The position numbers and the translations under genes were made by a program. Positions 1 through 20,469 of a DNA stretch of 20,469 nt are shown piece after piece. The stretch lies in the IMG/VR virus record IMGVR_UViG_2671180724_000020; one strand, 5' to 3'. Below the pieces are notes generated by a model. That model had not been told where the DNA came from. It searched no databases and was given only the letters and a program-made list of their open reading frames with translations. Positions within the stretch are counted from its first letter, which is position 1. Each line of letters starts with the position of its first letter. Source of the stretch: a virus (taxonomy: Duplodnaviria; Heunggongvirae; Uroviricota; Caudoviricetes).

Positions 1-74
1 CCCGTAACGCCTCTGCCACGCGCGTAACGTGACAGGGATTAAGGGTAAACTAATTGATTTTGCAAGTTTTTATT

Positions 75-1361
75 TTACCCAGCTTTCTTATGGGGCATAC
101 ATGGGACACTTTCAGATAGTCTTTTGTTAAGGAGTTCTATCTGTTCGTGATTGTTGTCTTTCATCCATGCTCCGTAAACATTGAATACCATTTGTGCGTT
201 TGTGTGGCCCATCTGGCTTGCGATAAAACTAGGATTAGCTCCAGCGGCAAGTGACCAGCATGCATAAGTATGCCTGGATTGGTACGATTTTCTGTGTCTC
301 AGACCTGCGCGTTTTAAGATACTTGTCCATGACTCCCTGATGGAGTCAACCTTATAGTGCGGTCCGGAAAACTGCCGCTGTTTTATTACCTGAGGACTAA
401 AAACAAAAGTGCATTTATGCACAGTACTTCTCCCATATTCCCTCTGCTTTACCTCTACAGAATGTTGCTTTCCAAGCATGGTCATTTCCGCCTGACTTTT
501 AAGAGCATCAATAGCTGGTTGAACCAGATGAATTGTCCTTCCGGTGCCAGCATCGGTTTTTGGTGGAGTGAATTCGCCAAGTTTTGTATAATTCCTACGG
601 ATGGTTATAGTCCTTGCTTTAAGATCTATATCTTCCCATGCCAGCGATACCAGCTCCCCGTGACGAATACCCGTGTATACAGCGAGAATCCACAGGTTTT
701 TTGTTTGTTGATGACGGCAAGCCTCAATAAAACGAATAAATTCGTCACGGGTGAGAGGATCTGGTTTTACCTTGGACTTTTTTAAGGGTGCCAGACCGTT
801 AAATGGGTTTCCTGAGGTATAACCATTATCTGTTGCAAATTGAAACATTCCAGCTATGGTTGTCATATAGTAGTTTACTGTGACCACTGAGCGCCCTTTT
901 ATGGAAGAAATCTTTCCATTAGAAAGCTTTTGGTAACCGGTCAACAAATCTCTCCTTGCGAAAAGTAAATCCTCTTTTGTTATGGATGAAACCAGTTTTT
1001 TCTCACCCAACATAGGCAACATGTTTTTAATTACTGACTGGTAACGATTAAGTGCATTCGCACAAATCTCAATTTTCTTAAGGTCCAACCATTTTTCCGA
1101 AAGTGCCTTAACGGTTATCTCTCTTTTTCCCAGACCAAAGTGTTTCAGGTTAGGGGAATTAGGGAACTGCGCGGCGTAGTCGAAACTCCCCATTCTGATT
1201 GCAAAACAAACGGAAGTGCGAAGTTCACCAGCGATCTTCCGGTTTTTGGCTGTGTCAGGAACACCGAGGTTTTCTCTGACACGTTTGCCATTATAGTGAA
1301 ACCATATACGGAGTGATCCTCCATGGTTTTCAACGCCTGTCGGGTATGATGCGTTACTCAT
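75..1361 (-). CDS. int: Phage tyrosine integrase (site-specific recombinase)
   Basis: 428-aa ORF at the edge of the prophage. The C-terminal region has tyrosine-recombinase signatures (...HELVSLAWEDI..., ...SRHTYACWSLAAGANPSFIASQMGHTNAQMVFNVYGAWM with the catalytic Tyr in VYGAW). GGGAGG lies upstream of the ATG at 1361. An excisionase-like gene sits immediately upstream. Confidence 0.9.
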   Translation of the reverse strand: MSNASYPTGVENHGGSLRIWFHYNGKRVRENLGVPDTAKNRKIAGELRTSVCFAIRMGSFDYAAQFPNSPNLKHFGLGKREITVKALSEKWLDLKKIEICANALNRYQSVIKNMLPMLGEKKLVSSITKEDLLFARRDLLTGYQKLSNGKISSIKGRSVVTVNYYMTTIAGMFQFATDNGYTSGNPFNGLAPLKKSKVKPDPLTRDEFIRFIEACRHQQTKNLWILAVYTGIRHGELVSLAWEDIDLKARTITIRRNYTKLGEFTPPKTDAGTGRTIHLVQPAIDALKSQAEMTMLGKQHSVEVKQREYGRSTVHKCTFVFSPQVIKQRQFSGPHYKVDSIRESWTSILKRAGLRHRKSYQSRHTYACWSLAAGANPSFIASQMGHTNAQMVFNVYGAWMKDNNHEQIELLNKRLSESVPCMPHKKAG

Positions 1362-1394
1362 TAAACCTCCCAGACGTCCAGGAGCATTAACAGG

Positions 1395-1649
1395 TTAACC
1401 GGAACTTGCATTTTTGGCACCTGGTTGTTTCTGGTTTTCGATCCATCGCATAATTTCTTCGATGTTGTACAGGCATTCACTGTAGTGCCCCGGATCACCT
1501 TCTACAGCGTAATGGCGGTATTCTTTTCCCTGCATCCATGACTTTCTTCTTGCCCGCTCAATGGTGCCAGGCTTTAGCCCTGTTGATGCAATGAGGACTC
1601 TCTCCGTACACCATTTGCTGGGGGTTATCTGATAGATGATTGTCTGCAT
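1395..1649 (-). CDS. xis: Excisionase-like protein (Xis, DUF1233-like)
   Basis: 84-aa ORF directly upstream of int on the same strand, with GAGGT 5 nt before the ATG. The sequence (IYQITPSKWCTE...GTIERARRKSWMQGKEYRH) resembles the enterobacterial prophage excisionase family as I recall it; position also supports the call. Confidence 0.6.
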   Translation of the reverse strand: MQTIIYQITPSKWCTERVLIASTGLKPGTIERARRKSWMQGKEYRHYAVEGDPGHYSECLYNIEEIMRWIENQKQPGAKNASSG

Positions 1650-1667
1650 GCCAACCTCATAAAATTT

Positions 1668-1802
1668 TCATCCACGGCAGTGGCACCACACTTCAAACAT
1701 TCGCTTCACAACTTCACGACAGTAGAAGCCGTCAACATCTCGCGTCAGGTCATAGCGATTGCCGTAACGCTGGTGGACCCATCGTTCAAATGCTTTATTC
1801 AT
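1668..1802 (-). CDS. Small hypothetical protein (44 aa, Cys/His-rich C-terminus), absent from the ORF track
   Basis: My own translation of the minus strand gives MNKAFERWVHQRYGNRYDLTRDVDGFYCREVVKRMFEVWCHCRG. A strong RBS AAGGAAG lies 7 nt upstream of the ATG, and the ORF fits exactly between the stop of the upstream gene (1806) and the xis start (1649). Confidence 0.4.
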   Translation of the reverse strand: MNKAFERWVHQRYGNRYDLTRDVDGFYCREVVKRMFEVWCHCRG

Positions 1803-1805
1803 TCT

Positions 1806-2048
1806 TTACTTCCTTTTTATGGCTCGTAATTTTTTCAGGTGCTTTTCCTGCTCAGTGTCCGCGAGAATTTTGCGGTACTCCTGGTGGTCAATATGTTCGA
1901 ACAGGCAGTTTAACTCACCAATGCGTACCCGCCCGGATCGTCCGTCCATCCGTCGAAAGAACACTGAGCGCTCAGTGATGCGAGTAATCACCACGGGGTA
2001 TCCAGCTCTGTCCGTGTATATCTGACCGCGTTGAATCAAAGCGAACAT
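1806..2048 (-). CDS. Hypothetical small phage protein (80 aa from the ATG; the track ORF begins at an upstream TTG)
   Basis: ORF in the leftward operon. The first ATG (2048) is preceded by GGGGAT. No family confidently recognised. Confidence 0.5.
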   Translation of the reverse strand: MFALIQRGQIYTDRAGYPVVITRITERSVFFRRMDGRSGRVRIGELNCLFEHIDHQEYRKILADTEQEKHLKKLRAIKRK

Positions 2049-2132
2049 GTGGTTATCCCCATCGACAAATCGAGAACACAACAAACGCTGCTGCGAATAC
2101 CACCCCCAGAGTTACGATTGCATCAGGCCAGC

Positions 2133-2876
2133 TCATTGATTCACCTCCTGCCTGTCGTCCGGCATTCGCTCACTACAGCTTATCCAACCATCCGGAGTTA
2201 CCGGAACTTGTGGAATGGCTGTCTGCTCTCGAACGTCATTAGGCGCTATAGGTTCTGCTGCCAACTGACTGGCATATTTGTTAATGGTAACGATAAGCTC
2301 TTGCTCAGCCTCATCCAGACAATCACCGATACCTCGCCTGTCACCGTCAAAATCATCGAAATCGGCACGAATCCTGGCAACCTTCAGGATTGCGGACAAC
2401 ACCTCACTAGGAATTGCCGGATAGTTGGTTGACGTTTCCGCGATTTCCCGAAAATTATTGGTTGACGAATTCTTGTTTTCCCGAAAGTTTCCGGACTGAA
2501 GCATGGCGGCGCGGCAGGCGTTCCATATTTCGGCAGCAATATCGCGCTCGCTATCGGTTAATTTGTACGTGGAAACATAGCCAGAGAGCATTTCTACGTT
2601 TTCCGGAGTTGCTTCTTCCGGCACTACCGGCGCTGGCGGGGCGATGCGTCCAAGCAACTTATTTACCTCTTTCGCCATCGCGTCATATTTATCTAAATGG
2701 CGATTAGCTTCTAAGCAGACTCGGCGCATCTGATCTGAGTTAACTCGTTTAACTGGATCTGCTTCCAGCGATGCCAGCGCAATCCGTGCCAGTTCCATTT
2801 GTTCACCACGGGTAAGCCCGTTTTCAAGCGGATTTTTAATGAACAATTCAATACGTTCTTTGGTAATAGTGGTCAT
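2133..2876 (-). CDS. Hypothetical phage protein, paralog A1 (247 aa)
   Basis: Strong RBS AAGGAG 7 nt upstream of the ATG at 2876. Shares an N-terminal motif (MTTITKERIELFI...LARIALASLEA) and a near-identical ~143-bp internal segment with the ORF at 3152-3559. Confidence 0.75.
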   Translation of the reverse strand: MTTITKERIELFIKNPLENGLTRGEQMELARIALASLEADPVKRVNSDQMRRVCLEANRHLDKYDAMAKEVNKLLGRIAPPAPVVPEEATPENVEMLSGYVSTYKLTDSERDIAAEIWNACRAAMLQSGNFRENKNSSTNNFREIAETSTNYPAIPSEVLSAILKVARIRADFDDFDGDRRGIGDCLDEAEQELIVTINKYASQLAAEPIAPNDVREQTAIPQVPVTPDGWISCSERMPDDRQEVNQ

Positions 2877-2886
2877 GTGTTACTCC

Positions 2887-3150
2887 TTAACCCGCAGTGC
2901 TTTCAACTGATGAGGGGAACAAAATCTTTTCATCAAACCCTGCATTCATATCATGAACAGCAACACACCAATCCATCGACGAACGATTATCAAGAGCCTC
3001 CATGATTTCATCCATGCGGCGCAGGTCATACAGGTAAATGCTTTTATCGCCAATGGTGTAAAAACCAATTTTTTTCGGTGATGGGCAGCGATCAAGAACG
3101 TCCTGTAATTCGTTCAACCATGCCCGTTCTTTTTTTGTTAAAGTTGCCAT
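2887..3150 (-). CDS. Hypothetical small phage protein (87 aa from the ATG at 3150)
   Basis: RBS GGAAAGGAGAGTGAT immediately before the ATG. The start region is identical over 19 nt to that of the gene at 3556-4071. Tightly packed between paralogs A1 and A2. Confidence 0.65.
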   Translation of the reverse strand: MATLTKKERAWLNELQDVLDRCPSPKKIGFYTIGDKSIYLYDLRRMDEIMEALDNRSSMDWCVAVHDMNAGFDEKILFPSSVESTAG

Positions 3151-3151
3151 A

Positions 3152-3559
3152 TCACTCTCCTTTCCCATGAAGCATAGCGGCGCGGCAGGCGTTCCATATT
3201 TCGGCAGCAATATCGCGCTCGCTATCGGTTAATTTGTACGTGGAAACATAGCCAGAGAGCATTTCTACGTTTTCCGGAGTTGCTTCTTCCGGCACTATCG
3301 GCGCTGGAGGGGCGGCAAATAGATATCCGCCAAAGTCAGGAAGCTCTCCAATGGCCTGTACGAACTTTTGTTTGCCTACGTCAACTCCTAATGGGTAATG
3401 AGCTATAATCTTTGCCACCGGCTCTGCTTCCAGCGATACCAGTGCAATTCGTGCCAGTTCTTCCGCTTCTTCTGCTGGCAGTACAACGTTGCTACCCGGT
3501 CCGTATGTTTCGCGCCACTGCTTGATTGTCAGCAGTCGCCCTTTGGTAATAGTGATCAT
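3152..3559 (-). CDS. Hypothetical phage protein, paralog A2 (135 aa)
   Basis: RBS AAGGAA; its ATG overlaps the stop of the upstream gene (ATGA). Shares the segment APPAP(V/I)VPEEATPENVEMLSGYVSTYKLTDSERDIAAEIWNACRAAML with paralog A1. Confidence 0.75.
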   Translation of the reverse strand: MITITKGRLLTIKQWRETYGPGSNVVLPAEEAEELARIALVSLEAEPVAKIIAHYPLGVDVGKQKFVQAIGELPDFGGYLFAAPPAPIVPEEATPENVEMLSGYVSTYKLTDSERDIAAEIWNACRAAMLHGKGE

Positions 3560-4071
3560 GCCGCGTTTCCTTCTTTCTTATTAACAATCACACCGTCATA
3601 TATTTCATTAAGGTGCCCTCTCAACTCCATGCGCCTTAATGCAGATAACATGTAATCGCATTCAACCTGCTTATTCCCAGTAAATGGCTTATCGTCAGGA
3701 TTACCCCAACAGCAATTACCCCTGGGCCATCCATGTACTTTCCGTACTCTTCCGTTAACAACGTGAAGTAATCCCCAGCCGGGAGGTAAATCCTCAACTG
3801 AAATAATTTCCGGCTCACTAATAAAGAATCGCCAGTCGCCCATGCCAAGTGAGGGATTTTTACGGAAACGCTTTTTTCTATCTGCCAACAAGTCAGCACG
3901 AGAACACTTCGCCTCTATCAGGCATGATGCTGAATTTCTGAATCCCATAGCATCTGGCTGTTCTCCGGTACTGGTTACAGCAACAAAGCGGTCATGAAAG
4001 CAAACCTTGAACCCGTTGCGCTTAAGGAACTTGTACGCAATCTGACAGAGTTCGCGGTGTGTTAACGCCAT
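3556..4071 (-). CDS. Putative PD-(D/E)XK-fold nuclease-like protein (MmcB-like)
   Basis: 171-aa ORF with strong RBS AAAGGAGAG. Contains a D...(I/L)EAK-type motif (FHDRFVAVTS...ASCLIEAKCSRADL) typical of restriction-endonuclease-fold proteins. The family assignment is from memory. Confidence 0.5.
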   Translation of the reverse strand: MALTHRELCQIAYKFLKRNGFKVCFHDRFVAVTSTGEQPDAMGFRNSASCLIEAKCSRADLLADRKKRFRKNPSLGMGDWRFFISEPEIISVEDLPPGWGLLHVVNGRVRKVHGWPRGNCCWGNPDDKPFTGNKQVECDYMLSALRRMELRGHLNEIYDGVIVNKKEGNAA

Positions 4072-4072
4072 A

Positions 4073-4858
4073 TCACTCTCCTTTGATGCGAATGCCAGCG
4101 GCGCGGATTGCAGCGATGACTTCAGAAACTTTGTATGCCATTACCGTTTGGTAATCATCGTGAAAATCTGTTCGATGAAGCATGCTGCTACGTTCCGGGA
4201 GCGATATTTCCCGAGCATCCAGTTCCTTAACGCGTTCCTCCAGTTCGTAGACCCTGCATTGTTCTCTATCATCAATCAGATATAACCCAAGACATTCGCT
4301 TTCTACCCAACCGCCAAAATCATGATCGTAACGCTCACATGAAAACTCACCGTCACCGTCCTTTGTTGGAATGGTGTAACTATCTAATGGGCCACCATAT
4401 GTCGGCACATTCCCCAATGTTGGATGCTCAATCCACATGAAAAATGCACGTCCGGTTATTGGGCAAATATCTGGCCGCCATTGGTTACGAACAGCCTTGG
4501 TTTCGGATAATTCTTCAGCGTGTTGTTTTACTTCCTCAAGCTCAACTCTCAGCTTCCCTACCGTTAGCGCAATATCCTCGTTCTCCTGGTCGCGGCGTTT
4601 GATGTATTGCTGGTTCCTTTCCCGTTCATCCAGCAACGCCTGCACTACTTCAGGGTTGAAAGCTGCGATATAACGCGCGTTATTCTCTGCGTTTTCCTGT
4701 CCATCAAAGCCGGTCCATTTGATAACGTCTTCACATCGTTTATCACCGGGTGTATGCACCGCATATGTACCAGTACCCGACGAAATAAATGCGACCCATT
4801 CGCCCTGCGTGGCCTGTTTTGCTATCTCACGCAGTGCCTGATAGTCAATTTCGCTCAC
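4073..4858 (-). CDS. Ead/Ea22-like family protein
   Basis: 261-aa ORF with an N-terminus MSEIDYQALREIAKQATQGEW... characteristic of Ea22-like proteins of lambdoid prophages. GTG start preceded by AAAGGAG. Location between xis and the immunity region matches lambda ea22. Confidence 0.7.
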   Translation of the reverse strand: MSEIDYQALREIAKQATQGEWVAFISSGTGTYAVHTPGDKRCEDVIKWTGFDGQENAENNARYIAAFNPEVVQALLDERERNQQYIKRRDQENEDIALTVGKLRVELEEVKQHAEELSETKAVRNQWRPDICPITGRAFFMWIEHPTLGNVPTYGGPLDSYTIPTKDGDGEFSCERYDHDFGGWVESECLGLYLIDDREQCRVYELEERVKELDAREISLPERSSMLHRTDFHDDYQTVMAYKVSEVIAAIRAAGIRIKGE

Positions 4859-5159
4859 TGGTTGTCTCCTTTGCTGGGCCTTCTAACTTCTGAGTGGTTA
4901 TATCAAACTCAAACAACTTAACCACGTCATCAAACAGGACATAATCGCCATCAGAATCTTCAGTCATGTCAGCGCCACAATCCTGACCGCACGAGTCGCA
5001 ACCATCCATATCAAGCTCGTATCGCTTCAGGTTTGCGATATTTGATAAATTCAGCGCCAGTACAGCCAGGTCATAAACCTCTTCGGCAGTGACATCGCTG
5101 TTCAGTCCCATTTCATGGCGATATATGATTTTTTCTACTCGTTGTTTTGTGATCGTCAT
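4845..5159 (-). CDS. Hypothetical phage protein (104 aa) sharing the MTITK N-terminal motif
   Basis: Internal ATG at 5159 gives MTITKQRVEKIIY..., resembling the N-termini of the ORFs at 2876 and 3559. Acidic Cys-containing C-terminal half. Confidence 0.6.
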   Translation of the reverse strand: MTITKQRVEKIIYRHEMGLNSDVTAEEVYDLAVLALNLSNIANLKRYELDMDGCDSCGQDCGADMTEDSDGDYVLFDDVVKLFEFDITTQKLEGPAKETTSERN

Positions 5160-5430
5160 TTTTCTCTTCACTCCGATATACAAGGATTACCACACCCCCT
5201 CTGCTGATTGCGCGAGCTGGATCCCCTGGTTCCATGCCGTCAATTCCGAAGGCTTCGGAAAACGCATTCATTGCCTTCTGGCGTTCATCCTGCTTACGGC
5301 GTTTATTCCATTTTTTCAGGAACAACAGCGACAGCCACCGTCCGCTGCAGAACACGATGTAAAAATAACCAAGGAGCGCCAGGCCGACATTCAGGGCCGT
5401 TTCTATGGTTAGTTGTGAGTCAGTTGCCAT
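5113..5430 (-). CDS. Small putative membrane protein (105 aa)
   Basis: ORF with a hydrophobic N-terminal segment (ALNVGLALLGYFYIVFCSGRWLSLLFL) followed by a basic stretch. It overlaps the start of the downstream gene by about 46 nt, so the exact extent is uncertain. Confidence 0.45.
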   Translation of the reverse strand: MATDSQLTIETALNVGLALLGYFYIVFCSGRWLSLLFLKKWNKRRKQDERQKAMNAFSEAFGIDGMEPGDPARAISRGGVVILVYRSEEKNDDHKTTSRKNHISP

Positions 5431-5650
5431 TTCTTACCTGTTTAAGTAACTGGTTGAACATAACACTTAACGGCAGATTGTTTACGCAGTACAGAATCAT
5501 TTTGTTTTTTTCTCCAGTTCGTACTATTAACCCATTCCACAATAACCGTGATAATTCATTACTGATAGAAGTTGCGCTTCTTCCAAGTGCGAGGGATATA
5601 TCTTCTCTACTGCAATCTGGATTTTCCTGGATATGCTCGATAACGGTCAT
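5420..5650 (-). CDS. Small helix-turn-helix-like protein (76 aa from the ATG at 5650)
   Basis: In-frame ATG at 5650 is preceded by AAGGG and avoids overlap with the upstream gene. The sequence (CSREDISLALGRSATSISNELSRLLWNGLIV) looks like a winged-helix DNA-binding element. Confidence 0.5.
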   Translation of the reverse strand: MTVIEHIQENPDCSREDISLALGRSATSISNELSRLLWNGLIVRTGEKNKMILYCVNNLPLSVMFNQLLKQVRNGN

Positions 5651-5660
5651 GTGGTCCCTT

Positions 5661-6242
5661 TTACTTAATATCTGTTTCGGATTGCATGCCATGAGTATTC
5701 ATTTCGTTAATAATTTCATCCAGAAGGATTTCAAGCCCTTCTCGACCCATATCTGAAAGAATGAAACCTTTATCAGGGGAAGTAGTGAGCATTTTCTGAT
5801 AAAGAAACAGCGCTCTTCCCATTCCTTCAGCTTCGCCGTATTTTTGAATTAAATTCCATTCAATATACTGTTGTAAGGCAAATCGAATGGGGCCGGGATA
5901 TATCGTCATAAACCCATACATCCCGTTATATACCACGGCGTGTTCAGTTGTTCCGTGTTCATTCAGGATATCAATTGTGCCGTTCTTGTCTTCTTCTTCG
6001 TTGATGAATGTCGTCACATACAACCATCGCCACTGAGCAACCTTCATCTCAACCGGAAGTTTACCCAGTAATCCTGCTTCGTCGGCTTGCGCCAGACACT
6101 GAAGGATACGTAAACCTCGCACATTAGGAGTATCGAATTCTCCGGCATCCAGACGACGTATGGCGTCGTGATAATCAATCGTCATACTGCCAGTTCGTAT
6201 ACCATTGGCTGTTGCTTCAGCCTGGAATTCATCGTATTGCAT
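5661..6242 (-). CDS. Hypothetical phage protein (193 aa)
   Basis: Long ORF with diverse composition in the leftward operon; its start lies 6 nt from the stop of the upstream 62-aa gene. No family recognised. Confidence 0.7.
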   Translation of the reverse strand: MQYDEFQAEATANGIRTGSMTIDYHDAIRRLDAGEFDTPNVRGLRILQCLAQADEAGLLGKLPVEMKVAQWRWLYVTTFINEEEDKNGTIDILNEHGTTEHAVVYNGMYGFMTIYPGPIRFALQQYIEWNLIQKYGEAEGMGRALFLYQKMLTTSPDKGFILSDMGREGLEILLDEIINEMNTHGMQSETDIK

Positions 6243-6247
6243 GATAT

Positions 6248-6436
6248 TTATTCCTCATCTTCATCTTCATCTGCTGGTGCAATAACGTCATATCCTGCCT
6301 TTTCTGCAATAAACAGGAATGTTGAAAGAGTTCCTACAAATTCATCGTCATGAACATGGCGAATGAATATTACTTTCCCGTTTTTGATGGTCAGCAATAC
6401 TCTGGTTTGTTCGTGTTCTGCTGTTTTCTGATGCAT
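6248..6436 (-). CDS. Small hypothetical protein with acidic C-terminal tail (62 aa)
   Basis: RBS GGGAGATAATA before the ATG. C-terminus ...APADEDEDEE. Probably translationally coupled to the downstream 193-aa gene. Confidence 0.6.
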   Translation of the reverse strand: MHQKTAEHEQTRVLLTIKNGKVIFIRHVHDDEFVGTLSTFLFIAEKAGYDVIAPADEDEDEE

Positions 6437-6630
6437 TATTATCTCCCGTATGCTTTACGCAGAAATAAGCAGGCAATATGCATGTAATTTTCACCGTATT
6501 GTGCAATAAGGCAGGCGGTCTTGTGTGATGCCATATTCTTTATAAAAGTCACAATAAAGCCTCCTGTGGATTAAGGTTGTAACAATCCCCGGCGATAAAA
6601 CCGCAATAAACGTTCAGGGCATATTTGTTG

Positions 6631-6996
6631 TTATTGCGCTAATTCTTTTTCGGCAGCAGCTTTTGTATACTCACATGCAAAACTCAGAATTTCGCTGCCG
6701 AGTGTTTTCGTTTCGTGATTACTGGACATATGTAATACCTGTGTTGCATGCAATAAATGATAAACATTTACCGCAAATGAATCAGGCTCCAGGCAAATGC
6801 CTTCGTAATTATCTTGCTGTGAGGTTGTTTCTGTCATTGCTCCTGAAGTGCATACGAGCCTGTTTTTGACAATTCTCTTTTCTCTAATCACTATATCGGC
6901 AACATCTATTGCCTTTACAACCTCCGGGAGAAGTTCCGGGTTTGTATAATCAAAGTCATCAACATGGAGAACAGTTATGTTTTCGAACTTTTTCAT
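6631..6996 (-). CDS. Hypothetical protein (121 aa) in AT-rich accessory block
   Basis: ORF with GAGGAA upstream of the ATG. Lies in a locally AT-rich segment between the leftward operon and the immunity region. Confidence 0.6.
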   Translation of the reverse strand: MKKFENITVLHVDDFDYTNPELLPEVVKAIDVADIVIREKRIVKNRLVCTSGAMTETTSQQDNYEGICLEPDSFAVNVYHLLHATQVLHMSSNHETKTLGSEILSFACEYTKAAAEKELAQ

Positions 6997-7175
6997 GGCT
7001 TCCTCAGCTGACTTATATGTCCTGCTATATAGCGAGTCTCAGAAGTGTTTTCATATTGAGACTGTTTCCGCAATGATTGATAATCAGTTACCGGATGCTT
7101 ATCCGTGTCCGGCGCACGACCACACGTAGCCGCGTGTTGGTCCCCATTTTCAATTCAGCTCTCAATGGAGGATAA

Positions 7176-7403
7176 ATGATTAACGCAGAGCAACTCGAAA
7201 AAGAGATTTCAGAACTCAAAAAAGAATTAATTTGGCACAAAGTTGCTATCTCCGCATTAATTCGTCAGGTAGTTTCACCTGAAGATAAAGTAAAGTTTAT
7301 GAAGCAGTTCTCATCTTCATCAAAGGAGTTTTTCACTGACGAGGTTCATCCAGAGGCTGGATTTTGGATCCGTCAATTATTTTCGCAAGATAAGCGTAAA
7401 TAG
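7176..7403 (+). CDS. Small hypothetical protein (75 aa), opposite strand to its neighbours
   Basis: Very good RBS (AATGGAGGATAA then ATG). Helical, Lys/Glu-rich N-terminus. Its 3' end overlaps the minus-strand gene 7333-7575 by about 71 bp. Confidence 0.5.
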   Translation: MINAEQLEKEISELKKELIWHKVAISALIRQVVSPEDKVKFMKQFSSSSKEFFTDEVHPEAGFWIRQLFSQDKRK

Positions 7404-7575
7404 CGTCATCAATACTCGCGTCGCTCTTGAATTTAAGAGCGATGCTCTTTATATCCTCTGAAATTATTACCAGATCACCATATGTTATATTTTTATTATT
7501 GTGCGCAGTGCTTTTTTGTATGAAATCAAGCAATTCACCAATGAGACAAATATGGTAAGCATCACAGTTTTTCAT
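7333..7575 (-). CDS. Small hypothetical protein (80 aa), translationally coupled to the upstream HTH gene
   Basis: Its ATG (7575-7573) overlaps the TGA stop of the HTH-XRE gene in an ATGA arrangement. The track ORF starts 2 codons earlier at a TTG. Confidence 0.5.
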   Translation of the reverse strand: MKNCDAYHICLIGELLDFIQKSTAHNNKNITYGDLVIISEDIKSIALKFKSDASIDDAIYAYLAKIIDGSKIQPLDEPRQ

Positions 7576-8033
7576 GCGCAAGTATCCCCACCTGTTGGTT
7601 TACCAGTTAACAGCCACATCGGATCGCAGCCAAGAATATTTGCCAGTGGGATAAGCATACTGATAGTTGGTTCATACTCTCCGCTCTCCCACTGGATGAT
7701 AATTTCTTCATCGAGATCGAGCAGCCTGGCGAGTTCGGCGGTTGTTAAGCCGCAGGCTTCGCGTTGGGTGCGAAGGTTAACCAGCCAGCTTTCAGGGAAG
7801 GATTGTTTTTGTTGTGCAGGAGAAGCAGCAGATAGAGCATATTCATGGATAAATTCCATTACCTCAATGCCCAGTTCCTTTGAGCGAGCACAATCCAGAA
7901 GATGGAATGTGCGTACAGCACTTAGCAAATTTGCAATATTTAATGCAAAGGAATCAAGTTCTAAGCCCTTAAGCGTAACACAGCCGCAGTTGATAAAATT
8001 AGTTGTTTCTGGAGTTGCTTTTAGTGTCTTCAT
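7572..8033 (-). CDS. HTH-XRE domain protein with an uncharacterised N-terminal domain (153 aa from the ATG at 8033)
   Basis: The C-terminal region (LRTQREACGLTTAELARLLDLDEEIIIQWESGEYEPTISMLIPLANILGCDPMWLL) is a typical XRE-family helix-turn-helix. It is the first gene downstream of the PL-like promoter at 8087-8115. Confidence 0.75.
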   Translation of the reverse strand: MKTLKATPETTNFINCGCVTLKGLELDSFALNIANLLSAVRTFHLLDCARSKELGIEVMEFIHEYALSAASPAQQKQSFPESWLVNLRTQREACGLTTAELARLLDLDEEIIIQWESGEYEPTISMLIPLANILGCDPMWLLTGKPTGGDTCA

Positions 8034-8086
8034 ATATCCGCCAACAATTTTAAATTGAATCAAATCAAGTTATAATTGATGGTGCG

Positions 8087-8115
8087 ATATTATGTTTTGG
8101 GAAACAGGCTGTCAA
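8087..8115 (-). promoter_or_regulatory. Near-consensus sigma70 promoter directed leftward (PL-like early-left promoter)
   Basis: On the minus strand: TTGACA, a 17-nt spacer, then TAATAT. ACTTGAT-type operator-like motifs, matching those in the cI-cro intergenic region, lie near the -10 side (8054-8070) and upstream of the -35 (8123-8128). Confidence 0.55.
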
Positions 8116-8144
8116 GAAAAAATTGATATCGTATATTTCAGGCA

Positions 8145-8168
8145 GAAAAAAAACGGGCAAAGCCCGTT
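8145..8168 (-). terminator. Rho-independent terminator downstream of cI
   Basis: On the minus strand: ACGGGC, loop TTT, GCCCGT, followed by a run of 8-9 T, beginning about 12 nt after the cI stop. Confidence 0.6.
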
Positions 8169-8179
8169 AAAATCAAAGA

Positions 8180-8869
8180 CTAACCAAATCTGTTTATGTT
8201 GAATGGTACTGATGAGATCACTTTAGACTGGATATAAAGCAGAGCTAACCCCTCTTTTTCGATGCTCCATGGTTGATAATTGGGGTTATCAGATAACACC
8301 ATGATTTTGCTTCCAATTTTTTGAAGCCTTTTCACGTAGCATTCTCCATCAAAACAAAATGCATAAATACCATCGCCATCAAAATAAGTTACTGTCTTAT
8401 CAAGAAAAAGAAGGTCGCCAGGTGAGATTGTGGGAGCCATACTGTCTCCTCTGGCGTTACCTATTTCTATATTTTTGAATGCCCGATTTCCAACAAGACG
8501 TCGGGCATATTCAGGATCAAGTTCTATTGAGCGCACTACATCTATCAAGTCACCACGGACATGAGTTCCATCACCGCAACTAAACTCAACATCAAGGACA
8601 TTAAATACGACGCTATCTGTTCTTGTCTGGTGTTTCTCTTGCGAAGAAAAGGTTGGTGAGGAGTCTTCACCTAAGAACCAGGATTGTGGATAACCGCTAA
8701 TCTCTGATAAATGCGCGAGCTTATCACTCCGTGGAAATGTTTTTCCTGTTGTCCAGTACTGCACTGATTGCGCACTCACACCTAACTTGCGGGCCAGTTG
8801 AGCCTGAGTCCATCCTTTTGCTTTCAGCATCGCGGCTATTCGATTTTCCGTGTTTTTGACGTTCTTCAT
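8180..8869 (-). CDS. cI: CI-type prophage repressor (N-terminal HTH, C-terminal S24 LexA-like autopeptidase)
   Basis: The N-terminus has an HTH (GWTQAQLARKLGVSAQSVQYW). The C-terminus has the S24 motifs GDSM (ARGDSMAPTISPGDLLF) and a downstream Lys (YVKRL). Divergent from the cro-like gene across an operator-bearing intergenic region. Confidence 0.9.
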   Translation of the reverse strand: MKNVKNTENRIAAMLKAKGWTQAQLARKLGVSAQSVQYWTTGKTFPRSDKLAHLSEISGYPQSWFLGEDSSPTFSSQEKHQTRTDSVVFNVLDVEFSCGDGTHVRGDLIDVVRSIELDPEYARRLVGNRAFKNIEIGNARGDSMAPTISPGDLLFLDKTVTYFDGDGIYAFCFDGECYVKRLQKIGSKIMVLSDNPNYQPWSIEKEGLALLYIQSKVISSVPFNINRFG

Positions 8870-8875
8870 GACCAA

Positions 8876-9002
8876 ATCCTGTGGGTTTCTTTACAAGGAT
8901 AAATCTTTACTTGATTTTAGTGTATTCGATCCTTTTGCAACTTGCATGTTAATTTAAACTTGATGTATTCTTGATTTATAAAGTTAATATTGGTGCTTTG
9001 TT
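8876..9002. promoter_or_regulatory. Immunity-region operator/promoter region between cI and cro (OR/PR/PRM analogue)
   Basis: 127-bp divergent intergenic region. It holds three copies of an ACTTGAT-type motif (8910-8915, 8959-8964, 8970-8975), an inverted CAAGGAT/ATCCTT pair (8894-8900, 8928-8936) and a TAATAT -10-like hexamer (8986-8991) just upstream of cro. Confidence 0.5.
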
Positions 9003-9275
9003 ATGGAAGGAAATGATTACGACAAACTTCGTGCATTAATTGCGCAAAATGCCATAGCGCGAAATCTTGGTGTGACGCCGCAAGCGGTGAATCAGTGGTT
9101 TTCAAAAAACACAATTCCTGCTCGTTTCGTTTTACGCGTATGTGAAGTAGTTGCATGGAAGGTCACGCCACATGGCTTAAGGCCAGATCTTTATCCTCAC
9201 CCTGAAGATGGAATTCCTGATTCGTTACGCAAAATTTCAAATCCAAGCTTAGCGCACACAGAGGACGAGAAGTGA
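9003..9275 (+). CDS. cro: Cro-like / YdaS-family HTH regulator
   Basis: 90-aa ORF divergent from cI. HTH region (LGVTPQAVNQWFSKNTIP) resembles Cro/YdaS-type regulators of Rac-like prophages. Very short leader. Confidence 0.7.
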   Translation: MEGNDYDKLRALIAQNAIARNLGVTPQAVNQWFSKNTIPARFVLRVCEVVAWKVTPHGLRPDLYPHPEDGIPDSLRKISNPSLAHTEDEK

Positions 9276-9345
9276 TGGTGGTGATATGAGCGAAAAAATA
9301 ACTATTAAATACGATGGGGCAACCATTTCGATTGCCCCAATCACA

Positions 9346-9639
9346 TTAGCGTTCGCTGAGAAGTTGTTGGTAAGCCTTAAAGGATGCGAACTGCATTCTA
9401 CCTTCGGCATTGATTCCAATGCCTTCGCTTGTACACCAGGTGATGAACTCGGCTGTATCCGCTTCAACTTTAATAACTCGTTGCCCGCTTCTTTCGACAC
9501 GCTTAATCAATTTTTCAGCGTCGTGTTTCCACTCGGTGTAACTGTCGGAGAGCACATCAGCATCAGTAAAAATATTTTTGAGCTCATGATACTGAATCGC
9601 ATCGCGAAACCAGAATAAACCAACGGCCTGAACTTTCAT
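9346..9639 (-). CDS. Hypothetical protein (97 aa) convergent with cro
   Basis: Excellent RBS on the minus strand (AAGGAGG 6 nt before the ATG at 9639). The fully overlapping plus-strand ORF 9286-9618 has a weaker start context. Confidence 0.55.
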   Translation of the reverse strand: MKVQAVGLFWFRDAIQYHELKNIFTDADVLSDSYTEWKHDAEKLIKRVERSGQRVIKVEADTAEFITWCTSEGIGINAEGRMQFASFKAYQQLLSER

Positions 9640-9716
9640 GTCGAACCTCCTTTGGTTCTTTTGTTTATAGGGATCAAAAGGATAACTGAAGGAAGGTTCG
9701 GCACCAATAAGTACGA

Positions 9717-10466
9717 ATGTGCGGAATCTTAAAAGAATTTATCCGTAAGGAGATGGCAGTGAACACCGCAATTTTTAACGACAAAGCATCCATGACCAGC
9801 GTTGAGATCGCAGAGCTGGTGGGTAGTCAGCACTCAGATGTTAAACGTAGTATCGAACGCCTGGTTGCTAAAAACATCATCCGGAAACCGCCAATGGCTG
9901 TTTCCGAGAAAATCAATAACTTAGGTTTTAAAGTTCAATATGAGCATTACCTGTTTGAAGGAGAACAAGGTAAGCGCGACAGCATCATTGTCGTCGCACA
10001 GCTCTGCCCTGAATTCACTGCTCGCCTGGTAGATCGCTGGCGTGAACTGGAAGAACAGATCCGTAAGCCAATGAGCGAAATTGAAATGGTTGCTGCGATG
10101 GCTCTTGAAGCCGTTCGCCAACAGAAACGGATCACTCAGGTGGAAGAAAAAGTCAGCCACGTTGCTGAAACAGTCGAGCAAATTAAAAAGGGCACTATTC
10201 GTGAGGGCTATGCCGGATATCGCCAACTGAAAGCAAAAACCGGTTTGTCAGATGATAAATGCCGCAATCTGGTGAACGCCTATCAGATTCCTACAGACAC
10301 CCATGAGTTCATGACGCCGGACGGATTGTTGTCACGTCGCGCAATTGTTGCTGTGGAACCGTTTATGGCTGCTTTTTATCGGGTTATGGAGGAAGCAGAA
10401 CCGCGAGGGACTCGCTGGTATCACCCGAAAATGGGGTTATTTCAGGTTATTGGTTGGCAGCGGTGA
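9717..10466 (+). CDS. Phage regulatory / antirepressor-like protein (Rha/AntA-like N-terminal domain)
   Basis: The N-terminal motif MTSVEIAELVGSQHSDVKRSIERLV matches the short DNA-binding domain of Rha/Ant-type phage regulators. The true start may be the GTG at 9759, which has AAGGAG 6 nt upstream. Confidence 0.65.
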   Translation: MCGILKEFIRKEMAVNTAIFNDKASMTSVEIAELVGSQHSDVKRSIERLVAKNIIRKPPMAVSEKINNLGFKVQYEHYLFEGEQGKRDSIIVVAQLCPEFTARLVDRWRELEEQIRKPMSEIEMVAAMALEAVRQQKRITQVEEKVSHVAETVEQIKKGTIREGYAGYRQLKAKTGLSDDKCRNLVNAYQIPTDTHEFMTPDGLLSRRAIVAVEPFMAAFYRVMEEAEPRGTRWYHPKMGLFQVIGWQR

Positions 10467-10874
10467 AAAAAAGCCGGGAGTAACCCGGCTCACTCAACAT
10501 CAATAACGGGGAGCTGTTTCGCATAAAACGGCTCCGAAACATCCAAGAACAGTTCTAAAGATATCAGCAGCTATATGATCATTTCAAGACCAAATATTGA
10601 TTCTGCAATTTCGGGACGTTACACTGTCTCCGCACCTTATAAAGCGGGTGCCGGGGGTCGCAGCCCGGAATTGTCAACGGCGATATATGACGCGCCAGCG
10701 TCTTTTTTATCGTCCGCGCTCACGCACGCCAGAATTATGGTGGGCTGGGCAGGGGAGCCGAAAGGCTCGCCGGTCTCCGTTGACGCCGGTACTGCGAACC
10801 CTGTTCAGTCTGCCACCAGTGAGTTTCGCAGCTCCGGTGGTGGAAGTTTTCCACAGTCAACGGAGGCTGCCATC

Positions 10875-11237
10875 ATGGCTACTGTCCCAACTTCCCCATA
10901 CCTGAAAATTGAAGTTGTCAACGGCAAGGCCGTTATTTTCTCCCTGCATGTTGCCTGCCACTTTAAGCGAATGCACCAGAACATCGTTGACAAAATCGAG
11001 TATCTGAACTGCTCACGCGAGTTTTTTACCTGCAATTTCATACCGGGTACTTATCACATCTACGGTGACTCCCTGCGTGGTTATTACATCACTCTTGATG
11101 GCCTGATGATGCTTCAGCTTGGGTTAAGTCTGCGCACAATGCGGTACTACGAGAGCTGCATTGAGGCATTCCATGAAGCTGAAACCAGCCTGAATCATAC
11201 AGCTTTCCGCTGTAATCAATGGGAGGTGCGCCCATGA
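10875..11237 (+). CDS. Rha-family-like phage regulatory protein (120 aa)
   Basis: ATG at 10875 preceded by ACGGAGG. The motif AVIFSLHVACHFKRMHQNIVDKIEYL fits the Rha pattern (V.TSL.VAE.FGKRH.NVLRDI). The upstream 300 nt of the track ORF looks non-coding. Confidence 0.5.
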   Translation: MATVPTSPYLKIEVVNGKAVIFSLHVACHFKRMHQNIVDKIEYLNCSREFFTCNFIPGTYHIYGDSLRGYYITLDGLMMLQLGLSLRTMRYYESCIEAFHEAETSLNHTAFRCNQWEVRP

Positions 11238-11467
11238 TTCGCCGCCTCGTTAATTCTCTGTATCACCGACACAACCGTTGCCCCCGTGTGGGGCAGTGGT
11301 TCGCCACCAGCGACGGTCGCGTTCTGCGGGTTTGCCTGGTCAGCACCGAAAGCCAGAAAGTTGTGTGTGAATTACTGGGGCGTAACTACACCATCAGTTA
11401 CCCACTAGTGGCGTTTCAGTCCGGAAAAATGTTTAAACGCCTGGGAGGTGGCTATGCGTCCGTCTGA
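11234..11467 (+). CDS. Hypothetical small protein (77 aa)
   Basis: ATG overlaps the stop of the upstream gene (ATGA); GGGAGGTG RBS. Function unknown. Confidence 0.5.
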   Translation: MIRRLVNSLYHRHNRCPRVGQWFATSDGRVLRVCLVSTESQKVVCELLGRNYTISYPLVAFQSGKMFKRLGGGYASV

Positions 11468-12347
11468 TCTTCTGCTCGATTTTGGGCATCCGGTTGCTTA
11501 TTACCCTGGGCTCGTTAAATACATGGGAAGTCCGCACGCTGTTATTTTCTTTGGTCAGATTTTTTACTGGCAGGATAAAGCACATGCAGCGGAAGGCGTA
11601 CATAAAACGCGTGAAGAGATACAACACGAAACCGGACTTACATTTGAACAACAGGCTGTAGCGCGTAAGCATCTTGTGTCCAGAGGCATTTTGGTTGAAA
11701 CCAACAAGCGTCTTGAGCACAAAATGTTCTACCGTATAGATTGTGAGCGCCTTAATGAAATTATCAATGAAAACAATCAGTTTTCCCGAAATGGGGAAAC
11801 CCGTTTTCGGGAAACTGTAAAACCCAATTTCGCGGAGGAGGGAAAGCCTTCACCGCGGACACGGGAAACCCCTCGCCGCGGTGAAGGGAAAACCAATTTC
11901 GATCTTACAGAGAATACAACAGAGATTACTTCAGAGAGTACTACAGAGAGTAAAAACACTATTGGCGCATCCGCTGACGCGTCTGCACCAGCGCGTTCTG
12001 CCCGACAGGAATATTCACCGGAATTTGAACAGGCATGGCAGGAATATCCCAAACGTGCTGGTGGCAATTCCAAGTCAGCAGCCTTCAAAGCCTGGAAAGC
12101 ACGTATCAGGGAGGGAATAAAACCGGAGAACATGCTTGATGGCGTGAAGCGGTATGCCGCCTGGGTGCGTGTCTCTGGAAATACCGGTACCCAGTTCGTG
12201 AAGCAGGCGTCGACGTTCTTTGGACCCGATCGTCATTTCGAGGAATCCTGGCAACAGCCAGCAGCCCCCGGAGGTGGGCGGGGCAAAAGCCTCCCGATCT
12301 CGGGATTCAGTGAACAGGACTACGGCTCAACGAACTTCAACTGGTGA
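11454..12347 (+). CDS. Putative phage replication initiation / replisome-organiser protein
   Basis: ATG at 11454 preceded by GGGAGG. N-terminal winged-helix-like region, a low-complexity linker, and a conserved-looking C-terminal segment (EYSPEFEQAWQEYPKRAGGNSKSAAFKAWKARI...). Sits immediately upstream of the DnaC-like and DnaB-like genes. The functional call is positional. Confidence 0.55.
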   Translation: MRPSDLLLDFGHPVAYYPGLVKYMGSPHAVIFFGQIFYWQDKAHAAEGVHKTREEIQHETGLTFEQQAVARKHLVSRGILVETNKRLEHKMFYRIDCERLNEIINENNQFSRNGETRFRETVKPNFAEEGKPSPRTRETPRRGEGKTNFDLTENTTEITSESTTESKNTIGASADASAPARSARQEYSPEFEQAWQEYPKRAGGNSKSAAFKAWKARIREGIKPENMLDGVKRYAAWVRVSGNTGTQFVKQASTFFGPDRHFEESWQQPAAPGGGRGKSLPISGFSEQDYGSTNFNW

Positions 12348-12366
12348 TTTTGCGGGGAGGGTGAAA

Positions 12367-13257
12367 ATGACTAATTTCCTGAACAAACAACACATGCAAC
12401 ACGACAAAGCGCAGTTACTTAACCGCAAGGCAGACCTGGAAGAGGAGCTGGCATTTGTCCGTGGCGGAAAGCGTCCGTGGCGCTGTGAGCATTGGGTGCA
12501 AAGCACTGAGACGGTGTCCTGCGGGAAACACGGAAAATACACGCGCTATGTGCTGACTGGCCCGGATGTAAGGGGGAAAGCTGTCAAACGGGTGTCCGGT
12601 TGCCTGTCCTGCCTCAGTGAGGAGCTGGGCCGCGTGTATGACGAATTACGCGCCCTGAAGGTTCGTGAATTACTCGATCAGGCCGGTATTGCCCGCCGGT
12701 TCCAGGACTGTGAGTTTGAGAATTATCAGGCGGTGAATACTGACGCACAGAAAAACCTTGAAGCCTGTCAGCGCTATGCCGCTTCCTGGAAGAAATGTCT
12801 CGCTGCAGGCACCAGCATGGTCATGATTGGCAATTGTGGTACCGGTAAAAATCACCTGGCTGTATCAATGGCAAAAAATATTATTCGCCACCACCAGGCA
12901 ACCATAGAAATCACGGATGTAATGCGGCTTACCCGTGCGGTGAAAAATACCTGGCGCCACAACTCTGAGCGCACTGACGATGAAGTGATTAATCATTTTG
13001 CATCGCTGGATCTGCTTATCATCGATGAGGTTGGTGTGCAGTTCGGTACGCCTGCGGAGATAACCATCCTGCAGGAAATCATAAATGCGCGTTACGAAAG
13101 CGTTTTACCGACAATTTTGATCAGCAACCTGACGTTTGAACAGCTTAAGGAATCCATTGGTGAACGGATTGTGGATCGCGTTACTGATGGTGGGCGTAAC
13201 TGCCTGGTGTTTGGTTGGGAAAGCTACCGCGCGCATATCAGAGGTGTGGCAGCATGA
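12367..13257 (+). CDS. DnaC-like helicase loader (IstB-like AAA+ ATPase)
   Basis: Walker A GNCGTGKNHLAVSMA and Walker B LLIIDEVG. Start at ATG 12367 with GGGGAGGGTGAAA upstream; the track ORF's 5' extension overlaps the preceding gene. Confidence 0.85.
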   Translation: MTNFLNKQHMQHDKAQLLNRKADLEEELAFVRGGKRPWRCEHWVQSTETVSCGKHGKYTRYVLTGPDVRGKAVKRVSGCLSCLSEELGRVYDELRALKVRELLDQAGIARRFQDCEFENYQAVNTDAQKNLEACQRYAASWKKCLAAGTSMVMIGNCGTGKNHLAVSMAKNIIRHHQATIEITDVMRLTRAVKNTWRHNSERTDDEVINHFASLDLLIIDEVGVQFGTPAEITILQEIINARYESVLPTILISNLTFEQLKESIGERIVDRVTDGGRNCLVFGWESYRAHIRGVAA

Positions 13258-14654
13258 CAAACCCGACAAATCCGGCGTGGCGTAATGATGACCTGGAAGG
13301 AGCTGTCATCGGTGCGTTTTTTCTGCGTGGGGCTGATCCGGAAGTGATGGATATTCTGGCCACGCTTCCGGCGGATGTCTTTTTCGTGCGTCAGTACAGG
13401 GATATTTACGCGGGAATTTGCAGACAGGCCCGTGTATCCGGCGTCATTGACCCCGTACTGCTGTGCAATGAGATGCCGGAACTTGCCCCGGTGATTACCG
13501 ACACCGGACGCAAAACCTGGGTGAAGTCTTCACTGGAGCACTATGTCGCAGCGTTGCGGCGTAATGCCGTACTGCGCGATGCAGAAAAAACACTGACTGA
13601 AGCATTACAGAATTTACGTGATGCGTATACCTGTGAAGCAGCCGAGGATGCCCTGAAGGATGCGCAGAACATGATGGCCTCACTGTCGACCGGAAAGGGC
13701 GTCATTCAGCCGGTTCACATTGATGATGTCCTTCCAGAAGTGGTCGACCGTGTTGAATGCCGCAATCAGGGACTGGAGAAATCCAGGGCGCTGATGACCG
13801 GTATTGATGAGCTGGACGCAAAAACGGGCGGTATGGAGCCAGGCGACCTGGTATTCATTGCGGCTCGTCCTTCGATGGGGAAAACCGAACTTGCGCTGGA
13901 TATCATCGACAAGGTGACTGAGCAGGGGCATGGCGTGCTTCTGTTCACCATGGAGATGGCGAACATTCAGATTGGTGAACGTATGGTGTCTGCTGCCGGG
14001 GGAATGCCGGTATCCCGTCTTAAGTCAGTTGCCCGTTTTGAAGACGAAGACTGGGCACGTTTCTCACAGGGCGTGGGACGAATGACGGGGCGTAATATCT
14101 GGATGGTGGACCAGGCAAACCTGACCATTGATGAGATATGTGCAACTACGAGGCACCACCGGATGAAACACCCGGAAACGGCGCTGGTGGTGGTCGATTA
14201 CCTCGGCCTGATTAAAACCCGCAGCATGGGGCGTCACGACCTTGCTGTGGGGGAAATCTCAAAGGGACTAAAAAGCCTGGCAAAATCCGGCGGTTTTCCG
14301 CTGATTGCTCTGAGCCAGCTCTCCCGCGGTGTGGAATCCAGACCCAATAAACGCCCCATGAACTCGGACCTGAAAAACTCAGGGGAAATAGAGGCGGATG
14401 CAGACATCATTCTGATGCTTTACAGGGATGAGGTGTACAACCCGGAGACACAGGCGAGAGGCATAGCAGAAATCAACATCACGAAACAGCGTAATGGTAC
14501 GCTGGGTACCATTTACCGGCGTTTTCATAACGGGCATTTTCTGCCTGTGGACCAGGAGAGTGCCCGGGTTCTTTCCACTCCCATGACGCCGGGCAATCCG
14601 CGCAGATACAGCAATAACCGCATGTCGGGTAGTAAAACGGAGCGTTTATTTTGA
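13254..14654 (+). CDS. DnaB-family replicative DNA helicase
   Basis: Walker A in AARPSMGKTELALDI, DnaB-like N-terminal domain and RecA-like core (VVDYLGLI..., SQLSRGVE...). Its ATG overlaps the DnaC-like stop (ATGA). Confidence 0.9.
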   Translation: MTNPTNPAWRNDDLEGAVIGAFFLRGADPEVMDILATLPADVFFVRQYRDIYAGICRQARVSGVIDPVLLCNEMPELAPVITDTGRKTWVKSSLEHYVAALRRNAVLRDAEKTLTEALQNLRDAYTCEAAEDALKDAQNMMASLSTGKGVIQPVHIDDVLPEVVDRVECRNQGLEKSRALMTGIDELDAKTGGMEPGDLVFIAARPSMGKTELALDIIDKVTEQGHGVLLFTMEMANIQIGERMVSAAGGMPVSRLKSVARFEDEDWARFSQGVGRMTGRNIWMVDQANLTIDEICATTRHHRMKHPETALVVVDYLGLIKTRSMGRHDLAVGEISKGLKSLAKSGGFPLIALSQLSRGVESRPNKRPMNSDLKNSGEIEADADIILMLYRDEVYNPETQARGIAEINITKQRNGTLGTIYRRFHNGHFLPVDQESARVLSTPMTPGNPRRYSNNRMSGSKTERLF

Positions 14655-14908
14655 ACAACAGAACAACCACTGTTTCACCGGAACAACTTCGTCGGCAGGC
14701 GCAGGAGATGCTTCGTTGTGCTGAACAGATGGAAAAAACGAGCGTGAAAAAAGATACGCTCCGCAAGCAGCTTACTCCGGCGCTTCGTGATCTGCTGCAG
14801 GCAAAACACCGCACACAAAAGGCGGTGGATGAGCTGGTGGATTGCGTGGCGGAACTGGAAGGACAGGTAAGCCAGTTTGAAATACTGGTGAAGGAGTTTA
14901 CTGCGTGA
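14651..14908 (+). CDS. Small hypothetical protein (85 aa, predicted helical)
   Basis: ORF begins at a TTG overlapping the DnaB stop, with ACGGAG upstream. No family recognised. Confidence 0.45.
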   Translation: MNNRTTTVSPEQLRRQAQEMLRCAEQMEKTSVKKDTLRKQLTPALRDLLQAKHRTQKAVDELVDCVAELEGQVSQFEILVKEFTA

Positions 14909-14953
14909 TGGCTGAATTTTTTCTTCTGCGTTCATGCAATACCGTTCGCTGAG

Positions 14954-15949
14954 GTGACCGTGAGAGCACTACTGACCCCTGAAATTGCCCCGCGTATGGG
15001 GATCGTATTGTTCAGGCCCGGTTCAGAGCTGATGCCCCTGTTTATGCAGGGGCGTGTCCTGCTGGAGCCTGAGCCGGAACGTTATTCATCTTTTGCCAGT
15101 GGTGCCGTTCCGGCGGCATCACAACCGCTGGCGGATGATCCTGCCGTTCGGGCCGTGTTCCGCAATGAGGCAGTGATCCGTCGTGCTGGTGGCGTGGAAT
15201 GTCTTGAAAGCTGGTTACTTCGTGAAAAGGGCTGTCAGTGGCCTCATTCCAACTGGCACAGCGAGAACATGACCACAATGCGACACGCTCCGGGCGCAAT
15301 CCGTCTGTGCTGGCACTGCGATAACCAGCTGCGCGATCAGTTCACGGAACGGCTGGAATCAATGGCAACGGATAACTGTGCCCGCTGGGTGTTGTCTGTT
15401 GTGCGTCGGGATCTCGGTTTTGATGACAGTCACGTTGTGACAATGCCGGAACTGTGCTGGTGGCTGATTCGTAATGATCTGGCGGATGCCTTACCGGAAA
15501 GTGCAGCCCGTAAGGCACTGAGATTACCGAAGCCTGTTGTGCCGTCTGTTACCCGGGAAAGTGACCTTGTGCCTTCGGTTCCTGCCACCAGCATCATCCA
15601 GGATAAGGCGAAAAAGGTGCTGGCGCTGAAAGTGGATCCGGAGTCGCCGGAGTCTTTTATGTTACGCCCAAAACGTCGCCGCTGGGTTAATGAAAAGTAC
15701 ACGCGCTGGGTTAAGACACAGCCGTGTGCATGTTGTGGAAAGCCCGCTGATGATCCCCACCACCTGATAGGTCACGGTCAGGGTGGAATGGGAACAAAAG
15801 CGCATGACCTCTTTGTGTTGCCTTTGTGCAGAAAGCATCACGACGAGCTGCATGCGGATACCGTGGCATTTGAAGAGAAGTATGGCTCCCAGCTGGAGCT
15901 GATATTTCGTTTTATCGATCGTGCGCTGGCAATTGGCGTGCTGGCCTGA
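14954..15949 (+). CDS. DUF968 domain-containing prophage protein
   Basis: The C-terminal region (WVKTQPCACCGKPADDPHHLIGHGQGGMGTKAHDLFVLPLCRKHHDELH) matches the Cys/His-rich DUF968 signature found between replication and Q genes in lambdoid prophages. GTG start. Confidence 0.7.
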   Translation: MTVRALLTPEIAPRMGIVLFRPGSELMPLFMQGRVLLEPEPERYSSFASGAVPAASQPLADDPAVRAVFRNEAVIRRAGGVECLESWLLREKGCQWPHSNWHSENMTTMRHAPGAIRLCWHCDNQLRDQFTERLESMATDNCARWVLSVVRRDLGFDDSHVVTMPELCWWLIRNDLADALPESAARKALRLPKPVVPSVTRESDLVPSVPATSIIQDKAKKVLALKVDPESPESFMLRPKRRRWVNEKYTRWVKTQPCACCGKPADDPHHLIGHGQGGMGTKAHDLFVLPLCRKHHDELHADTVAFEEKYGSQLELIFRFIDRALAIGVLA

Positions 15950-15966
15950 TTTTGTGGAGAAAGTTG

Positions 15967-16329
15967 ATGCGTGATATTCAAATGGTTCTGGATCGTTGGG
16001 GAGCATGGGCGGCGAGTGATAGTTCAGGAGTAGACTATTCTCCTATAGCTGCTGGGTTTAAAGGGCTTCTTCCCTATACAAGCAAAACACGTCAGGCTTG
16101 TTCAGATAGTGATGCATTAATTATTGAAGGTTGTCTTGCTCTTCTTAAAAAGCGAAAACCGTACGAGCATTCTTTGATTGTGGCCCATTACCTGTATGGC
16201 ATCTCGAAAAGAAAGCTTGCAAGAGCTCGCAAAAAAGATGAGAAATTGATACGTATAGAGATACAGATGGCTGAAGGGTTTATTGATGGATGCCTTTCAA
16301 TGCTGGATGTTAAACTTGAAATGGAGTAG
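15967..16329 (+). CDS. Antitermination protein Q (small Q family, as in DLP12 QuuD / phage 21-type)
   Basis: Start MRDIQMVLDRWGAWAA..., preceded by GGAG. Size of about 120 aa and position before a moron/late region match small Q antiterminators. Confidence 0.7.
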   Translation: MRDIQMVLDRWGAWAASDSSGVDYSPIAAGFKGLLPYTSKTRQACSDSDALIIEGCLALLKKRKPYEHSLIVAHYLYGISKRKLARARKKDEKLIRIEIQMAEGFIDGCLSMLDVKLEME

Positions 16330-16330
16330 A

Positions 16331-16356
16331 AAAAAGGGCATTTCTGCCCTTTTTAA
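16331..16356. terminator. Bidirectional rho-independent terminator between Q and the convergent cassette
   Basis: AAAAAAGGGCA, loop TTTC, TGCCCTTTTT: a GC stem flanked by an A-run on one side and a T-run on the other, so it can terminate both the plus-strand Q transcript and the minus-strand cassette transcript. Confidence 0.6.
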
Positions 16357-16796
16357 ATGTGGGGGAGTATCCAGTTTACTTTTCTCCATGTAAAGGCAAA
16401 AGTTATTACTGAAATGATAAGAAGAGATAACGATTCGATAATTAAAATAAATTCTATTTTTTCTCCATGTAACAATGTCTTTTCATTGGCAAACATTGCT
16501 ATCAAAGCAATAACGCATGCCGTAATTAAAGATGCACCTGCGGTTAATAGATTTACAATAATAACTTGAAGTATGTTGTTGTTTTTTAATGCTTTTATTA
16601 TTCCATTTGAGTTTTCGCTAGCAGCACTAAAAATTGATATTGTGGCTAAAATAAAACCAAATAAAATACCGGATACAGTTGAAATAACCCCGGAGGCTGT
16701 AAGTATGTCAGCATGCCCCATCTGAGGGATATACCTCAGTAGGAACAAGGTGCAAAAAACACTTACAATCAGGTTTCTTAAGTATTTCAATAACAT
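16353..16796 (-). CDS. Four-helix integral membrane protein (147 aa), putative RexB-like effector
   Basis: Four hydrophobic segments of about 20 aa each. AT-rich codon usage. Start 3 nt after the stop of the upstream 313-aa gene. Local similarity to lambda RexB as I recall it (LFLLRYIPQ versus LFRHYIPG). Confidence 0.6.
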   Translation of the reverse strand: MLLKYLRNLIVSVFCTLFLLRYIPQMGHADILTASGVISTVSGILFGFILATISIFSAASENSNGIIKALKNNNILQVIIVNLLTAGASLITACVIALIAMFANEKTLLHGEKIEFILIIESLSLLIISVITFAFTWRKVNWILPHI

Positions 16797-16799
16797 ATC

Positions 16800-20469: not shown

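Follow-up and report, generated by a model that had tools for sequence, protein, structure and literature searches.

The Eaa/DUF551 family (Pfam PF04448; "Eaa protein" or "DUF551 domain-containing protein" in NCBI annotation) is very common in E. coli, Shiga-toxin phages included, and its domain also occurs in E. coli CPS-53 YfdS. We found no functional literature on the family, whose function is given as unknown (PMC4776307, PMC10834534). A second parallel is Ea22 of phage lambda with its variants in Stx phages (PF13935), for which a pro-lysogenic effect has been reported. Ea22 is a mosaic and DUF551 a portable domain, and one Stx-phage Ea22 variant ends in DUF551 (PMC10834534). As for the boundaries between such modules, short conserved sequences have been proposed as lambdoid recombination sites (Susskind & Botstein 1978 and Clark 2001, both as summarized in PMC3029335), and most mosaic boundaries carry no conserved sequence (PMC3029335).

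Here we describe two members of the Eaa/DUF551 family, orf247 and orf135, in a 20,469-nucleotide stretch of DNA (the window hereafter; IMG/VR record IMGVR_UViG_2671180724_000020, Caudoviricetes) that belongs to a lambda-like prophage of E. coli. Near-identical proteins bear the family names, among them a 247-aa "Eaa protein" (P0001) with 98% identity, but the family-defining domain is reduced to 16 of 68 profile positions in orf247 and is absent from orf135. The genes lie in the same exo-xis/early-left region as Ea22 and share its multi-domain mosaic design; unlike in Ea22, the Ead_Ea22 domain is not matched by Pfam in orf247, orf135 or orf104. Phage P7 (P1-like) matches window positions 2198-4633 with 97.7% identity over 43% of a 3.6-kb query. 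The corresponding P7 genes, upf88.3, upf89.0 and upf89.5, all annotated as of unknown function, keep the gene order of the window: an Ead-like gene comes first, a 516-nt gene second and, at the family position and under the match, a long one of 432 aa. upf89.0 has the length of orf171 and falls under the 97.7%-identical match as well. P7 differs in carrying one long gene where the window has two short ones split by orf87, and in being a plasmid prophage rather than a lambdoid one.

A shared cassette in two early genes

A self-repeat search of the window recovered one outstanding direct repeat of 147 nt, with copies spaced by 671 nt and identical except for three mismatches (98% identity; Table 1). 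Two mismatches are synonymous (GCC/GCT at 2505/3176 and CCG/CCT at 2637/3308) and the remaining one exchanges Val for Ile (GTA/ATA at 2627/3298). Both copies are read on the minus strand as the same 48-aa segment, APPAP(V/I)VPEEATPENVEMLSGYVSTYKLTDSERDIAAEIWNACRAAML, one in orf247 and the other in orf135. The runner-up direct repeats in the window reach at most 44 nt and at most 89% identity, and a chance origin of the 147-nt repeat is thus excluded. The first-pass annotation had reported segments 2498-2640 and 3168-3310 with three to four mismatches and about 47 shared residues, which is essentially correct apart from a register error of one base in the first segment; pairwise alignment upholds the similarity, the copies differing at 3 of 147 positions. 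The same two genes share a second, weaker repeat of 44 nt (89% identity), which encodes ELARIAL(A/V)SLEA(D/E)PV.

Table 1. Positions of the genes, repeats and joints in the window
Feature	Position	Strand	Basis
orf247, Eaa/DUF551-family protein without DUF551 core	2133..2876	-	Pfam, homologues
DUF551 remnant WISCSERMPDDRQEVNQ* in orf247	2133..2186	-	L025 full allele vs truncated allele
Internal 33-nt tandem duplication in orf247, NFRENKNSSTN / NFREIAETSTN	2425..2489	-	Repeat search
Repeat copy 1 (C1 with joints APPAPVVPEE ... WNACRAAML, within orf247)	2497..2643	-	Repeat search, alignment, translation
Joint j1 of orf247, ELARIALASLEADPV (44-nt repeat, 89% vs 3417-3460)	2752..2795	-	Repeat search
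orf87, between the paralogs, phrog_1714	2887..3150	-	PHROGs
18-nt linker AAAGGAGAGTGATATGGC at orf135/orf87 junction (...KGE*, one base, ATG GC)	3146..3163	-	Repeat search, sequence
orf135, short-form family member	3152..3559	-	Translation, homologues
Repeat copy 2 (within orf135; differs at 3176, 3298, 3308)	3168..3314	-	Repeat search, alignment, translation
Joint j1 of orf135, ELARIALVSLEAEPV	3417..3460	-	Repeat search
orf171, phrog_9263/631	3556..4071	-	PHROGs
Identical 18-nt linker at Ea22-like/orf171 junction	4067..4084	-	Repeat search, sequence
Ead/Ea22-like protein, 261 aa	4073..4858	-	Pfam PF13935, E = 7.7e-36
orf104, third MTITK-type gene, phrog_3126; family-like in first 36-47 residues only	4845..5159	-	PHROGs, hhalign

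The 147-bp repeat is one C cassette (C1) plus its two flanking joints, and it is common to both genes because both belong to a large phage family of interchangeable cassettes. orf247 and orf135 are Eaa/DUF551 paralogs, accessory early genes of lambdoid and P1/P7-like phages: each opens with an MTITK cassette and, next to it, the ELARIALASLEA-PV joint, and in each the APPAPVVPEE and WNACRAAML joints flank a C cassette. In proteins of the family an N-terminal "MTITK" cassette comes first, then a middle one and a C cassette; further cassettes are optional, and DUF551, a beta domain, stands at the C-terminus. The cassettes are short and would be mostly helical, and they are separated by joints conserved in DNA, namely ELARIALASLEAEPV, APPAPVVPEE, WNACRAAML, VTPDGWISCSERMP and HWMPLPEPP.

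In orf247 the N-terminal and middle cassettes are each followed by a joint; C1 comes next, then a third joint, an 11-aa tandem and a D cassette, and the stub WISCSERMPDDRQEVNQ* closes the protein. The Pfam DUF551 profile aligns to this protein at positions 1-16 of 68 only, and its 23.8 bits (cut-off 22) come from the stub alone, so that orf247 lacks the roughly 68-residue C-terminal domain that membership entails. Relatives of 291-308 aa, 97-100% identical to orf247, run on into the full DUF551 domain, and to judge from the comparison of alleles, about 50 codons have apparently been lost in frame from inside the gene, between two CAG triplets, to leave the remnant. The truncated ending is also found behind other cassettes (P0178, P0185; 33 loci). 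orf135 is shorter: its N-terminal cassette (MITITKGRLL...) and middle cassette (AKIIAHYPLG...) precede C1, it ends in HGKGE*, and it has no match to Pfam DUF551. Its final "...CRAAMLHGKGE*" is a short ending common in the family, and its long relatives P0121 and P0122, 98% identical, run on into DUF551.

A third gene, orf104, had been grouped with the two paralogs by its MTITK-type start. The shared start is real for all three (MTTITKERI in orf247, MITITKGRL in orf135, MTITKQRV in orf104), but the resemblance of orf104 is the weaker one. All three match phrog_3323, with E = 3.4e-15 for orf247, 1.2e-16 for orf135 and 2.4e-4 for orf104, and hhalign aligns orf104 to the family with 48% probability (E = 1.8e-4, 44% identity over 36 columns). 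These alignments give moderate support to homology between orf104 and the N-terminus of orf247 and orf135. The APPAPVVPEE and WNACRAAML joints were not found in orf104, and no family motifs were seen in any further ORF of the window.

Cassette combinations and their joints

The cassette grammar is evident in the family, which counts roughly 8000 proteins. When the best database hits were parsed by plain motif matching, 166 of the 240 listed homologues could be resolved into 10 N-terminal, 4 middle and 6 C types, which occur in 31 combinations. At neighboring cassette positions all four pairings of two alternatives are present, which indicates recombination between the positions. In IMG/VR, C1 follows at least eight different upstream contexts and is itself followed by both short and long endings. 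The N-terminus is promiscuous as well: a search with its 50 aa against 1.84 billion cluster representatives (clusters made at 50% identity) returned 549 clusters at E ≤ 0.001, and the best 150 of these are 82-100% identical over the N-terminus and have at least 42 different continuations, 40 with DUF551 and 5 with a dATP/dGTP pyrophosphohydrolase domain. Conservation of the joints extends to the DNA; for WNACRAAML, 0-1 mismatches per 27 nt were found over four unrelated C cassettes, three of which are represented here by one or two copies each. The first-pass view of a modular small-protein family shaped by recombination is borne out, and the genes do lie in the early-left region, in an operon read leftward that is flanked by xis and the repressor gene.

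Within this operon the stops and starts of adjoining genes overlap or adjoin (the start of orf135 overlaps the stop of orf171 in ATGA), and this tight packing is consistent with expression as a single operon. Two gene junctions carry the identical 18-nt linker, and the Ea22-like protein, which ends in IRAAGIRIKGE* followed by the linker, resembles in this respect the short ending of orf135. Among the loci compared, the 15-nt core of the linker, GGAGAGTGATATGGC, connects upstream gene ends of at least five kinds with downstream gene starts of at least four, in 16 combinations. The 18-bp linker (...KGE*-ATG) is the equivalent, between whole genes, of the joints between cassettes.

Homologous recombination at the joints, which we infer as the mechanism, would reassort cassettes, whether the partners are prophages resident in one host or family members in tandem, with the host RecA or a phage recombinase as the candidate enzyme, and recombination in a misaligned register would fuse or remove genes. 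No sign of a diversity-generating retroelement or a shufflon was seen: the repeats are all direct, and Pfam scans of the larger ORFs showed no reverse transcriptase and no invertase, with a tyrosine integrase at 75-1361 as the sole recombinase found. We consider the cassette-shuffling account as a whole, including the separate arrival of the two C1 copies, to be probable.

Natural recombinants in related prophages

Recombinant loci are on record. Three related prophages (L035, L064 and L073), whose integrase/mlrA backbone is 99.9% identical to that of the window, carry one hybrid gene with the front of orf135 and an orf247-like back, the crossover lying at the 5' edge of the repeat, and all three lack orf87. 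The check for deletion variants in related prophages, proposed with the suggestion that the repeats could mediate loss of the intervening gene, yielded something close to the expected product, a hybrid without orf87; in L035 a different D cassette and a substitution of its own rule out a one-step deletion of the window arrangement.

Crossovers are seen at other joints as well. L001 and P0083 are recombinant at the 44-nt joint j1, and orf87 is absent from L001 too. L011 has a different short family member at the orf135 position, with its breakpoint at window position 3196, and in L005 and L006 the end of the Ea22-like gene is joined directly to orf87 through the linker, orf171 and orf135 being absent. 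These rearrangements may be deletions or insertions and may have run in either direction.

As in lambdoid modular evolution at large, conserved short boundary DNA accompanies varied combinations of the flanking modules, here at the 18-bp linker and at the intragenic joints; the difference is that most joints here are intragenic, between protein cassettes. At every joint examined natural recombinants are known and a conserved sequence can be identified, the latter in contrast to most of the mosaic boundaries considered in PMC3029335. As an instance of lambdoid mosaicism, a known phenomenon, the locus is clear and unusually well resolved, if ordinary.

Origin of the two copies

The C1 segment is widespread: of 5426 complete E. 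coli genomes, 314 contain its 147 bp, at 95-100% identity and in a variety of gene settings. The core of the cassette is nearly invariant, and variation sits mostly at its edges. The two-copy layout was matched by an 861-bp probe in 95 complete genomes, an upper bound because single-copy loci can match both repeat copies of the query.

A source of the shared segment within this very prophage, through recent recombination or duplication as first proposed, would mean tandem duplication or gene conversion between older paralogs. Such an event would account for copies that are 98% identical, direct in orientation and merely 671 bp apart, in genes that are otherwise 89% identical or unalignable. 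However, the two-copy layout, again with 98% identical copies, recurs in independent assemblies (L004, L007-L010, L023) and also beside a diverged integrase region in L062. Copy 2 resides on a 1.8-kb block (2835-4645), within which orf171, orf135 and orf87 move jointly; it is 99.8% identical in L013-L018, unrelated Rac-like prophages that hold it in the early-right region and lack copy 1. Conversely, the copy 1 block is common to L005, L011 and L020, all without orf135. Judged by their surroundings, then, the two C1 copies came to the prophage on separate blocks and so are not a local duplication. Since the cassette is 95-100% identical throughout the population, a difference of 2% between the copies is within normal diversity and their 98% identity is unexceptional. 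The block and the spread over 314 of 5426 genomes thus oppose a local origin, which is largely refuted and which we regard as very unlikely. It is still less credible, to the point of being extremely unlikely, that the 147 bp were kept for an RNA or DNA site within them, be it a small RNA, a promoter, a terminator or a recombination site, and not for what they encode. The nearly invariant nucleotides of the core are what one would expect of such a site, but the conserved stretch is the same as that of a protein cassette with its joints, no Rfam match was found in the region, the repeat folds no more stably than shuffled sequences on either strand (z = +0.33, +0.29), and promoter-like and terminator-like sites are not enriched. 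With folding stability, Rfam and site scans all null, an RNA or cis-acting element in the repeat was rejected.

Function and selection

Sequence searches with Pfam, NCBIfam, PADLOC and the PDB revealed no homology to any characterized effector, NCBIfam giving no match and the PDB none of significance. PADLOC, whose models represent defense rather than anti-defense systems, matched none of orf247, orf135, orf104, orf87, orf171, the Ea22-like protein or the full-length relative P0010, and the PHROGs families that were matched all lack an assigned function. For orf135, the AlphaFold model has a mean pLDDT of 61.7 and a pTM of 0.29, and for P0010 a mean pLDDT of 48.7. Foldseek against the PDB returned no match at E ≤ 0.001, and the DUF551 part showed a weak likeness, in a low-confidence model, to small beta barrels of the Tudor/Sm-like kind. 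Because the structure models are of low confidence, the picture of helical beads is tentative. It is possible, and we suggest it with reserve, that the products are expressed, non-essential adaptor-type early proteins with an influence on host or phage physiology such as has been reported for the neighboring Ea22.

Whether the genes are functional at all deserves consideration, for the NCBI annotation pipeline (PGAP) calls the equivalents of orf135 and other family fragments partial pseudogenes. orf247 and orf135 could then be non-functional remnants of DUF551 genes, and the repeat would reflect nothing but shared ancestry of pseudogene fragments. Both do lack the DUF551 domain of their closest long relatives, PGAP marks their equivalents as incomplete, and the polymorphism of C1 (5 synonymous and 11 non-synonymous sites, in a sample picked by an exact 30-mer probe) shows no sign of strong purifying selection. 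Debris of this kind is nevertheless unlikely: both frames are intact among tightly packed neighbors, the exact proteins are indexed in 190 (orf247) and 338 (orf135) blocks of a public assembly collection, the truncated DUF551 ending is reused behind different cassettes, and many cassette combinations share the short "...GKGE*" ending, one short form (P0231) being present on at least 1000 contigs. The short forms are widespread architectures, yet annotation pipelines mark many members as partial pseudogenes.

At the other extreme, the cassettes might be specificity modules of an anti-defense, exclusion or host-takeover family, in which diversifying selection favors shuffling and the joints are retained as substrates for recombination. 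A huge combinatorial diversity behind a near-invariant N-terminus, the fusion of that N-terminus to dATP/dGTP pyrophosphohydrolase in five cluster representatives and the conservation of the joints in DNA all fit this proposal. So does the placement of the genes in early operons, the typical home of accessory and counter-defense genes. Yet the searches found no homology to a characterized effector, and ordinary lambdoid mosaicism accounts for the pattern without selection for shuffling, which leaves the proposal improbable in our judgment. A bolder form, on which we would place little weight, sees the MTITK/Eaa proteins as hypervariable "beads-on-a-string" effectors: the near-invariant N-terminus would dock to a common partner, while changing specificities against host defense or rival phages would come from the cassettes that are shuffled and from the C-terminal domains (DUF551 alleles, dATP/dGTP pyrophosphohydrolase), and the joints would be selected as recombination substrates. 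If true, the family would be a phage counterpart of cassette-based antigenic variation or of polymorphic toxins. For the cassette-shuffling account that we prefer, no such selection is needed. Since the family is common in E. coli and yet of unknown function, the cassette map is a rational start for functional tests.

Outside E. coli, a C1 30-mer was found among species-representative genomes on just two short contigs of metagenome-assembled genomes, assigned to Segatella copri and Collinsella, which are probably mis-binned E. coli phage DNA. On a technical note, a near-identical 147-bp repeat at 671-bp spacing could in principle mislead the assembly of such prophages from short reads.

Genomic context of the repeat genes

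The window represents the left half of a lambdoid prophage, as judged by gene calls, Pfam matches and relatives, and in related assemblies the integrase gene adjoins mlrA. The gene order places the repeat genes in the leftward early operon, and every gene in the repeat region lies on the minus strand. This region is the counterpart of the lambda exo-xis region, which in Stx phages is described as highly mosaic, genes being duplicated there in full or in part (PMC8614690). One NCBI assembly contig is 100% identical to the window sequence over 4.2 kb, and public databases already contain the gene sequences.

Genes, repeats and RNAs of the window
Feature	Coordinates	Strand	Remarks
Integrase	75-1361		first in order
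Excisionase	1395-1649		after integrase
44-aa ORF, then DUF4222 gene			between excisionase and orf247
27-codon ORF	2053-2136	minus	hydrophobic peptide MSWPDAIVTLGVVFAAAFVVFSICRWG; ATG overlaps orf247 stop (ATGA)
orf247	2133-2876	minus	after DUF4222 gene
33-nt imperfect tandem duplication	2425-2489	minus	inside orf247; 78% identity; NFRENKNSSTN / NFREIAETSTN
147-nt direct repeat	2497-2643, 3168-3314		98% identity, spacing 671
44-nt repeat	2752-2795, 3417-3460		89% identity; product ELARIAL(A/V)SLEA(D/E)PV
Block shared with Rac-like prophages	2835-4645		first 14 codons of orf247, orf87, orf135, orf171, most of Ea22-like gene
orf87			after orf247
18-bp linker	3146-3163, 4067-4084		AAAGGAGAGTGATATGGC; flanks orf171 and orf135
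orf135	3152-3559	minus	after orf87
orf171			after orf135
Ead/Ea22-like gene	4073-4858		after orf171
orf104	4845-5159		after Ead/Ea22-like gene
DUF4752 gene, further leftward genes			after orf104
CI-type repressor	8183-8875		after leftward genes
Cro/YdaS-like gene		rightward	after CI-type repressor
Rha and Ash genes; DnaC-like and DnaB replication genes; DUF968			in that order, between Cro/YdaS-like gene and Q
isrK Hfq-binding RNA	10632-10708	plus	Rfam, 58.7 bits
C4 antisense RNA	10733-10820	plus	Rfam, 78.8 bits
Antiterminator Q	15952-16326		after DUF968
147-aa ORF (no Pfam match); 313-aa DUF6731 protein	within 16353-17741	minus	
tRNA-Met (CAT)	19472-19547	plus	phage-borne
tRNA-Arg (TCT)	19628-19704	plus	phage-borne

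Cassette architecture of the family

The near-identical segment that the first-pass annotation had reported in two genes is real. In a whole-window repeat search, the largest repeat family is a 147-nt direct repeat placed in orf247 and orf135, and alignment of the copies shows three mismatches, of which two are synonymous (2505/3176 and 2637/3308) and one exchanges Val and Ile (2627/3298); the product is APPAP(V/I)VPEEATPENVEMLSGYVSTYKLTDSERDIAAEIWNACRAAML. A weaker 44-nt repeat is found in the same two genes. The tandem duplication within orf247 lies in the linker after the shared cassette. The MTITK-type N-terminus described for three genes was also recovered (MTTITKERI in orf247, MITITKGRL in orf135 and MTITKQRV in orf104), with a modest relation of orf104 to the family (phrog_3323, E = 2.4e-4; hhalign probability 48%, E = 1.8e-4, 36 columns), and a motif scan of the window ORFs found neither this motif nor the repeat motifs in any further ORF.

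Aligned relatives consist of conserved joints between blocks with unrelated alternatives. An N-terminal cassette (e.g., MITITKGRLLTIKQWRETYGPGSNVVLPAEEAE, MTTITKERIELFIKNPLENGLTRGEQM, MTTITKERLQWLANISGRDD...) is followed by the first joint, ELARIALASLEAEPV, a middle cassette (e.g., AKIIAHYPLG..., KRVNSDQMRRV..., GFRCRRNDN..., AVMFCISGQN...), the joint APPAPVVPEE, a C cassette and, directly after it, the joint WNACRAAML. The C cassettes are C1 (ATPENVEML...DIAAEI), which is the one in the window repeat, MYWQDAPVE..., KPMPNPLSMY..., ANVAQAIENL... and KSPREYIRGW.... After WNACRAAML, the proteins either end as 'xGKGE*' or run through more cassettes, VTPDGWISCSERMP, a DUF551 allele and HWMPLPEPPQEV. 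Of the 240 listed matches, 166 could be resolved by simple motif parsing. They show 31 combinations built from 10 types of N-terminal, 4 of middle and 6 of C cassette, as expected of the modular family proposed earlier, and at neighboring positions every one of the four possible pairings of two alternatives was seen.

The first 50 residues of orf135 matched 549 clusters at E <= 0.001 when searched with HMMER against 1.84 billion cluster representatives. The best 150 of these are 82-100% identical over this stretch, despite library clustering at 50% identity, and continue past the first joint in at least 42 different ways; DUF551 is present in 40 of the 150, a dATP/dGTP pyrophosphohydrolase domain (PF04447) in 5, and most have no Pfam domain. 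The fusion of the near-invariant MTITK module to PF04447 could be a clue to the module's role or merely one more recombination product.

Endings of orf247 and orf135

Only the very C-terminus of orf247 matches Pfam DUF551, over profile positions 1-16 of 68. Among the 7928 relatives found in 5.8 billion proteins, the closest are 291-308 aa long and bear the names 'DUF551 domain-containing protein' or 'Eaa protein'. Their identity to orf247 is 97-100% as far as '...VTPDGWISCSERMP', beyond which they carry differing alleles of complete DUF551, in place of which orf247 ends as 'RMPDDRQEVNQ*'. Comparison with the full allele of a related locus (L025) shows that the domain core was lost in frame between two CAG triplets, and the shortened ending is also found behind other cassettes (P0178, P0185). 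The terminus of orf135 is 'AAMLHGKGE*', whereas its long relatives P0121 and P0122 (98% identical) run on as 'AAMLQSGNFRENK...VTPDGWISCSDRMP' and then DUF551. The short GKGE* ending is common: it follows a variety of cassette combinations, and at least 1000 contigs carry one particular protein of this short form. Thus, although both are relatives of named Eaa/DUF551 proteins, orf247 and orf135 lack the domain that defines the family. Nor are they Ead/Ea22 proteins, although the Ea22-like neighbor gene has an ending that resembles that of orf135. A short-form member of 137 aa (P0182) is called 'Valyl-tRNA synthetase' in one public source, an evident annotation error.

An ORF start similar to that of the 27-codon ORF (MIWPEAFAITGVA...) lies 3' of the full-length DUF551 gene in L025, so the 27-codon ORF may encode a small membrane peptide that is conserved but overlooked by gene callers.

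Natural variants at the joints

Natural variants differ from one another at the joints. Three loci (L035, L064, L073) are 99.9% identical to the window from the integrase to DUF4222 and 99.5% identical at the orf171/orf135 front, and carry a single 252-aa gene, without orf87. In the nucleotide alignment, this gene matches orf135 at 100% as far as the repeat's 5' edge and is of orf247 type at all three diagnostic sites; its tail is orf247-like, with a different D cassette (one of those beyond WNACRAAML) and the same shortened DUF551 ending as orf247. The switch at the repeat edge bears out the proposal that the repeats are recombinogenic. These loci come close to the variant with a deletion between the repeats that was to be sought in related prophages; as the D cassette differs, they cannot have come from the window sequence in a single step.

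In a closed genome with a prophage at the same mlrA site (L001) and in protein P0083, the 44-nt joint is where the orf135 N-terminal cassette gives way to the middle cassette of orf247. Another locus (L011), without orf171, is 99.9% identical to window 1300-3196; similarity stops within the WNACRAAML joint, and upstream of it the orf135 position is occupied by another short family member with different N-terminal, middle and C cassettes and the same HGKGE* ending. In two further loci (L005, L006), an Ea22-like ending, '...IRIKGE*', is fused straight to orf87 via the 18-bp linker. In the fetched loci, this linker's 15-nt core joins at least five kinds of gene end to at least four kinds of gene start in 16 pairings. 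The WNACRAAML joint differs by 0-1 of 27 nt across four unrelated C cassettes, three of these known from 1-2 copies each. The family's evolutionary behavior agrees with the classical boundary-sequence model of lambdoid modular evolution (Susskind and Botstein 1978; Clark et al. 2001; as cited in PMC3029335). Two points are less usual: most of the joints fall within genes, separating protein cassettes, and each joint examined has a recognizable conserved sequence, which most mosaic boundaries are noted to lack (PMC3029335).

Origin and spread of the two C1 copies

A recent local duplication, as first proposed, does not account for the two copies. The orf135 copy lies on a block 99.8% identical to one in the early-right (nin-like) region of Rac-like prophages without orf247 (L013-L018), where it is flanked by the replication genes on one side and by hokD/DUF968/RusA on the other. 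One accessory block therefore belongs to the leftward early operon in one type of phage and to the rightward early operon in another. The orf247 side is common to prophages without orf135 (L005, L011, L020). The two C1 copies were thus brought together by the joining of blocks.

The exact C1 30-mer is present in 78 IMG/VR stretches, with at least eight kinds of upstream context and both short and long downstream endings; among these, two copies at 671-bp spacing occur only in L023, L062 and the window's own contig. IMG/VR contig IMGVR_UViG_2703719389_000013 carries both copies of the cassette probe. C1 was found in 314 of 5426 complete E. coli genomes (363 places), at 95-100% identity throughout, in genes annotated as DUF551, Eaa or hypothetical. 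Across 99 copies from fetched loci, the core is almost invariant and variation falls at the edges, i.e., the joints. The near-invariant core is better explained by recent spread of one C1 allele among phages than by something that happened in this genome. Among species-representative genomes, the exact 30-mer was seen only in short contigs of MAGs classified as Segatella copri and Collinsella; these contigs most likely come from E. coli phages and were placed in the wrong bins of gut metagenomes.

The family is also found in P1/P7-type plasmid prophages. Ea22-like, orf171-length and long-family-type genes follow one another in the same order in phage P7 (AF503408.1; upf88.3, upf89.0 and upf89.5) and in P1-like plasmids of ~95 kb (L003); cassettes are therefore common to lambdoid and P1-type phages.

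Possible function

Sequence searches of the proteins against Pfam (the DUF551 stub aside), NCBIfam, PADLOC and PDB were negative or uninformative, and all PHROGs matches were to families of unknown function. The orf135 structure model (mean pLDDT 61.7, pTM 0.29) has helices at 6-19, 29-43 and 112-131 at ~70-80 pLDDT and a middle cassette below 50; in the full-length relative P0010, the DUF551 beta domain alone reaches ~70-74. Foldseek found no PDB match at E <= 0.001, and DUF551 weakly resembles Tudor/Sm-like folds. Ea22 favors lysogeny, DUF551 is a portable domain, and loss of yfdS, the gene of a DUF551 protein, sensitizes cells to H2O2 (PMC10834534; PMC4776307).

Tentatively, orf247 and orf135 might be expressed, dispensable early proteins serving as binding adaptors. 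Indirect signs of expression are the intact frames, the overlapping or adjoining stop and start codons (ATGA; TGA-T-ATG) and the wide occurrence of the exact proteins. That they are instead decayed remnants seems unlikely, and is the reading favored by the PGAP labels 'partial pseudogene' and by C1 having no clear signal of purifying selection. An anti-defense role, raised in the first-pass annotation, is a speculative possibility. A cis-acting RNA or DNA role of the repeat is disfavored.

Other features of the window

The stretch 10632-10820, with isrK and C4 at the start of an ORF with Ash and Rha domains (10575-11237), is a P1/P7-type immunity RNA module within a lambdoid prophage. The two reverse-oriented genes at 16353-17741 are flanked by antiterminator Q and a DNA methylase gene; this placement suggests inserted accessory genes (a moron), possibly defense-related, and the pair had no PADLOC match. 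The two tRNA genes follow the N6/N4 DNA methylase gene (18373-19431) and precede a TerB-domain ORF.

Follow-up and report, generated by a model that had tools for sequence, protein, structure and literature searches.

Several described systems come close to the locus reported here, each in a different respect. In phage lambda, the early-left operon starts at PL/OL, a sigma-70 promoter that lies just past the cI unit, points away from it and is served by three repressor sites, and the operon, with nutL and with N as its first gene, runs towards xis and int. In the SinR/SinI (SlrR/SlrA) pairs of Bacillus subtilis, an XRE regulator carrying a C-terminal helical interaction domain is modulated by a small helical protein. 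In the Rac prophage of K-12, sieB is annotated on the strand opposite kilR and racR, and the TF-smORF modules of linear plasmid-like phages consist of two divergent genes, the transcription factor activating the promoter of the small gene (Silpe et al. 2023, PMC10432266). Finally, RNA thermometers and the alternative structures of lambda cIII mRNA provide examples of leaders in which a ribosome-binding site can be sequestered.

The window analysed here, the whole of a 20,469-nucleotide stretch of DNA (IMG/VR record IMGVR_UViG_2671180724_000020), is an E. coli lambdoid prophage with phiP27 and PhiR49_2 as relatives. All of the sequence features on which an earlier note had based its account of this locus were found where it had placed them, in a block that is AT-rich as it had said (GC 0.35–0.46). 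The architecture is real, and the functions proposed for the proteins are putative. The reading preferred, at a probability of roughly 0.55, is that the early-left operon of a lambdoid prophage lacking N starts in this region and that a small mobile cassette has been inserted into it. The control region at the start of that operon comprises the following features.

8180–8869, minus strand: gene for a cI-type repressor of 229 aa with HTH and S24 peptidase domains (Pfam Peptidase_S24 4e-17, HTH_3 4.9e-8; phrog_4 9e-54)
8144–8168, minus strand: intrinsic terminator ending the cI transcript (7-pair stem, five of the pairs G-C, at 8168–8152, 3-nt loop, then eight T)
8111–8127, no strand assigned: operator-like site over the −35 hexamer, GTCAAGAAAAAATTGAT, one mismatch to ATCAA-N7-TTGAT
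8087–8115, minus strand: PL-like sigma-70 promoter (TTGACA 8115–8110, 17 nt, TAATAT 8092–8087; 10/12 consensus)
8064–8080, no strand assigned: palindrome ATCAAGTTATAATTGAT, operator-like and covering roughly +1 to +17 relative to the promoter, an exact ATCAA-N7-TTGAT that contains ACTTGAT

Both the terminator after cI and the near-consensus sigma70 promoter proposed in the earlier note are present, the promoter with the hexamers and 17-nt spacer that it had given and the terminator with a 7-bp stem and eight T. The terminator (8152–8168), the sequence of which is not conserved in Stx2_14040 or phi467, would keep the cI transcript out of the early-left operon. A scan for promoter-like sites returned seven against 7.5 expected in shuffles, so that a consensus match is by itself at chance level and the reality of the promoter rests on its conservation across phages: both hexamers and both flanking sites are kept in four phages with cI genes ~79–98% identical, and the adjacent terminator region diverges.

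In the site over the −35 hexamer, the ATCAATTTTT part is kept in all four of the phages with a related cI. The palindrome at 8064–8080, which alone in the window matches ATCAA-N7-TTGAT exactly, is likewise kept in phages with a related cI and absent from phiP27, in which the same HTH domain is found with a different repressor and a different upstream region. Allowing up to one mismatch raised the matches in the window to five, three of which are located in the two intergenic regions flanking cI (together ~280 bp). Related sites with matching half-sites are present in the cI-cro region at 8899–8915 and 8948–8964, and since these are poorer palindromes than 8064–8080 the operator definition is provisional. 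The ACTTGAT motifs that the earlier note had regarded as operator-like survived only in part: they are present, and one lies inside the conserved palindrome, but six copies in the window against 3.0 expected, a number reached by 8 of 100 shuffles, do not amount to enrichment. All six copies lie within 7953–8964, three being intergenic (8064–8070 and two in the cI-cro region) and the other three in coding sequence.

The promoter does occupy the position at which lambda has PL, as the earlier note had pointed out, and the operator-like sites vary with the cI allele; judged by its sequence, it behaves like a PL equivalent. The likeness to lambda extends to its placing just past the cI unit and pointing away from it, to the sigma-70 hexamers, to 17-bp candidate repressor sites over −35 and +1 that resemble those between cI and cro, and to an operon that runs towards xis and int. 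In contrast to the three sites of lambda, two candidates are present; N is not the first gene, neither nutL nor an N homologue was found, and repression by CI is inferred: the repressor would bind both 17-bp sites, over the −35 hexamer and at +1, and thereby keep the promoter off in the lysogen. The earlier statement that an XRE HTH protein takes the place of N as the first leftward gene product was borne out, a PHROGs search having detected no N-like protein among the leftward ORFs. A boxA-like CGCTCTTA at 7441–7434 (minus strand) was dismissed as a chance occurrence because an 8-mer is expected ~0.6 times in the window (our estimate) and no boxB hairpin accompanies it.

The regulator and the next gene that shares one of its domains are located as follows.

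7572–8033, minus strand: 153-aa regulator gene (ATG at 8033, stop 7572–7574; phrog_4836 7.8e-78, HTH_3 3.5e-11)
7824–7964, minus strand: N-terminal helical hairpin of the regulator, residues 24–70 (AlphaFold2)
7611–7775, minus strand: XRE HTH of the regulator, residues 87–141 (HTH_3, PF01381, 43.4 bits vs cutoff 23)
6631–6996, minus strand: 121-aa gene (phiP27 L08), the C-terminal domain of which is a hairpin paralogue (phrog_5451 5e-83)

The first early-left gene would supply a DNA-binding regulator, with a C-terminal XRE HTH and a non-HTH N-terminal domain as already recognised in the earlier note. Foldseek related the HTH fold to P22 c2, the 434 repressor and C.AhdI (TM-score (target) 0.8–0.9); the AlphaFold2 model of the N-terminal domain consists of helices at residues 23–45 and 49–69 (pLDDT ~80), and the Foldseek search with the regulator model returned HTH domains only, with no informative match for the hairpin. 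Residues 1–151 were matched to positions 1–144 of the 194 in the phrog_4836 profile, the C-terminal quarter of which is missing, and the regulator is a single-HTH variant of a family whose members usually have ~230 aa and two HTH domains. The label 'CII-like regulator' attached to phrog_4836 is an annotation only, and the regulator gave no match to the lambda CII family in Pfam or NCBIfam at E <= 0.1. Among the homologues recovered (n = 159), which begin at the same MKTL, the commonest form has 230 aa and is present on >1000 contigs; the family alignment revealed an almost invariant HTH, N-terminal domains of several types, and a second C-terminal HTH that may be present or absent. The family is common in E. 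coli prophages and unstudied.

The hairpin recurs in proteins encoded just downstream. Residues 69–115 of the 121-aa protein are 43% identical over 47 residues to residues 24–70 of the regulator (BLASTP, E = 5e-10), and free hairpin paralogues of 63–74 aa are encoded in Stx2_14040 and phi467 (66 aa in Stx2_14040), the BLASTP E-values for this paralogy ranging from 5e-10 to 3e-9. By HMMER, the N-terminal domain found two proteins among 1.8 billion representatives, both of them HTH fusions, which indicates that the domain family is narrow. Because paralogous hairpins are encoded so close by, we infer that the domain serves as a protein-protein interaction module; the small hairpin proteins may modulate the regulator as SinI modulates SinR. 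An XRE regulator with a helical interaction domain, and neighbouring small helical paralogues that could titrate it, are common to both systems; unlike SinR, the helical domain is N-terminal rather than C-terminal and bears no sequence similarity to its counterpart. Moreover, the 121-aa protein follows regulators of either N-domain type, and this lack of strict co-variation between hairpin type and downstream small protein weakens the case for a specific SinI-like pairing.

Between the regulator gene and the 121-aa gene lie the following features.

6998–7567, no strand assigned: 570-bp inserted cassette, flanked by ATGAAAAA at 7568–7575 and 6989–6996
7333–7575, minus strand: 80-aa ORF, coupled to the HTH gene by ATGA, intact in 10/10 cassette copies (phrog_23054)
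7176–7403, plus strand: 75-aa ORF converging on the 80-aa ORF, GGAGG upstream, annotated by PGAP (phrog_20080)
7056–7084, plus strand: promoter-like site for the 75-aa gene (TTGAGA, 17 nt, GATAAT; 10/12 consensus)
7085–7175, plus strand: conserved 5' leader of ~90 nt, three hairpins, ribosome-binding site sequestered
7418–7445, plus strand: intrinsic terminator of the 75-aa gene, inside the 80-aa ORF (12-pair stem, then TCTTTATATC)

The earlier note was correct in describing an 80-aa ORF whose ATG overlaps the HTH stop (ATGA), and a plus-strand 75-aa gene that lies behind GGAGG and overlaps the 80-aa ORF by 71 bp. Absent from it were the plus-strand terminator at 7418–7445 directly 3' of the 75-aa gene, the promoter-like site at 7056–7084 and the conserved leader at 7085–7175 that follows it ahead of that gene, and the location of both ORFs on an insertion. 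Its grouping of the HTH gene with the 80-aa ORF needed revision, and the two are not an ancestral unit: the HTH family is mostly without the 80-aa ORF, and at one comparison locus (L009) the ATGA junction joins the stop of the HTH gene to the start of the 121-aa gene, window positions 6998–7567 having no counterpart. On this alignment, the cassette is seen to have been inserted exactly at the junction of the HTH stop and the start of the next gene. The boundaries of the insertion were set against L009 and against the relative PhiR49_2, which is without 7084–7601.

The cassette is found alongside either of two types of repressor (an S24-type CI of ~230 aa or an HTH repressor of 128 aa) and alongside HTH proteins 136, 152 or 153 aa long, among which at least two types of N-domain are represented; across these differing HTH types, both small ORFs travel together on the insertion. 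A regulator/effector or toxin-antitoxin-like module, as envisaged in the earlier note, could be made up only by the 80-aa and 75-aa ORFs together, the products of which are linked functionally by nothing more than shared travel and overlap. Searches of Pfam, NCBIfam, PADLOC and PDB with both products returned no toxin-antitoxin, defence or other known family. Two derivations of the 80-aa ORF were considered and rejected: that it is the frameshifted second HTH domain of a longer regulator (153 + 80 ~ 230), for which BLASTP against the 230-aa form was empty, and that it is a diverged hairpin paralogue, for which the hhalign probability was 0.2% and BLASTP was again empty. In other phages, hairpin proteins occupy the position of the 80-aa ORF.

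The 75-aa gene has the attributes of a moron, namely its own promoter-like site and terminator together with absence from PhiR49_2 and L009. The end of the promoter-like site lies 6–7 nt ahead of the conserved leader, other copies of which have a different promoter at the same place, and the hairpin at 7418–7445, followed on the minus strand by GAGTATTGATG with no T run, is predicted to terminate only on the plus strand. As with sieB of Rac and other morons within early operons, it is an opposite-strand gene with its own promoter and terminator in an early-left operon, AT-rich and absent from close relatives, and like sieB it is plausibly expressed from a repressed prophage; unlike sieB, to which it has no sequence similarity, it encodes a soluble-looking product of 75 aa, faces a converging partner ORF and has a leader that hides its ribosome-binding site. 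The locus also resembles the TF-smORF modules in that an XRE-type factor adjoins an orphan small-protein gene close to a repressor gene, but here the genes converge, and the leader of the small gene is also found in prophages without this regulator.

Two alternative accounts concern the HTH gene. Were its promoter constitutive and autoregulated rather than a CI-repressed PL, the HTH gene and the 80-aa ORF could constitute a type II toxin-antitoxin pair; XRE-antitoxin/toxin operons typically show this order of genes and a 4-nt ATGA overlap. Such a pair is nevertheless considered very improbable: the HTH family is on >1000 contigs, mostly without the 80-aa ORF, in L009 the junction is followed by the 121-aa gene, and the 80-aa ORF always accompanies the 75-aa gene and not one HTH type. 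The HTH is weakly like HipB, MqsA and other antitoxin-type models, all far below cutoffs, and such modules are known directly downstream of prophage repressors, as in the case of paaR2-paaA2-parE2 (PMC8630535). However, the operator-like sites vary with the cI allele and not with the invariant HTH domain, and the four databases named above hold no toxin family to which the 80-aa protein was matched. It is also improbable that the HTH protein is a second immunity repressor, unrepressed in the lysogen, which autoregulates through the palindromes and controls the antirepressor genes located to the right at 9717–11237. No ATCAA-N7-TTGAT at up to one mismatch is present near those genes, the half-site is common to the cI-cro region, and the HTH is nearly identical in phiP27, the upstream region of which is without these palindromes. 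Consistent with such a repressor are a strong, near-consensus promoter insulated from cI by a terminator, and the presence in the phage of Ant/Rha-type genes and of an antisense RNA system (C4/isrK), which would have to be controlled; the DicA-like repressor label given to the gene by some depositors is a further point in favour, but the DicA model was matched at 37 bits against a cutoff of 101.

A different objection concerns the cassette itself, in which only the 75-aa gene might be a real inserted moron, the 80-aa ORF being a functionless by-product frame that arose when the insertion landed after a coupled ATGA start already in place. Its first eight bases (ATGAAAAA) are indeed those of the 121-aa gene start at the uninterrupted junction, and the terminator hairpin of the gene on the other strand falls within the ORF; furthermore, it was skipped by PGAP and is not annotated, it has no relatives beyond E. 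coli-type copies and, outside the cassette, no homologue, and AlphaFold2 modelled it with a confidence (pLDDT 63) too low for a fold search. This view is nevertheless regarded as rather unlikely, given that the frame is open and exactly 80 aa long in 10/10 copies differing by up to ~8% in DNA, and that in the part outside the 75-aa overlap its pN/pS is 0.27 in its own frame against 0.75–0.97 in the other five, with 13/26 variable sites at codon position 3. In addition, the 80-aa ORF is kept where the 75-aa gene is frameshifted or IS1-cut, the latter gene having been broken in three independent ways (frameshifts in phiP27 and in L012–L014, IS1 in L025). The 75-aa ORF itself has a pN/pS of 0.27, with 13/21 variable sites at codon position 3 and control frames at >= 0.75, and on these estimates, made from 8 sequences of few lineages, both small ORFs look like coding genes under purifying selection.

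The ~90-nt leader ahead of the 75-aa gene can be divided into three elements.

7091–7112, plus strand: leader stem-loop 1
7118–7142, plus strand: leader stem-loop 2
7143–7148 paired with 7164–7169, plus strand: leader stem-loop 3, in which an anti-SD (7143–7148) pairs with AAUGGA overlapping the SD (7164–7169)

The leader is apparently an undescribed structured RNA. It was matched by ~970 of 5426 complete E. coli genomes (roughly one in six), occurs also in Edwardsiella and Pluralibacter and on 120 or more IMG/VR contigs, and in enterobacterial prophages stands ahead of at least 15 unrelated groups of small cargo genes; Pfam searches with six of its other cargos returned no families. Its variable sites per position (0.043) compare with 0.13–0.17 in the ORFs, and five of six variants gave folding z-scores of −2.2 to −3.65, with three hairpins and the ribosome-binding site paired. 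The C-G / U.G / U-A series in stem-loop 2 fits only a plus-strand RNA. RNAalifold detected one compensatory pair only among close copies; for the distant copies, in which stem-loop 2 was misaligned by MAFFT, it was uninformative and individual folds were used instead. Rfam gave no match for the leader, the region 6900–8300 having been searched to E <= 1 and the two matches within it, both at chance level, lying outside the leader. A relationship with the region upstream of kilS/sieB in Rac was rejected (no match by BLASTN at word size 7), and literature searches on the phiP27 L09/L10 genes and on an element located between ydfC and dicF brought up no pertinent work. In common with RNA thermometers and the alternative structures of lambda cIII mRNA, the 5' untranslated region has at its end a hairpin in which CUCC is paired with the SD GGAG; unlike other leaders that sequester a ribosome-binding site, it belongs to no Rfam family and has two extra conserved hairpins upstream.

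On the preferred reading, the 80-aa ORF took over the coupled ATGA start, and its product would as a consequence appear only upon firing of the early-left promoter. The 75-aa gene, with a ribosome-binding site predicted to be hidden by the leader, would supply an accessory (moron) protein expressed from the prophage. Upon induction, leftward transcription would pass antisense through the 75-aa gene, silencing it and at the same time producing the 80-aa protein, a possible antagonist or self-immunity factor for the 75-aa protein. Slots of this kind often hold exclusion or defence functions. A still broader proposal, put forward as speculative and doubtful, would make of the leader an undescribed cis-regulatory RNA that serves Enterobacterales prophages as a universal expression platform, gated at translation, for the small proteins of a hypervariable slot antisense to the early operon, of the 75-aa protein a lysogeny effector, of the PL-driven 80-aa protein an early-lytic antidote sparing the phage itself, and of the hairpin mini-proteins SinI-like controllers of the regulator.

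The early-left control region itself is ordinary, and the significance of the locus lies in three common but unstudied neighbours: the regulator family, the two-gene cassette and the leader. The regulator takes the place of N at the head of the early operon and has a putative interaction domain in common with neighbouring mini-proteins. The portable cassette consists of two converging orphan genes apparently under selection, and the leader offers an easy way of finding, by sequence, prophage accessory genes with probable expression in lysogens.

The window (20.5 kb), which is contig UViG_2703719389_000013 of IMG/VR, proved to come from a lambdoid prophage of E. coli, with its genes in the following order:

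left end of the window: integrase and excisionase
between that end and cI: a leftward gene block, function not assigned
8180-8869 (-): cI, of S24 type
9003-9275 (+): a YdaS/Cro-like gene
right of cro: Ant/Rha-type genes, then replication genes, a methyltransferase and two tRNAs

Complete E. coli genomes contain near-identical prophages, and the closest phage records were PhiR49_2 (98.8% identity across most of 6500-9300) and phiP27 (93% across 6500-7775). The near-identical prophage of E. coli TD225-C4 (L001) departs from the window left of 6436, and a 'ParE family toxin-like protein' is annotated in its divergent segment (L001 2572-2790). At the other end of the window, the tRNA genes (19472-19544 and 19628-19701, both +) were followed by a gene (19802-20305, +) matching phrog_632, a PHROG annotated as tellurite resistance; in Stx phages, tRNAs lie ahead of the toxin genes at the position corresponding to this 19472-20305 block.

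Every item that the earlier note had listed after cI was present, and the anatomy was both real and richer than that note had seen. The terminator consisted of a stem (8168-8152) followed by eight T, and the proposed near-consensus promoter of TTGACA (8115-8110), 17 nt and TAATAT (8092-8087); although the hexamers were in place, promoter-like sites were no commoner than in shuffled sequence (7 vs 7.5). Likewise, the operator-like motif ACTTGAT was found in six copies, all within 1 kb around cI, but exhibited no significant enrichment across the whole window. Alignment of the spacer between cI and the HTH gene in the window, PhiR49_2, Stx2_14040 and phi467, all with homologous cI genes, indicated that the terminator portion had diverged beyond recognition, and that the -35 hexamer with ATCAATTTTT upstream, the -10 hexamer and the downstream CACCATCAATTATAACTTGATT had been kept. 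The downstream block was a palindrome, ATCAAGTTATAATTGAT (8064-8080), and the only exact match in the window to ATCAA-N7-TTGAT, with other copies of this type as follows:

8111-8127: one-mismatch copy, over the -35 hexamer
8899-8915 and 8948-8964: further copies, between cI and cro

With up to one mismatch allowed, three of the five matches in the window lay in the intergenic regions on either side of cI, ~280 bp in all (estimated chance probability ~2.5e-5). Because phiP27 L10 has an HTH domain almost identical to that of the window regulator, together with a different repressor and an unrelated spacer, these sites track cI rather than the downstream regulator, the behaviour expected for operators of a CI-repressed early-left promoter. 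On this sequence evidence they are putative CI operators, and the promoter at 8087-8115 appears to behave like PL. The leftward ORFs yielded no N-like protein. CGCTCTTA, identical to the lambda boxA sequence, occurs on this same strand (7441-7434, -) 600 nt past the promoter; it sits within the terminator hairpin of the opposite gene, is followed by no boxB-like hairpin, and is probably a chance occurrence.

The first leftward gene encoded, as had been claimed, a 153-aa protein (8033-7572) with an HTH_3 domain (residues 87-141), and matched phrog_4836 (E = 7.8e-78). A search of a large protein collection yielded 159 relatives. Almost every one came from E. coli, and none carried a name more specific than "helix-turn-helix domain-containing protein"; the commonest form, on >1000 contigs, was a 230-aa protein in which an N-terminal domain and HTH were succeeded by a linker and a second HTH. 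The window form has one HTH, and is 231 bp shorter between equivalent points of both repeats than the two-HTH gene of a compared locus, L009. Across the family the first HTH was almost invariant, and the N-terminal ~80 residues were of several unrelated-looking types. For the N-terminal domain an AlphaFold2 model predicted a hairpin of two helices (residues 23-45 and 49-69, pLDDT ~80), and a fold search with the regulator model recognised the HTH part alone.

Residues 24-70 of the regulator matched residues 69-115 of the protein encoded by a neighbouring gene (43% identity, E = 5e-10):

6631-6996: 121-aa gene, downstream of the regulator

The neighbour in Stx2_14040 was a 66-aa protein comprising the hairpin domain alone, its gene starting 5 nt past the regulator gene, and phi467 encodes, after the regulator, a hairpin-type 74-aa protein and then a 63-aa protein for which similarity was not detectable. 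All the hairpin types were joined into one family by BLASTP, and that family is narrow, since HMMER, run in full with the domain as query, gave just two representatives. An HTH regulator with adjacent mini-proteins having the same helical domain resembles SinR/SinI, and by analogy we propose the logic of that system as the working mechanism here, with the caveat that hairpin type and partner protein did not strictly co-vary.

The two converging small ORFs were likewise as described: an 80-aa ORF (7575-7333) whose start lies inside the ATGA at the end of the HTH gene, and a 75-aa ORF (7176-7403, +) with GGAGG in front and a 71-bp overlap with it, in an AT-rich block (GC 0.35-0.46). In L009 it is the regulator stop and the 121-aa gene start that overlap as ATGA; ATGAAAAA occurs twice in the window (7575-7568 and 6996-6989), the intervening 570 bp are absent from L009, and PhiR49_2 is without 7084-7601. 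Judged from these junctions both small ORFs are an insertion, so that the 80-aa ORF starts at a site serving the 121-aa gene elsewhere. A frameshifted second HTH, suspected at first as the origin of the 80-aa ORF, failed outright. That it is a by-product ORF was weakened by its constant length (open at 80 aa in 10/10 cassette copies differing by up to ~8%) and by a low pN/pS in its non-overlapping part (0.27 in its own frame vs 0.75-0.97 in the other five). The cassette was found beside differing repressor types and differing regulator N-domains, the pair always together; no relatives of either protein were found outside cassette copies, and neither matched Pfam, NCBIfam, PADLOC or PDB.

The 75-aa ORF exhibited the same pN/pS (0.27), with 13 of its 21 variable sites in third codon positions. 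It was frameshifted in phiP27 and in three compared loci (L012-L014), and broken by IS1 in one E. coli genome (L025, 2637-3331) in which the 80-aa ORF and regulator gene were intact. It has its own apparent signals:

7056-7084: promoter-like site, ending just before the leader
7418-7445: one-way terminator

The intervening leader (7085-7175, 90 nt) had 0.043 variable sites per position vs 0.13-0.17 in the ORFs, and was matched, unannotated every time, in ~970 of 5426 complete E. coli genomes, usually on the opposite strand to dicB, ~490 nt away and directly before a small + strand gene. Copies also occurred in E. albertii, Shigella, Edwardsiella and Pluralibacter. The genes behind it were mutually unrelated: a ribosome-binding site and ORF followed 61 of 131 copies (genomes plus IMG/VR contigs), the products falling into 15 groups of 17-104 aa. 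The leader folds as three predicted hairpins, in the third of which the Shine-Dalgarno sequence AAUGGAGG is base-paired to (U/C)CUCCAUU; the second was retained in distant copies with changed sequence, its variants forming a C-G / U.G / U-A series that fits cargo-strand RNA only. Rfam contained no match, and a literature search found no description. From these comparisons and folds we conclude that it is a putative translational control leader common to a variable small-gene slot. In K-12 Qin, on the opposite strand to dicB and with ydfC and dicF on either side (NC_000913.3 1649102-1649194; L021 2603-2695), there is a truncated copy, which keeps the promoter, stem-loops 1 and 2 and the anti-SD, with no ribosome-binding site or ORF and nothing annotated. 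At three loci (L028 and L037, from Edwardsiella, and L029) the cargo was a 30-32-aa proline-rich peptide (MRINQFGGTERPRPDGQVTYRPTPAPKPKK), an unusual product that might be bioactive.

Other antisense elements were present in the window. Rfam matches above the gathering score to the Hfq-binding RNA isrK (10632-10708, +; 58.7 bits) and C4 antisense RNA (10733-10820, +; 78.8 bits), inside or just upstream of an 'ash family' gene (10575-11237), point to a possible P1/P7-type antisense-controlled antirepressor system in a lambdoid prophage. A 97-aa gene (phrog_4753; 9346-9639, -) lies between cro and ant, on the strand opposite to the rightward operon around it, and having its own AAGGAGG and terminator (9339-9315, -) is a second antisense moron. 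A leader cargo from Pluralibacter gergoviae resembles its product, homology being judged by eye.

The PL-like promoter is ordinary. The uncharacterised parts are the regulator family, the cassette and, above all, the leader, and for every part we infer the function. In the lysogen, CI would keep the early-left promoter off, and transcription of the 75-aa gene could then start at its own promoter, with the leader as its gate and the terminator at 7418-7445 as its stop. Induction would bring strong transcription leftward, yielding the regulator together with the coupled 80-aa protein and then crossing the 75-aa gene in the antisense direction before entering the 121-aa gene. Such opposite switching of the pair invites the idea of an effector with an early-lytic antidote, the one observation favouring it being that the 75-aa gene decays and the 80-aa ORF is kept.

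Follow-up and report, generated by a model that had tools for sequence, protein, structure and literature searches.

The window analysed here, the whole stretch of 20,469 nucleotides of viral DNA, contains an ordinary CI/Cro switch of a previously unmapped immunity type, with an uncharacterised lambdoid operator set that is shared with long-tailed Stx2a phages. The CTTGAT hexamers in its cI-cro spacer are likely to be half-sites of 17-bp operators with two-fold symmetry, which would be bound by CI dimers and most likely by Cro as well; we put the probability of this reading at about 0.78. The predicted recognition unit is the inverted repeat ATCAAG-N5-CTTGAT (degenerate form ATCAAK-N5-MTTGAT), of which CTTGAT is the consensus half only. 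The same operator is repeated at the leftward promoter beyond cI, where OL1 and OL2 are arranged around TTGACA-17-TAATAT.

The assignment of the region as the divergent cI-cro control region of an E. coli lambda-like prophage is supported, and the two genes are separated by a spacer of 133 bp (Table 1). CI matched HTH_3 (4.9e-08) and Peptidase_S24 (4e-17) in Pfam, its S24 domain matched UmuD and LexA chains in the PDB, and the protein shares 100% identity with CI of phage PhiR49_2. The conserved residues of CI include ...VSAQSVQYWTTG..., FSCGDG, GDSM and VKRL, and the features of self-cleavage are present as the Cys-Gly in the invariant FSCGDG, the Ser in GDSM and the Lys in VKRL. CI thus has the predicted cleavage site and Ser/Lys dyad of a repressor, as for SOS induction. 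Cro matched YdaS_toxin (1.6e-12, exceeding the curated cutoff) and P22_Cro (7.3e-05). The helix S[AT]Q[ST]V[QV]YWT of CI is conserved family-wide, and so is the helix [TS]PQAVNQWF of Cro. The terminator stem-loop behind cI (ACGGGC...GCCCGT) was found again in nearly all related OL sequences.

Table 1. Features of the control region, with positions in the window and weight-matrix scores of the sites
Feature	Position	Strand	Description
First PL gene	7572-8033	-	encodes HTH_3 protein (Pfam)
OL3 candidate	8043..8059		AACAATTTTAAATTGAA; weak, 11.0 bits, 6th in window
OL1	8064..8080		ATCAAGTTATAATTGAT; 0 mismatches; 22.3 bits, rank 1 in window
PL promoter (predicted)	8087..8115	-	TTGACA (8115..8110), 17-bp spacer, TAATAT (8092..8087)
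OL2	8111..8127		GTCAAGAAAAAATTGAT; 1 mismatch; 17.6 bits; overlaps PL -35
Intrinsic terminator 3' of cI	8152..8168	-	7-bp stem then T run; separates cI from PL
cI repressor gene	8180..8869	-	229 aa; N-terminal HTH and C-terminal S24 self-cleaving domain
OR-A	8899..8915		ATAAATCTTTACTTGAT; 1 mismatch; 17.9 bits; holds first CTTGAT copy
PRM candidate	8919..8947	-	ATGCAA (8947..8942), 17-bp spacer, TACACT (8924..8919)
PR candidate	8942..8971	+	TTGCAT (8942-8947), OR-B as spacer, TGTATT (8964-8969) or TATTCT (8966-8971)
OR-B	8948..8964		GTTAATTTAAACTTGAT; 2 mismatches; 21.0 bits, rank 2; holds second CTTGAT copy
Third CTTGAT copy	8970..8975	+	between predicted PR -10 and start site
OR-C	8978..8994		ATAAAGTTAATATTGGT; 2 mismatches; 12.5 bits, rank 5; degenerate in window
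cro	9003..9275	+	90 aa; YdaS/Cro-type HTH protein

Recognition unit and its conservation

A preliminary description of this DNA had reported three CTTGAT copies with similar flanks in the cI-cro spacer and had taken an asymmetric 11-mer as the site unit. The three copies are exactly there on the plus strand (8910-8915, 8959-8964 and 8970-8975), within the 11-mers at 8909-8919, 8958-8968 and 8969-8979. The flanks outside the hexamer vary and are not kept in relatives, and the 11-mer was abandoned as the unit because inverted repeats make up the best sites both in the window and among relatives. The described echo of the motif on the other strand by the leftward promoter was recovered, with ATCAAG (8064-8069) inside 8054-8070 and ATTGAT (8122-8127) overlapping TTGATA (8123-8128).

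The bare hexamer occurs 17 times in the window, where 12.96 copies are expected, and this number was attained in 14 of 100 shuffles; three copies lie inside the 133 bp, and the remaining 14 are spread over about 20 kb. When the spacer was shuffled, some non-overlapping hexamer with at least three different letters reached three copies in 7-10% of trials, and hexamers using all four letters did so in 0.5-0.7%. CTTGAT is at chance level window-wide, so the hexamer is not special there and is a poor criterion by itself. We therefore turned from the hexamer to the 17-mer ATCAAKNNNNNMTTGAT, which gave 11 matches with up to two mismatches against 4.17 expected; none of the 100 shuffles reached 11, and six of the matches fall in OL or OR. 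The preliminary description had set its proposal against the frequency of the motif in the rest of the window, and in this comparison the hexamer is near chance, whereas the 17-mer is enriched and concentrated in OL and OR.

A weight matrix was trained solely on three distant relatives (L005-L007) and then used to scan the window. The top six sites in the 20,469 bp were those at 8064, 8948, 8899, 8111, 8978 and 8043, and six sites reached at least 10 bits, compared with 0.83 in block shuffles. The right halves of OR-A and OR-B are perfect CTTGAT and that of OR-C is a near match, and the left halves depart from the consensus in a conserved manner, which explains why copies of one hexamer had been seen on the same strand. 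A generic repeat finder detected nothing in OR, because the left halves are degenerate, and only the OL1/OL2 pair in OL.

For comparison, we used 67 loci with a CI homologue 70-100% identical, and 38 distinct OR and 45 distinct OL sequences; the relatives share ancestry, so the locus counts are not independent events. The association of the motif with cI-cro loci is exclusive: of the sites with at least 12 bits, 300 lie in the 31.8 kb of control zones on either side of cI and one lies in the other 547 kb. OR-A and OR-B are present in all 38 OR sequences at a distance of 49-50 bp, with TAAA and CTTGAT of OR-A invariant. OR-C reaches the 8-bit display cut in all but three Stx2-type sequences; its scores are low in the Stx2 group (3-6 bits) and high in other relatives (ATCAATTATAGCTTGAT, GTCAATTTTAACTTGAT and ATAAAGTTTAACTTGAT, up to 24.6 bits), where it lies 29-31 bp from OR-B. 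In OL, the OL1 of relatives is perfectly palindromic (ATCAATATATAATTGAT or ATCAAGTTAAACTTGAT), and the OL1-OL2 distance is 47-48 bp in 45/45 sequences. The centre of the OL3 candidate is 21 bp from that of OL1, and the Shine-Dalgarno sequence belonging to the first PL gene follows closely downstream. OL3 is lineage-specific, being stronger in the phi467 group (ATCAATTTAAAATTAAC, 18.6 bits) and absent from the Stx2 group (-2.8 bits) and Citrobacter-type loci. Both OR-C and OL3 are weak in the window, and either could be non-functional here.

The sites were also found beyond E. coli. Pseudocitrobacter, Citrobacter and one other Enterobacteriaceae genome encode CI proteins 74-79% identical, and their loci carry perfect ATCAAGTTAAACTTGAT and GTCAAGTTAAACTTGAT in OL, 47 bp apart, and three sites in OR. 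In a reverse test, the exact palindrome was scanned in IMG/VR; among the 90 loci obtained, each chosen by one exact OL1-type site, 55 have a gene for a CI homologue (70-88% identical), and there the site follows the cI stop at a distance of about 115-130 bp. The immunity type is present in 136 of 5,426 complete E. coli genomes. The specificity previously ascribed to this prophage itself is common to a family whose members have CI 70-100% identical and occur in E. coli, Citrobacter, Pseudocitrobacter and many IMG/VR contigs.

Predicted promoters and operator placement

From promoter consensus and spacing conserved across lineages, the operators are predicted to overlap PR, PRM and PL. PL matches the promoter consensus at 10/12 positions, and its start is predicted near 8080, so that OL1 would span about +1 to +17 of the transcript. 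OL1 begins 6 nt past the PL -10 in 12/12 tabulated loci, and the PL -35 TTGAC is the outer half of OL2 in all lineages. The -10 remains TAnnnT, and the spacer changes in sequence while its length of 17-18 bp is kept. With OL2 providing the -35 TTGAC and OL1 covering the start, bound CI would shut the leftward early operon.

A PR candidate with a start at about 8976-8979 is proposed with moderate confidence. The string CTTGCATGT[TC]AATT is invariant in 38/38 OR sequences, and a -10-like hexamer (TAnnnT; GATAAT in one lineage) lies 0-2 nt past OR-B in every lineage. The cro ribosome site, GGTG or GGAG, requires a PR start before about 8990. OR-C spans about +1 to +17 of the predicted PR transcript and part of this ribosome site (GGTG, 8992-8995). 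Other placements of PR were rejected: a PL-like arrangement that puts the -35 into the right half of either OR-A or OR-B gave no consistent -10 across lineages, the -10 of TTAAAC-17-TATAAA was likewise inconsistent, and placing the -10 within OR-C would crowd out the conserved ribosome site. The -35 of the PR candidate matches the consensus at just 3/6 positions, and the -10 register varies by lineage, with spacers of 16 to 18 bp.

The PRM start is predicted near 8912, and the Shine-Dalgarno sequence of cI (AGGA) lies at 8880..8877. The PRM hexamers (TAMAMT and ATGCAA) are 17 bp apart in the lineages counted, with a wholly different spacer sequence, and the distance from the CTTGAT of OR-A to TTGCAT is 32-33 bp in 38/38 OR sequences. 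A common -35 for PR and PRM, as read here from the consensus, would be unusual.

On this map, CI bound at OR-B, in the -35/-10 spacer of PR, and at OR-C, over the start and the cro ribosome site, would shut cro and the rightward operon. PRM would run leftward from ATGCAA, the same hexamer as the PR -35 TTGCAT, over its 17-bp spacer to TACACT. Since OR-B occupies the spacer of PR and adjoins the -35 of PRM, an OR2-like role is suggested; its centre is near -44, a position that permits activation of PRM without proving it. OR-A extends over the predicted PRM start, from about -3 to +14, which suggests an OR3-like role with negative autoregulation at high CI. Given the Cys-Gly site and Ser/Lys dyad of CI, RecA-stimulated self-cleavage should lift repression. 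We infer the order of site affinities only provisionally. A consensus operator need not be the site of highest affinity, as was demonstrated for the 933W repressor (PMC3317979).

In the window, the two gaps of OR measure 32 and 13 bp and that between OL2 and OL1 measures 30 bp, and promoter hexamers lie between the sites. The OL and OR regions themselves are about 830 bp apart. Across lineages, the spacers are 32-33 bp (OR-A to OR-B), 12-14 bp (OR-B to OR-C) and 30-31 bp (OL2 to OL1), and just OL3 and OL1 are close, at 4 bp. The family may be considered, tentatively, to wire its lambda-like switch differently, with spaced operators and each promoter sandwiched between two of them; we regard this as possible but rather doubtful. 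Under such a plan, PR and PRM would share one -35 hexamer (TTGCAT/ATGCAA, 8942-8947), so RNA polymerase binding at the two would be mutually exclusive. OR-B would block PR from within its spacer and could activate PRM from beside its -35. The spacer between the upstream operator and the start-site operator is 32-33 bp at PRM versus 30-31 bp at PL, and this offset of 2-3 bp would turn a -35-occluding site into a -35-abutting one. Repression might then proceed without lambda-style cooperativity between adjacent dimers.

Alternative readings of the sites

Three asymmetric ACTTGAT-type sites, namely the 11-mers given above, could instead constitute OR1-3 and be read by CI as single or direct-repeat units, which we consider unlikely. 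The three hexamers do exist on one strand, and the last two copies, which are 11 bp or one helical turn apart, have both been retained by two subgroups of the E. coli clade, that of the window and that of Stx2. However, the best sites in the window and in relatives have an ATCAAK partner 5 bp to the left, the hexamer flanks vary, and a positionally conserved third site lies at 8978-8994. Despite an identical CI recognition helix, the phi467 subgroup has CTTGAA in place of the third copy, which is present in 6 of the 38 distinct OR sequences, all from the E. coli clade, and missing from 32. A direct-repeat operator at 8959-8975 (CTTGAT-N5-CTTGAT) was rejected, as this 17-mer scores 1.55 bits (rank 24 in the window), equal to background, and is not conserved. 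The third copy is thus probably not an operator. The tripartite OR and the OL with the same motif, as first proposed, stand in that OR has three sites and OL repeats them, with the correction that the third site is 8978-8994 and not CTTGAT at 8970-8975. Chance repetition in AT-rich intergenic DNA, or an RNA structure in the cro leader, is scarcely credible. The frequency of three-copy hexamers in spacer shuffles and the chance-level count of CTTGAT across the window agree with it, but the 17-mer statistics and the cross-genus conservation already contradict it. An RNA element was rejected since no Rfam family matched OL or OR and the spacer folds no better than shuffled sequence (z = +0.72).

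The other readings accept the sites and change the protein that binds them. A role of Cro alone, with CI reading a different element, is very unlikely: Cro accompanies the sites nearly as consistently as CI does, and sequence alone cannot separate the two, but the recognition helices of CI and Cro are alike (SAQSVQYW and TPQAVNQW), and in phage 434 both proteins read the same operators. No other repeated element common to OL and OR was found with the repeat finder or the weight matrix, and in three loci with sites CI is present but a Cro homologue was not detected; at least one of the three contigs breaks off inside cI. It is still less probable that the sites serve the HTH product of the first PL gene or a host factor such as IHF. 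That gene does encode an HTH_3 protein, and the IHF core WATCAA resembles the half-site, ATCAA being part of the IHF consensus. However, a homologue of the left gene was detected in just 11 of the 67 operator loci, compared with 67/67 for CI and 64/67 for Cro, and its product was rejected as the binder; the full IHF consensus WATCAANNNNTTR matches the window once, at 9911, and has no match in OL or OR. Binding of the 17-bp operators by CI, most likely together with Cro, is thus the reading that we retain.

Relation to characterised switches

The switch resembles that of lambda in its divergent cI and cro, in a cI encoding an HTH and an S24 autoprotease domain, and in 17-bp, partly symmetric operators with one consensus and one non-consensus half. 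It also has three OR sites, one by the PRM -35 and another on PRM, and more sites at the leftward promoter beyond cI. In contrast, the operator sequence differs, and the sites are non-adjacent, whereas lambda operators are separated by 3-7 bp; adjacent operators a few bp apart, as for pairwise cooperativity in lambda, 434 and P22, were not found here. Promoter hexamers lie between the operators here. Unlike in lambda, PR and PRM seem to share a 6-bp -35, cI is not leaderless but is preceded by a leader that contains a Shine-Dalgarno sequence, and the first PL gene encodes an HTH protein and not N.

No match to a known immunity group (lambda, 434, P22, HK022, 933W or CP-933P) was obtained, as the repressor and operator fit no characterised type. 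No characterised lambdoid repressor exceeds about 40% identity to this CI (HK022 CI has 37%), and its sole PDB repressor match was the 434 N-terminal domain (E = 0.0095). Phage 933W likewise has a lambdoid switch of Stx phages with fewer than six strong sites. Its five strong sites do not rely on adjacent-site cooperativity, occupancy being set by the affinity of each site, which shows that such cooperativity is not universal among lambdoid phages (PMC3317979). However, the 933W sites are 15 bp long, closely spaced and unrelated in sequence (PMC3317979), and the CI described here is of a different type, that of long-tailed Stx2a phages. CP-933P is similar in that its Cro analogue belongs to the YdaS family. 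In its PaaR2/YdaS/YdaT switch, the overlapping repeats bound by the repressor and by the Cro analogue lie between divergent genes in a short region, where they overlap PR and PRM, and a PL/OL analogue exists too (PMC8630535). It differs in that PaaR2 has no S24 domain and the operators are 18-bp palindromes with the half-site GTTTAGTAA, of which a 97-bp region contains four at equal distances (PMC8630535). Phage 1720a-02, for which a Cro site was modelled (bioRxiv 10.1101/2025.01.01.630987), has a 98-bp control region with a different G-N8-G pattern and could not be equated with the family.

The same immunity module is present in PhiR49_2 (PV340570), long-tailed Stx2a phages (e.g. LC567818) and phi467 (LN997803). 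The CI of the Stx2a phages is 93-94% identical and that of phi467 88%, with an identical recognition helix, and all carry the same OL1, OL2, OR-A and OR-B. Having the half-site and this helix in common, the phages would be expected to be homoimmune. The Stx2 group differs in that it lacks OL3 and has an OR-C even weaker than that in the window. The examined annotated stretches of these phages list no operator features, and no prior mapping, operator strings, binding or start data for this immunity type were found in the searched literature.

These results provide a concrete predicted operator map for an immunity type of E. coli prophages and long-tailed Stx2a phages. Relative to lambda, the spacing of the operators and their interleaving with the promoters make a modest variation. 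For phages of O145:H28, both induction efficiency and Stx2 output were found to correlate with the type of CI, for molecular reasons stated to be unknown (bioRxiv 10.1101/2024.03.06.583675). Knowing the operators, including the weak OR-C and OL3, is a first step to explaining such differences in induction and Stx2 and to predicting cross-immunity between prophages.

A 17-bp inverted repeat in the two control regions

The preliminary description had reported three copies of CTTGAT in the cI-cro spacer (133 bp), and both their positions (plus-strand starts at 8910, 8959 and 8970) and the 11-mers quoted for them were confirmed. The hexamer by itself is weak evidence because it occurs 17 times on both strands of the whole window against 13 expected, and 7–10% of spacer shuffles contain some hexamer in three non-overlapping copies. 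For hexamers using all four letters this fraction was 0.5–0.7%, and the local density of CTTGAT is high, with three copies in 133 bp vs the other 14 over about 20 kb.

Inverted repeats were found at the leftward promoter PL at 8064-8080 and 8111-8127. The shared motif proposed for OR and the PL side had captured a half-site and its echo at OL but misidentified the unit, which is really a 17-bp inverted repeat. The pattern ATCAAKNNNNNMTTGAT, with up to two mismatches, matched the window 11 times (4.17 expected; none of 100 shuffles reached 11), and six of these matches, at 8043, 8064, 8111, 8899, 8948 and 8978, lie within the two control regions. Frequency across the rest of the window had been named as a possible refutation; the hexamer is at the chance level over the window, and the 17-mer is clearly non-random.

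To avoid circular reasoning, the training set of a symmetric weight matrix was restricted to the sites of three distant relatives (Pseudocitrobacter faecalis, Citrobacter youngae and one Enterobacteriaceae genome; CI 74–79% identical). The six best scores in a scan of the whole window were exactly the six control-region positions, and the seventh-ranked 17-mer scored 8.8 bits. The weak operator-like 17-mers beyond OL and OR, at 17824-17840 (8.8 bits), 8217-8233 (7.8 bits) and 38-54 (7.0 bits), are probably chance matches; that at 17824-17840 is intergenic, adjoins a terminator-like hairpin and precedes a small ORF near 18020.

Features of the immunity region and flanking genes (operators and promoters are candidates; bits are weight-matrix scores)
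Feature	Position	Strand	Elements	Score or basis
Integrase gene	75-1361	minus
Ea22-like and other early-left genes	after integrase in gene order
HTH protein gene, first of PL operon	7572-8033	minus
OL3 (weak)	8043-8059			11.0 bits
OL1	8064-8080		ATCAAGTTATAATTGAT	22.3 bits
PL, predicted	8115..8087	minus	TTGACA 8115..8110, 17-bp spacer, TAATAT 8092..8087	10/12 consensus
OL2	8111-8127		GTCAAGAAAAAATTGAT	17.6 bits
cI	8180-8869	minus
OR-A	8899-8915			17.9 bits
PRM candidate	8947..8919	minus	ATGCAA 8947..8942, 17-bp spacer, TACACT 8924..8919	consensus and conserved spacing
PR candidate	8942-8971	plus	TTGCAT 8942-8947, OR-B as spacer, -10 at 8964-8971
OR-B	8948-8964			21.0 bits
OR-C	8978-8994		ATAAAGTTAATATTGGT (degenerate)	12.5 bits
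cro	9003-9275	plus
Rha-type regulator, DnaB-like helicase and DNA methylase genes	right of cro in gene order

Conservation of the sites and the putative third operator

The OL of the three distant genomes contains ATCAAGTTAAACTTGAT, a perfect half-site pair, and exactly 47 bp on, GTCAAGTTAAACTTGAT; this is the spacing of 8064 and 8111 in the window. Their OR contains three sites whose relative positions match those of 8899, 8948 and 8978. In the reverse test, an IMG/VR scan for the exact palindrome, 90 loci were obtained, 55 of which encode a CI homologue (70–88% identical) with the site 115–130 bp past the cI stop. Pooling the CI-bearing loci (67 loci) gave 38 distinct OR and 45 distinct OL sequences. 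Sites A and B occur in 38/38 OR sequences with centers 49–50 bp apart, their CTTGAT halves being unchanged in all 38, as is CTTGCATGT[TC]AATT. Site C lies 29–31 bp from B and reaches the display cut of at least 8 bits in all OR sequences except three of Stx2 type, and OL1 and OL2 occur in 45/45 OL sequences, 47–48 bp apart. Sites of at least 12 bits in the 67 loci numbered 300 in the cI-flanking zones (31.8 kb) and one in the other 547 kb, but counts over loci are not independent events because the loci share descent and the IMG/VR set was picked by one exact site. Even so, the fixed positions amid changing intervening sequence are the signature expected of function.

The CTTGAT trio had been read as a tripartite OR. 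Three putative operators are present and the first two copies belong to them, but the conserved third operator is the putative OR-C at 8978-8994, not the copy at 8970-8975, which lies between OR-B and OR-C. The 17-mer holding that copy (8959-8975) scored 1.55 bits, rank 24 in the whole window. The third CTTGAT is found in 6/38 OR sequences, only in the E. coli clade, and is CTTGAA in the subgroup of phage phi467 (LN997803), though the CI recognition helix is identical there. This copy falls within the predicted PR discriminator. OR-C is stronger in phi467 (14.6 bits) than in the window, close to perfect in further lineages, where scores reach 24.6 bits, and weaker still in the Stx2 group (3–6 bits).

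Some further features were observed around these sites. On the minus strand at 8976-9004, ATAACA, a 17-bp spacer and TATAAA run directly into ATCAAG (the third CTTGAT read on the opposite strand). This arrangement, confined to the E. coli clade, may constitute another promoter-like element directed leftward within OR; it fails the promoter scan, which requires T at the last -10 position. GGTG directly follows the TTGAT of the right half-site of OL1 (8080-8084) and, in many lineages, OR-C (8992-8995), at which place it also serves as the cro ribosome site; either chance or an extended flank of the operator could explain this. In one IMG/VR locus (L072, IMGVR_UViG_2744054915_000001), ATCAAGTTTAACTTGAT and ATCAACTTAAACTTGTT, 44 bp apart (62-122), precede a far more distant CI-like gene (168-1040; 24–33% identical, helix VSAQAAQQWEEG), so a much more diverged repressor keeping S-A-Q..Q.W may also read this operator type.

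Predicted promoters and candidate binding proteins

In every lineage, the TTGAC of the predicted PL -35 forms the outer half of OL2, the -10 reads TAnnnT, and OL1 starts 6 nt past it. Because of this arrangement, OL2 would occlude the -35, and OL1 would cover about +1 to +17, including the start. The PRM hexamers, ATGCAA and TA[C/A]A[C/A]T, are 17 bp apart with unrelated spacers in the lineages whose distances were counted, and site A CTTGAT lies 32–33 bp from TTGCAT in 38/38 OR sequences. OR-A would cover about -3 to +14 of PRM in an OR3-like role, and OR-B would abut its -35, spanning -52 to -36. Lambda OR2 is centered near -42 at PRM; the position of OR-B is close to this and is compatible with PRM activation.

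For PR, a -10-like hexamer (TAnnnT; GATAAT in one lineage) was read 0–2 nt after OR-B in every lineage. The conserved ribosome site upstream of cro (GGTG; GGAG in Stx2 phages) needs a leader, so the PR start would lie before about 8990, and OR-C would cover about +1 to +17 plus part of the ribosome site. The invariant CTTGCATG block at 8942-8947 can be read as a -35 in either direction, as TTGCAT for PR and as ATGCAA for PRM, which would imply overlapping, mutually exclusive divergent promoters with predicted starts about 65 bp apart.

Every locus with the operators encodes CI, and 64/67 encode Cro. The CI helix VSAQSVQYWTTG is conserved (family form S[AT]Q[ST]V[QV]YWT), and the conserved Cro helix, [TS]PQAVNQWF, resembles it; these data fit the classical case of both proteins on the same sites. 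The HTH gene downstream of PL is a mosaic passenger, as only 11/67 loci with this immunity module have a homologue. Its product (153 aa) has a C-terminal HTH_3 domain (3.5e-11) and is not an N-like antiterminator; the phi467 counterpart is annotated 'DicA'. No IHF consensus or Rfam family was matched in OL or OR, and RNA folding of the control region gave nothing unusual. CI carries S24 self-cleavage features (Cys-Gly in FSCGDG, GDSM and VKRL), so SOS induction of the prophage would be expected.

Prophage setting and relation to known switches

The window represents the left arm of an E. coli lambdoid prophage. ORF prediction places the cI start at a TTG at 8875, but the ATG at 8869 is the one preceded by an AGGA ribosome site. 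The 8030-9020 segment matches part of the chromosome of E. coli B19374 at 100% identity and is present in 136/5,426 complete E. coli genomes. Among phage records, 7500-9700 is 98.6% identical to phage PhiR49_2 (PV340570, from ECOR13) and 78–81% identical to the long-tailed Stx2a/Stx2d phage set and phi467. Downstream of the DNA methylase gene (18373-19431) there are two plus-strand tRNA genes (19472-19544 and 19628-19701), an arrangement often seen in lambdoid and Stx-type prophages.

Rfam matched isrK (10632-10708, 58.7 bits) and C4 antisense RNA (10733-10820, 78.8 bits) back to back on the plus strand, just upstream of a Rha-like domain. Both lie within a predicted ORF (10575-11237, 220 aa), overlapping its Pfam Phage_ASH part, and the N-terminal part of this ORF may not be real coding sequence. 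The pair resembles a c4 antisense-RNA module of the P1/P7 type that controls an antirepressor-like gene; if so, a second layer of immunity would lie about 1.7 kb right of OR.

The immunity region is of the same type as that of lambda in function and parts. Unlike in lambda, 434 and P22, promoter hexamers separate widely spaced operators, and a single -35 hexamer appears to serve both PR and PRM. The lambdoid switch of 933W has five sites without cooperative binding to adjacent sites, and its best binding is not necessarily at the consensus site (PMC3317979); in the CP-933P PaaR2/YdaS switch a YdaS-family protein is experimentally a Cro analogue (PMC8630535). The present CI is less than 40% identical to any named, characterized repressor, and the literature searched yielded no paper mapping operators for this CI type. 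A study of O145:H28 typed related Stx2a-phage repressors and stated that the molecular basis of their differing induction behavior is unknown (bioRxiv 10.1101/2024.03.06.583675). The finding is real but ordinary in kind: these are probably lambdoid CI/Cro operators of a previously uncharacterized type.

Follow-up and report, generated by a model that had tools for sequence, protein, structure and literature searches.

The question raised by this locus is what fills the roughly 400 bp between two Rha-like genes in the early region of a lambdoid prophage. The DNA analysed, referred to here as the window, is the 20,469-nt stretch of IMG/VR virus record IMGVR_UViG_2671180724_000020. An initial annotation made from the letters alone had read positions 10467-10874 as a GC-rich, non-coding spacer with hairpins that could encode a small RNA or a regulatory or origin-like element. 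We find that the interval very probably holds an immunity-type RNA switch, of the kind represented by P1 immI, P4 CI and Gifsy-1 isrK, that gates the Rha-like gene at 10875-11237.

Genomic setting of the interval

Gene matches along the window give the early region a lambdoid layout, in which the following features are relevant here:

75-1361, minus strand: integrase
8180-8875, minus strand: S24-type repressor
9003-9275: Cro-like gene
9759-10466: Rha/Ant-like gene with a match to Pfam Phage_pRha
10471-10491, minus strand: G+C-rich hairpin of 8 pairs, directly 3' of the stop codon of the upstream Rha/Ant-like gene
10875-11237, plus strand: regulated gene, encoding a 120-aa Rha-domain protein (Pfam Phage_pRha, PHROG)
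Downstream of the cassette: O-like, DnaC-like and DnaB-like replication genes

The placement between two Rha-like genes was described correctly, as the neighbours at 9759-10466 and 10875-11237 each match Phage_pRha, and so was the base composition, with a G+C peak of 0.58 in 10600-10899 against 0.44-0.49 in the flanks. The match of the downstream ORF to Phage_pRha is borderline (30.1 bits against a cut-off of 29.9), and the same ORF falls into phrog_995 (E = 4.9e-57), which carries the PHROG label "transcriptional regulator". No homology was found between this Rha-like protein and AnrP of Gifsy-1. Given the borderline Pfam match and the lack of relationship to AnrP, "antirepressor" is a name by analogy, and we refer to the product of 10875-11237 as a candidate antirepressor or regulator.

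Two further features of the window were recorded in passing. A 97-aa leftward ORF (9346-9639, minus strand), situated past the Cro-like gene and ahead of the first Rha/Ant gene, overlaps a plus-strand ORF of 110 codons; it matches phrog_4753 over its full length (E = 1.8e-49) and is missing from an otherwise near-identical prophage of E. coli B19374, a strain matched at 99.9% identity. The phage also carries tRNA genes for Met (CAT) and Arg (TCT), at 19472-19547 and 19628-19704.

The first of the hairpins described initially, directly after the upstream gene, is present at 10471-10491, but it had been credited with flanking A and T runs; the plus strand has only an A7 run, on the 5' side, and the T7 run is on the minus strand. 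In the terminator scan the hairpin is therefore terminator-like for leftward transcription. It lies outside the isrK/C4 module described below: in relatives, homology of the module breaks near 10599, leaving 10467-10596 as a separate mosaic piece, and in mosaic relatives of the window homology begins at about 10599, which is the -35 hexamer of the candidate promoter. The minus strand of 10462-10587 may itself encode a small leftward transcript, with a promoter-like TTGAAA-18-TATCTT containing a TG (10587 to 10558) and the terminator at 10491 to 10471 followed by T7. This candidate folds over 91 nt with z = -3.05, and its sole Rfam match was a weak, sub-threshold one to sroD. A search of phage records for diversity in 10462-10598 returned 9 matches, all at least 99% identical and hence too uniform for covariation.

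An isrK-type leader followed by a C4-type RNA

A window-wide Rfam scan at curated thresholds placed two known RNA families in the interval, both full-length and on the plus strand. Together with candidate promoter and pairing-site assignments, these matches divide the interval as follows, using the P1 convention for the a and b sites, in which b2 lies at the ribosome-binding site:

10575-10874, plus strand: upstream extension of the downstream ORF, the "Ash" part of "ash family protein", open and without protein-level conservation
10597-10625, plus strand: candidate promoter, TTGATT (10597-10602), 17-nt spacer, TACACT (10620-10625)
10632-10708, plus strand: isrK-type leader sRNA, Rfam RF01394
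10632-10651: isrK hairpin 1
10651-10668: isrK hairpin 2, with a1 in its loop (10656-10663)
10673-10680: b1, single-stranded, GUCAACGG, complementary to the b' loop
10689-10702 plus U6: intrinsic terminator of the leader (terminator scan)
10733-10820, plus strand: C4-type antisense RNA, Rfam RF01695
10774-10785: b', loop of C4 hairpin 2
10791-10802: a', single-stranded, after C4 hairpin 2
10824-10832, plus strand: a2 target, UUUCGCAGC, complementary to a'
10855-10867, plus strand: b2 target, AGUCAACGGAGGC, complementary to the b' loop

The leader matches RF01394 (isrK) with 58.7 bits against a gathering score of 50, over model positions 1-77 of 77. The inverted repeat noted initially near 10650-10670 is the CCGGG/CCCGG pair at 10652-10667, and the GACGC/GCGTC hairpin followed by T6 was recovered at 10689-10708 by the terminator scan; it forms the leader's weak intrinsic terminator. 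Across 60 unique relatives the isrK hairpins are 83.5% paired, compared with 69.4% in shuffles. The stability of the isrK segment taken alone is ordinary (z = -0.98), and the support for this predicted element comes from the Rfam score and covariation, not from stability. The RF03163 c4-a1b1 model remained below its cut-off in the window (18.5 bits against 46.7). In the subset retrieved by sequence pattern, 100 of 111 unique C4 loci have an isrK-like leader ahead of them.

With 8 of 12 consensus matches, the candidate promoter is weak and falls under the threshold of the promoter scan. Among 84 unique relatives, nearly all nonetheless have a -35/-10 pair at a fixed distance 5' of hairpin 1, although their sequences have diverged, and the candidate of the window aligns with the TTGACA-17-TATATT found 5' of isrK in Gifsy-1. 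Transcription would be expected to start at about 10632.

The second element scores 78.8 bits against RF01695 (C4; gathering score 45) over model positions 1-87 of 87. It comprises a closing stem of 17 bp, hairpin 1, hairpin 2 with the b' loop, the single-stranded a' and a CCA-like 3' tail past the closing stem (CCACCA, 10813-10818). Its minimum free energy fold is the Rfam consensus structure, a cloverleaf-like 83-nt fold (10738-10815) of -47.8 kcal/mol with z = -4.65, a value that none of 200 shuffles equalled. Structure and terminator prediction thus confirmed the hairpins described initially and added the dominant structure of the interval, the C4 fold at 10738-10815, which that first description had overlooked.

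Pairing in the C4 element is also conserved. Among 68 diverse relatives scored on the Rfam structure, 92.9% of cells hold standard pairs, compared with 78.7% in column shuffles and 29-53% in slid registers, and compensatory changes occur at 16 of 27 pairs. Out of 500 shuffles, none was as high as the real alignment in paired percentage or in covariation score, and one equalled its count of compensatory pairs. Hairpin 2 is invariant in this set as it was fixed by the retrieval pattern, and for the same reason RNAalifold misdrew it on the C4 alignment; pairs were therefore counted on the Rfam structure instead. The promoter scan found no promoter of the C4 element's own, which suggests that C4 is cut from read-through transcripts.

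Six pairing sites covary among relatives

The order of parts is candidate promoter, isrK-type leader (a1, b1 and weak terminator), C4 (b' and a'), a2 and b2. The single-stranded a' of C4 is complementary both to a1, in the loop of isrK hairpin 2, and to a2. The b' loop is complementary to the b2 stretch GUCAACGGAGG (10856-10866), which holds the Shine-Dalgarno sequence GGAGG (10862-10866) located 8 nt before ATG 10875; b2 thus lies over the Shine-Dalgarno sequence of the Rha-like gene. The inverted repeat formed by b' and b2 is exact over 10 nt and its duplex has 11 bp. Predicted duplex energies are -18.8 kcal/mol for b' with b2, -15.5 for b' with b1, -10.5 for a' with a2 and -16.7 for a' with a1. 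When the b' and a' region was paired as a whole, it gave -36.2 kcal/mol with the target and -38.0 with the leader, and 0 of 500 shuffles were as good. The whole leader, 10632-10890, folds with z = -4.49 and has alternative structures, in which b' and a' pair with a1 and b1 in the minimum free energy fold and with a2 and b2 in the centroid.

To relate these sites to those of other phages we used a pattern for the C4 core, which retrieved 120 IMG/VR loci and 106 unique 520-nt segments, probably including the window itself (locus L070). The pattern fixes GCCGG...CCGGT...TGCNAACCC and misses variants like that of Gifsy-1, so family-wide fractions apply to this subset only. The 106 unique loci carry 63 different b' loops, with which the pairing sites covary. 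For a locus's own loop, the longest stretch of exact complementarity is on average 7.5 nt on the upstream side and 7.9 nt on the downstream side, compared with 4.3 and 4.5 nt when loops are swapped between loci (maximum over 50 permutations, 4.6 and 4.7 nt).

The same behaviour is visible at close range. In a gap-free alignment of 20 close relatives with at least 81% identity, nearly all differences in 10632-10874 fall within the six pairing sites and change in concert: b1, b' and b2 covary as a trio, and likewise a1, a' and a2. The b variants in these relatives are GTCAACGG, GCATACGG, GATCAAGG and GCTCAAGG, which occur with 2 a types in 7 combinations. When the window was compared with L001, L004, L015, L017, L023 and L033, cassettes at least 90% identical were seen to carry 7 combinations drawn from 4 b and 2 a specificities. 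Such combinations among near-identical cassettes suggest frequent reassortment or diversifying selection of the immunity type. As a point of nomenclature, the APSE-3 record labels the a and b sites in reverse relative to the P1 convention.

With two Rfam families above their gathering scores and pairing sites that covary in relatives, the proposal of a small RNA or regulatory element held up well. The origin-like element suggested alongside it did not. An origin or iteron array serving the following replication module would suit a position some 600 bp 5' of the O-like, DnaC-like and DnaB-like genes and the threefold presence of the short repeat GTCAACGG. The only repeats in the interval, however, are the a/b pairing sites, the threefold one being b1, b2 and b', which covary as RNA partners; the region has no A+T-rich stretch, being the G+C maximum; and P1, P4, APSE and Stx phages, with unrelated replication modules, have the same cassette 5' of genes of the Bro, Ant or Rha type. 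The module travels with antirepressor-type genes and not with replication genes. We accordingly rejected the iteron reading, the repeats being RNA pairing sites, and attach next to no probability to it.

Many E. coli prophages are defective. Given this, and given the weak consensus match of the promoter, the cassette might be a decayed remnant in which the Rfam homology is real and the switch no longer works in this prophage. We consider this very unlikely, as all six pairing sites in the window remain mutually matched over 8-11 bp, with duplexes of -10.5 to -18.8 kcal/mol, and the C4 stem, terminator and Shine-Dalgarno sequence are all intact. Moreover, identical cassettes are found in inducible Stx phages, and ASU11 was obtained via mitomycin C induction.

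An open reading frame crosses the RNA cassette

The frames across the interval had been described as low-complexity peptides. One of them is in fact a 220-codon ORF (10575-11237) that spans the cassette in register with ATG 10875, and the translation of 10575-10874 matches Pfam PF10554 (Phage_ASH) over residues 16-99 with E = 7.6e-14 (52.5 bits against a gathering score of 26). The translation of the 220-codon ORF also matches the N-terminal parts of six PHROG families. In view of the Phage_ASH match, the non-coding reading had to be tested against one in which the interval encodes the N-terminal "Ash" domain of a 220-aa Ash-Rha regulator, with incidental hairpins and no regulatory RNA. Besides the uninterrupted ORF and the database matches, this protein reading draws on the RefSeq name "ash family protein", used in hundreds of E. 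coli genomes.

The composition of substitutions speaks against it. In phages that have the Rha ORF of the window, entropy at the three codon positions is 0.17/0.19/0.15 in 10629-10874, compared with 0.06/0.03/0.33 in the first 80 codons of the Rha ORF, which served as a positive control. Among 45 diverse variants of the long ORF the corresponding values are 1.16/1.14/1.20 for the isrK part, 0.61/0.66/0.79 for C4 and 1.00/1.08/1.03 for a2-b2, with almost no excess at the third position. Selection on the amino-acid sequence of 10629-10874 was thus not detectable by the codon-position test, and no conserved translated protein emerged across the interval at the level of protein conservation. A plain protein domain was rejected on this test, with its internal positive control. 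The apparently conserved residues coincide with RNA elements, the U-run of the terminator being read as FF or FL and the a' region as GTANPV, and substitutions track RNA pairing.

The start of the ORF is equally unhelpful to a protein domain. ATG 10575 lies outside the conserved module, 108 nt past the upstream stop codon, and lacks a Shine-Dalgarno sequence; so does the second in-frame ATG at 10737, as the initial annotation had said of these frames. In other loci the arrangement differs: in phiP27 the long ORF overlaps the preceding gene, and in L062 a GGAGG stands 8 nt ahead of the ATG. The frame breaks off after 14-63 codons in many lineages. An AlphaFold2 model of the 220-aa product, built on a 36-sequence alignment, showed no secondary structure in residues 1-100 (pLDDT 23-32), which is weak evidence as the whole model is poor (mean pLDDT 36.2).

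The Phage_ASH family itself points the same way. In P4 (L124, 8168-8584, minus strand) the match is to the obsolete cI ORF, which contains the CI RNA, that is, the Rfam C4 match; epsilon of P4 has no Phage_ASH match and belongs to PF25738. A survey of P4 satellites took PF10554 as a marker of epsilon (bioRxiv 10.1101/2021.03.30.437493). Phage_ASH appears to owe its conservation to the RNA.

The frame itself is nevertheless kept open in about half of the lineages. Traced back from the start codon of the gene that follows b2, the in-register frame has no stop until beyond the isrK start in 19 of 38 lineages (sequence clusters), compared with 2 and 9 for the other frames. The same openness is seen in loci whose register is not that of the conserved AUG at the C4 5' end. 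Some variants in the cluster to which the window belongs have unrelated upstream flanks, and there the frame still continues without a stop for over 90 additional codons. Stop codons in the b' loops are likewise rarer in the AUG frame (4 of 59) than in the other two (12 and 14 of 59). In the window the C4 5' AUG (10737) is in frame with the Rha ORF, with no stop between them. The description "non-coding" therefore stands insofar as no selection at the amino-acid level was seen, and falls short insofar as a frame in register with the downstream gene is preferentially kept open. On balance we judge a 220-aa Ash-Rha regulator without RNA highly improbable, and the RNA switch remains the preferred reading; translation through 10575-10874, from upstream transcripts as with eta of P4, may occur on top of it.

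A separate observation concerns three E. coli "ash family proteins" of 341-374 aa (P0002, P0041 and P0101), whose ORFs cross two tandem isrK/C4 cassettes. In these ORFs the second cassette is in another frame relative to its own C4 AUG, yet it is open into the second copy of the Rha start.

Comparison with Gifsy-1, P4 and P1

A close parallel in element order is the isrK - STnc1160/orf45 - anrP locus of Gifsy-1 in Salmonella Typhimurium (Hershko-Shalev et al. 2016, PMC4825925), which matches the same two Rfam families (isrK, 79.3 bits; C4, 69 bits). The promoter distance is equal in the two loci, the isrK-C4 spacer is 24-25 nt, the regulated gene starts 54 nt past the end of C4 and has its Shine-Dalgarno sequence covered by b2, and an AUG is found at the 5' end of C4. 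In Gifsy-1 the ORF that begins at this AUG, orf45, is 45 codons long, overlaps anrP at its end by ATGA, and is reported to be translated and coupled to anrP (PMC4825925), whereas the corresponding frame in the window runs on without a stop. The regulated proteins are unrelated (a 120-aa Rha-domain protein in the window, the 187-aa AnrP in Gifsy-1), and the settings differ as well: the window locus is in the early right operon 5' of replication genes and has no isrJ after the cassette, while the Gifsy-1 locus lies next to a Q-like antiterminator.

The P4 immunity region (PLE - seqA - CI RNA - seqC - kil, nested in eta) gives Rfam matches to isrK, corresponding to seqA, and to C4, corresponding to CI. 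P4 and the window share an identical sequence, GGAGGCTGCCATCATGGCTAC, where the first gene past the cassette begins, and each has a long ORF that extends across the cassette in register with this gene and matches Phage_ASH. In P4, CI and seqA lie inside eta, of which kil is the short form starting after the cassette; eta is reported to be translated from an upstream promoter, and its translation to prevent termination (PMC10111431). The two systems part in several respects. The spacer between leader and CI is 107 nt in P4 and 24 nt in the window. P4 immunity acts mainly by premature transcription termination of the replication operon, whereas b2 of the window directly covers the ribosome-binding site of a Rha-type gene. 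Unlike P4, the window represents a lambdoid prophage, with a CI/Cro-type repressor pair in addition, and its long ORF is apparently not coupled to the upstream gene, given the 108-nt gap and lack of a Shine-Dalgarno sequence.

The P1/P7 immI operon has the order P51b - a1 b1 - c4 - a2 b2 - icd - ant. In the P1-like phage RCS47, isrK and C4 are both matched by Rfam in the same order as in the window, and the frame that begins at the C4 AUG is 39 codons long. C4 of RCS47 is followed first by icd (73 aa), which starts MATVPTPTHPEF; the window ORF starts MATVPTSPYL. In P1 the small icd ORF is separate and coupled to the large ant, whereas in the window a single 120-aa Rha-domain ORF occupies the icd position. 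Citron and Schuster are said to have found, in 1990, that loop and target specificity differ between P1 and P7, and it is in this manner that loop and target specificity varies between close relatives of the window.

The first codons of the window ORF (MATVPT) match the starts of both P1-type icd and P4 kil; the starts compared were 10875-10900 in the window, 2139-2170 in L125 and near 8350 in L124. As these first 6-8 codons are common to otherwise unrelated genes, the boundary of the module lies inside coding sequence.

A proposed switch for the Rha-like gene

Read against these systems, the parts of the cassette suggest how it might work. By analogy we infer the transcription start, the efficiency of termination, the processing and the stability of C4. 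Transcripts from the internal promoter would mostly end at the isrK terminator and yield an sRNA of about 77 nt, as expected from the homologues, and those that read through would be processed to a stable C4, a step carried out by RNase P in P1 and P4. Pairing of b' and a' of C4 with b2 and a2 would then hide the ribosome-binding site and keep the Rha-like protein off; C4 may also provoke premature termination, as in P4. The copy of a1 and b1, whether in cis or on a free IsrK-like sRNA, would compete for the C4 loops, such that an excess of a1/b1 could free the ribosome-binding site, corresponding to the activation seen in Gifsy-1. The immunity type, that is, the specificity of the switch, would be set by the a and b sequences. 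The sequence is compatible with translational repression as in P1, with termination as in P4 and with a mode dominated by IsrK activation as in Gifsy-1, and does not discriminate between them.

Early-operon transcripts arriving from upstream carry the long in-frame ORF from ATG 10575. Should this ORF be translated, the passing ribosomes would melt the cassette and so circumvent the switch, as with eta in P4. A more elaborate version of the switch, which we regard as possible although on the doubtful side, treats the cassette as a three-tier nested gene with products of 220, 166 and 120 aa, in which upstream translation overrides the switch and Phage_ASH is the translated shadow of an RNA locus. 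The 220-aa form may come from early-operon transcripts only. The 166-aa form may begin at the C4 5' AUG (10737), a start that may be that of Gifsy-1 orf45 fused in frame to the regulated gene, and the 120-aa form may begin at the start masked by b2. Were this true, the Phage_ASH frame would be open only for the passage of ribosomes and would not represent a protein domain.

Occurrence and significance

Of 5,426 complete E. coli genomes, 837 contain some part of the locus. For the 12 genomes that match best, the only RefSeq label is "ash family protein", with no RNA gene listed at the matching position, and inspection of one RefSeq locus found no RNA gene annotation. Tandem isrK/C4 elements are already annotated in the records of Stx2 phage F039 and APSE-3. 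With a label of "ash family protein" and no RNA gene, a prophage-induction regulator of Stx-type phages is easily overlooked.

Collectively, the cassette belongs to a known RNA regulatory system, as a so far unstudied member, and is not an origin; its type is ordinary for temperate phages of enteric bacteria. Only two points are mildly new, namely the in-frame fusion of an orf45-like frame to the regulated gene, and the apparent reflection of RNA conservation in Phage_ASH. To the biology the locus adds little, being one more immunity/antirepressor RNA switch of the type studied in P1, P4 and Gifsy-1. The Phage_ASH family is worth review by database curators, and the a/b loop types offer a ready typing scheme for cross-immunity between co-resident prophages.
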